Shown here: piece by piece, positions 1-64,000 of the stretch
Layout of the letters: each line of letters opens with the position of its first letter
How positions within the stretch are numbered: position 1 is the stretch's first letter
NCBI GenBank assembly: GCA_964016885.1
Contig: OZ024749.1
Coordinates: 3,596,001-3,660,000, forward strand
DNA length: 64,000 nucleotides
Origin: Eledone cirrhosa
Lineage: Eukaryota
Direction of reading: 5' to 3'
Made by a program: the position numbers and the translations under genes
The notes under the pieces: model-generated
Database searches by the model: none
Told to the model about the DNA's origin: nothing
What the model saw: the letters and a program-made list of their open reading frames with translations, nothing else

Positions 1-180
1 TGTTCTTGTTGTTGTCATTGTTGCTGTTCTTGTAGCTGTTTAGTGTAGCTATTGTTATCGTTATTGCCAGCGGGATAGTAATAGTACTACAACTGCTGTG
101 GCCAAGGTAGGTGACTTTGGTGGGTATGCTGTTGTTGTTGTCGTTGTTGTTGTTGCTGTTGCTGTAGTAGCTATTGTCTT
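1..180. repeat. Degenerate (GTT/GCT/GTA)n trinucleotide low-complexity tract
   Basis: Runs such as gttgttgttgtcgttgttgttgttgctgttgctgtagtag; explains the poly-V and poly-T ORFs. Confidence 0.8.
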
Positions 181-645
181 GAATGTGGCTGTGAACAGAT
201 ATATACCGCACCCTCCCTCAGAGTTCCATTTGATACTTCTACTAGCTAATGGGCTATGGCTACGCATCGTTTTTTTCCTTTGATACAGATCAACACAGAA
301 TTAAGTCTCTATAGATTTACGACCTCAACTCCATGGGGTATGCGTAAATCCTGTTTTCAGAAATTGACACGTTGATAACATCTTACTCCAGCAAACACAA
401 TGGCTGGGAGACCCCTTCAGGAACTCATATGTCTGTTGCGCACACAATAAATAGGACGTGTGTTTTTTCCTGTCGGCAGCATATCAATAAATCGTTTTGT
501 TTTTTTTCATCTGAGGATAACTTTCTCATAACAACAAATGCATGTAGCACTTGTCGATTGCATGGAGAACAGTGGAAATAATTATAAGGATTAAACGATT
601 CATGTAACATCAGCATTATTATTTTGTATATATATATATATATAT

Positions 646-840
646 AACGAAGGAGTTGTGGTAAGGAAACAGTTGGACCAAAACGCACCAGTACTCAACA
701 CTTAGGGTAGTAGTAGAGTGGGTAATAGGAAAAGTTATGGCCCCGACGGCAGAGCTCAAGCCGTTTCGGCGGCTATTTCTGGTGTCCAGAAATAGCAGTA
801 GAAACGACTTGAGCTCTGTCGTCGGGGTCATACATTTTCT
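646..840. mobile_element. Small fold-back element in (TA)n, probably PLE pLTR-derived
   Basis: Inverted arms ~729-782 and 786-840 with a 3-nt loop; TA runs on both sides. Related copies at 33467-33616 and, inverted, at 59805-59945. Confidence 0.7.
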
Positions 841-1364
841 TATATATATATACAAACAAGGATATGCCAGGTTAAAATTGGTTTGTGTGAATCAATTTGC
901 ATACAAATGTAGGTAATGGAATATTCCTTACCAAAGTGTTTTTCTCGGTGTGGTCATTGCAGGACATACGGTAACCAAACATTGGATCATTAGTTTTTTT
1001 TTTATTTAACTTTGTCAGCAGTACATAATGCCTATTGCGGAAATGCGGTAGTCACAACTATATCTCTAACCAATTTTACTTCACCATTCTTAAATTTAGT
1101 TTCTCTTACAAAAATAAACAAGATATGTTTTATGTGAGTTACCAAGATTTGAGAAAGCAATAATATAGCAATCACAACTAGCATATACAGTCATTCATGC
1201 GTATATACATATATGTATACAGACATATATGAACAAAAGGGCAACGATGGTTGCTAAACTCTGTACGGCTTAGTTCGGGCCTGTTTGTTAACAAATAACC
1301 AAACATTATAATAAATGTTCGGTAAACCGATACATATATATATGTATGTACGTATGCATACATA

Positions 1365-1431
<67 letters not shown>

Positions 1432-2095
1432 TATATACATATATGTAAGTTTATATATATAATATGTAGTAACTTCAATATATGTAAAAACTATAATTTA
1501 AAATAACAGAATCATACCGAAACAAACCAATCTAATTCCAAGTTACTAGTATCCACTTTTGACGACTCGAAATTCTTACTATAGTTTGGAATATGTGAGC
1601 ACAAATTGATATATATCTAAACTAGCTCGGCAGTTCTACAGGAAATTGGCAATACAGTGTGAGTTTCTAGCAGTATTATTGTAATTTAGAGAATACAACA
1701 AAATACAACAGGAACATACTTACACACATCCAATAACAATATGCAAAGTGACAGAAATTCAAAAAACAAAATGGAAGCAAAATTTGAATTATAGCTAAAA
1801 CGGAAATCAAGTTTTCCAAGTGTCTTAATAAATCTAGAAGTACAGTTAGATTTTAGAGAAAACACCTTAATCTTTAGCTTCAATTTACGTTGAATTCTTC
1901 TACAACCCTTCAATTGGCATGAAAAGCATATATAAGTTGGTAAAATAAGGAAGATATGCATTTTGATTGGTTTAAATTTAATACTGCTCCCTAAGGGTCA
2001 TTTTCACTGGGACTGAGTCAAAGTTTGATAATAGGAAGCTTAATTTTGTAGATGTCAATTTATATCATGTCAACCTACTCCCGCAGGAATATTTA

Positions 2096-2138
<43 letters not shown>

Positions 2139-2202
2139 GTATGTATGTGCCTGTGTACTGTGAGCATCTGACTATGCAATTAAAAAGATATATATATATA
2201 TG

Positions 2203-2288
<86 letters not shown>

Positions 2289-2290
<2 letters not shown>

Positions 2291-2684
2291 AAAAGTTCTA
2301 TTTAAATTGTTGGGATACAACAAGCAAATATTTTTATAACTGATATAAAGCACTCAACAAATATTTGGAGTAAAAATACGATATTAACAAATGGAAACCA
2401 TATTTATTTCATTATACATATTTCAAGGACACAAAGTTAAATTATGGTGTGCTTTCATAAGATAACATATAATATAGAGCAGTTTTATAAATAAATATTG
2501 ACATACCGGGAGCTTCCAACAGTAATGGTTGCATTTTTTAAGGGTAAGTCAATATTTATTTATAAAACTGCTCTATATTATATTTTATCTGATGAAAGCA
2601 CACCATAATTTAACTTGGTGTCCTTGAAATAAGTATAATGGAATAAATATGGTTTTATAAATATAGTTTCCATTTGTTAATATC

Positions 2685-2687
<3 letters not shown>
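2289..2687. mobile_element. Non-autonomous fold-back PLE pLTR element (family A)
   Basis: Inverted arms ~2377-2506 and 2544-2687. Sequence matches the termini of the PLE at 23613-28090. Flanked by microsatellite. Confidence 0.85.
2582..2645 (+). ncRNA. Type I hammerhead ribozyme (minimal, PLE type)
   Basis: attttat-CTGATGA(2589)-aagcacacca/tggtgtcctt stem II-GAAA(2626)-t aagt a-TA-atggaat stem I'. Confidence 0.8.
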
Positions 2688-2716
<29 letters not shown>

Positions 2717-2789
2717 GTGCGAGAAGTAATAACTCGTTTTATTTTTGCATCTGTGCGTTTGTCGTGTCTATTCTTTCTATTATTGTATG

Positions 2790-2950
<161 letters not shown>

Positions 2951-3363
2951 ATGTATACCTGACACTACACAGAATATATGGTGAATTACAATCATATGTT
3001 AAGGGGTATTTTCGAATTGAATGGATAACATTTATCAGGGTTTCAGTATCAGTGTCGGCGTTAACATGTATAACATAATACCAATATTGTTATAAAAAAA
3101 AATGATAATAATACTGTTACTACTACAGCTACTCCTACTAATACTTCCAGTACTGCTGCTGTAATAATTATCAATAAATCTTTCTCTCATTTTTACAGGA
3201 ACATTACCATTGGGTACTGAGTCGATTATATTGATCCCAATACCAGAGGGATACTTTAACCTATCAACATTTTCCGGATGAAATGTAAAGGTGATCATGG
3301 CACGACTTGTATTTAGAAGTCAAAGATCCCTAACTAAATATTACAAAACAATTTGTATGATTA

Positions 3364-4640
3364 TACTGGGTTACAAAAAAAAAATTGTTTGTAAGTTGTC
3401 TATGTGTTTTCAACTGAGTAAGGACAATTTTGCAACGCTGAATCCGAAAATGACACCCTTTTCTCTCAATCAAGTCAGCATTTTTTTCTAAGTTGATTTT
3501 TAAGAATCAAATCTTCTGACTAGATCGAATACATTTTTGTGACATGTCGATCGATTTTTGTTAATATTTCTCATCCGAAATATGTTTTTAAGAGAAAAAA
3601 GCGTTTTCTAAGACAATTCAATAATTAAATGTTACAAAAATTGATTAGTATACATTGGATAGTAAAGATTAATAAAGGTAAGTACAGTACTACAGTACAT
3701 GGATGTTAGGTGGTCATTGTTTCTTCGAACTCCTAGAATGCTCACCAGCAGGGATGTCTCTCTTCGGAGTTCAACAGTAATCAGCCATCATGACTGCATC
3801 CCAGTATCCAACATATACCTGGCCTCCATCCCTTTAATGTCCCTATGCAATTTCTCTCTTTGCTTGTCGTTCATTGATGCCGGATTCTCAGGAAACCGAT
3901 TCATATATGATTCATATATGGAAGAGTTGTTTGAAGTTTGGAATTTCTATGGTTTGGAGAGGGCCGACAATCCATGGTACTAACTGCTACTTCTGCGCTA
4001 TTGATTTGACTGGCCGCACCAGAAAAAAAACAGAGCAGCCTCAAATATCCTGATCTTGAATTAGCACGCCGTCCTGTAACTCATTGTGATGAAATTCCAG
4101 CATCAGTATTGAAGAAAATAAAAAAAGAAGAAATGGTTCTTGATGATGATGCTCCACATTCTTTTCCCCAAAAGGAGCTAAATTATCTAGTTCGAGATCT
4201 CAGCTTGTCAAAATTCTCTGCCGAACTGTATCTAGATTGAATGAACACAAACCTCCTCTCTGACGGTACTCGCATCACCTTTATCCGCAACAGTCGTCAA
4301 GAGTACCTCCGATTTTTTCTCTGAAGAAAAACTTGTTGTACTGTACAGATATTGCGCAGCTTCTACATGATATTGTGGTGTCACAGTACAGATTCGAAGA
4401 TTGGAGACTGTTCATAGACAACAGCGAGTGATCCCTGAAATATGTTCTACTGCACAACGGCAACTAGTTTACCTCTGTACTCGACTACACTGAAGGAGAA
4501 GAATGAAGCGGTGAAGTACGTGTGGAGAGAATTCGTTATGTTCAGCATGAGTGGTTGACATGTGTTGACCTGAAGATGGTGAACCTTTTCTTGGGATAAC
4601 AGTGCTGTTTCACAATCTTCAGGTCAACACATGTCAACCA
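3364..4640 (+). mobile_element. Decayed DNA transposon, Chapaev3 (CMC)-like, left end plus partial transposase
   Basis: Terminus-like tactgggttacaaaaaa...gctgaatccgaaaatgac. Frameshifted peptides KYPDLELARRPVTHCDEIP, PQKELNYLVRDLSLSK, EDWRLFIE, SLKYVLLHNGN, CVDLKMVN. Superfamily assigned from recalled motifs. Confidence 0.65.
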
Positions 4641-5624
4641 AAGCGTTTAGTAATATCCACGTAAATTGCAGCTTTTTCCCCCCAAAATACATATCATTGT
4701 AACTATATAAAATGCTAATTCCATGAAGTTATAGCAAAGAGTCCATTTCAGTAAAAGAAAGAAAGTATGCTAATACTAAATTTTTCAGATATCTTCTTTG
4801 GCCTCTACAAGTGTTCGCCATTAGGTTCCAGACGTTTATATACACGTCAAAATACTGCTTGGCAAAACTTATCCAGTAGGGATTGTGGCACATCTATTTT
4901 CAATTTCATCCGCCAGTGTAATCGGTATTCTGTGACACACGACATCATGTAGGTTCCAATATATACACAAGCGTCTGTAGAGATCATGAGAATATGCGGG
5001 AAACTCATGTGCAACACTTCGTCCTAACTAGTGACCTTGAAAATTCTCCTTCAGATAAGCCATCTGTTTTTTGGTTATCGTAATTTTATCAAACTTCGGA
5101 AGAGCTATTTAAAAAAGTTAAATATTCACACCTGCTTTATAATATATACACCTGAAGTGTGTATATATTTTTTATATATAAGAGAAATTAGAGGTATTAT
5201 TATTATTTTCTTTTTGTTGGTAATTTAAATTTTTTTCATATATTGGAATTGCTTAACAAAACGGAAGAATGAAGCTACCAGATGTTTGTGACCCATTTTG
5301 CCGATGGATAAATACCTGCTTGTTTTACAATGTTTGGTACTTAGGATAGAGTGACAGTTGCTGTATTAACTCACGTGTTATACACTCTACTACATAGATA
5401 AAGGTTTCTTTAATCTACAACAACTATTGCCTCGTGTATATATGATCTCCGTTCTGAAGAGCTAATCAATTACATCGGTGACTTTCGTAAACAATGTACG
5501 CACACACAGACACAGAAACACACACACATACACGCATACACACATACACACACGCACACATAAACACACACATATTCACACACATACACACACATATATA
5601 TATATATATCTATATCTATCTATC

Positions 5625-6068
5625 AAGGGCGGGTAAAATTCCCGAGATCCATGGACAAGTTCTCTCCAGCGGTCTCTGTCCCTCATTATCACTGCCCTGT
5701 CCAGCGTCTCCAACAGACCAGTGTCTGTCATTAGGGCATCAACATATATTAACCTTGCTCTTCCTCTTCCAGTGTGTTCATGCAGGGGAGCACTGAGTGC
5801 ACTGTCAACTCTGGATGTCAGTAAGCATGTCCAGCTAACCTCATTCTCCTCTGTGTCACGTTTGAGGTGACTCTTGGGAGGCTCCTGTACAGCTCTGTGT
5901 TCTTCATCCTCGGTGTATACAGATTAATGTCCATAGCCATCCTCAGCATTCTCGTGTAGCAGCCATCCACCATCTTAGTGAGTTTCTTGGTCAGTGTCCA
6001 AGTCTGAGATCCGTACAGCAGCACAGACACCTCTACAGCAATGAAGATGCAGATCTTCAGGTCTTTAC
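5625..6068 (-). mobile_element. 3' fragment of an RTE-type non-LTR retrotransposon
   Basis: ORF 5818-6030 SVLLYGSQTWTLTK...DGCYTRMLR...RRMRLAGH matches the post-RT region typical of RTE/RTE-X LINEs. Confidence 0.8.
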
Positions 6069-6112
6069 GAGGGTCCGACTTCTACCCCGATCTCAAGCTG
6101 TATATATATATA

Positions 6113-6317
6113 CCCATTCAAAACACCACCCTCTCCTACAACCAGAAAATATATAAATACCACCATACTACTTGAACAGTCGGCTTGCTGATGATTTCTC
6201 CCGAATGAAACAGTTCTAGTCCTGTAGAAGCCTTGTCTATATGAAATAGTTATACTCTGCTTTGTATTGAGTACATTACTGATTGGGGTTACTCCCGATT
6301 GAACTCGCGATAAACTT
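6113..6317 (+). mobile_element. Solo PLE pLTR (family C) with hammerhead at 6182-6232
   Basis: ggctt-g-CTGATGA-tttc tccc gaat-GAA-acag/ctgt-A-gaagcc. Homologous to 12770-12930 and 60841-61010. TA flanks. Confidence 0.75.
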
Positions 6318-6812
6318 ATATATATATATATATATATATATATCATTAATTTCAATGGCTCCTATTTATTAACACGATATCTTGCTTTCTTTTTGTCTTT
6401 TTTTTTATTTTCTTTTTTTTATTTTTTCCTTTGTTTCACTCACGTGAGTTTCTTTCTATGAGAGCTAGAATACCTTCTACTTGATAGCACGTGAAATTCT
6501 GTTTACTTGCCTTAGCTTAATTACTGTGAGTTGCTGTTAGACATGTCCCTTACCCCATATGATAGTGTTTTGACTTCTGTCAGTCGCTGAGTCCACGTGT
6601 GGACGTGTAGTACCGTTAGTAGGGTTCGAAACTGCCAATCCCATCTCATCGGCCGATGAGTCTGGAGTTCCCTGTCTTTCGTTTGTATTTTTTATGTTCA
6701 ACAAATAATTTTTTAAGGATTCCTTTTAAGAAATTGTTTTTCGTTCGTTGTCTTTTCATATTTTGCTAATTTTCCTATGTTTATTTATCATATATATATA
6801 TATATATATATA

Positions 6813-7140
6813 TATTGTTATATATATTGTTATACATTTGGTTATGCTGCCAATAGAACCACACCAACCTGTTGTTTTCAACTTCAATTTATTATATTGT
6901 TCTATACTATACTCTCTTGTTTTTGTGTCACAAAGGAGGGACATACAATAAAAACAATTCACTGAGGAGTTCACAGAATGTGTGATGAAAGATATTTGAC
7001 AATATTTAAACAACCTTCCTGTTATAGAAGCAACCAACCAACCGGAAACTTATATTAGATTGAAATGAAAAGCAACAAAATCTGCTCCAACACATATTTT
7101 CAGATACGAAATCATGCAAAACAAATTACAAAAACGAAGT
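6813..7140. mobile_element. Degenerate fold-back pLTR element (family D)
   Basis: Left part resembles 13422-13495. Right part has CTGAGGA-gttcaca..tgtgat-GAAA (~6962-6990) and a tail that is the reverse complement of 13366-13421. Confidence 0.65.
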
Positions 7141-7240
7141 GCCCCCCCCCCCCCCGCACACACATGTACACACACACACGCACATACACCCACCCACACA
7201 CACATATACACACACACTAACACATACACACACACACACT

Positions 7241-7660
<420 letters not shown>

Positions 7661-7907
7661 TTGCAAGAATGTCAATTACCCCTCCGTTAATAATAAAAAA
7701 AGCTGGAAATATTTTATATGATAATATCCTATTTATTTTGAGTCTGATTAAGTTTCGTTCGGTCTAAAATACTTTGATATTTATTCTTGTGATCTACGCG
7801 AAATACGTGCTCTTTTATCGGATAGATATACGTGATCATTTGAGTATAAAATGCAACAACTTTTCCAAGCATCACACACGATTACTTTGAAATTGGAAGT
7901 GCCCATC

Positions 7908-7983
<76 letters not shown>

Positions 7984-9814
7984 AGCTATATAACGGGATA
8001 AAACAAATAAGATTCTTGAATTCATTGGAATGTGCTTGATTAAAATATTTTGAATTCTGCCTGACTTGGCACTAAATGAAATACAAGGTTTAGTTTATTG
8101 TTGTTGTGAATATAATTGTGACGGTGTATGGGTAAAATGCTTGGAAAATCGCGCAAATTGCATTGCGAATATTGGTTGAATCTTGCGATATCAACTCTGC
8201 GCTCTTCTCTCAGCATCAGGAAAATATAGTACTAATCCAGTACTGAGATTGGCATGATTGACTTTGTGAACCTCACATTGTACCTGGATTAGACACTTTT
8301 CAATTAAAATGATTCATTTAGACTAGTGTCCTCGTGTTGTTTCCTAAAGTCCTGACACCATAATAGACGACACGTAATGATTCTTGGGAAATTATATAAG
8401 TAAACCATTTCGGAAAATATGTTTATCATATCACCAAATATTTCCAGTCAAGCCTCAAACTATTCATACTTGTATGATATATTTAAGGAATATTAGTTGT
8501 AATAGATATAAATAGTACCACACTTCTATAAAAGCTGTATTGCTCTCCAATAAAAGTTCCTAAGTCTCCTATAAAAAACAACATACAATCTTAGGCCAAT
8601 GCTGGGAATCAATACTTTAGTTTAAATCTCAGAATTCAACATTCCAAGCGTGTGGATCTCAATACACTGAATTACTGAGTTACTGATTAGTAAATTTTCG
8701 CAGAGATAGTCTTTATATTCATGGTATTTAACTAGCAAAAATATTTAAAAAAATGTTTTTAATACAATCATATTTGAATTTATTTCATTGTGTAGCTTTT
8801 CTTTCTCTTCTATTTTCTCAATATTTTAATCCATAACATAAAGACAAATGCGATTTTCAAATTTAGGGTGAAAAATTGCATTGGCTTTTGCATCAAGAAC
8901 AAAAGTGATATTTCTCTGAACTAAAGCGATTGCTTCTCACTAAGGTTACTATGCAATTTTGTGAGCATTAGAAGAATCAATCGCTTGTGTCATTTCGTTG
9001 CTCAGAGAAGCGGTCGAATAATTTTTCAGTTCAAGAAAAAGAATAACCTGCTTTTTTTTGTTTTGTTTACTTCTCCTCTAACACTATGTCGGCGACGGCG
9101 GAGGTGATGTTTAATTTCAATAATTTCTTTGTTTTATTTTGTCATTATTATTGTTGTTGTTGTTGAAATAATTGTCTGTTTTATATTTTGTTTATAATTT
9201 TACGTAATTTTAATTTCCATATGTTTTGTTAGAACATTAAACCACAAGAAATCTTTAGGAGAAGAAAACAATATCGGGTTGATTAAGCATGCTGATTTGT
9301 TTAATAATTCCGAAACGGACTATTGGCGCGAACTGCTATTTCATACTCCGATGACGCCTTTTAAGAGAATATTCATATCAGAGATACAGAAAAAATAAAG
9401 TGATTCAGAGATGGAAGGAGAGATTGAAGAAGGAATATGTGGAAAACAAGTAGAGATATAGTTAGAATTAGAAAGAGGAGAAGAAGCAGACATACGAGAA
9501 TAATAAAAGTAAAATATAAAACTAAATTGTAATTACATACGACGACAATGGGAGAGAGAAAATTAAATAAAAGATAAAAAAAAGCGTTTAAATATAAAGG
9601 GGATAATGATGTAGTATTAAAATAACATTACAAAATAATAATAAAAAATATAATAGAAAAAAGTTGCCATGGAAACGCTTTACATGGTTAATGTAAATCT
9701 TTTGTTTTGGTGCAATCTCATAGGACGCAAAAGAAGAAAAAAATAGCAGAAAACATAATATAAGCATAACAATTGTTCTCATACGCAAACAACCGCAGAA
9801 ACGGACAGATATAT

Positions 9815-9884
<70 letters not shown>

Positions 9885-9927
9885 GCCCACATAAATATAT
9901 ATGTATATATACATATATATATATATT

Positions 9928-9993
<66 letters not shown>

Positions 9994-10205
9994 TATTTAT
10001 GTGGGCGTGTATATATATATATATGTATGTATGTATGCATGTATACATATTCATGTGGGGTGTATATATATATATATATGTACGTATGTATGTATTTATG
10101 TATATTTTGCAGAAACATACGTATGAATTCAAACATACTTGTGTATCTATAGATCTATAGAAACAGTCTGTCACCACGTGCGTATACACAAACACACACG
10201 CACAC

Positions 10206-10291
<86 letters not shown>

Positions 10292-10417
10292 TGTATATGT
10301 GCGTGTGTATGCAGGTGCATCCACCCCACCCGTCCACACTTATCCCCATAATTATAGATATGTATATACATATATATGTATATATATATATATATGTGTA
10401 TAGGTAGAGAGGGAGAG

Positions 10418-10558
<141 letters not shown>

Positions 10559-12429
10559 ATCGATACAAAAATCAAATCGTTTTAATAGTACAGCGGAAAC
10601 AAAGTAAAATAATTCTCCCCCAAAAAAAACTGTTGAATCAATATGTGATAAATAATAACACCGTTTAACATTGTAGCTTCTAATATCTAAAATAGAGTAA
10701 TACTATCATATAGAACAATGCAATTGGAAGAATTTGATTTCCAGTTAACCATCTCAAAGTTTACAGTACCTATTTATAAAATAATATATTTGAATTATGT
10801 ACCGAATTAATGTTGTAGTTCTTTTTTGAGAATGTTTTGTTATTATTTTTAGTTTAGTTTCCTCACACTAAACACAATGGCGAAAGCTGTTAGAAAAATA
10901 TTTGCTTATGCATGGCTGACGCTCAGTAGATAACAGGTTAATGATATGAATATTTAGGAATGCTTTATATTTCCTACTATTCAATTGTAATATTATGTCC
11001 AATACTAAATCATATTCGAGGTCTTCAGTCGCCGAGCGAAGTATTATTAAGGCACAATGTTGTTTACTTGGGAAGAATAACGCTAATGACCGCATGTTTT
11101 AACCAGACGTTCTCATACTTTAGCCCCCAGACGGCTACATAATAGCCTCAACCCCCCAGAACTAATTCCAGAAACATCTGCCAACACGAATATTGTAAAT
11201 AATTTATACATAATAAATAATATAATTGTTTCTACTTTAGGCACAAGGCCAGCAATTACCCAGTGCTTTACTGGTACTTTATTTACAATACATAATAAAT
11301 AATATAATATATACTATGTAGGAATAAATATTATATATTTTATATTTTATATGAGTGTATCATTTGAAATTTAATATACTATTATATCATCTCTACCTTC
11401 CGCCACCGCTTAGACCCCAGCGCCCCCTGGACCTCCTTAACACACCCAGGGTGGTAGTACCCACTTGAAAACCCCTGTTTTAGGGGAACAAATTACAGTA
11501 TTTCGGTTGGGTGCAAAATACAACATAGATTATTATAATTAGATAAATACGCATGCGTCTTATTTAAGTCTGATATTCACTGTCCAATATTTAGTTTCGG
11601 AGGAGGTATTCAAATTTTATGCCGCATATTTATTCTGCCAGAATTTTTGAATACAATAAGTAAAGATGGGACCAGGGTGTATATGCAGGACGTACAAAAC
11701 AAATGTCAGTATTTGCAGTTGTAGGTTCTAACGGCGCCAAGTCACAATGTAACACACTACAGGGGATATCAATTACATGCTGACTGGTTCCGTCGATTAT
11801 AAGACGTGGATATAAGGGATTCGCAACTGAAATTGAATCACTTATAAAAGAGCTTTAGTAGGAAGTTCTTCCTAATGCAGTTCGGCGGTGGGGACTGGGT
11901 CTATGGAGGTAATAATTAACTCATAGGCATAATGACAAAACTAAGGTTCCGTTGTTGTCGCAGACACAAATATTTTTGCCAGATAAGGGTTATAATTCTC
12001 CAGTCTCCATAATCTCCATATATGGTTTCCCCTGGCTTCTGGTTGTTCCAAAATATGAAGATGAAACTGAGAATCTACCAAATAGAAAGCCAAGAAGACG
12101 GGCTGCGACAGAAAGAAATTCTGAAATACACATACCAGGTACAATTATCGCCTGGTTTATGTTGCCGTAGCAAAATTAAGATGCTTCGATAGGGAATTAA
12201 ATGTGACCCTAGACGGTGTGCCGTTTGGGCACTCGATGCTCATGCAGAGCAGAGTATATTATAATAGATGACGAGGAATCTATAATGCGTCAAAAGACAA
12301 TTTATTAACATATTACATTGTTTCTCCGACGAGCAGCTCAACGCAGGATCTGTTACAGATCGAATCTGACTCTGTATTCGCAAGTTCCTCAGATATGTAA
12401 CTGATATGTACTCAAAAACATAATCTGAT

Positions 12430-12929
12430 ATGTACTCAATATTTTGAATTTGTCTACAGAAATCTCTAGGCCTTTGTCACTTAGTAGAACCTTAAAGAAT
12501 TTAGCTTTTAAATAATCTCCCTTTCCTTTAAATCCATCAACCATGATTGACCCCTACTGATCTTATAGACACCTGTTAGCTTAAGTGAAACTTAAAAATA
12601 AGGAGTGGCACCCCATCCTGAACTTGTTTATAGAATTATTTCTGCCTTTGTACTCTAAAAATAAACTATAGCTTTGAAGAATTAGCTTTTAATGAATTCC
12701 CTTTTCTATCAACCAATGACCTGCACCCATCCCACTCCCACCCTCTCCTACCACTTGAAGATACCTATAAATACCATACTTATCTTTTGATACTCAGATT
12801 CCTGATGATTTCTAAAGAATGAAACAGTTCTAGTCCTGTAGAATCTAATGTATATTAAAACTTTTATACTCTGCAATGTATTGAGTACTTTACTTACTGT
12901 GGTTACCTCCGATTCAACCGAGGAATAAC

Positions 12930-12930
<1 letters not shown>
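12430..12930 (+). mobile_element. PLE 3' UTR/pLTR (family C)
   Basis: Close match to the reverse complement of 60841-61380. Ends in (TA)n. Confidence 0.8.
12796..12846 (+). ncRNA. Type I hammerhead ribozyme
   Basis: agattc-CTGATGA-tttc taaa gaat-GAA-acag ttctagtc ctgt-A|gaatct. GUA cleavage triplet, 6-bp stem I, 4-bp stem III. Confidence 0.85.
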
Positions 12931-12964
<34 letters not shown>

Positions 12965-12995
12965 AAAAAAAGAAAACCCTTTTTTTGCTCTTCAA

Positions 12996-13343
12996 TAAAT
13001 GTAATCTGAGTTTTTCTAATATTAATGATAACATTCGATTCGTTTGCAATTATGCAAACAAGCCTCCATTTTAGAGATCAATTTTATAGCTGTTCACATG
13101 CCAACACAAGAGGAAGAATGAAGGGTTCATTCGACTGACAAGGCTATAGCATTGAGTCTTGTTTGCATAATTGCAAACGAATCGAACGTCATTATTAATA
13201 TTCAAATCCCGCCGAGGTTAACTTTGCCTTTCATCCTTACGGGGTCGATAAAATAAAGTACCAGTAATGTACTGGGTATTTTCTGGCCTTGTGCCAATAG
13301 TAGAAACAATTATTAATATTCGAAAAACTCAGATTACATTTAT
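12996..13343. mobile_element. Fold-back element with a SINE inserted in its right arm
   Basis: Arm 12996-13065 is inverted relative to 13153-13200 plus 13309-13343. TA flanks. Confidence 0.75.
13201..13308 (+). mobile_element. 5'-truncated tRNA-derived SINE
   Basis: B-box-like ttcaaatccc followed by the core gccgaggttaactttgcctttcatccttacggggtcgataaaataaagtacc. Flanking direct repeat attattaatattc at 13191 and 13309. Confidence 0.85.
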
Positions 13344-13365
13344 ATATATATATATATATATATAT

Positions 13366-14055
<690 letters not shown>

Positions 14056-14091
14056 TATTCACACATATATATATATATATTCATAGTCACA

Positions 14092-14140
<49 letters not shown>

Positions 14141-14943
14141 CTGTGTGTGTGTGTATGTGTGTGTTTATAAGTAAGCCAGGGCGTGTGTATTTGCGTTTTC
14201 GTGTTTTATCTTCTCCTTCTCGAGAGGAGTTGCATATGTACATAAATAAGCCTGTGTCAGCGTTTTGTCTAGACGTTGCAGATCCCGTTTGTCAACAAGA
14301 CCAGTGACTGATACGAATACAAAAGCTAAAATGTGATGAATTATTTGCTTCAATTATACAATATATATTCATAAATCAATAAGCACAAGCACAATCGTTC
14401 GCTACAAAGTACATTGTGACTGTGTTTTGAATATTATAAAAACAAAAAAAATAATATGAAACAAAATAAAAGGACTCACTATATAGACTATGTAAATTTC
14501 AGCTACCAGCTACATGAATCTTTCGTACGTTGATAGTATTCTATTCATGCAAGAGGTAATTCTTTTAGCAAATATTTTGGCATAGATGTCATCATATGTC
14601 TGAAGAAACGGAAACCTAATTGATCATAAAGAAATATTGACTCTATGTTTCATGACATGAATGCACAAATCGGAGAGAAAAGAATTAATCGAAAAATACA
14701 AGCCAATATCTATAGGGATATATATGGCCTGAAACAGATTGGCCATAGATTTGCTTACAATATTTTTTACTATATATATATATGTGTATATGAATATATA
14801 TTGATTGAAAATTAGTTAATATCTCCATTTATAGATCTATATATACACAGAGATACACTCACACACATACATAGTTACACACATACACACAAATATATAT
14901 AAATACATGTATGTGCGTGTGTGTCAGTGTCTGTATTTGTAAA

Positions 14944-15050
<107 letters not shown>

Positions 15051-15125
15051 TTATACACACACACCAACACACTGACACACACACACACAACCACATACAC
15101 ATACACACACACACACAAATACACA

Positions 15126-15160
<35 letters not shown>

Positions 15161-15168
<8 letters not shown>

Positions 15169-15516
15169 TATTAATTTAACAATAAAATAATAACACCAAA
15201 GTCAAGTTATTTTACCTATTCGTATCACTGTTTTACGATCGTTTCTGAGGGTTGATCATATTGACATACTGACTGATCTATATCAGTTATATAACTCTAT
15301 ATTATCAGACTTCATATATAGGTTCGATCAGATCGTCTTCGACGGAACCTTATGGAACCTATACATGAAGTCTGATAGTATACAGTTATATAACTGTTAT
15401 AGATCAGACAATATGTCAATATGATCAAACCGAAACGATCGTAAAACAATGATATGCATGGGTAAATTAACCTGAGTTTGTTGTTATTATTTTTATTATT
15501 AATTAATATCTAATAT
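15161..15516. mobile_element. Fold-back element with long-stem-II hammerhead remnant
   Basis: Inverted arms meeting at ~15325-15355. GAAAC-GATC-GTA motif in both arms, preceded by an internal hairpin. Confidence 0.75.
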
Positions 15517-15723
15517 CAAACTCTGTATCTAAGGAATTAACTCCGCGGAATACAAAACCTTTTGTATCGATTTCACTCGATTACTCGCTATCAGATTACA
15601 TTGAGTTCCATCTACAGTACGGCCCTTACCACGAATGTTAGACCACACTAAATATATTTATTAATTTAGAACTCTACAAAATTAACTGCCTCTAGTACAG
15701 TTTATTTTACATATACATATATA

Positions 15724-15783
<60 letters not shown>

Positions 15784-15907
15784 CACACACAGACACATGT
15801 ATATATATATATATATATATATATATGGCTCTGTGTGTATGTGTGTATATATATATATATTTGCAAAACCAATATATAAATACATATATATATATATATT
15901 TATTTAT

Positions 15908-16860
15908 ATATTTATTAAAATAACAGATTAAAGTTTAAGCAAAGAACGGTGCTTTCACCCTTAACGGGATCTTTTGAAACTAACAAAGTCAATCTCTGAA
16001 CGCAGAAGAGAATATTTCAAAAAACGAAATAACCGGAGGAAGTCAGGAAGACGATACTTTGGTTCGTGGAAACCTTCCCTGGCAAATAACGGGAAAAAAC
16101 GAATATAATACGTCATTATTTGGAGCGGTGAAAAACAATTACACGCAAAGACAAAACCACGTTTATGGTATAAAAGAAGTCGTAGTCTAAAATTCTAACT
16201 AGGAAACCGAATGATTCTCCGCTTCAGAGTTAAGAATAAAGTAAATAAAATACAGAGGTTATTGAAATCAAATAAATACATAGACGCATCCATATACCTA
16301 CATACACAGGCATACACGAAAACACCTGCCATATGTATACAAATACTTGCACGTACACAACCCCCCCCCCCCCCCACACAAAAAAAACGAACGCACATAC
16401 AGGACCCACGCAACGCCTGTACCCGCACGCCTCCAGCCCTACCTAGGATCTCCCCGTGTAACTTATATTGGGTGTAGTTGTCTTTTAGACTCCAGATATA
16501 AGTTGAAAGTGACGTCACATTCTAAAGGGAAACAAAAAGAATGGGTATGCATGTAAAGACGTTGCTTGAATCTATTGGCAGTTAACCCTATGTAGGCCCT
16601 ACAGAACGTGGGTGTTTCAACCTTACAGTTGTAGACAATGTTACTAGAGAGACATTTCCCGGATAGGGGGCAGTCAACCCGATTCCTACAATTACAGTTG
16701 GTACTAACTACAGGGTTGCACGTGTTCCTACGGCTAGGTAGTTTAGCTTAATTTGAAGCTGTGATGTTATGTGCAAGGTTAGGAGTCGTAGAGTAAGACG
16801 TTTTAATAGTATTTCTATTAAAAGTTTTACTATATTTTTGTATAGGGGTAAAATGCTTCA
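15908..16860 (-). mobile_element. PLE 3' fragment: GIY-YIG endonuclease relic plus pLTR
   Basis: Minus strand reads NCRNRVDCPLSGKCLSSNIVYNCKV...YIGLTANRFKQR and TSLSTYIWSLKD. The terminus 15908-15980 matches the hairpin at 60571. Confidence 0.85.
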
Positions 16861-16902
16861 TGATAATATTAAAAAAAAATAGAGGTTTGACACACGAGTT
16901 GT

Positions 16903-17120
16903 GATATATTAGTAAAAAGGAAAATAAAATGCTGACACATTTTTCCCAGTGAAAAATACTTTAATTAGGAATAAGTATATATTAGTAATAAGTATTGGTT
17001 ATTATTTAGTTTTAAATACTAAGTAATAATTATTACTATGTCATACTAATTCCTAATTAAACTATTTTTCACTGGGAAAACTTTGTCATGTCAGCATCTT
17101 CTTTTCCTTTTTACTTATAT
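16903..17120. repeat. Imperfect inverted repeat (fold-back element)
   Basis: agtaaaaaggaaaa..atgctgaca..ttttcccagtgaaaaata is inverted relative to tatttttcactgggaaaa..tgtcagcat..ttttcctttttact. Confidence 0.7.
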
Positions 17121-17140
17121 ATATATATATATATATATAT

Positions 17141-17485
17141 AACGAGATTTTCAATAGAAAATGTTGAAGAGATTTTTTCAGTGTTATATCAAAACATTAA
17201 TTTCTTTAGAAGACAGGTTTCAAGCAAGCTATTAACAGAGAAGGATTAACAGAGAAATGAACTCTCTTCTCCGAACATACATGTATGTGAAAATTAATTT
17301 GTCTTCCCCTTTTTATTATTATTATTATTATTATTATCACTATTTGTACAAATATGCAACTTAACAATATCCTGCATATCCGCAATTGACGATACATATA
17401 TGCTGAAACCGGCGTTGTAAATAAATTAATGTTTAGATATATTACTGAAAGAATCTCTTCAACATTTTCTACTGAAAACATTTTT
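17141..17485. repeat. Element with ~60-bp terminal inverted repeats next to (TA)n
   Basis: ttttcaatagaaaatgttgaagagatt...aaacattaattt is inverted relative to aaattaatgttt...aatctcttcaacattttctactgaaaa. Confidence 0.7.
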
Positions 17486-17522
17486 TTTTTTTCTACTATT
17501 TGTTTATATATCAAGTCGTGTG

Positions 17523-17631
<109 letters not shown>

Positions 17632-18372
17632 GTTCAAAGCATGTAGTCAATGACAACATGCTTACATAGGCTAAAGAACCTCACACAGGTGCCTAACTAT
17701 ATCCGCAATATTTGTTCTTCTTCAAGTAAAATATTAATTTGCACTTTAATAATTAAATAATATTTGACTGAAATATCTCAGCAAGTAGATATGTAAATTA
17801 AATGTAGTTAATAAATTGGGGAATATCTTTATTTAGAGAAAGAAAAATTCCTATCGATTTGAGTAACATAAGTCTATAGAGAGAAAAGAATTAAAGTATT
17901 GCCTTTAGGATTCTCCAACTTAAAGAGAATACCTGTCGGGCGTTCGTGGTTTCAACGGTGATTTTAAAATATGTTATTAAATTCGTTTGTGAATTTCACA
18001 TATCTAGCAATTTCCCTTCAAGAGATGTTCTTTCCATGCAAGCCAGAAGAGCCTCATAGGAATTGCTAAGCCTAAGGGAGATCATGACGAAATTCAGTGT
18101 TATTAACTTTTTACAAAATAGTTTGATTTAGTAGTTTTAAAAGAAATATCAAAAGGTAATATAAGTCTTCGATTTTTGCTTTACAGAACACAGACACACA
18201 CACACTCACACGCATAGGCATACACGCACACGCACTTATATACGCATACGCACACCTACACATACACGCGCAGGTACACGCTTTTAGCCAACAATACACT
18301 GGCGTCATCTAAATTTGTTTTATTATATATGTAATTACACGTAGTGAATTTCAAATATGCAAGCAGGTGTGC

Positions 18373-18440
<68 letters not shown>

Positions 18441-18558
18441 GAAAGGTATAGAACATATTGTAGCAAAAAGCCAACAGTATTCCATAATACATATATATAT
18501 ATACATATACATATATATACATGTATACTATATATATATATATTTATAGACATATATA

Positions 18559-18631
<73 letters not shown>

Positions 18632-18636
18632 ATATA

Positions 18637-18678
<42 letters not shown>

Positions 18679-18941
18679 CATATACATGTATACTATATTT
18701 ATATATATATATATATGTGTGTGTGTGTGCATGTGTATACTTATCTACTTATGTATATAATGTGTGTGTATGTGCGAGTATGGGTGAATGATATGATAAA
18801 ACATAAGTGTGTCTGGTCGCGTGAGATTATCTATGAATTTGAGGATATAGATATGCCTGTGAGCATTTGTTGGAGATATGTACGGGAATCCTTATTAATC
18901 TCTCTCTCTAGCCCTCTCTCTATATATATTATATATATATG

Positions 18942-19153
<212 letters not shown>

Positions 19154-19199
19154 TATATATATTTATATATATAGATATATATATATGTATATATATATA

Positions 19200-19243
<44 letters not shown>

Positions 19244-19244
19244 C

Positions 19245-19278
<34 letters not shown>

Positions 19279-20222
19279 GAATATCTTTAAGTCGTTTGGA
19301 AGCCTCGGCAATGCAAATGGGTAAATCTCCGGGTAACAAGGTCCGGTGGTGGAGAGAGCGATGTACGTGGGTGTACGCTGAGGTGCGTGGTGTGTATAAG
19401 ATGTGTGAGATGTGTAGAATGAAGGGAAGAGTATAAAGGATAAAAATAAAAATAACAACACAAGAGAGAGTTACCTTGGGAGATATTTAGTAGTCCCTAT
19501 ATATTTCGGATTCACATCCATCAACTGTTTTTTTCTGGGGTGGGGGAAAAGGTTGTCTGTCGGACAAGTCCGGATCGCGTCTTTCGCTGTTTGTTGATTT
19601 GAATATATATATATATGTATAAATATATATATATATATATATTTAAGCTGTTATTTTAATAAATATTTGCTCTACGGTTTTCTTCTATGTGTCTTAACCG
19701 CATGTAACATGTTTTTATGTGAGAATACCGCATGCCTGAATGATTAAGATGTTAGTTTTACTATCTTCGGTCGTCACGGGTATTTTAAGTAGAATTAAGT
19801 TGACGGGAAGTGTACGGACGCACGTCCGATTATACATAAATATTCATAATTTCTACACAAACACACTTAGGAATATTAAGAAGGATTTTCATTCCATTTC
19901 TTGATTCTTCCAAAATATTTATGTCGTGTTCCGAGAATGAAGCACAAGAAGGAAAACAAACCTCCGCTTGAGATATATAGCGAGAAAAATCCTCCGGGGT
20001 GAAGGAAATCAGCTACACAAATAGTAAACATTATTGATTATGTATGAATCTATTTAGAATACCATTGGACATATCTAGTTTAATAAGTACAGGTCAGATA
20101 CTATTAATAAGATGGCGACCCAAACTATACTTCAGAGATTTTCAAAATTATTCGTTTAAATAAGAGACGAGTTTCATTTATTGATTTGTATCGCTGTGTT
20201 TAGAAATGTTCGGTCAATATAC

Positions 20223-20269
<47 letters not shown>

Positions 20270-20281
<12 letters not shown>

Positions 20282-20874
20282 ATGAGAAGAAAGAAGAATA
20301 CTGCGTGGTTTGCACATGGGTTACATATGATAAAAATAGTCCTTGGTCAGTGATTTTCCAACCATCATTGGTATTTCATCGCATTAAAAATCAGATACCT
20401 CACGTTGGTGCGAGCAATAATCTAAAAAAAGTTATTGGGACCAGTAATCGCGTAAAGCGAGGGGGACAAGTGAACAACCTAGAAGGATAAAAACAAACCA
20501 AAGAAAGGAAATAAACAAGCAACATGGTAGTCCTGGTCAGCATAATATGGGTGGATTTCATGAGCGAAAAGTATAGACGTCCGACGTGAGTGAGATGTAA
20601 GCAAGAACGGAGGACCACTGTTAGCCAAACGGGAGGAAATGAGAAGGGGAGAAACAGAGAGTGGGTGAGTGGAAGTGCGAGGAAGCAGTCAGTCGAGAGA
20701 AAGTGTAACTGACAGAGGGGGCGAAAGAAGGTGAGAGAAACAGAGAGAGCGGGGAAGCAGTATGAGAGAAACAGACAAACGCAGCCGAGGTAAATATATA
20801 TAAAAAACATGAGAAGAAAGAAGAATACTGCGTGGTTTGCACATGGGTTACGTATGATAAAAATAGTCCTTAGT

Positions 20875-20877
<3 letters not shown>
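20270..20877. repeat. Unit bounded by ~70-bp direct repeats in (TA)n (pLTR-like)
   Basis: aaacatgagaagaaagaagaatactgcgtggtttgcacatgggttac...aaaatagtcctt occurs at ~20278 and ~20805. Confidence 0.75.
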
Positions 20878-20924
<47 letters not shown>

Positions 20925-20934
<10 letters not shown>

Positions 20935-21085
20935 CGTAAAATAAGAAAATTTCTTATTTTACGTCTTTTATATTATTGTTCTGCATTCTCCTGCATTGAA
21001 CCACCTAGGTACTATGACATAACCTGTGTATTTGCTAGCATGGGCGTGCATCTGTGCGCTTATGTTAGTTGATATATTAAATTAT
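20925..21085. mobile_element. Minimal fold-back element: perfect ~24-bp hairpin plus tail
   Basis: tataaaagacgtaaaataagaaa-a-tttcttattttacgtcttttata. The tail is homologous to 32010-32135. Confidence 0.7.
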
Positions 21086-21242
21086 CTATATATATATATA
21101 TATTGATATACTTGGGGAGGGTCATATTTGTGTAATATTGCCAGAATTAATAACAGAACACACTCACTGTTTGGTTGGTTTTCGCTTCTCGCTGTCTTTT
21201 ATATCTGCGATCTAACTTAATCGCTAAACTAATTCACCGCCG

Positions 21243-21274
<32 letters not shown>

Positions 21275-21811
21275 CTGGTGCACTTTCAGGTTACCGCCAG
21301 CCACACAAACATGTATCATATCCGGAACAAGCAATGCCTGTGCTGAAGGTTTTTTTAACTGGGGAAGGGTCTTGCACTCTACCAATCCTACTTTCTGAAC
21401 ATCGAAAACACTACCCGAAAAGGAGAACTAGTCAACATCATCGATTGCTTCCGCAGGGTTTATTTCAGAGTTTCCTTCTCCTAGAAAGGTGTTGCGACAA
21501 CAACTGGGGCCTTTCACTCCCAGGTGAAAAAAACCCAAAAAACATCTAATATTTGTACGCCCGTTGACTCTGCTGAGGATCCTACGCCTTTTGCCGGGTA
21601 TTTTATTTCATCCTTCAGGGTGTCCACATATCACCCTCCTCACCAAGATAGCTTTGTGGGGCTATCCGATGACCCGACCACGAGACACATTAATACACAC
21701 ACCCACGCACCCGCACTCACACACACACACACATATAGACACACACACACATACATAAACACACTCATACCCCCCCCACACACACACATATATGTATGTA
21801 TATATATATAT

Positions 21812-22915
21812 TCCTATATAGAAGTAGTTCCAGAACAGTTAATTAACCATATACGATAACAATTGTTTCACCTTAGTCGGATCATCAGCGTGATGTTAAC
21901 TTATAGGGGCTTCTCACAACCAATTGCTTACTCTCCTCTTAACACCAACAGCAATAGAAAAATGAATCGTGCTTATAGAAAAATCATTCCACCCGCCCAC
22001 ACATTTCTCACTCAACGTTAAAACCAATGTAGGTAAAATATTTTTAGCTCTCTTAGATAGGTACTTGTCCATAGGTCAGAAATACCGCTCCATCTTTAAC
22101 AAACACAGGGTGTAACAAGGATACTCGTGCTAAGAATATGAAGGCACACATCACCAACAACCCAAGGTCAAAACACCAACAACCTCTTGCAAAGGCCTGA
22201 ATCGTGTCCACTTCAACCACAATGCAGCACACCCGTTTAATTTAGGAAGCTGTAGTTATTTCTAACCGACCAAATCAATAATAAGAGGTCAAATCCTATG
22301 TAGGAATGGCGGAGGGCCGGTTTAAAGAACGTTTCTTGAATCACCTGTCAACATTCAGACACCCGGACAAACGATCGTCCACAAAGCTCGTAAGCCACAT
22401 ATGTTCCCTGAAAGACACAGGCGTGAATTATCCTATTCAATGGAAAGTAATTATTAAGTCTAAGCCATACGGAAATGGGAATCCGTCTTCTGGGCTGGGC
22501 GTTGAAGAAAGGATCAATATCCTGAGGAGTAGGTCTAAATACAAGGATCGAATTTTTCTCGCGTTGTCCACACGTTGAAAAACACCTATTGCGTAGTTAC
22601 AGAATGTCTCACCGACGTAATCACTGGACGGAATAATATGAATAATCTATTATATTCCGAGTTTTCACAATTGTCTCCCAAACAATCTTACGTGATCTAC
22701 TTCTCTTTGGAAAGTGACACCTTTGCATATGCGCATTCCTATAATTATTGTTCATCTTTCGTATAATCTCATTCAAACCGAGCTGATGATCTGACTAATG
22801 TGAAACAATTGTTCTCGGAGATGGTGAATTAACTGATGTGTAACTATTTCTATCAAACTTGACCCATGGAATGAGTGCTATACTACTACGGATATATCCC
22901 ACCAGTGTTCCACTA
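21812..22915 (+). mobile_element. 5'-truncated PLE: GIY-YIG relic, 3' pLTR and inverted 5' pLTR
   Basis: NVKTNVGKIFL...; YVGMAEGRFKERFLNHLSTFRH...SLKD...IQWKVI (ORF 22306-22578). Hammerheads at 22778-22818 (+) and 21853-21893 (-). Confidence 0.85.
22778..22818 (+). ncRNA. Minimal type I hammerhead ribozyme
   Basis: ccgag-CTGATGA-tctgactaatgt-GAAA-C AATT G-TT-ctcgg. Palindromic loop III; weak stem II in this copy. Confidence 0.75.
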
Positions 22916-22928
22916 ATATACATTTATG

Positions 22929-22976
<48 letters not shown>

Positions 22977-23522
22977 AGAGTGGAAGTGAGTAAAGTCGAA
23001 AAACGATATTCGGAAGCTTTGTACGCATCACCCGATAAGAAAATATTGATAAATCGAGAAGTTACATGTTTAAGAGTAATAAACGTACGTTAAAAAGCAT
23101 GACAAATTGATAACTGTGGTTAGGTGGACAAAGCCACAGAAGCCACCACAATGCAAATACAATCAGATTAAATAACAAACCTCGACCGAATCGCAGGATA
23201 TTATACAATATCCTCAAATAGTTTCTGCGACCTAAATCAACAATCCAATTTGCGCAGTATACAGATTTGTAGCGTTTGAATTTAATACCGAACGCGGACT
23301 CACGTTATCAACAGGTATACGTAAATGACTGTAGCATCACTCACTGTGGTGCTGTCAAGTGTTCTTTCTCAAGGGAAGTGGAAAAAGGACATCCGGGTTT
23401 TAGGGCGAGCAAATTGAAAGTCTGATCAAAAGAACCACTCCGTTCAATATCTACCCAATTAAAGTTCTCAACGATGTTATGAAACATACACACATAATTA
23501 ATCCAGCGATTAATTTATATAA

Positions 23523-23617
<95 letters not shown>

Positions 23618-24319
23618 ATATTAACAAATGGAAACTATTTTTATAAAACCATATTTATTTAATTATACATATTTCAAGGATACCAAGTTAAATTAGGGTG
23701 TGATTTCATCAGATAAAATATATTATTGATAAGTTGTATGAATAAATATTGACATACCCTTAAACAATACGACCATTTTTGTTGGAAGCTCCCGGATAGA
23801 AGGGGTTATGAATTTATTTATACTATTATGCAAATTAGTGTCGGATATTTTTAATCACAGTAAATTTAAAATAAGCCGTTGGGGAATGGAGATAGGGAAA
23901 GAGAAAAAAGAAAAAAGCAGCTTTAGGAGGAAAATAAGAAAACAAGAAAAAGAGAAAGAGAGAAAGAGAAGAAAAGAGAAAAGAGAAAGCAAAACAGAAA
24001 GAGAAAGCCCTAAGTGATAGGTTGTTGTATTAGCATAACCTTTAAGACGAAGTGAACAAATAAATATTTTTGGATGAGTAAAGTAAATAAGTAAATAAGC
24101 GTGAATAGAAAATACTCGTGAATGGAAAATGGATTTTAACCAGTGTTTATCAATTAAATTATCCATCAAATTATTGAGATCTATACATTAAAATTGAGAT
24201 CTATATATTATTAAGAATCTATATATTATTAAAACCCATATATTATTAAAATAATATATTCATATATATATACGTGCGCACACATACATACACATACATA
24301 CACATACATATAAATATAC

Positions 24320-24401
<82 letters not shown>

Positions 24402-24875
24402 ACACATACCATACACATAGATAAAGGACTTTTTATGTATAATATATAGGAATTTTCTCAAACTTATATATTTTTCTGAGAAACCAGAGAAAAAAAACCC
24501 GGAGAAAAACATTTCTATGTAATAGCAAAACAACGTGAAGGAAATTAAGTTATTCACCTATATGAAATGTTATAAATGTCAAGATAACAAAGGAAATTTA
24601 AGATTATAGAATCCGCATGTTATAATACAAACCTTATATTATACATTTTATATTTACTAAATCCACCTGTTATGTAGTTGTGACTGTTATTATATAAGTT
24701 TATTTATCACGAACATTAAGGAAACCCTTATAATCTAGTGCATTTAAATTGTAAGCATATATATATATATATACACAACTGCCACATACATACACATAGA
24801 CATAGATACACATACAGTTAGATATGCATCATATACATTGTACTGCGTCTCTGTTCTGTCCCTGTTCAAATTTTT

Positions 24876-25020
<145 letters not shown>

Positions 25021-25569
25021 GAGAGAGAGAGATAAATGTACAGTACATAGTATAATTGAAGTACATAATATATAAAAAATTACATAATACATAACAAAAT
25101 AAGATAAAAATGAATTATATTACGATTTGGAAATATATTCTTACAAAATATAAGCAATATAACTTTAACGCAATATAATTTTAAAAAATATAATTTTTAA
25201 AATTTACAGAATATCTTATGATATAATTTTAAAATAAGAATATGTCTAAAAAATTCAGTATAGAATTTAAATTTTTTATAAAATATTTAACTCTCAGTAT
25301 GTTTAACTTAATTTTATAATTATATGGGAAATTTTCAAAGAAAAAGAAAGCGTAACTTTCAAAAGAGAAACATTGAAAAATAGGAGAAGCCTTTCAAAGA
25401 AAGTATTTTCTCGTTTTAAGAGCTTTAGGTATGTTTATCTAGAACATTTTTCTAGGAAAAATTGTTTATAATTGAGTGTTTAAGCAGTGAAATGAAGAAA
25501 TCTAATGATTTATCGATAGGTTCAATATATTAATAGAATTAATTATATATTATATTTTAAATTTATATA

Positions 25570-26935
25570 TAAACGTTGAGTTCAATCTATGTCTGCAGCA
25601 GCTGAATAGATTGCTTCTTACATTTAGGGAATTTTTGCTATTTAATATAAAGAATATTTCCTCTATACAAAGATTACAATTTTCTGAATAGGAATTAAAA
25701 GGAGTAGCTTATGAAATAATATTCCAAAGTAACGAATATTTAACGGTCTTTAATTTGAGGTCCCATAATAAGCTAGATAGAGAAGTTGAAGATGTTTTTG
25801 TTTAAATGCGTAAAAGAGCTGTTATTGTTATTAAAACGAGATTTAAAATCTGTGGAAGTAGACCCTACGTAATTAAATGAATTTAAATTAGTTATTACAT
25901 TACAGTTATATACTATATTTTTAGCTAAGCAATTGTTATTTAACGGAGAATTAGATTTATTTCTACAGTTACATTTATCAAATTGGATATTTCTGGGGTT
26001 ATTAGTGGTATTTTGGTTAGGTTTTAAATTCCTATTATTAATTCTATTAATATTCTGCGCTAAATTGTTGGTGGATGAATAAGCTAATTTTAGAGTATGT
26101 CTATTAAAAATTGAGTAATATCTATGTGTTCTAGGGAAGCATTTGTCAAGAGCTTAATAAAATAGTTTAGCAATAGGAGTTTTAATATTTAATGAGAAAG
26201 GAGGAACGAACCATAATATATTCCTAGTTCTATTTCCTTTTTTGTTTTGCGAATTATTGTAAGGTTTTCTATTATAGTTGTTAGGATTATGGTTAGTTGT
26301 TATATTATTATTATCAATGTATTTAATTTTATTTTTATATCCAGCTCTACCTAACGCTTCGTTGTAATAATGTGCTGTATCATCAAGTATATTCTTATTA
26401 ACTGAAATTCTAGAAATGCATTGCTGTACAGAATTCACTATAGTATTTTTAACGGATCTGGGGTGATTAGAGTTAAATTTAAATTCTCGTTTAGCTATGA
26501 AAAGGATAATGAAGACATGTGTTAAGACATGTATTAAGACATGTATTTTTCTATGTAGAGAATTATTTATAAAGAGGCCCACAAGATCCGTTACCTGAGC
26601 GGAATCAGATGATCCCATAGTGATATCGAAATTATTGTTTCTATCTGCTCTAGTCCAGAGTTGGTTGTTAAATTCTATTAATGTTTTCCGTGGCGTTAAG
26701 ATAATGTGCATTTCATTAATAGTTAAGTCTGTATGTTTAAATGCATATGTTAGTGCTTTATTAAGTAGATTAGGAGTGATGTATGAGTAATAATTAGCAA
26801 TATCCAATTGAATAAACTTATTATAGTATTATTTAATTTCCTTAAGTTCCTTTCCATAATTTTAAATAAGATAAGTCTTTAATTTGTGGTTTTATTCTCT
26901 CTAAAATATTCTTGCTAAGTATGCCAAGGTCCGAT
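25570..26935 (-). pseudogene. PLE reverse transcriptase + GIY-YIG endonuclease, disrupted
   Basis: DIANYYSYI, FDITMGSSDSAQVTDLVG, SNHPRSV, WFVPPFSLNIKT, then CNCRNK..PL.NNCLAKNIVYNC..YVGST..FKSRF. The YRDD region is deleted and there are stops. Confidence 0.9.
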
Positions 26936-27154
26936 TTGAATATATTATTTTAAAAATATATGGGTTTTAATAATATATAGATTTTTAATAATATATAGAT
27001 CTCAACTTTTAATGTATAGATCTCAATAATTTGATGGATAATTTAATTGATAAACTAAACATTTAATCATATTTAAACACTGGTTAAAATTCATTTCGAT
27101 TCACGAGTATTTTCCATTCACGCTTATTTACTTATTTACTTTACTCATTCTTGT

Positions 27155-27320
27155 TTTCTTATTTCTTTTTTCTTTTTTAATTTTTTTTCTTATTTCTTTT
27201 TTTCTTTTTTCATTTTTTCTTTTTTCTTTTTTCTTTTTTCTTTTTTCTTTATTCTTTATTCTTTTTTCTTTTTTCTTTTTTCTTTTTTCTTTTTTTCTTT
27301 TTTCTTTTTTTTTTTTTTTT

Positions 27321-27352
<32 letters not shown>

Positions 27353-27725
27353 TTTTTTTCTTTTTTTCTTTTTCTTTTTTTCTTTTTTCTTTTTTTCTTT
27401 TTTTCTTTTTTCATTTTTTCTTTTTTCTTTATTCTTTATTCTTTTTTCTTTTTCTTTTTTTTCTTTTTTCCTTTTTTTTTCTTTTTTTCTTTTTTTCTTT
27501 TTTTTCTTTCTTTTTTTCTTTTTTCTTTTTTTCTTTTTTTCTTTTTTCTTTTTTCTTTTTTCTTTTTTCTTTTTTTCTTTGTTTTCTTTTTTTCTTTTTT
27601 CTTTTTTCTTTTTTCTTTTTTCTTTTTTCTTTTTTCTTTTTTCTTTTTTTCTTTTTTCTTTTTTTCTTTTTTCTTTTTTCTTTTTTCTTTTTTTTTTTTT
27701 TCTTTTTTTTTTTCTTTTTTCTCTT
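27155..27725. repeat. Expanded (CTTTTT)n polypyrimidine tract
   Basis: About 570 nt of almost only T/C, corresponding to a ~110-nt purine tract (23895-24008) in the opposite arm. Confidence 0.9.
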
Positions 27726-27894
27726 TCCCTATCTCCAGACCCCAACAGCTTTTTTTAATCTACTGTGATTTAAAAATATCCGACACTAATTTGCATAATA
27801 GTATAAATAAATTTATAACCCCACTATCCGGGAGCTTCCAACAGAAATTATTTAAGGGTATGTCAATATTTATTTATAAAACTCATCTATAATA

Positions 27895-27959
27895 TATTTT
27901 ATCTGATGAAAGCACACCATAATTTAACTTTGTGTCCTTGAAATATATATAATGAAATA
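27895..27959 (+). ncRNA. Type I hammerhead ribozyme
   Basis: tattttat-CTGATGA(27903)-aagcacac..gtgtcctt-GAAA(27940)-T ATAT A-TA-atgaaata. Confidence 0.85.
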
Positions 27960-28087
27960 AATATGGTTTTATAAATATAGATTCCATTTGTTAATATATC
28001 GTATTTTTACTCCAATAATTTGTTGAGTGCTTTATATCAGTTATCAAAATATTTGCTTGCTGTATCCAAACAATTTAAATAGAACTT

Positions 28088-28120
<33 letters not shown>

Positions 28121-28139
28121 TTTGTTTATTTATATATAT

Positions 28140-28235
<96 letters not shown>

Positions 28236-28382
28236 TTTGAGCATACGTTGCTTGTATACTACCACCTCAGTATGCAGATTGGAATACTCGGCGAAGTGCG
28301 CAGGTTGGTTTGGCTACTCCGGAGTAATGTAAAATAAAATAAAATAAATAAGTCAAATGTTTAAAATTTGGCTTTGTTTAAT

Positions 28383-28437
28383 ACTGCTATATATATTTCG
28401 GTGACAGCCATCTTTGGCCGTGACCTCTTCATGCAGT
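28383..28437 (-). ncRNA. Hammerhead ribozyme with a C3>A core mutation
   Basis: Minus strand: actgc-aTGAAGA-ggtcacggcca aaga tggctgtcacc-GAAA-T ATAT A-TA-gcagt. Confidence 0.75.
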
Positions 28438-29489
28438 CCGAATTAGTATGGTAGGCCCCAGTACACATGCTGTTGAGGTGTATAACTGTGCCAATCCTTT
28501 GATATGACCAGTTCCTGGTTGGGTTGTTATTTCACTGAGGTACTGGAATCATATGAATTTAAACAAACGTATGTCAGCGTCACAGGGCCTCTTCTCCATT
28601 CATTGGTCAGTTGTTAGAACATTCCTCAGTCAAATGTCTAGTAAAATTCGTTCTGAGGCAAGCCAATCTGTAGTTGTTGTTCTTGTCATTGTTAGGTGCA
28701 TCTGACCTCTATTCATATGTTGGTAGTGGTGTTTTTGTTGGAGTCAGCTCAAAGGAATTATAAAGTAGTAGAAGCAATAAGATGGTAAAGGAAGAAAATA
28801 AAATAAAATATGTGTGTTGTGTCATAACCATCTCAATGTTATAAAGATTTGTAAGGTCACTCTTCCAACTGGTCAGTTTTGAGAGCATTTCTCAGTCCAA
28901 ATCTATAAAAATTATTTCTGGGGTGAGGCTCCCTGTAGTGTTTGTGTTTGCTATTGTTAAGTACTTCTGACCTCTACCCTTATTTTGGTAGCGTTGTTGG
29001 TGTTGTGGTCTTGCTGCTGCTGACAATTTAGAAGTACCTGTGTGTGTGTTTCTTCATCACTCCTGCCACCATCTCCCGTGGTGGTGGTGGCGGTGGCTTT
29101 TTACTGGCATGTATGTGAAGAAATAGAAGGCAATAACACGAAGAAAACAGAAAATAAATAAATAAATATTAAATATAGAATAAATGAAAAATTAATGAAA
29201 AAGTAATGAAAAATGAAAATGGAAAATGAAAATTGAAAATGAAAAGTGTAAAGAGAAAATAAAATAAGATAAAAATATGTGTGTGCTATAACCAATCTCA
29301 AGGTCAGAAATATGTTGGATAAAACAGTAGGAGGAACAAGATGGTAAAATAATAAAACGAAATAGGATAATCAAATAAAATGTGTTTGTGTTATAACCAA
29401 TCTGAACTTAAATATAAATATAAGGTGATAAAGTGAAGAAAGCAGAAACCAAATAACAAATGAATAATGAGAAATCAAGAATGAAAAAT

Positions 29490-29712
29490 TAAAAATCAAG
29501 TAAAGTAAAATGTGTGTGTGTTATAAAGATGTTGGCCAAGTATAAAGGCTCTGTCAGGAATGGAGATGATTATACCAGCGGTCTTTAAAAGCTCGTTGAT
29601 GTGGCTCCTATGAGCAGACACCATGATAGCCTAGAGATTGATTCTGCCACAGCCTTTATAATTTGGCCAACAACTTTATAACACACATACATTTTGCTTT
29701 ACTTGATTTTTA
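29490..29712. mobile_element. Fold-back element with ~70-bp arms
   Basis: aaaaatcaagtaaag...ttggccaa..tataaaggct and its inverse. The spacer holds a degenerate core ttgatgt-ggctc ctat gagca-gacac. Confidence 0.7.
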
Positions 29713-29880
29713 TTTTTTTTATTATAAAACATGTCTGTAATACAATGGCAATATATTGACAAAGCGATTGAAGTATCTGACTATAACAAATCATGAGTGC
29801 TAGAGAATAATGAACGGCTTTAATTTGGATGTGTTTGTCATCGTATTATGGTGGAGGACATAATACCAGATATTCTAAAT

Positions 29881-30189
29881 CAGGGGTGTGCAACATATTA
29901 CGTTGGTGAGCCAGTTCTGAAAATTGGATCAAGTATTAGGGCCAGTCACTGTCAAAATTACGTAATCTAATGAAAACCACAACTTTTTTCCATAACATGG
30001 AACTGGGAAATTATAACAGACATAATCATATCTGTGAATCTCTTTAGTAGAGGTCAAGTAACAGATAATTATATTACGGTTACGAAAAGATTCTAAATAA
30101 GCCTACAAAGTAAAAATAAAAAACGGACATCGCGGGCCACACTGACTTGTCTGGTGGACTGGATCGGGGGCCGCCTGTGCACACCCCTG
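29881..30189. mobile_element. hAT (Charlie-like) MITE
   Basis: TIRs caggggtgtgca / tgcacacccctg. 8-bp target duplication ttctaaat / ctctaaat. Confidence 0.85.
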
Positions 30190-30390
30190 CTCTAAATCAA
30201 TTAAATCCGCTTCCATTGAAACAGCCGTACAGATAAACCGTCATATACACCATTATTCGGAACAAAGCACTGTTAGAACTACTGTTAATTGGTCCAAGCC
30301 GCGGAAATTGGCAATATGCGCAAAGGAATATCCCTCACAAATGTTTTAACAATATATATATATACATATATATATATACTTATATATATA

Positions 30391-30712
<322 letters not shown>

Positions 30713-30918
30713 GATTGGTGCTCTGAATTAGCGATGTATAAAGGTATGTATGTATAGTATATTCGGTATACATTCATGTATGCATCCCTATTTCAGAGCA
30801 ACAATCGTAAATTTTAATTTTTACTGGCCCGCAGTCGCTCTTGTAATTAGTTCGTGATTATTACAGGAATTCTATAAGAATCCAGCCTCTATAATTGTCG
30901 GCAGAGGTCGGGGAGTAC

Positions 30919-30968
30919 GTTGCCCTGAGGAACACCAACAGTGTGAAACAGAATATGTCAGCTTAACT
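30919..30968 (+). ncRNA. Hammerhead ribozyme with eroded stem I
   Basis: CTGAGGA(30925)-acac caaca gtgt-GAA-aca gaata tgt-C; GUC triplet. Confidence 0.7.
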
Positions 30969-31091
30969 CCCTTCCTTTTCCGACAAAAGAAGTAAGTGAC
31001 CTAGTCACTACTTAAAAATGGTAGCGCAAGGTCTGCAAAATGTTTTTAATTAAACATACGGTATATTACCAAATATACTATACATACATTC

Positions 31092-31184
<93 letters not shown>

Positions 31185-31716
31185 GATAAATCTACCAAGA
31201 GTTTACGGTAGTGTCCAATCCGTATGAAGAACTCAATGTATTCCGGATATCATGGAAAGAAGAGATGTAATGAAAAATCACTTTCGGTGAAAGATAAACG
31301 GTATACAGAGTCAAGATAAAATATTAAACAAATAATGAATAAACAATGAAACAGTTCCTTATATTAAACAAAAAAAGTTCATTATTTAACGATCGTTTCT
31401 AGGATATATATGTGTTAGAATTGGCATGCATATTCAACAGATCTATGTACAAAATTATACAAAATTATACAAACTATCAAGATTAAATATACATACCAAC
31501 ACATATATACGCCGTCTTCAGAAAGACGGCGTATATATGTGTTGGTATGTATATTTAATCTTGATAGTTTGTATAATTTTGTATAATTTTGTACATAGAT
31601 CTGTTGAATATGCATGCCAATTCTAACACATATATATCCTAGAAACGATCGTTAAATAATGAACTTTTTTTGTTTAATATAAGGAACTGTTTCATTGTTT
31701 ATTCATTATTTGTTTA

Positions 31717-31725
<9 letters not shown>
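31185..31725. mobile_element. Perfect palindromic fold-back element (203-bp arms, 4-nt spacer) plus unpaired tail
   Basis: 31316-31518 is the reverse complement of 31523-31725 with no mismatch seen. TA flanks. Confidence 0.9.
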
Positions 31726-31764
<39 letters not shown>

Positions 31765-32169
31765 TATATATATATATATATATTTTTATTTTTTTAATGT
31801 CTTTGAATTTAGTCCACGATTTGCTTTTTTCCATCCACTGAATTATTTTTGTATAAGTTACCCGTGTCCACGCATCGTCTGGTAACTTAGCTGAGAACAG
31901 ACTTCGTGATGACGAAACGGCTTCTCCATGCTTTCGATGTTTAAACCATGTTTATTCCCTTTTAGAAAATAATTAGTTGAGTGAAATTTTAGTAAGTATG
32001 TTAATTTTAATAATTTTCTTATTTGACGTCTTTCATATAATTGTTCGGCATCCCCTGCATTGAACCACAAAGTTACTAAGACAAAACCTATATATTTGCT
32101 AGCATAGGTATGCATCTGTGTATATATGTTGGTAGATATACAAATTCTTTATATATATATACGCACACA

Positions 32170-32705
32170 CACAGAAGTTATATTTAATATGTTGGAATTC
32201 CGAAAATATAAATGTTAACTGATACAGAGCACTCAACAGTTTACTGGAGTAAATATTCCAAGATATTAATAAATGGAAACTATATTTATAAAACATATTT
32301 ATTTTATTATATATATTTCAAGGGCGACCAAGCAACCTTATTGCGCTTTCATCAGATAAAATACAAAATTAGTTTCATAAATACCGACGTATCCATGGAA
32401 ATCAATCTTAACGGTCGGAAATTCGCTGGATAGTGTAAATTTATTAGGGGTAATTCAAAGTTATGCAAGTTATGATACATTCATTTGCATACCCACACAT
32501 AACTTTGAATTACCCCTCATAAATGTCCACTATCGAGCGAAATTCAGACCGTTAAGGTTGATTTCCATGGATACGTCGGTATTTGTAAAACTAATTTTGT
32601 ATTTTATCTGATGAAAGCGCACCAAAATAGGTTGGTCGCCCTTGAAATATATATAATAACATAAATATGGTTTTATGAATATAGTTTGTAGTTTCCATTT
32701 ATTAA
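32170..32705. mobile_element. Fold-back pLTR element (family A relative) with two hammerheads
   Basis: Arms ~32266-32465 and 32498-32705. CTGATGA at 32608 with GAAA-TATATA-TA at 32644; mirror copy at ~32300-32362. Confidence 0.85.
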
Positions 32706-33466
32706 ATGTGTGTATGTATATATATAACATAAAGTATGTGAGTAACGAGTGAGTAAATGTCATCAATGACGGTGTAACTCCAGAATAAAGCCTGCTACGA
32801 TTGTTTTGACGTATTCACAGTTTAACATGTTCATAACAATACCATTGCATATTCATTATACATGAACATTTTTGAATGTCATCATAAACACTCTCTGATA
32901 TCTGTATTTAACAAGTCCACTACAAATTCATTACCATCACATTGTGCATTATACTAAGTGAAATTCCTTAATCCTTCAGTTAATGAGGCTGCTGCTGATA
33001 TATTGCAATCAACATGTATTTATGCCTGTTGCTATGTTGCTTCATCGAATCAACTTTCACTCCATTGCAACCAATTATCCTACATTCACTTAGATTCTAC
33101 ATTGTTCCATTCAATCCACTGTAAATGCATTACTTCCATTATAAATTGCTGAAATGTGTCAGTAAATATTCTGATATTTTATTACGATCATATTGTATGC
33201 TGTTGAATGTTATAACTTTATACAGGAGCACATCCAGTAATAATTTACTTTAGTGTTCAAATGTTTCTACCAATATACATGTTCTATCTATTTATTCAAT
33301 CCTTGAAGCTGTCCTGATATTTGCAATCATATTTAACTGTCTTTTGGCAGGTATTTTAAATCGTTCAGCCCACACGTTGAATTTGGACTGATAAATATCA
33401 TGATTTACATAGGGAAAGTAAACTGACTATATTTCAGGTCAAGTAGTTCATTAATATATATATATA

Positions 33467-33616
33467 ACGAAGAAGGTGCGGTGCGGAACCAGATGAACCA
33501 TAACGCACCAGAGTACTCAATACTTAGGGTAGTAGAGTGGGTAACAGGAACAATTTAAACGCCGATGGCAGAGCTCAAGCCGTTTCAACGGCTATTTCTG
33601 GACGGTTATTTTTCCT
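33467..33616. mobile_element. Copy of the 646-840 family
   Basis: aacgcaccagagtactcaatacttagggtagtagagtgggtaa...ggcagagctcaagccgtttc, between TA/CA tracts. Confidence 0.75.
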
Positions 33617-33651
<35 letters not shown>

Positions 33652-33663
33652 ATATATATATGT

Positions 33664-33736
<73 letters not shown>

Positions 33737-33745
33737 CATATATAT

Positions 33746-34270
<525 letters not shown>

Positions 34271-34319
34271 ACAGGTAAACAAACACGAATGGTGAGGTAA
34301 CGTAAAGAGAGGAATAATC

Positions 34320-34445
34320 CACTCCAGTATTATCGACCTTGAAAGGATGAAAGGCAAAGTTGACCGCAGCGGGATTTGAACTCAGATGACGCAATGGGGT
34401 TGAACGAGTACCGTAAAGCATTCTATCCGTCCTCTTAACGCAAAT
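34320..34445 (-). mobile_element. tRNA-derived SINE (same family as 13201)
   Basis: ttatcgaccttgaaaggatgaaaggcaaagttgacc...gggatttgaactcag. Confidence 0.75.
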
Positions 34446-34491
34446 TCGCCTTATATATATATATAAATACACACACGCACACACACACACG

Positions 34492-34553
<62 letters not shown>

Positions 34554-34635
34554 CTGTAGGAGGTGAGTTTTATTGTAGCACAATAAAGCAATGCAAATAT
34601 CGGATGAGTAGCACTCCACAGTTTATAGGACTGGA

Positions 34636-34872
34636 GTATAAATAATATAAGATCAAAAGATGGTTAAAAGAGTTCCAAGTATTGTATTATGCGCATTTCA
34701 AAAACAAATATCACCAGGGGATGATATCTGCCTTCTCATCAGATAAAAGAGTATCCCTATTTTTTCTGATGAGCACGCAGATATCATCCCATGATGATAT
34801 TTGTTTTTGAAATGCGCATAATACAATACATGGAACTCTTTTAACCAATCTTTTGATCTTATATTATTTATA
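34636..34872. mobile_element. Fold-back element with two hammerheads
   Basis: Arms ~34636-34748 and 34760-34872. CTGATGA(34766)-gcagatatcatc/gatgatatttgt-GAAA(34809)-T GCGC A-TA. Confidence 0.85.
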
Positions 34873-34876
34873 TACA

Positions 34877-34948
<72 letters not shown>

Positions 34949-34970
34949 GTAATATATATGTATATATCTA

Positions 34971-35138
<168 letters not shown>

Positions 35139-36765
35139 TGGAGGGGGAGGGGATCGATTCGCTTGTAGCGTTTAATGAAGGATGTAACAGTTATACCTGA
35201 TAAAAGGCACGAGTAGTTAGTCAACAAACACAATATTCTATGCCACCCATTAGAAGTAATGGACGTTTGGAATAATTCAAATATTTCCCAGTGCTTGTTT
35301 ACAATATTAACAATATAAACCTTATGTCTTTTCTATCTCTATTTGTACCCACCCCCTCTCTCACTCTCACATTCTCTCTATTTCTGTCTCCCCCACTCTC
35401 TATATCTCTCTTTTGCTCTGTCTCTCTATCTCTTTCTGTCTCTTTCGCGCTCTCTCATTCTCACTCACACTATATCCATATCTCTGTTTACGTCTTTCAC
35501 ACGGAATCTCTAGGCTTTAACTCTTTCACCAGTATTATATAAACTTGGAGGAGTAAATTTTCATTATAAAGTATTGTATTTATAATACCATTCGTGTGAG
35601 TCACAAAGGCGTTTTAAGCAATACAGTGCCTGTTGTCTGCTGGCAATTATTCCTGCTCGGCAAGATTAATTTCCTCATTAACCGTGAGGTTAATTAAATA
35701 ATTATAACAACGCTTCTATTTTTTTTTCTTTTCAAAACATAATAGCATCGCTGTTTTCATTTTAAATTCATTAATAACCACAGTGTATGTTAAGACCTGT
35801 TTATTAACATTGGATAAAGGATTATGACATCCTACTCCCATACTGACGACATACAATTTTCGCTGCATAATGAATGAATCCATCCATACTGAGATAAACA
35901 TTCCATAGGGATTGCATATTCAAAGGGTCATTATATATATGGTTGAGGTTAAAAGGTAGATAATAAAGCAACGTCCTGTGTCAGTATTTCATTGAACTAA
36001 ATTAAGAAATCTAATATTGGCTGAGAATGTATGACTCCTGATTAAAATGGCTCACATTTTAGTCTACTCCCAGGCGACGAGATCCTTGCTGTATTTCTGT
36101 GCAGTTTAGCAGTAATATATTTATGTGCGAATTATACAAGAGGAGTCGGAGGAGACATCTTGATACGTTTCCTAGAAACAATAGTTCGTTTGGTTTCATA
36201 TTGATATTGAAGATTTACTTCTTCTTATTCACTAACATATTTGACATTGTAATATATTGGAATTAATATGTTAGAATTTGAAATCTGTTGTGTATTGATT
36301 CCAAAGCATGATATCATACAATATATGTGGAAATAACTTTATCTATTGACCCTGCAAGCTGAGCTACGCACAATTAGCCAGGCGGTCAACGTTATATAAG
36401 ATTTATACATGAAATAATATAACATGACGTTGCTCTAATAACACAGCCTTTAGCTATATACCCGCAAGATATATCAATAGTGGTTAATGGTTATAATTCT
36501 CAAGTATACTTTCATACTTTCCCGATATAATGACCTCTTGTCTTAGATGAAAGAATACTAGAAACCTAGTCAGATCATTTCAGAATATAGATTGCATTGC
36601 TTCATTCGCCAATCTTTCCAGTTTAAATGTCATTGTTAATTCAATCATAACCACAACAGATGTCATGAGGTGACAGATTATAAAACACATGCACAAATCT
36701 CGGAAATATGGTGCTTACAATCGAAACAGCTAAGCCACGCCTTTTGTGTGAATTACTGTTCATTA

Positions 36766-37178
36766 TGTAGGCAGAAACAACGTCGGTGAATTGGCAGTAT
36801 CAGTAGAGGGTCGGACGCCATGCTTTCCAGCATAGTTATGTCTCTTTACGATCTGAGTTCAAATCCCGCCGAGGTTAACTTTGCCTTTCATCCTTACGGG
36901 GTCGATAAAATAAAGTACCAGTAATGCACTGGTTAATTGCTGGCCTTGTTCCTAAAGTAGAAACAATTATATAGGCAGAAACAGGGCGGTGGATTGGCAG
37001 TATCGGTAGAGGGTCGGATGCCATGATTTCCAGCACAGTTACGTCTCTTTACGGACTGAGTTCAGATCCTGCCGAGGTTAACTTTGGCTTTCATCCTTAA
37101 GGGGTCGATAAAATAAAGTACCAGTAATGTACTGGGTATTTGCTGCCTGTGCCAAAAAGTAGAAACAATTATATAGGC
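36766..37178 (+). mobile_element. Tandem dimer of a tRNA-derived SINE
   Basis: Two ~205-bp units, each with A-box-like tggcagtatcggtaga, B-box-like gagttcaaatcc and the core. Units are bounded by tta(t/g)taggca. Confidence 0.85.
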
Positions 37179-37939
37179 ACGAACCTGTGCATATATATAT
37201 ATGTTATATCTCACACAGGCCGAATTAATTTCAATGGCTTGCATTTGTTAACATAATACTTTACTTCCTTCCTCTTGCCTTTTTCCTTTTTCTCTTTTTC
37301 TTCCATTTTTCCATTGTTTCATTGATGAGCTCTTCAGGCTATAAAAAACATCAACATCTCCCTGATGTCGATACCATTCTATGTACTTATTATAGCTTAA
37401 TTGCTCTAAATTAATGTTGTGTCTTTCGTCTCCTACTCCATTTGGCAGTGTTTTGATTTGTGCCAGACGCTTTGAAGCCGGGTGAATCAGCAGTACGCAT
37501 CGTTGGGGTCGAAACTGCAAAAATCCATCTCAACGTCGGATAACCCTGGAGTTCTCTATCTTTCGTTTGTATTTTTCTATTCAGATAATGTTTATCCCTG
37601 AGAAAATTGTTTTTCGTTTTTCTTCGTTTTCGTTCGTTGTCTTGTCCATTCTTTGTTAATGTTCTTATGTTTATATATTGACTCTCTGCTCTCTGAGTTC
37701 CAATCCTGTCAACTTTGTTTTTCATCCTTTCAAGATTGATAAAAAAAAGTATCAGTCCAGTAGTGGAGTAGATTCTTTCTGTCTCTGGGAGAATTCAGCT
37801 ATACTCAGCCCTGGAGAGGGATGGGCTCCGCCAGGGTTAAAATACCCAAGAAACGCCGTATGTCACTACGGCGCCCCTACGTTTCTATCAGGAGTTAAGG
37901 AACCCTGCCATACCGTATATATATATATATATATATATA

Positions 37940-38520
37940 CGAGGTCAGTCTGAAACGTCAAAGGACTGGTGTCACAATCAATTTATTTCAATTCCATACA
38001 ACAAATTACATCGAGTCTGATACCCCTTTTTCATCGTTCTCTGTCAATCTTCTATGTACTGTTGGGAAGATTCATCTTGGAAGCCCTTCAGCTCCTTCAT
38101 TATAGCTATCTTGATAGGCTGTACGCCTTCAATACGTGTCCACTTGATAACCCACTTCAGCTTGGGGAATACAAATACATCTCAGGGATCAGGCGATGTT
38201 CGTCTTGGCCAAGAATTACCTGATGCTCAAGGCGCCGCGAGACACTGCTCATCCGCATGTGCAAATATTTGGTGATAATCTTCCAAACGCTACAGTTCAT
38301 GCCCAGGTCACTTTCGATCAATCAAACAGTCAGCCGAAGTCGCCACGCACCATCTGCCTCACGCACTCAACGTTGGCCCCAGATCATGGTTTCGACATCC
38401 ACAACCGCTCGTCCTTTTAGACATTTTGCGCCAGCCTAAAATCCATGCGCGCGACATCGTCTCATCTCCGTACGCTTGCTAGAGTATTCAGAGTGCGAGT
38501 GACGCAGTTTTCTCAACCTA
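37940..38520 (-). mobile_element. Internally deleted mariner transposon relic
   Basis: Minus strand SPDP*DVFVFPKLK resembles the mariner SPDLAPxDFxLFPKLK motif; also NVECVRQMVR. TA-CGAGG terminus next to (TA)n. Confidence 0.75.
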
Positions 38521-39755
38521 TGTATGTAAACCCGCAATGTGAGGGAGAGGAATCGAATGCCAAATTTGTTTTTCATTTTCAGCATAGTCACTCGTAAAAT
38601 AGGGTGGCATGCAAATGAGGCTAATAAGTCGATATATTCTTTAGGAAGTTCTATATATTTTCAACATTTCAATGAGTGGCAAAGCGGTACACAGAACAGT
38701 AACCCAGAAACCTTTTGACAGTTCTTCCATGACACTGCTACAACGAACGGATGGCGTTGGTAATTAAAATATAAAACATAACATTACGTTATGAGGCTCT
38801 TGCTTGCAAACGAATCGAATATGATTATTATTATTCGTTATAAAACTAAAAATCTTATTTATGTTAACTCATTATGTGAATGTGAGGTTTCCTGCTTGGT
38901 AAAGGTATATGTTTCGTAGAAATATTTAGATATTCTTTCAGTATAGTGGTTTGAGATACATCTAAACAGGTTTGAAAACTGCTTCGTAGAAAAGACATTT
39001 GAACTTTCACCACCATCGTATGACTTTCAATGCCACTTAACTTAGTAAATTGATGGCATAATTGATATAGTGGAGAGCAAAGAAATGTGTATTTTGTTTC
39101 GGATGCTTGATAGAACTGTGGACATTAGTTTCAGTCTAAATTCGATCTCATCATCATTGCATTGTATAATAAATATACTTGTATATATATATATCTCTCG
39201 GCCTTACCATTTTGACGTATCAAAATGAGTTACATATATTCGGAGCAAATATAATTTGCATAGCTAAAATTAAGCCGAACTAAGAGAACATATATCACAA
39301 CCATGAATTTGATATTCTATGTTTTTAATCCTGTACACTATGAAATGTCAATTTATTAAAATTTACCCACACAGTGAGAGTTGTTATATATTGATATGTA
39401 TATACTAGGGCCTACAATAGTTGAGGATTAATGTCAAATCTTTATGTGTGAGATTGTGTGTGTGTGTGTGTGTTAGAGTTTGTATATTTTAAAAACGTTT
39501 CCTCATTCAGTGTCTCTATATAGCTCCCAATAATCTTCTATTTATATTTAAACACGTTTGAACAAAAGAGTACTGCATACACCAGTGTGCGCCACTATTA
39601 CTGGATGTTATTGGGTTTCTATCTAATTAAATATACCGCTATACTTATTTGACATTCTCAGTCGTCATGTTACTTTAACAACAACTCCATCCATTCAATT
39701 ATACACACACACACAAACACACAAACATACATATATATATATAGATATATGTGTG

Positions 39756-39851
<96 letters not shown>

Positions 39852-39909
39852 TGTATATACATATATATATATAAAAGTATATGTGTTTGTATACATGTAC
39901 GTGTATATG

Positions 39910-40007
<98 letters not shown>

Positions 40008-40241
40008 TATATATATTTGTTTGTGAGTGTCTGTGTGTCTGTGTACGTAAGTATGTATGTATATATGTATCTATGTATGTATGTATATAAATATATGTAA
40101 TTACAGAGAGTAAACGAGTAATGAAGGAGCTGAATATGAAGATATGAAATTATATATTGGTCTCTATGCTTGAATAGGCTTATGTAAGCCTATTATTAAG
40201 TTTCATTGAGATTCAGTTTTAATGAAATCACTGATATATAT

Positions 40242-40313
<72 letters not shown>

Positions 40314-40332
40314 TGAGTGTATTGAAATATAA

Positions 40333-40379
<47 letters not shown>

Positions 40380-40428
40380 ATATATATATATATATATATA
40401 CAATATATATCACACACATATATATACT

Positions 40429-40490
<62 letters not shown>

Positions 40491-40651
40491 AAATTAAATA
40501 TACTAGAATCTATGTGCTTATTTGATTTTAAATGTTGTTATGTATGTATATATATACTTAAGTAGGAACCCCTACACACACCTATATATGTATATATGTA
40601 TATATAAATATATATATGTATTTATATATATATATTATATATATATACATA

Positions 40652-40739
<88 letters not shown>

Positions 40740-41423
40740 TATATATATATATATATATATATAAATATGATTGTGTGTGTGTGTATATATATATGTGTGT
40801 GTATGTATATATCTGTGTGTATTTGCTTGCACCTGAGAGTGAGTGTGTGAGAGATTATGTCGGTGTGTATACGTATGTATGTGTAATTACGCATGCATTT
40901 AAATACATTGTATATGTGAGCGTGTTTGTCTTTACATGTTCGTCTCTGTCGTTACACGTTCACATATATGTAAACAGTACAGATCACATTTTCACTCATA
41001 TAATAATGTGTACGTCTATATTTATATTTATAACCCAGTAATTTACTAGAGTGGCTGGAACGAGACATTGCAAAAGCGAACTAATATATAAGTCAACACA
41101 GAAAGAAAGAAATACATAAATAAATAAAGAACATAATAAACAAATATATAGTTGTATTTATATCTAAATAAATAAATATATGCAAAGTATGAAAACTTGA
41201 AATAAATTAATAAAACATTGAAGTAAATTTCCAGTATATCAAATTCTTTTTGTAGCAATTTGAGAAATTAAAATTGTCTGACTACGAAGAAGTTTGAGTT
41301 CGGAATATAAACAAAGGATTTATTTAGATTGCAAGAAGAATAGAAAATGTCTAATAACATTCCACAAGTGATAACTTTTTTTCCTTTTGACCTTCTATGT
41401 TGCTGTGCACACACACACACACA

Positions 41424-41472
<49 letters not shown>

Positions 41473-41491
41473 CTGTGTGCTTATGTATGTA

Positions 41492-41544
<53 letters not shown>

Positions 41545-43080
41545 TTGTGCCATTGTAGAAATGTAATATTATTATGTAGTGTAAAGTCTAATACTAGTTT
41601 CGGCGAGAGATGGCGTACATTATATTATATAATATTATATGAACGTTTTAAAATTGCGAAATTTAAATCCGCATACGCACAAGAGAAACCGTAGATTAGT
41701 GAATACGTTAATCACACATACATTCTTAGATACATACATAATACATACACATATACATAAATACATGCATACATACAAACATACATACACACACACATAC
41801 ACAAACACACATATACATGTATATATATATATATATGTATATGTTTATATACATATATATGTATATGTTTATATAGATATATATGTGCGTGTGTGTGTTT
41901 GTATATGTGTATGTAAACGGTAAACAGAAATAACAACACAATCAGTACAGTACATGGAAGGAATATATTAGGTTAACGCTTGAAATAGCAGGAAATGGGT
42001 CTCTACGTTTTGGACGCGAGTCCTTCACGAGAAGAAATAATGATAAATTAGAAAGATTGAAGGGACGGCGGGGTGGAATTGTAAATAATGTCTTCAGGGA
42101 AAAATAACAGGTCCATTCATGTTGACATCTCTTGGAAATATATATGTAGATGTATATGCGCGTGGTTGTTTGTACGCGTGTGCGATAGCATGTATGTGTG
42201 TGTGTGTGTCTATAAAGAATGAAAATCCGCACATTTTTTGTGAGAGAAAATCTTCATTGAGCTTTTTAGCAAGCAAGTGGATTTTAGAGAAACAATTTCT
42301 CTTTCGTGTTATTAAACCCTGTGCCATACAGCTTCAAAATTCAGTTAGATTACATTAGTGTATCGTAAATTTGTGGGGCTTACAATCTATGGTAATCAGC
42401 TCACGCTCATATTGATGTGTTTTGCAATCATATCTGCCAGTTTCCTCCAGGAACAAGGCATTATATTTCTATCAAACGTAAATTATACCAGTATTTCAAT
42501 GACCAATTCTACCATACCCTCTTTCAGTCTAATTGTTTACGTGTCTTGGGAACAGTCAGCCACTCTTAACTAAATGTCACTAGCAGGGTCCTCAGGTCCC
42601 CGAATATCTCTATTTGTTGATATTAATGACTTTTTTTACCCGTTAAAATTCAATATATAACGGGTTAAAATTCATTATTTGTTCGTGATTTTTATTCTTT
42701 GACACTATTTTCTTTTATTCATGCAATGAATAACCTTGAAGTGTAACTGATATTTACTGTGATCCCACAAAGGCATCACTAGCTGGTTAATCATTATTTC
42801 ATCATGAATATTACAACCTCGATGTGAAATGTGTCATTAGATATTATATGATGATTATTACCTTCAACATAAATCTCTTTAATCTGTCATGGTTAGGGGT
42901 TATAAAACAAAAACGAAACATGCACTGCTTGCACCCATACACACATATAGACATATAACCCCTATATACATATATATTAACATCAACTATGGATGGGTTA
43001 CGTAACGAAGTCTGCTCTTCCTTCTATTGCATCATATTTGACTAAATGGTGAACCACTAAACACACACACACACACACAG

Positions 43081-43129
<49 letters not shown>

Positions 43130-45856
43130 CGCTCATACATATATGTGTCTGTGTATTAATTAGAGGTTTGGGTGAGTCTGCATATGTGTGTGTACGAGTG
43201 CGTATATTATATATATATATAGAGAGAGAGAGTGAGAGACGGAGAAGACTTACTTGAATGATATATGTTAATATATTAATTTTATCAGTTGTAAATCTTC
43301 AAACTTTGGTTGCCATTGCCTTCATCACGACCATATAAAATATTTTAAACGATTATTTATTTCATTGATTATCATATGTCGAACCGCTAAATACAGAATA
43401 CCATAGTTTTATAGCACAAATAACAACGACCCTAATAAGTGCTGATACACAGAGGCACGGAGAGGCAAATATGAGCGGATGAAGACATAACTATGTCTCC
43501 GGGGTTTGGCATCGTTAATATATGTAACTAGCTAAGTTATTCAAAGATATTCATTATTAAAGTTATATCCCCTGAAAGCGAACTCTTTAGCGTGTTGTGA
43601 AATGTAAAACGGTGTGAATAAAAATGCTTTGAATATTCAAACAGCAAATGTTACCCTCTAGCTTTTTGTACTCACAGGCGAGATTATGCCTTATTATATT
43701 TCTTCTAATATGGCATAATTAGTTATTTCTAGCTATAATTAATTCCACTCCTACTATGTACAATGAAATGATGCTTCTAGCACATATATAACGGCATTGA
43801 ATATCATAATTTGGCAACCGTTGCATGGTTGCTTGTCATCCAAGATACATTTAACAAATTTCTTTCACATACTTTACATATATTTGTTTCTTAACTAACT
43901 AGTAGGTGTAACCTTAACACACGTCCAGATTTGGCATTATTTTTGTGACAGCCCTCTTTAAATGAAGTTTGTTAGAGTGAACCCTTATGGAAGACCGTCA
44001 AGGCATCGGTCTTCCTCTGGATCGACATGTACATCCACATTTCTCTAGACTGTCTTTAACAGAGTACAGTCTGTTTTTAGTTTTATTTTTTGTTTTTTTT
44101 TGTTTTGGGGTCGGATTTCCAATTTGAAATACGTTCCTTCCGTCTTCTCATCGGTATCAGAAGCCTTTTGGATGTGTAGTGGAAGCTGTCCAATTTGTAT
44201 TACTAAGCCTTTAAAGCAATTGGATATTATATGAAATATATAATTGTTTATGGCAATTGGATATCTTAGATCAGAGGAAGGCTTAAAGATAACTGATCTG
44301 GAATTATCTACAGCAGCAGTAACATCCTATACAATATGTTATCCGAATACAATGCCTCAATTAGAACGAATATTATAAATTTTTAGCTATATACACATAG
44401 ATAAATACATACATACATGCACGTATATTTAGATCGTTACGTAAAAAAATAGTTATGTGGATGATATCATTTCAAAAATACATGTTAATGATATTGAATA
44501 ATTATCGGCTCCTGCTTGCATCATCCTATTTCACTAACATTTTAATACAAACACAATTTACTCTCCTTATTAAAATATAAGATGCTCCTGTGTAACTTAA
44601 TGGACCTTCATCGCTTTCGCGGATGCGTGTTCCTGTTAATCGATTAACGAAACAACACGCGCATGTAACTACATAGCAAATGACTGAATATTCCACAAAT
44701 ACATGCTAACACTTATGGTAATTCTGAGGAAGATTCAGTCTAACATAGTTTATGATACGTCTGGAATTCTTCGATAATAGTTAAATACCACACGACAAGC
44801 TTTCAAACAATTCTGTCTCTGCAGCTACACTTATATGCATGATTCTAGCTGAAGCTATCGTAGATAACATTTGATCAAGATACCACAGAGAGAGATCGAA
44901 CCAGGAAACTAACGGTTGAGAAGCGAACTCTTTGAACGTGTGGCCATGCTGCATCTACTACTGAGTAACATGTGCGGGGTCAATAGTCTATATGCAATGG
45001 CATTGCAGCACTATAAAAGTCGGTCTGAAAATATATGTATTATTAGCTGGTTGGTGTAGGTCTAGAAAACGGAAGCGATGATAAATGACATCGAGTAAAT
45101 TATTAACATGGCGTTTTCTTGCATGATTGGCAAATATATAATATATTCGCTATTGTTTCTTTTCGCATCTTTGCATGAATCTCTAACGCTTATTTATTTT
45201 ATCTTCTTCATTTCTTCGTCATAAGTTTATTGTCATATCAATGCGGATATTCTATTTTGATGTTTTGTTTTGTAAAATACAATTCCTCCTTTTCTGCCAA
45301 GGTAATAACATGCAAACATCCACTATTAGAGCTTGGACAGAACAATGACTGCTGAATTGCAGGAGTGGACATATTCCTAATTGGTATGGTCTTATTAAAA
45401 ACAAGTAAGGATTTTTTGCAGAAATGATCTGGCAGTGATACTATGGAAGATATACTATGCTGTCGATTCAATAGAACCCATCGACTAGTAGTACATTCAA
45501 CGAAGCAAGTCGTGTAACCCGTTGAGATATTTAATATTACAATACTTCATATATGAAAATATATATCGACCGACAGTCGATCCACAATATCCCAGGTGAT
45601 GTTCGTTAAATCGGACCCAGGAAACAATGATTCTATCGGTCTTTACAATTGCTATTACTATATGTAGGTCGCAAATCCAAACAGAAATGAATTAATGTGT
45701 CTTGCTGAAGGAAATAGCGCATCGGCTGGTCCATGAATCGAAATCAGTACCTCACGATTGTGAATACTATTCTCTTTCTCTCTATCTCTCCCTCTTTATC
45801 TCTCTCTCTCTCTCTCTCTCTCCATCTCTCGCTCACTCTCTCGCTCGCCCCCCCCC

Positions 45857-45907
<51 letters not shown>

Positions 45908-45976
45908 TATAAATATACATATATATATATATATATGTATATATATGTATATATATTCATGTATATATATATATGT

Positions 45977-46022
<46 letters not shown>

Positions 46023-46055
46023 GTATATATATACATATATATACATATATATATA

Positions 46056-46156
<101 letters not shown>

Positions 46157-46332
46157 TGCTTCCAACAGTAATGGTTCCATTTTTCAAGGGTATGTCAATA
46201 TCTATTTATAAAACTGATCTATATTGTATTTTGTCTGATGAAAGCATACCATAACTTAACGTGGTATCGTTGAAACATGTATAATAAAATAAATATGGTT
46301 TTATAAATATAGTTTCCATTTGTTAATATCGT
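46157..46332 (+). mobile_element. Solo family A pLTR with hammerhead (46227-46291)
   Basis: Matches 2512-2687. CTGATGA at 46235, GAAA at 46272. Confidence 0.8.
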
Positions 46333-47489
46333 ATATATATATATATATATATATTTTGATTCCAAATATTAATAAAATAGATATTCTTGTGATCAATTAT
46401 ATTTTATTATATATATTTCAGAGGTACTGAGTTAAGTTCAACAGTACGTCCTCATCAGATAAAATAAGATGATGCATGACATACCCTGACATAGTAGATG
46501 GTTAAGATTCAGTCATGGTAGTGAATAAATTATGACGAAACACAATAGGTATACACTAATATTGAGAACATGAGATAACATAATACAAACAATAGAGAGG
46601 GTGCGTGTTATAGAGCTTAAGAAATGCATGGCATCAATATAACAGTTATAAACTTTTTTAATTTTTAAAAACTACTGCAGAAAGAGGTGGGAAAGGAAAG
46701 CATAGAGGAAGAAACAGCTGATATTTAGTAGGTGGCTTGAAAAAACGGATGAACGATGATTAAAGAGAGAGAGAGAGATAAAGGGGAGTAATTTATGTTC
46801 AAGTTTATATACACAGATTTCCATATATGCAACACATGTCCAAATTATTATAGTTGGCGGTTAATTTTCAAAATATTTAATTTAAATTATTTCAGAGTAA
46901 TGAATAATATTTGAGGTTTTAAAAGTTAATAGGTATTTGTATTAATATTATAATTATGTTCAATTTCTAAATTTCAAATTTTATGAAAACAAATTTAAAG
47001 GATTTACGAAATACAAGAAAGAAATATCAAACGCTTATAACAATATATAGTCATTTGAGTGTCTAAATTATTTATAAATGTAACTACGATTATGTTATTA
47101 CACTAGATAAAGATATTTGTACAACTATACAGAGATATTATTATATGTATTAATGAAACGGTATACATTTAATAAAACATAATAATTATAATCATTATTA
47201 GTAATGCTATAATTGTAGTTTTACCTCCAGTTTAGTGGAGAGATAGACCAATATTTGTCGGCTATTATGGTTTGGTATATTTATATCTAGATATATATAA
47301 TAAAATACATGCAAATCTAACTTTCTGAGTCCCCCAAAACATACTCAGAATGAGTAAAATATATAAAATATGCAAACGCATGAATGATCCACAGTTCAAT
47401 TATAATCAGTAAATTTACAAGTTAAATATCCAAACTATATATTTAAAACAGAGACAGATAAATAAAGATCTGAATCAAAATCATAAATA

Positions 47490-49060
47490 TCCAAAAAACC
47501 ATAAGGTATGTATATTTATCAAGTAAAAATTATCAAACGAGTGTCCTTCATTGAATGAACATTTGTGATTCGCCAATCTCGATTTAAATGTCGAAGAAGT
47601 TGCTACTATGTAGTTGTATGTGTTGTTATTTGTTTTTACGGTGCATTTATACACCTGATTTCTATCCAGACAATTATTTTTCAGAAGACAATCTGGTTTA
47701 TTTCTTCTGGTTTATTTCTACAATTACATTTCGATTTATTATTATTTATACTATTAGTAATAGCATTATGTTGATTTTGGTTTAGAATTATACTGTTTAT
47801 TTTAGCGATGTTTTGGGCCATATTCATAGTTGTAGAATAAGACAGTTTAATTGTGTGTATTTAAAAATATGGAGTGGTATTTATGTTGAATAAGGAATGA
47901 ACTATCTAAAGCTTTAAAAAATAGATTAGCTATTGGTGTTCTTACTGCTACAGAAGAAGGAGGGGGGTGACCATATAATTGATTTAGTTCTGGTTCTTTT
48001 CCCCGATTTATTCAATGTACAGGTATTTGAATTACAATTATTAGAATTTATAGAATTTCGTTTATATATGCCATTATTTTTATCAGGATTAAGACTCGGA
48101 TTATTACTGTCTATATATTCTATATTATTTTTATAACCTGCCTTTTTCAGCGCATCATTCTAATATCTTGCATTTTCATGAAATATTGATTTATTGGCAC
48201 ATATTCTATTTATGCGTTTTTGTACACTATTTACAATTGCTTTTTTCACAGATTTCGGGTGATTAGAGTAATAACTAATGTAATTTATGTTTTCATTGGG
48301 CTTATGGAAAGGGTAATAAAAACCAGAGTTTAAGTTAAGGGTAACATCAAGGAAATTAACTATTTTGGTACCACTTTCTACCTCTAGTTTAAGGTCGTAA
48401 TTTTTTAAGAATTCAATTATATTTTCCTTTACACTATTTAGTTTTATATTGTTGTGTTTAACAATCGTAAATAACATATCGTCCCTATATAAACCACCGG
48501 TAATCTCCGGCAGTTTTCTATTTAAGATGATAATCCCCAGAAGATCCGTGATTTGCGCTGAATCAGATGATCCAATGGTAATGTCGAATTTTCTATTTCT
48601 ATCTGAGCGGGTCCAATACCCATTGTTGAAGTTAATTAGAGTTCTTTTAGCAGTTCATATGATATCAATTTCCTCCGTGGTTAGATCAGTATGTTTGTAA
48701 GCGTATGATAAACCTTATTTAGTAGGTTAGTCATAATGGAAGAGTAATAGCTTGTTATGTCCATCTGCATGAATTTATGGTTTACCTTTTCATCTATATT
48801 TTTATACCATTCATTAACTTCATTTGTATCCTTCCACAAGCTCAATTTAGATCTCAATTTCATAATAGGTAGAATTCTATCAATAATATTTTTACTGATT
48901 ACTCCAATATCCGATCTGGATGGAGCAATCAGTCTAACTGGCAGGTCTTCCTCAAAATTTCTTTTGTGATCTTTAAAATTTATCCGCGGCTGTCTAGGTA
49001 TAAGAGGCTCGGTTCTGACTTCAATTCCTCATTTATATGCATCATTATTGATGTCTGTAT
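47490..49060 (-). pseudogene. PLE reverse transcriptase + GIY-YIG endonuclease, frameshifted
   Basis: FKDHK..PVRLIAP, MDITSYYSSI, FDITIGSSDSAQITDLLG, GGLYRDD (~48477-48497), VNFLDVTLNL, SNHPKSV, then NNCLDRNQVYKC..YIVAT..FKSRLANH. Confidence 0.92.
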
Positions 49061-49768
49061 TTAACAATAAATTTAACAATAAATTATTTAATAATTATAA
49101 ATATAATTATTTTATAAATTATATTATATAAATTCTTGTCAATATTATAAATAATTTTGGTACAGATTACCTTTGTGAAGATATAAAAGCATTATATATA
49201 TATTTTCTTTCTCGTGTTTCGTAAATCCTTTAAATGTGTTTTCATAAAATTTGAAATTTAGAAATTAAACATAATTATAATATTAATACAAATACCTATT
49301 AACTTTTAAAACCTCAAATATTATTCATTACTCTGAAATAACTTAAATTAAATATTTTGAAAATTAACCGCCAACTATATTAATTTGGACATGTGTTGCA
49401 TATATGGAAATCTGTGTATATAAACTTGAACATAAATTACTCCCCTTCGTCTCTCTCACTCTCTATTTAATCATCTTTCATCTGTTTTTTCAAGCTACCT
49501 ACTAAATATATTATCACATCAGCTGTTTCTTCCTCTATGATTTCATTTCCCTCTTTCTCCAGTAGCCTTAAAAATAAAAATGTTTATAACTATTATATTG
49601 ATGTCATGTATTTCTTAAGCTCTATAACACGCACCCTCTCTATTTTTTGTATTATGTTATCTCATGTTCTCAAAATCAGGGTATAAATATTGAGTTTTAT
49701 CATAAGTTAATCACTACCATGACTGAATCTTAACCATCTACTATGTCATGGTATGTCATGCATCATCT

Positions 49769-49835
49769 TATTTTATCTGATGAGGACGTACTGTTGAACT
49801 TAACTCAGTACCTCTGAAATATGTATAATGAAATA
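49769..49835 (+). ncRNA. Type I hammerhead ribozyme
   Basis: tattttat-CTGATGA(49777)-ggacgtactg..cagtacctct-GAAA(49816)-t atgt a-TA-atgaaata. Confidence 0.85.
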
Positions 49836-50501
49836 TAATTGATCACAAGAATATCTATTTTGTTAATATTTTGAATTAATATTAATAACTCTGGAAAACC
49901 CCTTATTGTTGAGTGCTTCCAATCTATTGTAAAACTCATTATTTGATGTATTCATTGAACCTTGTTTAACTTTTAAATATATATATATATATGAATAATA
50001 TAGATGAAGTGTCAAATTTTCCATACTTCTATTGAGGTGTGAAGCACGTTTCCCAACTGAACAGCTCAGGGTTCGATCTGTGTCGATCCGTTCCGACTCT
50101 GGAATCAAATGCTCATCAAAAACCTGTTAGCGTAATGACGGAATGATTCTCATACATCGTTAAGAAAATATAGATCAGTTCGTCTCCATTTATGGTAGTC
50201 ACTTTTACTTCGGTTTCATTGGTTGTTTTCTGAGAAAAAGATGTGAGGTAATGGGATAGGGGAAATGAAGAATTAGAAGGAAGAAAGGGATTGCGAAGAT
50301 GAAAGAATGATGGTGGGTACCTCGATCGGTAGAGGTGGAGATGGGGTAATGCGCTGAACGTCTATTAGTGGACAGAATCGCGCATATATGGTGATATTAG
50401 GGTGTTGGTGTAAGATTTAAAAGAACCGGCACTCTATTTATCGCCAGAGAAACCATTGTAGGATTTAAAGATCGAATTTAAGTGACACTTCATTTTATTC
50501 G

Positions 50502-50564
<63 letters not shown>

Positions 50565-51209
50565 ATATTTGTACACCCCCGCCCCCACACATATATATAT
50601 AATGTAAATGCTAATCAAAGAATGTTTAATTTTTCAAGCATTTAATAACTAACGATCGTTTCATCCTAACACACGGTAGCATGATTGGACTTATTACACA
50701 AATTAAACACTAACAGAAGATCACACCTCCGTTACAAGGACATTTGAAGGACACATACAATGAGAGGTTAGATAAGTGCAAACATTAATATTTACATAAG
50801 GTAACTGAAGTTTAGAAGACATGAAAAATAGGAGCAAATAAAATGCAATAAAATAATGTAAAATAAAGTAATATGAATACATGTGGTTACAGATCAATGA
50901 AGAACAGTAAAAATCATATATCATATATAGTTGCGAACAAAATTGATGCCAAGAAAGTTAGTAATAGGAGACAGAGGAACACATAGATTTCAAAAAAATG
51001 AGAGACGGGGAAAGAGCGGGGCGGAGAAAGAGAGAGTTTAACGAGCGAAGGGAAAGAGAGCGGTGAGGAAGAGGGGGGGGGGGGGTAACTTCGCTTTTCT
51101 TCATTCAGCGTTTGATAGAAATATAATTACCATCCATGTACTGACGTCAATATTGTCAGCTAACTTATCTCTATTAGCAGCTTTTGACATGAAACAGAAT
51201 AAAGATGTA

Positions 51210-51893
51210 TCTATATATCTAAAACAGCGAATGTATGTCTGTCTGACTCCCTAATACTCGAAAACTACCCAACCGATTTTTTCAAACTTCAAAATGTCCT
51301 GTGGTCCTGTGGGTGTTTTGAACAAAACATTTCAAATTGCCAATGCCCTAGGGACCGCATTAGGACATTTAGCGATCTCGCTCTATAATTCTTAGTCTTT
51401 CTTTTTAGATAGATACACAGATATAACGCTGGGCCCTTATACTATCTGTCTGTATTTCTGGCTGTCTGCATTACGATATCATGACGCTATATGTGTGTGT
51501 ATGTGTGTATATATATATAGTGTATATGGTATGTGTATATATATAGTGTGTAACGTTTTTCGAAATATTTACTTCTGCGTTCACAGATTGATTTTTTTTT
51601 GTTTCAGAATATCCCGTTTAGGGTGAAAGCCTTATATATAAGTGTGCATATATTTTTGCATACACAATCACAAAACATAAACAAAAGTATTTATTTCGCG
51701 ATAAAGTATTGATTTTCTTCGCACGGAAAAAATACCCTAGTAATCTACAAAGATTTTTTTTTATAAGCACAAAATGTAGACACCATCCCGAGAGGCCGAG
51801 GTATTCCGTACTTCTCTGTACTGTTTCAAAAAGGAGGGATAAACATGCCAATCTATGTTTAGAACCCCGAGCAAAGCCGGGCCATTCCGCTAA
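51210..51893 (+). mobile_element. Non-autonomous Helitron
   Basis: 5' A|TCtatatatctaaaac start. Subterminal hairpin cccgagcaaagccggg followed by CTAA|T (CTRR). No TSD. Confidence 0.7.
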
Positions 51894-51934
51894 TATATTA
51901 TAAATGAGGTTTGCTTTGTTCAGCTTAAATTTGG

Positions 51935-52245
51935 TGACTTGTAGTTGTCAGCGAGTTAACTCTCGAACTTGTGGTTGGCTTAGTTGTCAGCGGGTTAACT
52001 CTCGAACATGTGGCTGGCTTAGTTGTCAGCGGGTTAACTCTCGAACACGTGGCTGGCTTAGTTGTCAGCGTGTTAACTCTCTAACATGTGGCTGGCTTAG
52101 TTGTCTGGGTGTTTAATAGTCGAACACATGGCTGGCTTAGTTGTCAGGGTGTTAACTATAGAACATGTGGCTGGCTTAGTTGTCAGAGGGTTAACTCTCG
52201 AACATGTAGCTGTCTTCGTTGGGATAACTCTCGAACATATGGCTG
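51935..52245. repeat. 39-bp minisatellite, about 8 units
   Basis: Unit gtggctggcttagttgtcagcgggttaactctcgaacat. Confidence 0.9.
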
Positions 52246-52399
52246 AGAGTTTGATTCGGAGAAGACTTTTATTTAAAGTTGATTGAATTCACTCATCTGC
52301 ATAACATTATTTATACCTGTATTTCAAAAGGCTAAACCTGTCAGATATCTTACTGAACAGCATATTTGTGCACGTAACTCAGTTACGGCCCTTGCCAAT

Positions 52400-52512
52400 C
52401 TGAGGTCAAATCCCGCCGAGGTTAACTTTACTTTTCATCCTTACGATAAAATAAAGTACCAGTAATGCACAGGGTATTTGCTGGCCCTGGGCCAAAAGTA
52501 GAAACAATTATT
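52400..52512 (+). mobile_element. tRNA-derived SINE fragment
   Basis: aaatcccgccgaggttaac...ataaaataaagtaccagtaatgcac...gtagaaacaattat. Confidence 0.8.
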
Positions 52513-53649
52513 TGTGCACGAATCCAGGGCATTCTCAGATATCTTCCTAATCAATTCAGGGTTATTTCATTAATGGAACAACTCGGAAAACCCTCGTCGG
52601 GCCAGACGGATATCAAACAATCTGTATATACATACGTATCTATATATATGTATGTATATATGAATCTATGTATCAACATGTGTGTATATATGTATAGAAC
52701 GCATAATTATAATTCGGATCCTATAGAGGCTCAGCAATTAGCATTCATATATGCATATTCATATATGCGTGCAGGTATGTATGTTTATATATGCAATGTA
52801 GTATGTATGTACATATGTATGCATATATTTATTATGTATGTATGTGTGTATTCATGTGAGTATGTGTTATGTGTATATATTTGTACGTAATTTATATGTA
52901 TAAATGTATGTATTCATGTGCTTGTATCAATGTATGCAAGTATGATGCATATATCTATGTATGGATGTGTGCGTATTGTGAATTTTGCGTTTGTTTTATG
53001 TATATGGTTTTCTTCATGAATTCTTATGAAGTTTGATCGAAGTTTTCATGTATGGATGGATAGTGCTTTATAAAGTTTCATAAATAGAATCTATGATGGC
53101 TTCGTGAATATATTAGCTTTCTGTAGTTATAATATTGACGCAGAATTAATTAATAATCTAGAATATATTGAATCTGACAGAATAGTTACCAATTTCCCTT
53201 TGAATTATCAATCTAATAAAATACCGACTTTAATACCTATTCTTTTGGGGTGGCGGGGGTTTAATCGCAGGATTGTTAGAACATCGAATTAGCCATGGTG
53301 TAGTGGCACCATATAGAGAGTATGTAAATATAATACCTACCTACATCACCTTATATCCACCGGGGCTGATTTTCCGTTTCATCCTTCGGGGATGATAAAA
53401 TAAATATGAGACTTGCACTGAAATCGATTTAATACGTGAAAACTTCCCAGGTTTCCGCCAACGTTAGTAATGCGTATTACTATCGGTATGAGGACTTTGA
53501 ACTGCCAGCATTAAAAGAAGAGCATAGAAATATATTTTACAACACTCACTCATATCTCCTATTCTCAATTCCCATCCGCAAATATCAGACAGATACACAG
53601 ATCCTCTCATTTTATGTATCAATATACCATGATTTATCCTGATATTTTG

Positions 53650-53800
53650 GTGAAGGCCTGTAGCCTAGTAATTAGGTTTTTGATCATATTACCGTGAGTT
53701 CGATTCTTTTATAGGAAGGATGCTTATGTTTTTGAATAAAACAATTCATGTCATATTGCTACAGTATACACATCCCAAAATGAGCACTAGCAATAGGTGC
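53650..53800 (+). mobile_element. Second tRNA-derived SINE family, degenerate
   Basis: A-box-like tagcctagtaatta and B-box-like gagttcgattc. Similar minus-strand relics near 44870-44950 and 45695-45770. Confidence 0.55.
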
Positions 53801-54189
53801 AGATTTAACCTTGCAAAGGACAGATGTCCTGGTCAGCGGGGCGTGCCACGTACTCAGTCATTTAACGCCAACAAATCGGCATGATCACCGACCTAATGAA
53901 ATTCCATATTGAAACAGGCTTTAGACTATGATATTTTGCGCACAATAGCTGTAGTTCTAACGTATTGAAAGCTAGTATCTGGCCATCATGCTGAGTAATC
54001 CTATATCACAAATGTAATTAATTTATGGAAGAGATCTCACACAATTTCCTGATTGTTCTAGGAGAACCTGCTGTCTCCATTTGATCAACACGAATCCTAA
54101 GTGTGGGAAGCTGAGCCATGGATGTTATGATGTTATGAGCATGAGGAAAGGAAAATAAACCATCAACGTTCATACGATAATGTGAAGTA

Positions 54190-56650
54190 GTATAATGCAG
54201 CTTATTAAATGCAGTGTCAAGAAATTCCAGTCCTGGAACAGCGACGGACCAAAGGGGTATGGGCTGCCCAAAGAGGACAAGACAAATAGTAACCCAGTCA
54301 CAGAACCACCAACACGGCCAGGCTTTTGCGCTAACGTTGCTAGCAACTGCATACTCTCCTACTTCCTCTTCCTGATCATACGCCCTATAATTGAGATGAC
54401 TCCAAATATATGCGACAGCACGGAGGATCTCCTCAGCAGAATCAGCGAATGCAACCTATCTAGGGACCTAATAGACTGTACAAAATGTTGCATGGATCTA
54501 GTGTCCCTATACCCATCCATCGACGTTGATTTTGTTGGGGGAAAATGCGTAGAAATGATTAGCGAGAGCGATGTGGAATTCCATGGGATTGATACAAGTG
54601 AGCTGGGACTTCTCCTTAAATTCACATACAATAAGGATTATTTTAACACACATTACGCCTGCAGCCTCTGCCCCACAAGACCAGAAAGAGGCAGACCACC
54701 TAACATTATCTCAATGGCCAAGAAGCCCCACACCGTAAGATTGAGCGGGTTGACAGGAGCCATACAGACCCCGGAAAACCATGATGAAATAAAGACAATG
54801 ATCACACATGTCATGGGGACCAGTATAAAACTAACCGTTAAAGAACATGTTCAAGTTTAATGGCAAAACATATGCCCTATAGGAGGGGACAGCCATTGGC
54901 GTTAGCGTTGCAGGTGACATAGCTAACCTCTTTATGGAAATGGCTGGACAGAAGACTGAAGAAACAATGAGACAACAATTGTATAACCAACACTGACTAT
55001 GTACTCCCGATACGTAGATGACATAGATATCGTAGTAAAACGACCCAACTGGAGAAGAATACCATGGAAAGCATCCATCAAATAGCTAACACAATCCACC
55101 AGAGTATTAAAGTTACCATAGACTACCCAAATAACCACCCCAACCATAGATTACCCGTAATAGACAGAGGGCTCTGGTTGGAAACTATTAGTAATAGAAC
55201 GCAACCCCTCCATGCATAGTATGCCAAACCCATGACCTTCAGGTACCTGATCACCGAAATTCAGCTGTTTCAGATCACATAAAAATCAACATACCGATTG
55301 CGGATTTAGTAAGCGTGATGAGGAACGCGTCCCGCATGTGCAACCCTAAATAATTAGAGAGACACAAATGACACTTTATCCCTGGTTAGAGAGACAAGAT
55401 CAGGGTATATAAAGGAACCAGTTCTAAATGGGCAAATATTGTAGAAAATGATACAAATAGGCCTTGCCCCATGTATAGGAACACATTCTGGAACAGGATG
55501 GAACGGTTTAGGAATAAGGAAAATAAAATAAACTGATGGTATGATAGTAATAAATAACAGAATGTAATGTTCCTCACTACAACCCCTACATGCGAACTAG
55601 CTTATAGATTTAGAAGGGCCCTAGACAAGCTAAAATTGAATATTAAGATAGCTGAAAGACCAGGTAATTCCTTCAAAAACACTAATTAGTGAAATATAGC
55701 CAATTCAAACAACCCCCTGCATTGATATGAAATGCATAGTCTGCAAATTAAACACGCAAACTAACTGCAAAACTAGGAATGTAGTATATAGCATAAGATG
55801 TACTGAGGGACAGTGTAGGCATAAGAACATAACATACATAGGTGAAACAGCCCGTAGCAAAGGAGAAAGGATAAGCGAACACTGGCGAGAACTCCAAGAT
55901 GGAAAAAGCTCATCAGTACTCTACCAACATGCCAAAATAGAAAATAGGGGCAAATTAGAGAACATAGAGATAAACATTATATCCACACACAGAAAAGACG
56001 CAATGCTCAGACAAATCACAAAGGCAACAAATATAAACGAACTCCAACCAAAATTAAACAGAAAACATGAGTTGAATAGCAACATCACAACTTGTAATTA
56101 ATTATTTCTACTTTTTGGCACAAGGACAGCAATTACCCAGAGCATTAATGCTACTTTATTTTATCGACCCCGTAAGGATGAGAGGCAAAGTTAACCTCTG
56201 TGAGATTTGAACTCAGAATGGCAAGCGCCATAACTCTATGCGTCAAAGCATAGCGTCTGACCCTCTACCGATACTGCCAATCTACCACCATTAGTAATTA
56301 AGGACAAGATGAAGACATACAAACTCACAAAAACCAAACTAACAAAACAAATCAGACATACAGATAGAACAAACAACCAACTAGTGATAGTAAATAAATA
56401 CATAAATAAATAAACACACACACACACACACACACACTGATGTAACGCATGCGCAATCTAACACACAACAACAAGAAGGTGTAGGAGAGAACAAAGGAGG
56501 GACACAAAACAAAAACTCTGTCACTAAGTAGATCACTGAATGTGTGATGAAAGGGCTTTGGCAATATATAAACACTCTTCCGGCTATCGTACCAACTAGC
56601 ATGTGTTTCTATTGGCAGCACGACTCTCCCAAAGTATAATAATATTAATA
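54190..56650 (+). mobile_element. Penelope-like retroelement (family D, a different PLE clade), decayed RT + GIY-YIG + 3' pLTR
   Basis: YGLPKEDK..PPTRP, MDLVSLYPSID, FKFNGKTY, GTAIGVSVAGDIANLFM, YSRYVDD (~55000-55022), CIVC..CKTRNVVYSIRC..YIGETARS..ERISEH. The 3' end 56515-56646 matches the 13.4-kb hairpin. Confidence 0.9.
56102..56293 (-). mobile_element. Full-length tRNA-derived SINE inserted at the end of the PLE ORF
   Basis: Reverse-complement SINE core. Flanking repeat gtaattaa at 56094 and 56294. Confidence 0.85.
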
Positions 56651-56947
56651 TATGCATACACACGGACACACACACACACACAAATATATATATATATATA
56701 TATATTGAAAGTTCCTGCGCCATGACCTGGGAGACAAAATCCGAGTAGTAATCGATGCATGGAGAGCAGCAGAGTGGCGTCCCTTCAATCTATTTTATTT
56801 CTCATTCTTTCTTCGGATGAAAGACTAGCGTTCGAAACGTTAAGACACTCTTCCTGCTATATCAAGCGTTAACCTAACATATACCTTCCCAAAACTGTAC
56901 CGATTGTGTTGTTATTTCTGTTTACCTTATATATATATATATATATA

Positions 56948-56993
<46 letters not shown>

Positions 56994-59212
56994 TGTTTGT
57001 GTGTCTGTGTGTCTGTGTGTAGGTATATAAGGCCCTACTCACTGTGTTCGTTATTTAGGACCTACTTTAATACTTCCAGCTGCCCAAAAGTATAATTCCT
57101 ATTAACCCTTCTAACCATAATAATTTTCTACCTTAGTATCGAATCCATACAAAGTACCTATAATTATTATTTGAGCAGAAACCCTTCGAGGAAATCCAGA
57201 GTTAGGTGTGCTGCAAAATCTTAATCAGAATTATTTGAACTTAGAACACAACTAATTAATACGTCCTATTATTTTATTCACTTATTTTCATTCTGTTATA
57301 ATTTAATTTAAATAATGTTTTGTTCCATACACAGATTTTGAAATCATATTAGGATGTGAAGTATGTTATCGGGTATCGGAAGATGGCAAATTATATCAAT
57401 AGTCATGAATGAAGAAGAAATACCTCTTTAGAGCGTAAAAAGACGTAAATAACTCTTGCACGGCATTTCCTTTTACATTAACTATTAATTCTGCCACCGT
57501 CTACTACATTTCTGCTTGAAATGACTTGTATAATGCCTTATAAAAGCAACAATTAAATTTTACACTTTTCTATTTTCCAGAAATCTTATTTGAGGAAGTC
57601 GTCTGCTTTTGTTAAAGGTTTATGATTGTGTTTTGTGTGCAGATTGCAGGTTATTTACAGATCTTCTGACATTGATATGCTACCACAGGAGAAGTACAAC
57701 ATGGTATAAGAGAGATACAGGATTCAAATATATATGAACAAATTATCGCTAATTGAATATTTTGAAGTAGAGCGTTACAATGGTAGTAATTCCAACTTTC
57801 AAACTTTACATTTCGAATACGAAACAATGAAATGAGTTCTGCAGCAAATAACAAAAAGTAAAAACCTGTTTCTATTTGAATGAGACTATTGAAACAACTG
57901 TAGAGAGTAAAACACCCAAACAAACTGAAACCGCATCGTAAACACAAAATGTATTGTCTATTAATGCACATCATAAAATTGAATAGATGAAAAAAAAAAA
58001 ATTTATTGCAAACCAATAACACAGAAGAAATCGAGAAACAGGTAAAAATCAAATAAAAGTAAACGAGCCCTGACAATAGTTTTTAATATCAAGAATAATG
58101 CACCAGTGTTTCTAGAATGAAAAATTGTGAGATGGTTTATTACGATAGAACGAAACAGTAAAATAATGTAAAATGGAGAAATTTCTTTAAAAAGACGAAA
58201 AAAAAATACATGTTGAGAAATTAATTTTATGGAAACATTTCCTGCAGCTGAATGTTTAATGCAATAGCTAAAGTGTCCGATTGTTATTAATTTTAATGTT
58301 TTTAGAGTGACCATGTCGACAGTGTATTAATTTAATAATTAGCAGAAAATCTCTGTTCTCAATAGTTCCAGTAATGTTATTCTTTCTTTCGGTTACATTG
58401 TGATTACGTCAGAAAATACGTTTTATAATATACTGTCGTACAATAGTTTACTGACAATCTATTTACACAAACTCAAGTATCTCTGTCTCTATATGTGTAT
58501 GTCTGTATGTCTGTATGACGTCCTATATGTGTGTATATCTGCCTGTATGTATGTTCGTATGTCTCATCTGTAAATATGTATGCGAAAAGAAAACGAAAGA
58601 AAAAAAAGCGAACAATAGAGTACAATGAAGATTTAGATTAGTGTAACGCTCAATATAGTAGGAAAAGTGACTTGGCGTTTTCAATATTAGTCCTTCATCG
58701 GAAGAGAAATAAAAGAAGAAATAGTCAGATAGAGGAGAGTGAGAGGAAAAATGAAGTTAAAACAGTCTGTAGAAAACTAACGTGTTTACACAACAGCCAT
58801 ATTTATATTCATGATTTATTATAGAAAACAGGAATGTCTTATGTGCTTGATATCATCAGAAATTTCCTGGTGCTCTCAAACAAATGAAACAGTTCTAATC
58901 TTGTAGAAGTAATTTCAGAAAATATTCATATGGATTTATCATTTAATGCAGGCAGTATTATATTTAGTTGCAATCGCTTTCTTTTCACCATGACAGAAAC
59001 ATTCTTATTACACACACACACTCAAAAATACATACGCTCGCACATATACCCACTATCACACAAATACACACGCACGCACACACTCACACACACGCACGCA
59101 AACACACACGCGCGCACACACACATATATATATATATGTTTGTGTGTGGGTATGTGTGTGTCTGTGTGTATGCGTGTATGTTTGTTGTAAAATGTATGTA
59201 TCTAATATACGC

Positions 59213-59508
59213 TATATTTATGAATAAACATTTGAAAGCCATTAGCTATGAATTTTAAAGTTGATGATATGTGTCACCATCTACCGATTTCCAGCAGAAA
59301 CAAGGAAGAAATCATCGACAGCTGTGTTGGGCTTGTGTAGTGTTTGTCGACATGACGAAACCCTTCCATCACGTTGGCAACAGCCACACAACCCAGAAAG
59401 TGCAGTCGGTGACTTCCTCCGTGCTTCTGTGGGAAATCAGTAGATGGCACCAGCTATAACCTTTAACATTAATAGCTAAATGCTTTCAAATATTTGTTCG
59501 TAAATATA
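59213..59508. mobile_element. Diverged fold-back element
   Basis: About 140-bp imperfect arms around a ~12-nt spacer. A related single arm lies at ~59705-59800. Confidence 0.75.
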
Positions 59509-59804
59509 CTGTGTATAACTTGATATACAAAATACACATACTTATATGTATACAGCTATGTCGGAGAGAAACATTTAATTATAGTTGAAGATTGATTGCA
59601 CCAACAACTCCGTATGCAAATGAGCCAAATCAGCTAATATACATATGCATCAACAAAATATATTTTCGCCTATATTTGTATTTATTGTTCGATAACGGTC
59701 ACCTAGCAGTTTCCCTCTCATGTTTCTGCTGGGATTTGATAGATGGTGCTTACATCAGCTTCCAACATTCATAGCGAAAGGCTTTCCAATATTTATTCGT
59801 ATTA

Positions 59805-59945
59805 TTTCTGATCTAGCTGTCGAAAAGGCGGAAGCTCAGCCGTCGGGGACCCGGCTCTTTTCACTATTACCCACTCTACTACCCTAAGTATCGAGTACGC
59901 TGGTGCGTTATGGAATACCTGGTTTCTTACCAAAATTTCTCTGTC
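59805..59945. mobile_element. Inverted copy of the 646-840 family
   Basis: ctattacccactctactaccctaagtatcgagtacgctggtgcgtt. Confidence 0.7.
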
Positions 59946-59953
59946 ATATGATA

Positions 59954-59996
<43 letters not shown>

Positions 59997-60043
59997 ATAT
60001 ATATATATAAATAGAAAGAGAGAGAGAGATATATAGAGAGAGG

Positions 60044-60076
<33 letters not shown>

Positions 60077-60084
60077 GTGGAGAA

Positions 60085-60184
<100 letters not shown>

Positions 60185-60247
60185 AGAGAGAGGGGGAAGA
60201 ACGATAGAGAGAGATATATAGAGAGAGAGGGAGAGAGAGAAAGAGAG

Positions 60248-60280
<33 letters not shown>

Positions 60281-60281
60281 C

Positions 60282-60545
60282 GTAGAACACTGGTAGTTAA
60301 TATCCGTAGTGGTAGATCACTCAGTCCATGGGAGAAATGTGGTAGAAGTGGTTAGACTACAGTTGGTTCACCATGCCGAAAACAATTGTTTCACCTTATG
60401 CGGATCTTCAGGTCGGACTCGATCCGCATAAGGTGAAACAATTCTTCTCAGTATGGTGAACTAACTGTTGTGTTACTGATTCTACCAAACCAGTCCCATG
60501 GACTGAGTGTTCTGCCACTACAGATCTTCCCTTCCAGTGTTCTAC
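60282..60545. mobile_element. Fold-back pLTR element related to the 21812-22915 PLE
   Basis: Termini gtagaacactgg / ccagtgttctac. Minus-strand hammerhead at 60376-60416: ccgac-CTGAAGA-tccgcataaggt-GAAA-CAATTG-TT-ttcgg. Confidence 0.85.
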
Positions 60546-60570
60546 CTTTATTATATATATATATATATAT

Positions 60571-60730
60571 ATTAAAATAACAGATTAAAGTTTAAGCAAA
60601 GAATTGCTGCTTTCACCCTTAACGGGATTTTCTGAAACTGTTTCAGAAGATCACGTTAAGGGTGAAAGCAGCGATTCTTTGCTTAACCTTTAATCTGTTA
60701 TTTTAATAAATATTTGCTCTACGGTTCTCA
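60571..60730. mobile_element. Fold-back pLTR element related to the 15908-16860 PLE
   Basis: Arms 60571-60637 and 60639-60707. Core variant CAGAAGA...GAAA. Confidence 0.85.
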
Positions 60731-60796
60731 TATAATTGATATATATTTATCCTTATCGAGCCCTCTTTGGATTTTAGTCTTCAAATGTATTATTAT

Positions 60797-60840
<44 letters not shown>

Positions 60841-60842
<2 letters not shown>

Positions 60843-61701
60843 GTTATTCCGGGTTGAATCGGAGGTAACCACAGTAAGTAAGGTACTCAATACATAGCAG
60901 AGTATAACAGTTTTAATATAGATGAGATTCTACAGGACTAGAACTGTTTCATTCATTAGAAATCATCAGGAATCTGGGTATCAAAAAATAAATATGGTAT
61001 TTATAGGTCTCTACAAGTGGTAGGAGAGGGTGGGGAGTGGGATGGGTGCAGGTCATTGGTTGATAGAAAAGGGAATTCATTAAAAGCTAATTCTACAAAG
61101 CTATAGTTAATTTTTATTTTTATTTTTATTTATATTTATTTATGTTTTTAGAGTAACAAAGGCAGACAGAATTCTATAAACAGGTTCCGGGTGGCATACC
61201 ATTCCTTGTCAATAAGTTTCTCTTAAGCTAACATATGTCTATAAAATCAGTGGGGGGTCAGTCATGCTCGATAGAATTAAAGAAAAGGGAGATTCTTTAA
61301 AAGCTAAAGTCATTAAGGTTCTACTAAGTGACAAAGGTCTAGAGAATTCTACAGACAGATTCAAAATACTGAGTGCATATCTTACTATTATCTTCGAACT
61401 TCTCTTAAACTAATCAACAATATGCCAAAAATCAACAGACACATTCACAAAAAAACAAAAAAACAAAAAAACAGAAAAACAAAAAAACACACATAAAAAA
61501 CAAAAAAACACACATACTCACTCACACACTTACGCGCAACCATAAACACACACACAAACACATATACACACATAAAAACACACACACATATATAAAAAAT
61601 ATATAAATATATATAAATATATATTCATGTACACACACATACATACACACATACATACATACATACATATATAATACATATACACATATACATACACACA
61701 T

Positions 61702-61734
<33 letters not shown>

Positions 61735-61773
61735 CATATATATACACATATATATATATATATACATATATAC

Positions 61774-61820
<47 letters not shown>

Positions 61821-62298
61821 CATATAAATCGAAAATGCAACTGAAGTCCCATCTTTTTCAAAAATATATATATTTTTATTTGGCTCCCTTACCGGTCTCG
61901 CAGCTCCTCCGCCCCCCAAAAGGCGAGCTGAGATGGAGGGTCTGTGGTTTTTCTGATGTGAGAAAAACCACAGACCCTCCATCCCAACTCACCCCTTGAA
62001 AAGCAGAAGAACCGCGAAACCGGCAAAGGAACCAAATAAACATATATATTTTTAAAAAATAATATAAATAAAAAATAAATATAAATAAAAATAAAAATTA
62101 ACTATAGCTTTGTAGAATTAGCTTTTAATGAATTCCCTTTTCTATCAACCAATGACCTGCACCCATCCCACTCCCCACCCTCTCCTACCACTTGTAGAGA
62201 CCTATAAATACCATATTTATTTTTTGATACCCAGATTCCTGATGATTTCTAATGAATGAAACAGTTCTAGTCCTGTAGAATCTCATCTATATTAAAAC
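60841..62298. mobile_element. Family C element with inverted pLTR arms
   Basis: 60912-61118 appears identical to the reverse complement of ~62090-62297. Intact hammerheads at 60925-60975 (-) and 62233-62283 (+). Confidence 0.85.
61830..62059. mobile_element. Nested fold-back element with strand-polarised A>G differences between arms
   Basis: Arms 61854-61954 and 61961-62059, 6-nt loop, perfect 23-bp apical stem. Confidence 0.85.
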
Positions 62299-62305
62299 TA
62301 TATAC

Positions 62306-62383
<78 letters not shown>

Positions 62384-63449
62384 CGAAAGAGAAAGGTATA
62401 GTTAGATAGTCGAGGATTGTAGTGCGGAATCGAAACAGCAGTGCCGGGTTCGTTTGTCATGTGTGAATGTGTTAAATTTGTTTTTCAGCCCTGTACACAC
62501 ATACTTCGACCAATCTCTGAAATATTTAACAGAAGACGGCAAGACAAAAATGAAACTAAATCGATATTAATAATAAATAGAAATGTAAACGAAACGTAGT
62601 AAATATTGATAGATTCCATTTAATAGCGAGCGATATTGAAACATTATTGAATGAGTTATAAGCCATGCGCTCATCCGGATATCCAGCAAAAAGGTCGCCG
62701 GAAAGAAACAAATGACATAAGAGAAAGCTTACAATAGATTGTATCGGAAGAGAAACGAAATACTTATCAGATATCAATTTGATATCTCCCATTATGTAAA
62801 CAAGATAAAGTGCACACTTTGTTGATGAAGGAAGAGAATAGATTCTTAGACACACACATTCAAACACTTCGACATACACCTTAAGCCTAGACACACTCAA
62901 AATAGAGAGATAAACACTTACAGATAATTAGGGAACACACAAACGTATAAAAACATATTCACACGTGTACATACACATTAAAACACACAGTCATACACAT
63001 TAACAAACAGAGGAAGAAAAGAATATAAAATACTCACAGACAATGGGAATGTATATTAGTTTTATTTATTATGTTTTACTTTTTAAGCACATTGTTGGAA
63101 AATAGGATGATAAAAATATAAATATTGAAAGAACTATCAATGAAAATGTCTACATTTTATTGACTACGTCAGCCAGGGGCTTCATGGAAAGAAACTATTA
63201 TATATATGCGGACTTTAGTTGAGAATTATGTCGCACCTTTTTCTGATTTCAAGTCTTTCAATTATTCAATCAACCCATCATAGGTGTCAGTAAATATAAT
63301 GTACCTCTTATTCACAGGTAGCACATATATTTGGTTATATAAATCCTCACATGTTCTGTCTCGTTGTGTTATGTTGGCAGTACATGCTAACTTCTATATA
63401 ATTGTTGCTTAATATTTGCTGTTATGCGGTCATTCTACTGTTATTGGAT

Positions 63450-63990
63450 TAACAGTATCGGTAGAGGGTCGGGTGCCATGTTTTGCAGCATAGATATGCC
63501 CCTTTATGGTCAGAGTTCAAATCCGGCAGAGGTTAAATTTGCCTTTCAATCCTTACGGGGTCGATAAAATAAAGTACCAGCAATGCACTGGGTAATTGCT
63601 GGCCTTGTGCCAACAGTAGAAACAGTTATTATTTCAGTTTTGAAGTGCAGTGGATTTGATGCGGCCCTTTATGATCTGAGTTCAAATCATCGAGGTTAAC
63701 TTGCCTTTCATCCTTACGGGGTCGATAAAATAGAGTACCAGTCACGCACTGGGGTCGTTTATTTGACTTCCCCTCCCATCAAATTGCTAGCATTTTGCCT
63801 GTATAAGAAACCATTATTTTAGGTGTGTAGGTGCAGTGGATTGTAAGTATCCGTAGGGCGTCGAGCAGTATGCTTAATGGCATATAGTTACGTCACTTTA
63901 TGTTCTGATTTCAAACCCTCGGAGGTTAGCTTTGCCATTTCTCCCTACGTCTTCGACAAAATATAGTACCAGTAGAGCACTTTTGTCGAT
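63450..63990 (+). mobile_element. Three tandem tRNA-derived SINE copies
   Basis: The core gagttcaaatcc..gaggttaa..gcctttca..gtcgataaaata..gtaccag recurs at ~63512, ~63678 and ~63907. Confidence 0.8.
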
Positions 63991-64000
63991 TGAATATACT

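Follow-up and report, generated by a model that had tools for sequence, protein, structure and literature searches.

Edits acquired by the RNA of Penelope-like retrotransposons have most likely been written into the DNA of Eledone cirrhosa; we take the phenomenon to be real, recurrent and most likely the work of ADAR, with a probability of about 0.85. A-to-I editing is normally limited to RNA. The starting case is a hairpin in a window of 64,000 nucleotides (contig OZ024749.1, positions 3,596,001 to 3,660,000, forward strand; positions given without a locus name are those of the window), formed by two inverted arms of a repeat that we call family A. In this window copy, the A>G changes were very probably made by ADAR on a hairpin transcript, which a Penelope reverse transcriptase (RT) would then have copied into the genome. 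The preliminary description of this DNA had proposed just such a passage from RNA editing through reverse transcription to the genome, and the proposal is supported by the direction of the changes, their polarity, their restriction to RNA that can pair, and the existence of independent edited insertions.

How regular is the pattern? Pairing the arms base by base (position i with 123915-i) sets 61884-61931 against 61984-62031 and gives exactly 17 mismatches, all A.C on the plus strand, with the C in the left arm in 12 pairs and in the right arm in five, reproducing the single-polarity count first reported (12 + 5). The minus strand folds as a single long hairpin (-158.6 kcal/mol), and the plus-strand fold is interrupted by the A.C mismatches (-97.4 kcal/mol). 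The ribozyme-sense arm (61827..61957, minus strand, the edited one) carries 16 A>G changes, 12 in the core and four near an A/T run, and stops ~15 nt before the usual tail-less end of family-A arms. Beyond a loop (61955..61960, unstranded) identical to that of another copy, L002, follows the other arm, which reads in antisense on the edited strand (61958..62062, minus strand); it is truncated at 62062, lacks the edits of the first arm and has five clear A>G changes and probably another at 62041, a position that is ambiguous because its partner, 61874, differs too. The preliminary description had also noted one further change of this kind at 61859; it is indeed there, together with plus-strand T>C at 61849, 61850 and 61853 and probably 62041, the four changes from 61849 to 61859 adjoining the A/T run, where the alignment is less sure. 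Over both arms, the minus strand thus holds 21-22 A>G changes (17 in the core and 4-5 beyond it), and a stretch of 23 bp on the loop side of the stem is unedited, a point against our account. The suggestion to scan fold-back elements for polarised mismatches was taken up for the other hairpins of the window, none of which is polarised; among them, two further fold-back repeats (60565-60713 and 60280-60530) show mixed mismatches.

The direction of change follows from comparison with the family itself. A search of the animal's own genome (3.0 Gb) gave 1443 candidates; we scored 40 and fetched 25. Apart from the window copy, the 24 fetched copies are near-perfect palindromes within (TA)n. Set against the base held by most of their 48 arms, each of the 17 sites is T>C on the plus strand (A>G on the minus strand), the ancestral base being held by 45-48 of 48 arms, and the window copy is otherwise unchanged across the 80 compared columns. 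The consensus building and polarising first suggested as a check therefore return A-T at 17 of 17 sites: the direction claimed, A>G on the minus strand in both arms, holds, and the objection that a G-C consensus had decayed by C>T falls. The 24 comparison copies had been selected because they resemble the edited query, which makes the few A>G variants among them an unfair background. An exact 33-mer of the unedited family-A arm has 10,934 matches in the genome, and there are thus at least 10,934 unedited arms. The full edit pattern of the window copy recurs neither in the 40 scored of the 1443 candidates nor in exact pattern scans. L002, which a search with the loop had returned, was ruled out as a parent by two other differences, and L026, which matches over one 30-nt stretch, is no duplicate, as its flanks and edits are other.

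What kind of element is family A? We fetched ten regions defined by pairs of 33-mer matches a few kb apart. In one, L120, a 770-aa frame (1417-3726) with RVT_1 plus a C-terminal GIY-YIG domain, both over the cut-off, lies between family-A repeats; in another, L127, an RT frame lies between two family-A repeats on the same strand. In the L120 translation, the linker is of the form CX4CxxC and the endonuclease core has two cysteines, a layout ascribed to the Neptune and Nematis clades (PMC8557442). Judged from its sequence, family A is an EN+ Penelope-like element (PLE) of the Neptune/Nematis layout, which does not tell these two clades apart. The window copy itself is pLTR sequence only; given the RT and GIY-YIG frames flanked by family-A repeats, its hairpin is a 5'-truncated pLTR with its inverted copy. 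Most of the copies L002-L025 carry a 65-nt extension (tail) on one arm only, and EN+ PLEs are described as having an inverted 5' pLTR copy and a tail of 30-40 bp at one end (PMC8557442). Loops differ in sequence among L002-L025, and more native 5' sequence is found now in the tailed arm, now in the untailed one, variation that simple cDNA fold-back does not fully explain. Of the earlier view that a whole hairpin was transcribed, edited and inserted, the editing route stands; the stand-alone hairpin element gives way to a Penelope pLTR fold-back. Non-LTR retrozymes are presented in a preprint as tandem non-coding monomers, each with a hammerhead (bioRxiv 10.64898/2026.07.22.740005); we rejected this identity because the arms here are inverted pLTR fragments of a coding element and not tandem hammerhead monomers. 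The available part of the same preprint (bioRxiv 10.64898/2026.07.22.740005) makes no mention of ADAR.

The ribozyme-sense arm includes a degenerate minimal type I hammerhead (61886..61923, minus strand) with the U3-A8 core variant, in which A>G changes hit both UUGAAAA and GAAA. This variant is known from minimal hammerheads of PLEs (PMC4209133). The family-A majority keeps the hammerhead core and a short palindromic helix III, and an unedited arm folds helices I and II, though weakly (z -0.55). Rfam returned no hammerhead match at E<=10 for the unedited copy, whole or as a single arm, and otherwise only hairpin-driven matches of miRNA type, all below the gathering score. The hammerhead first claimed is hence present as a core in the family majority and absent from both window arms, without an Rfam match behind it, and the motif fits a putative minimal type I hammerhead of the PLE type in the family-A pLTR. 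Its loss from both window arms is as described before. It looks like an incidental by-product of editing, with no sign of selection for it, because in a perfect hairpin the motif would in any case be paired away and because hammerhead mutants of a lizard PLE did not affect insertion in vitro (PMC11167929). Nothing suggests that the edited hairpin copy has a function; it appears to be a dead fossil.

Is the window copy alone? We scanned the genome with patterns that allow A or G at every A and fix one or two sites to G. Such edit-pattern scans gave three matches in one case, 37 in another (three with 8-9 further edits, the others with 0-2) and 50 in a further one; when one site was fixed to G there were 42 matches, of which 37 had no further A>G change and five, at four loci, had 3-9. 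The same four family-A insertions recur across the scans: the window copy, L026, L027 and L087. Single A>G variants occur in ~0.3% of family-A arms per site, at which rate eight further matches among 15 sites would arise by chance with a probability near 1e-16 per copy (rough arithmetic). A G>A control scan yielded 117 matches, and among the 100 listed none had more than two further changes of nine possible, with no clusters; an antisense scan yielded 48, in which the window copy had two further changes and one other match had one. Edit patterns and flanks differ among the four loci, which answers the question whether the G variants are a normal subfamily: they are not. Edited insertions are rare in family A: there are four of them, compared with at least 10,934 unedited arms. 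Three older copies (L031, L037 and L086) with three A>G changes each amid other changes were left out of the edited set. Elsewhere (G000:C8:39545195-39869607), six family-A arms share the same single variant at a spacing of 50-90 kb, likely a tandem segmental duplication.

The sister copies also date the editing. L026 has 24 A>G changes and zero other substitutions, L027 has 17 and one C>T, and neither has a full partner arm at its own locus. Both are edited only where a palindromic transcript pairs, yet they have no partner arm, and the duplex must therefore predate insertion. L087 has 8-9 A>G changes in each arm, identical in both, and a few other changes, and L026 has a short fold-back in which the one edited base recurs in mirror image; such sharing means that the inverted arm was made after editing and from the same template. 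In the sister copies, then, editing preceded DNA synthesis. The window copy alone among the edited copies seen has arm-specific edits on one strand, and separate edits per arm, all on one strand, would point to one hairpin RNA copied end to end.

The placement of the edits is that expected of a double-strand-dependent enzyme. Pooled over the four family-A loci, edits are present at 69 of 234 As in the part that can pair and at none of the 54 tail As (p=8e-8). In the window copy, 17 of 45 core As are changed, about 40%, and the adjoining family-B part, described below, has no A>G among ~211 sense-strand As. A 5' G is disfavoured in the pooled family-A set: 4 of 43 As with a 5' G are edited compared with 65 of 191 without (p=0.0008; site-level permutation p=0.005). 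The preliminary description had counted two of 17 changed As with a 5' G, and the count is correct; as a bias in the window copy alone it is not significant (2/11 versus 15/34, Fisher p=0.16). Depletion of 5' G is reported to be the mark that ADAR editing has in common across systems (PMC4365171, PMC5625713). On the 3' side, hyper-editing in invertebrates is reported to prefer A and not G (PMC5625713), whereas family A shows an excess of G (20/36 edited), a figure inflated because the search patterns fixed such sites. Taken together, A>G changes clustered on the transcribed strand and confined to the double-stranded part of the RNA make up an ADAR-type signature. Genes with an adenosine-deaminase domain (A_deamin), a domain that occurs beyond ADAR, are present at several loci of the genome. 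At G000:C6:13644405-13646174, such a domain lies in two pieces in a 700-aa open frame, an intron-poor ADAR-like gene.

Another Penelope-like family, family B, has an unedited insertion at this locus, and the edited family-A hairpin sits at its 5' inversion junction. On the minus strand, the order is an inverted tail-less B pLTR, the A antisense arm, the loop, the A sense arm, a B microsatellite, the B body and the tailed B pLTR. The last of these (60843..61149, minus strand) is an unedited 3' pLTR with its tail and a hammerhead-like motif; the body with the internal microsatellite (61150..61826, minus strand) is 96-100% like the best 40 B copies over 61330-61580; the inverted pLTR (62063..62305, plus strand) is identical to the left B arm over ~220 nt; and (TA)n flanks the B-A-B unit on both sides (62310..62382, unstranded, and 60801-60842). 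Compared with the majority of 29 copies, chosen by likeness, the B part (60843-61620) has three differences, none of them a sense-strand A>G, and a genome scan for family B gave no edited copy. L138 has the same family-B layout without the family-A hairpin. A search for an unedited parent that shares the B-A junction was negative, an exact 27-mer of the left junction having a single match in the genome; this result, like that of the family-B scan, speaks against our account. One B insertion would have taken up the edited A hairpin, either through a template jump or through read-through. Of the claim that the hairpin was inserted, what stands is an edited copy in the genome; a clean separate insertion does not, in view of the position at the family-B inversion junction. 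An older family-B copy (12427-12961), 85-95% like the B copy at the hairpin locus, lies elsewhere in the window.

A further Penelope-like pLTR family, family C, widens the picture. Its copy in the window (13360-13960) is unedited, forms a near-perfect 260-bp palindrome (13420-13960) and has a canonical hammerhead-like core. A genome scan with two sites fixed returned 14 matches at 11 loci, the matches L163, L166 and L173 being the second arms of L162, L165 and L172. Among the matches listed, nine loci have 17-47 A>G changes over ~260-350 nt and far fewer other changes. The sense-strand A>G bias is strong at nine loci and mild at one (L164); L171 was removed from the edited set, its changes being mixed. 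Inverted arms carry the same edits at L160, L161, L162/163, L164, L165/166, L167 and L172/173. For 5' G, a rough count with loci left out and subfamily sites unmasked showed no avoidance, with 25 of 91 versus 121 of 373 (p=0.38). In L161, L165, L169, L170 and L173, the last ~75 nt of the pLTR, together with the tail, have hardly any edits (0-1 of 50-57 As in each copy), even though the first part exists in both arms; the end that binds the RT may be shielded, or copying may be limited to RNAs that are intact there. By eye, A>G changes in L161 (900-1440) and L172/L173 continue upstream for several hundred bases, into the body on the endonuclease side, and the inverted arm mirrors them.

How might the window copy have arisen? 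The sequence of events would begin with family A, which yields many near-perfect palindromes, one of which would have been transcribed through both arms and folded into a duplex of ~100 bp. The pattern suggests that ADAR then deaminated ~40% of the hairpin As (17/45 in the core), and that an RT at work on family-B RNA copied the edited A hairpin end to end. We see an even chance that this RT jumped from family-B RNA onto the A hairpin; that the hairpin lay upstream in the same transcript as B and was read through is possible, and separate insertion of A followed by trimming is unlikely. The inverted B repeat beside it is a DNA-level duplicate, exact and unedited.

Could the two arms instead derive from two separately edited RNAs, or from edited copies that later recombined? 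Every other edited copy seen is single-armed or symmetric, and sequence of two families is already combined at this locus; both facts would suit this origin. It requires, however, an antisense-edited template, which the antisense scan shows in no other copy, the arms are joined at an ordinary family loop also found in L002, and a single hairpin gives the shared polarity in one step; we regard it as very unlikely. Slightly less credible still are changes made in DNA or at reverse transcription, whether by adenine deamination of a cruciform or an RNA:DNA hybrid or by biased misincorporation. ADARs can act in vitro on the DNA of hybrids (PMC12925331), and a fold-back cDNA also carries both arms on one strand. 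Yet deamination of first-strand cDNA predicts T>C on the sense strand, whereas the copies show A>G; tails made in the same reaction are untouched (0/54), as is the adjacent B part; and L026 and L027 are unable to form a hairpin at their own loci.

An error of base calling or assembly in the hairpin, or polishing with edited RNA reads, deserves mention as the locus is known from assembly sequence and clusters of mismatches can be sequencing errors, though those reported were G>A (PMC2873906). Such an artefact would have to follow the element's strand, leave the tails alone and appear mirrored on the two strands of L087 and several family-C loci, in an assembly in which 24 other family-A palindromes and the 260-bp palindrome of the window (13420-13960) are near-perfect, and we give it a lower probability than either of the preceding alternatives. 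Negligible, finally, is the chance that G-C is ancestral or marks a normal subfamily from which the remainder decayed by C>T. Single A>G variants do exist at ~0.3% of arms per site, but the family majority is A-T at 17/17 sites, and neither edit patterns nor flanks agree among the four edited loci; the 48-arm majority, the 10,934 unedited 33-mers and the scan with one site fixed refute it. Editing of a single hairpin RNA before its reverse transcription remains our preferred account of the window copy.

Known systems offer partial parallels. A>G hypermutation is on record for avian retroviruses (Rous-associated virus, avian leukosis virus; Hajjar and Linial 1995 and Felder 1994, as cited in the review PMC12925331). 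As in those viruses, clusters of ADAR type, affecting up to about half of the As, fall in an inverted repeat of a reverse-transcribing element (PMC12925331). The avian cases come from culture or infection; here the element is an endogenous retrotransposon family, and its many independent insertions stand in the assembly of an animal genome. With APOBEC editing of LTR retrotransposons (PMC4866542, PMC2873906) it shares a host deaminase, clustered and strand-biased genomic changes, and detection of copies against a consensus. APOBEC, however, deaminates C in cDNA, producing G>A in vertebrates, whereas here A>G lies on the RNA strand, only where RNA is paired, in a Penelope-like element. The same two papers report APOBEC DNA editing of retroelements to be absent in 19 invertebrates (PMC4866542, PMC2873906), and we found no APOBEC-type clusters of sense-strand G>A in family A, either in the 48-arm comparison or among the 100 matches listed from the control scan. 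RNA of a lizard Penelope is heavily edited (PMC5625713), and that element and a palindromic frog Harbinger resemble family A in the tight fold-back substrate, the density of edits and, for the four pooled family-A loci, the depletion of 5' G (PMC5625713, PMC4365171); in those repeats the edits are in RNA only, and here they are in DNA. Reverse transcriptase plus GIY-YIG, a U3-A8 minimal hammerhead, an inverted 5' copy, a tail at one end and (TA)n are all as in EN+ PLEs of the Neptune/Nematis type (PMC8557442, PMC4209133, PMC11167929). The descriptions of EN+ PLEs given in these papers, as far as available, mention no edited copies and no sequence of a second family carried along at the inversion junction; both occur here. 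Within the literature searched, which covered few subscription journals, no report of ADAR-edited genomic retrotransposon copies turned up.

What does this mean for the animal and its Penelope elements? The low rate of edited copies implies a small mutational load, and their value is as a record of mechanism. On balance, we lean towards a reading in which ADAR recurrently introduces heritable mutations into the Penelope elements of this animal, as an A-to-I counterpart of APOBEC DNA editing. By the same modest preference, the edits would serve as barcodes of single RNAs, showing inversion of the pLTR after editing from the same template, read-through by the RT of a 100-bp inosine-rich hairpin, and RT jumps between RNAs of different families. 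The origin of the inverted ends of Penelope elements has been named as unresolved (PMC8557442). Edited copies in the genome would show that retrotransposon RNA comes into contact with ADAR in cells that transmit their DNA and that such RNA can still be copied, and they open two questions to tests from genomes alone, namely whether ADAR restricts retrotransposons by editing them and how Penelope elements build their inverted ends.
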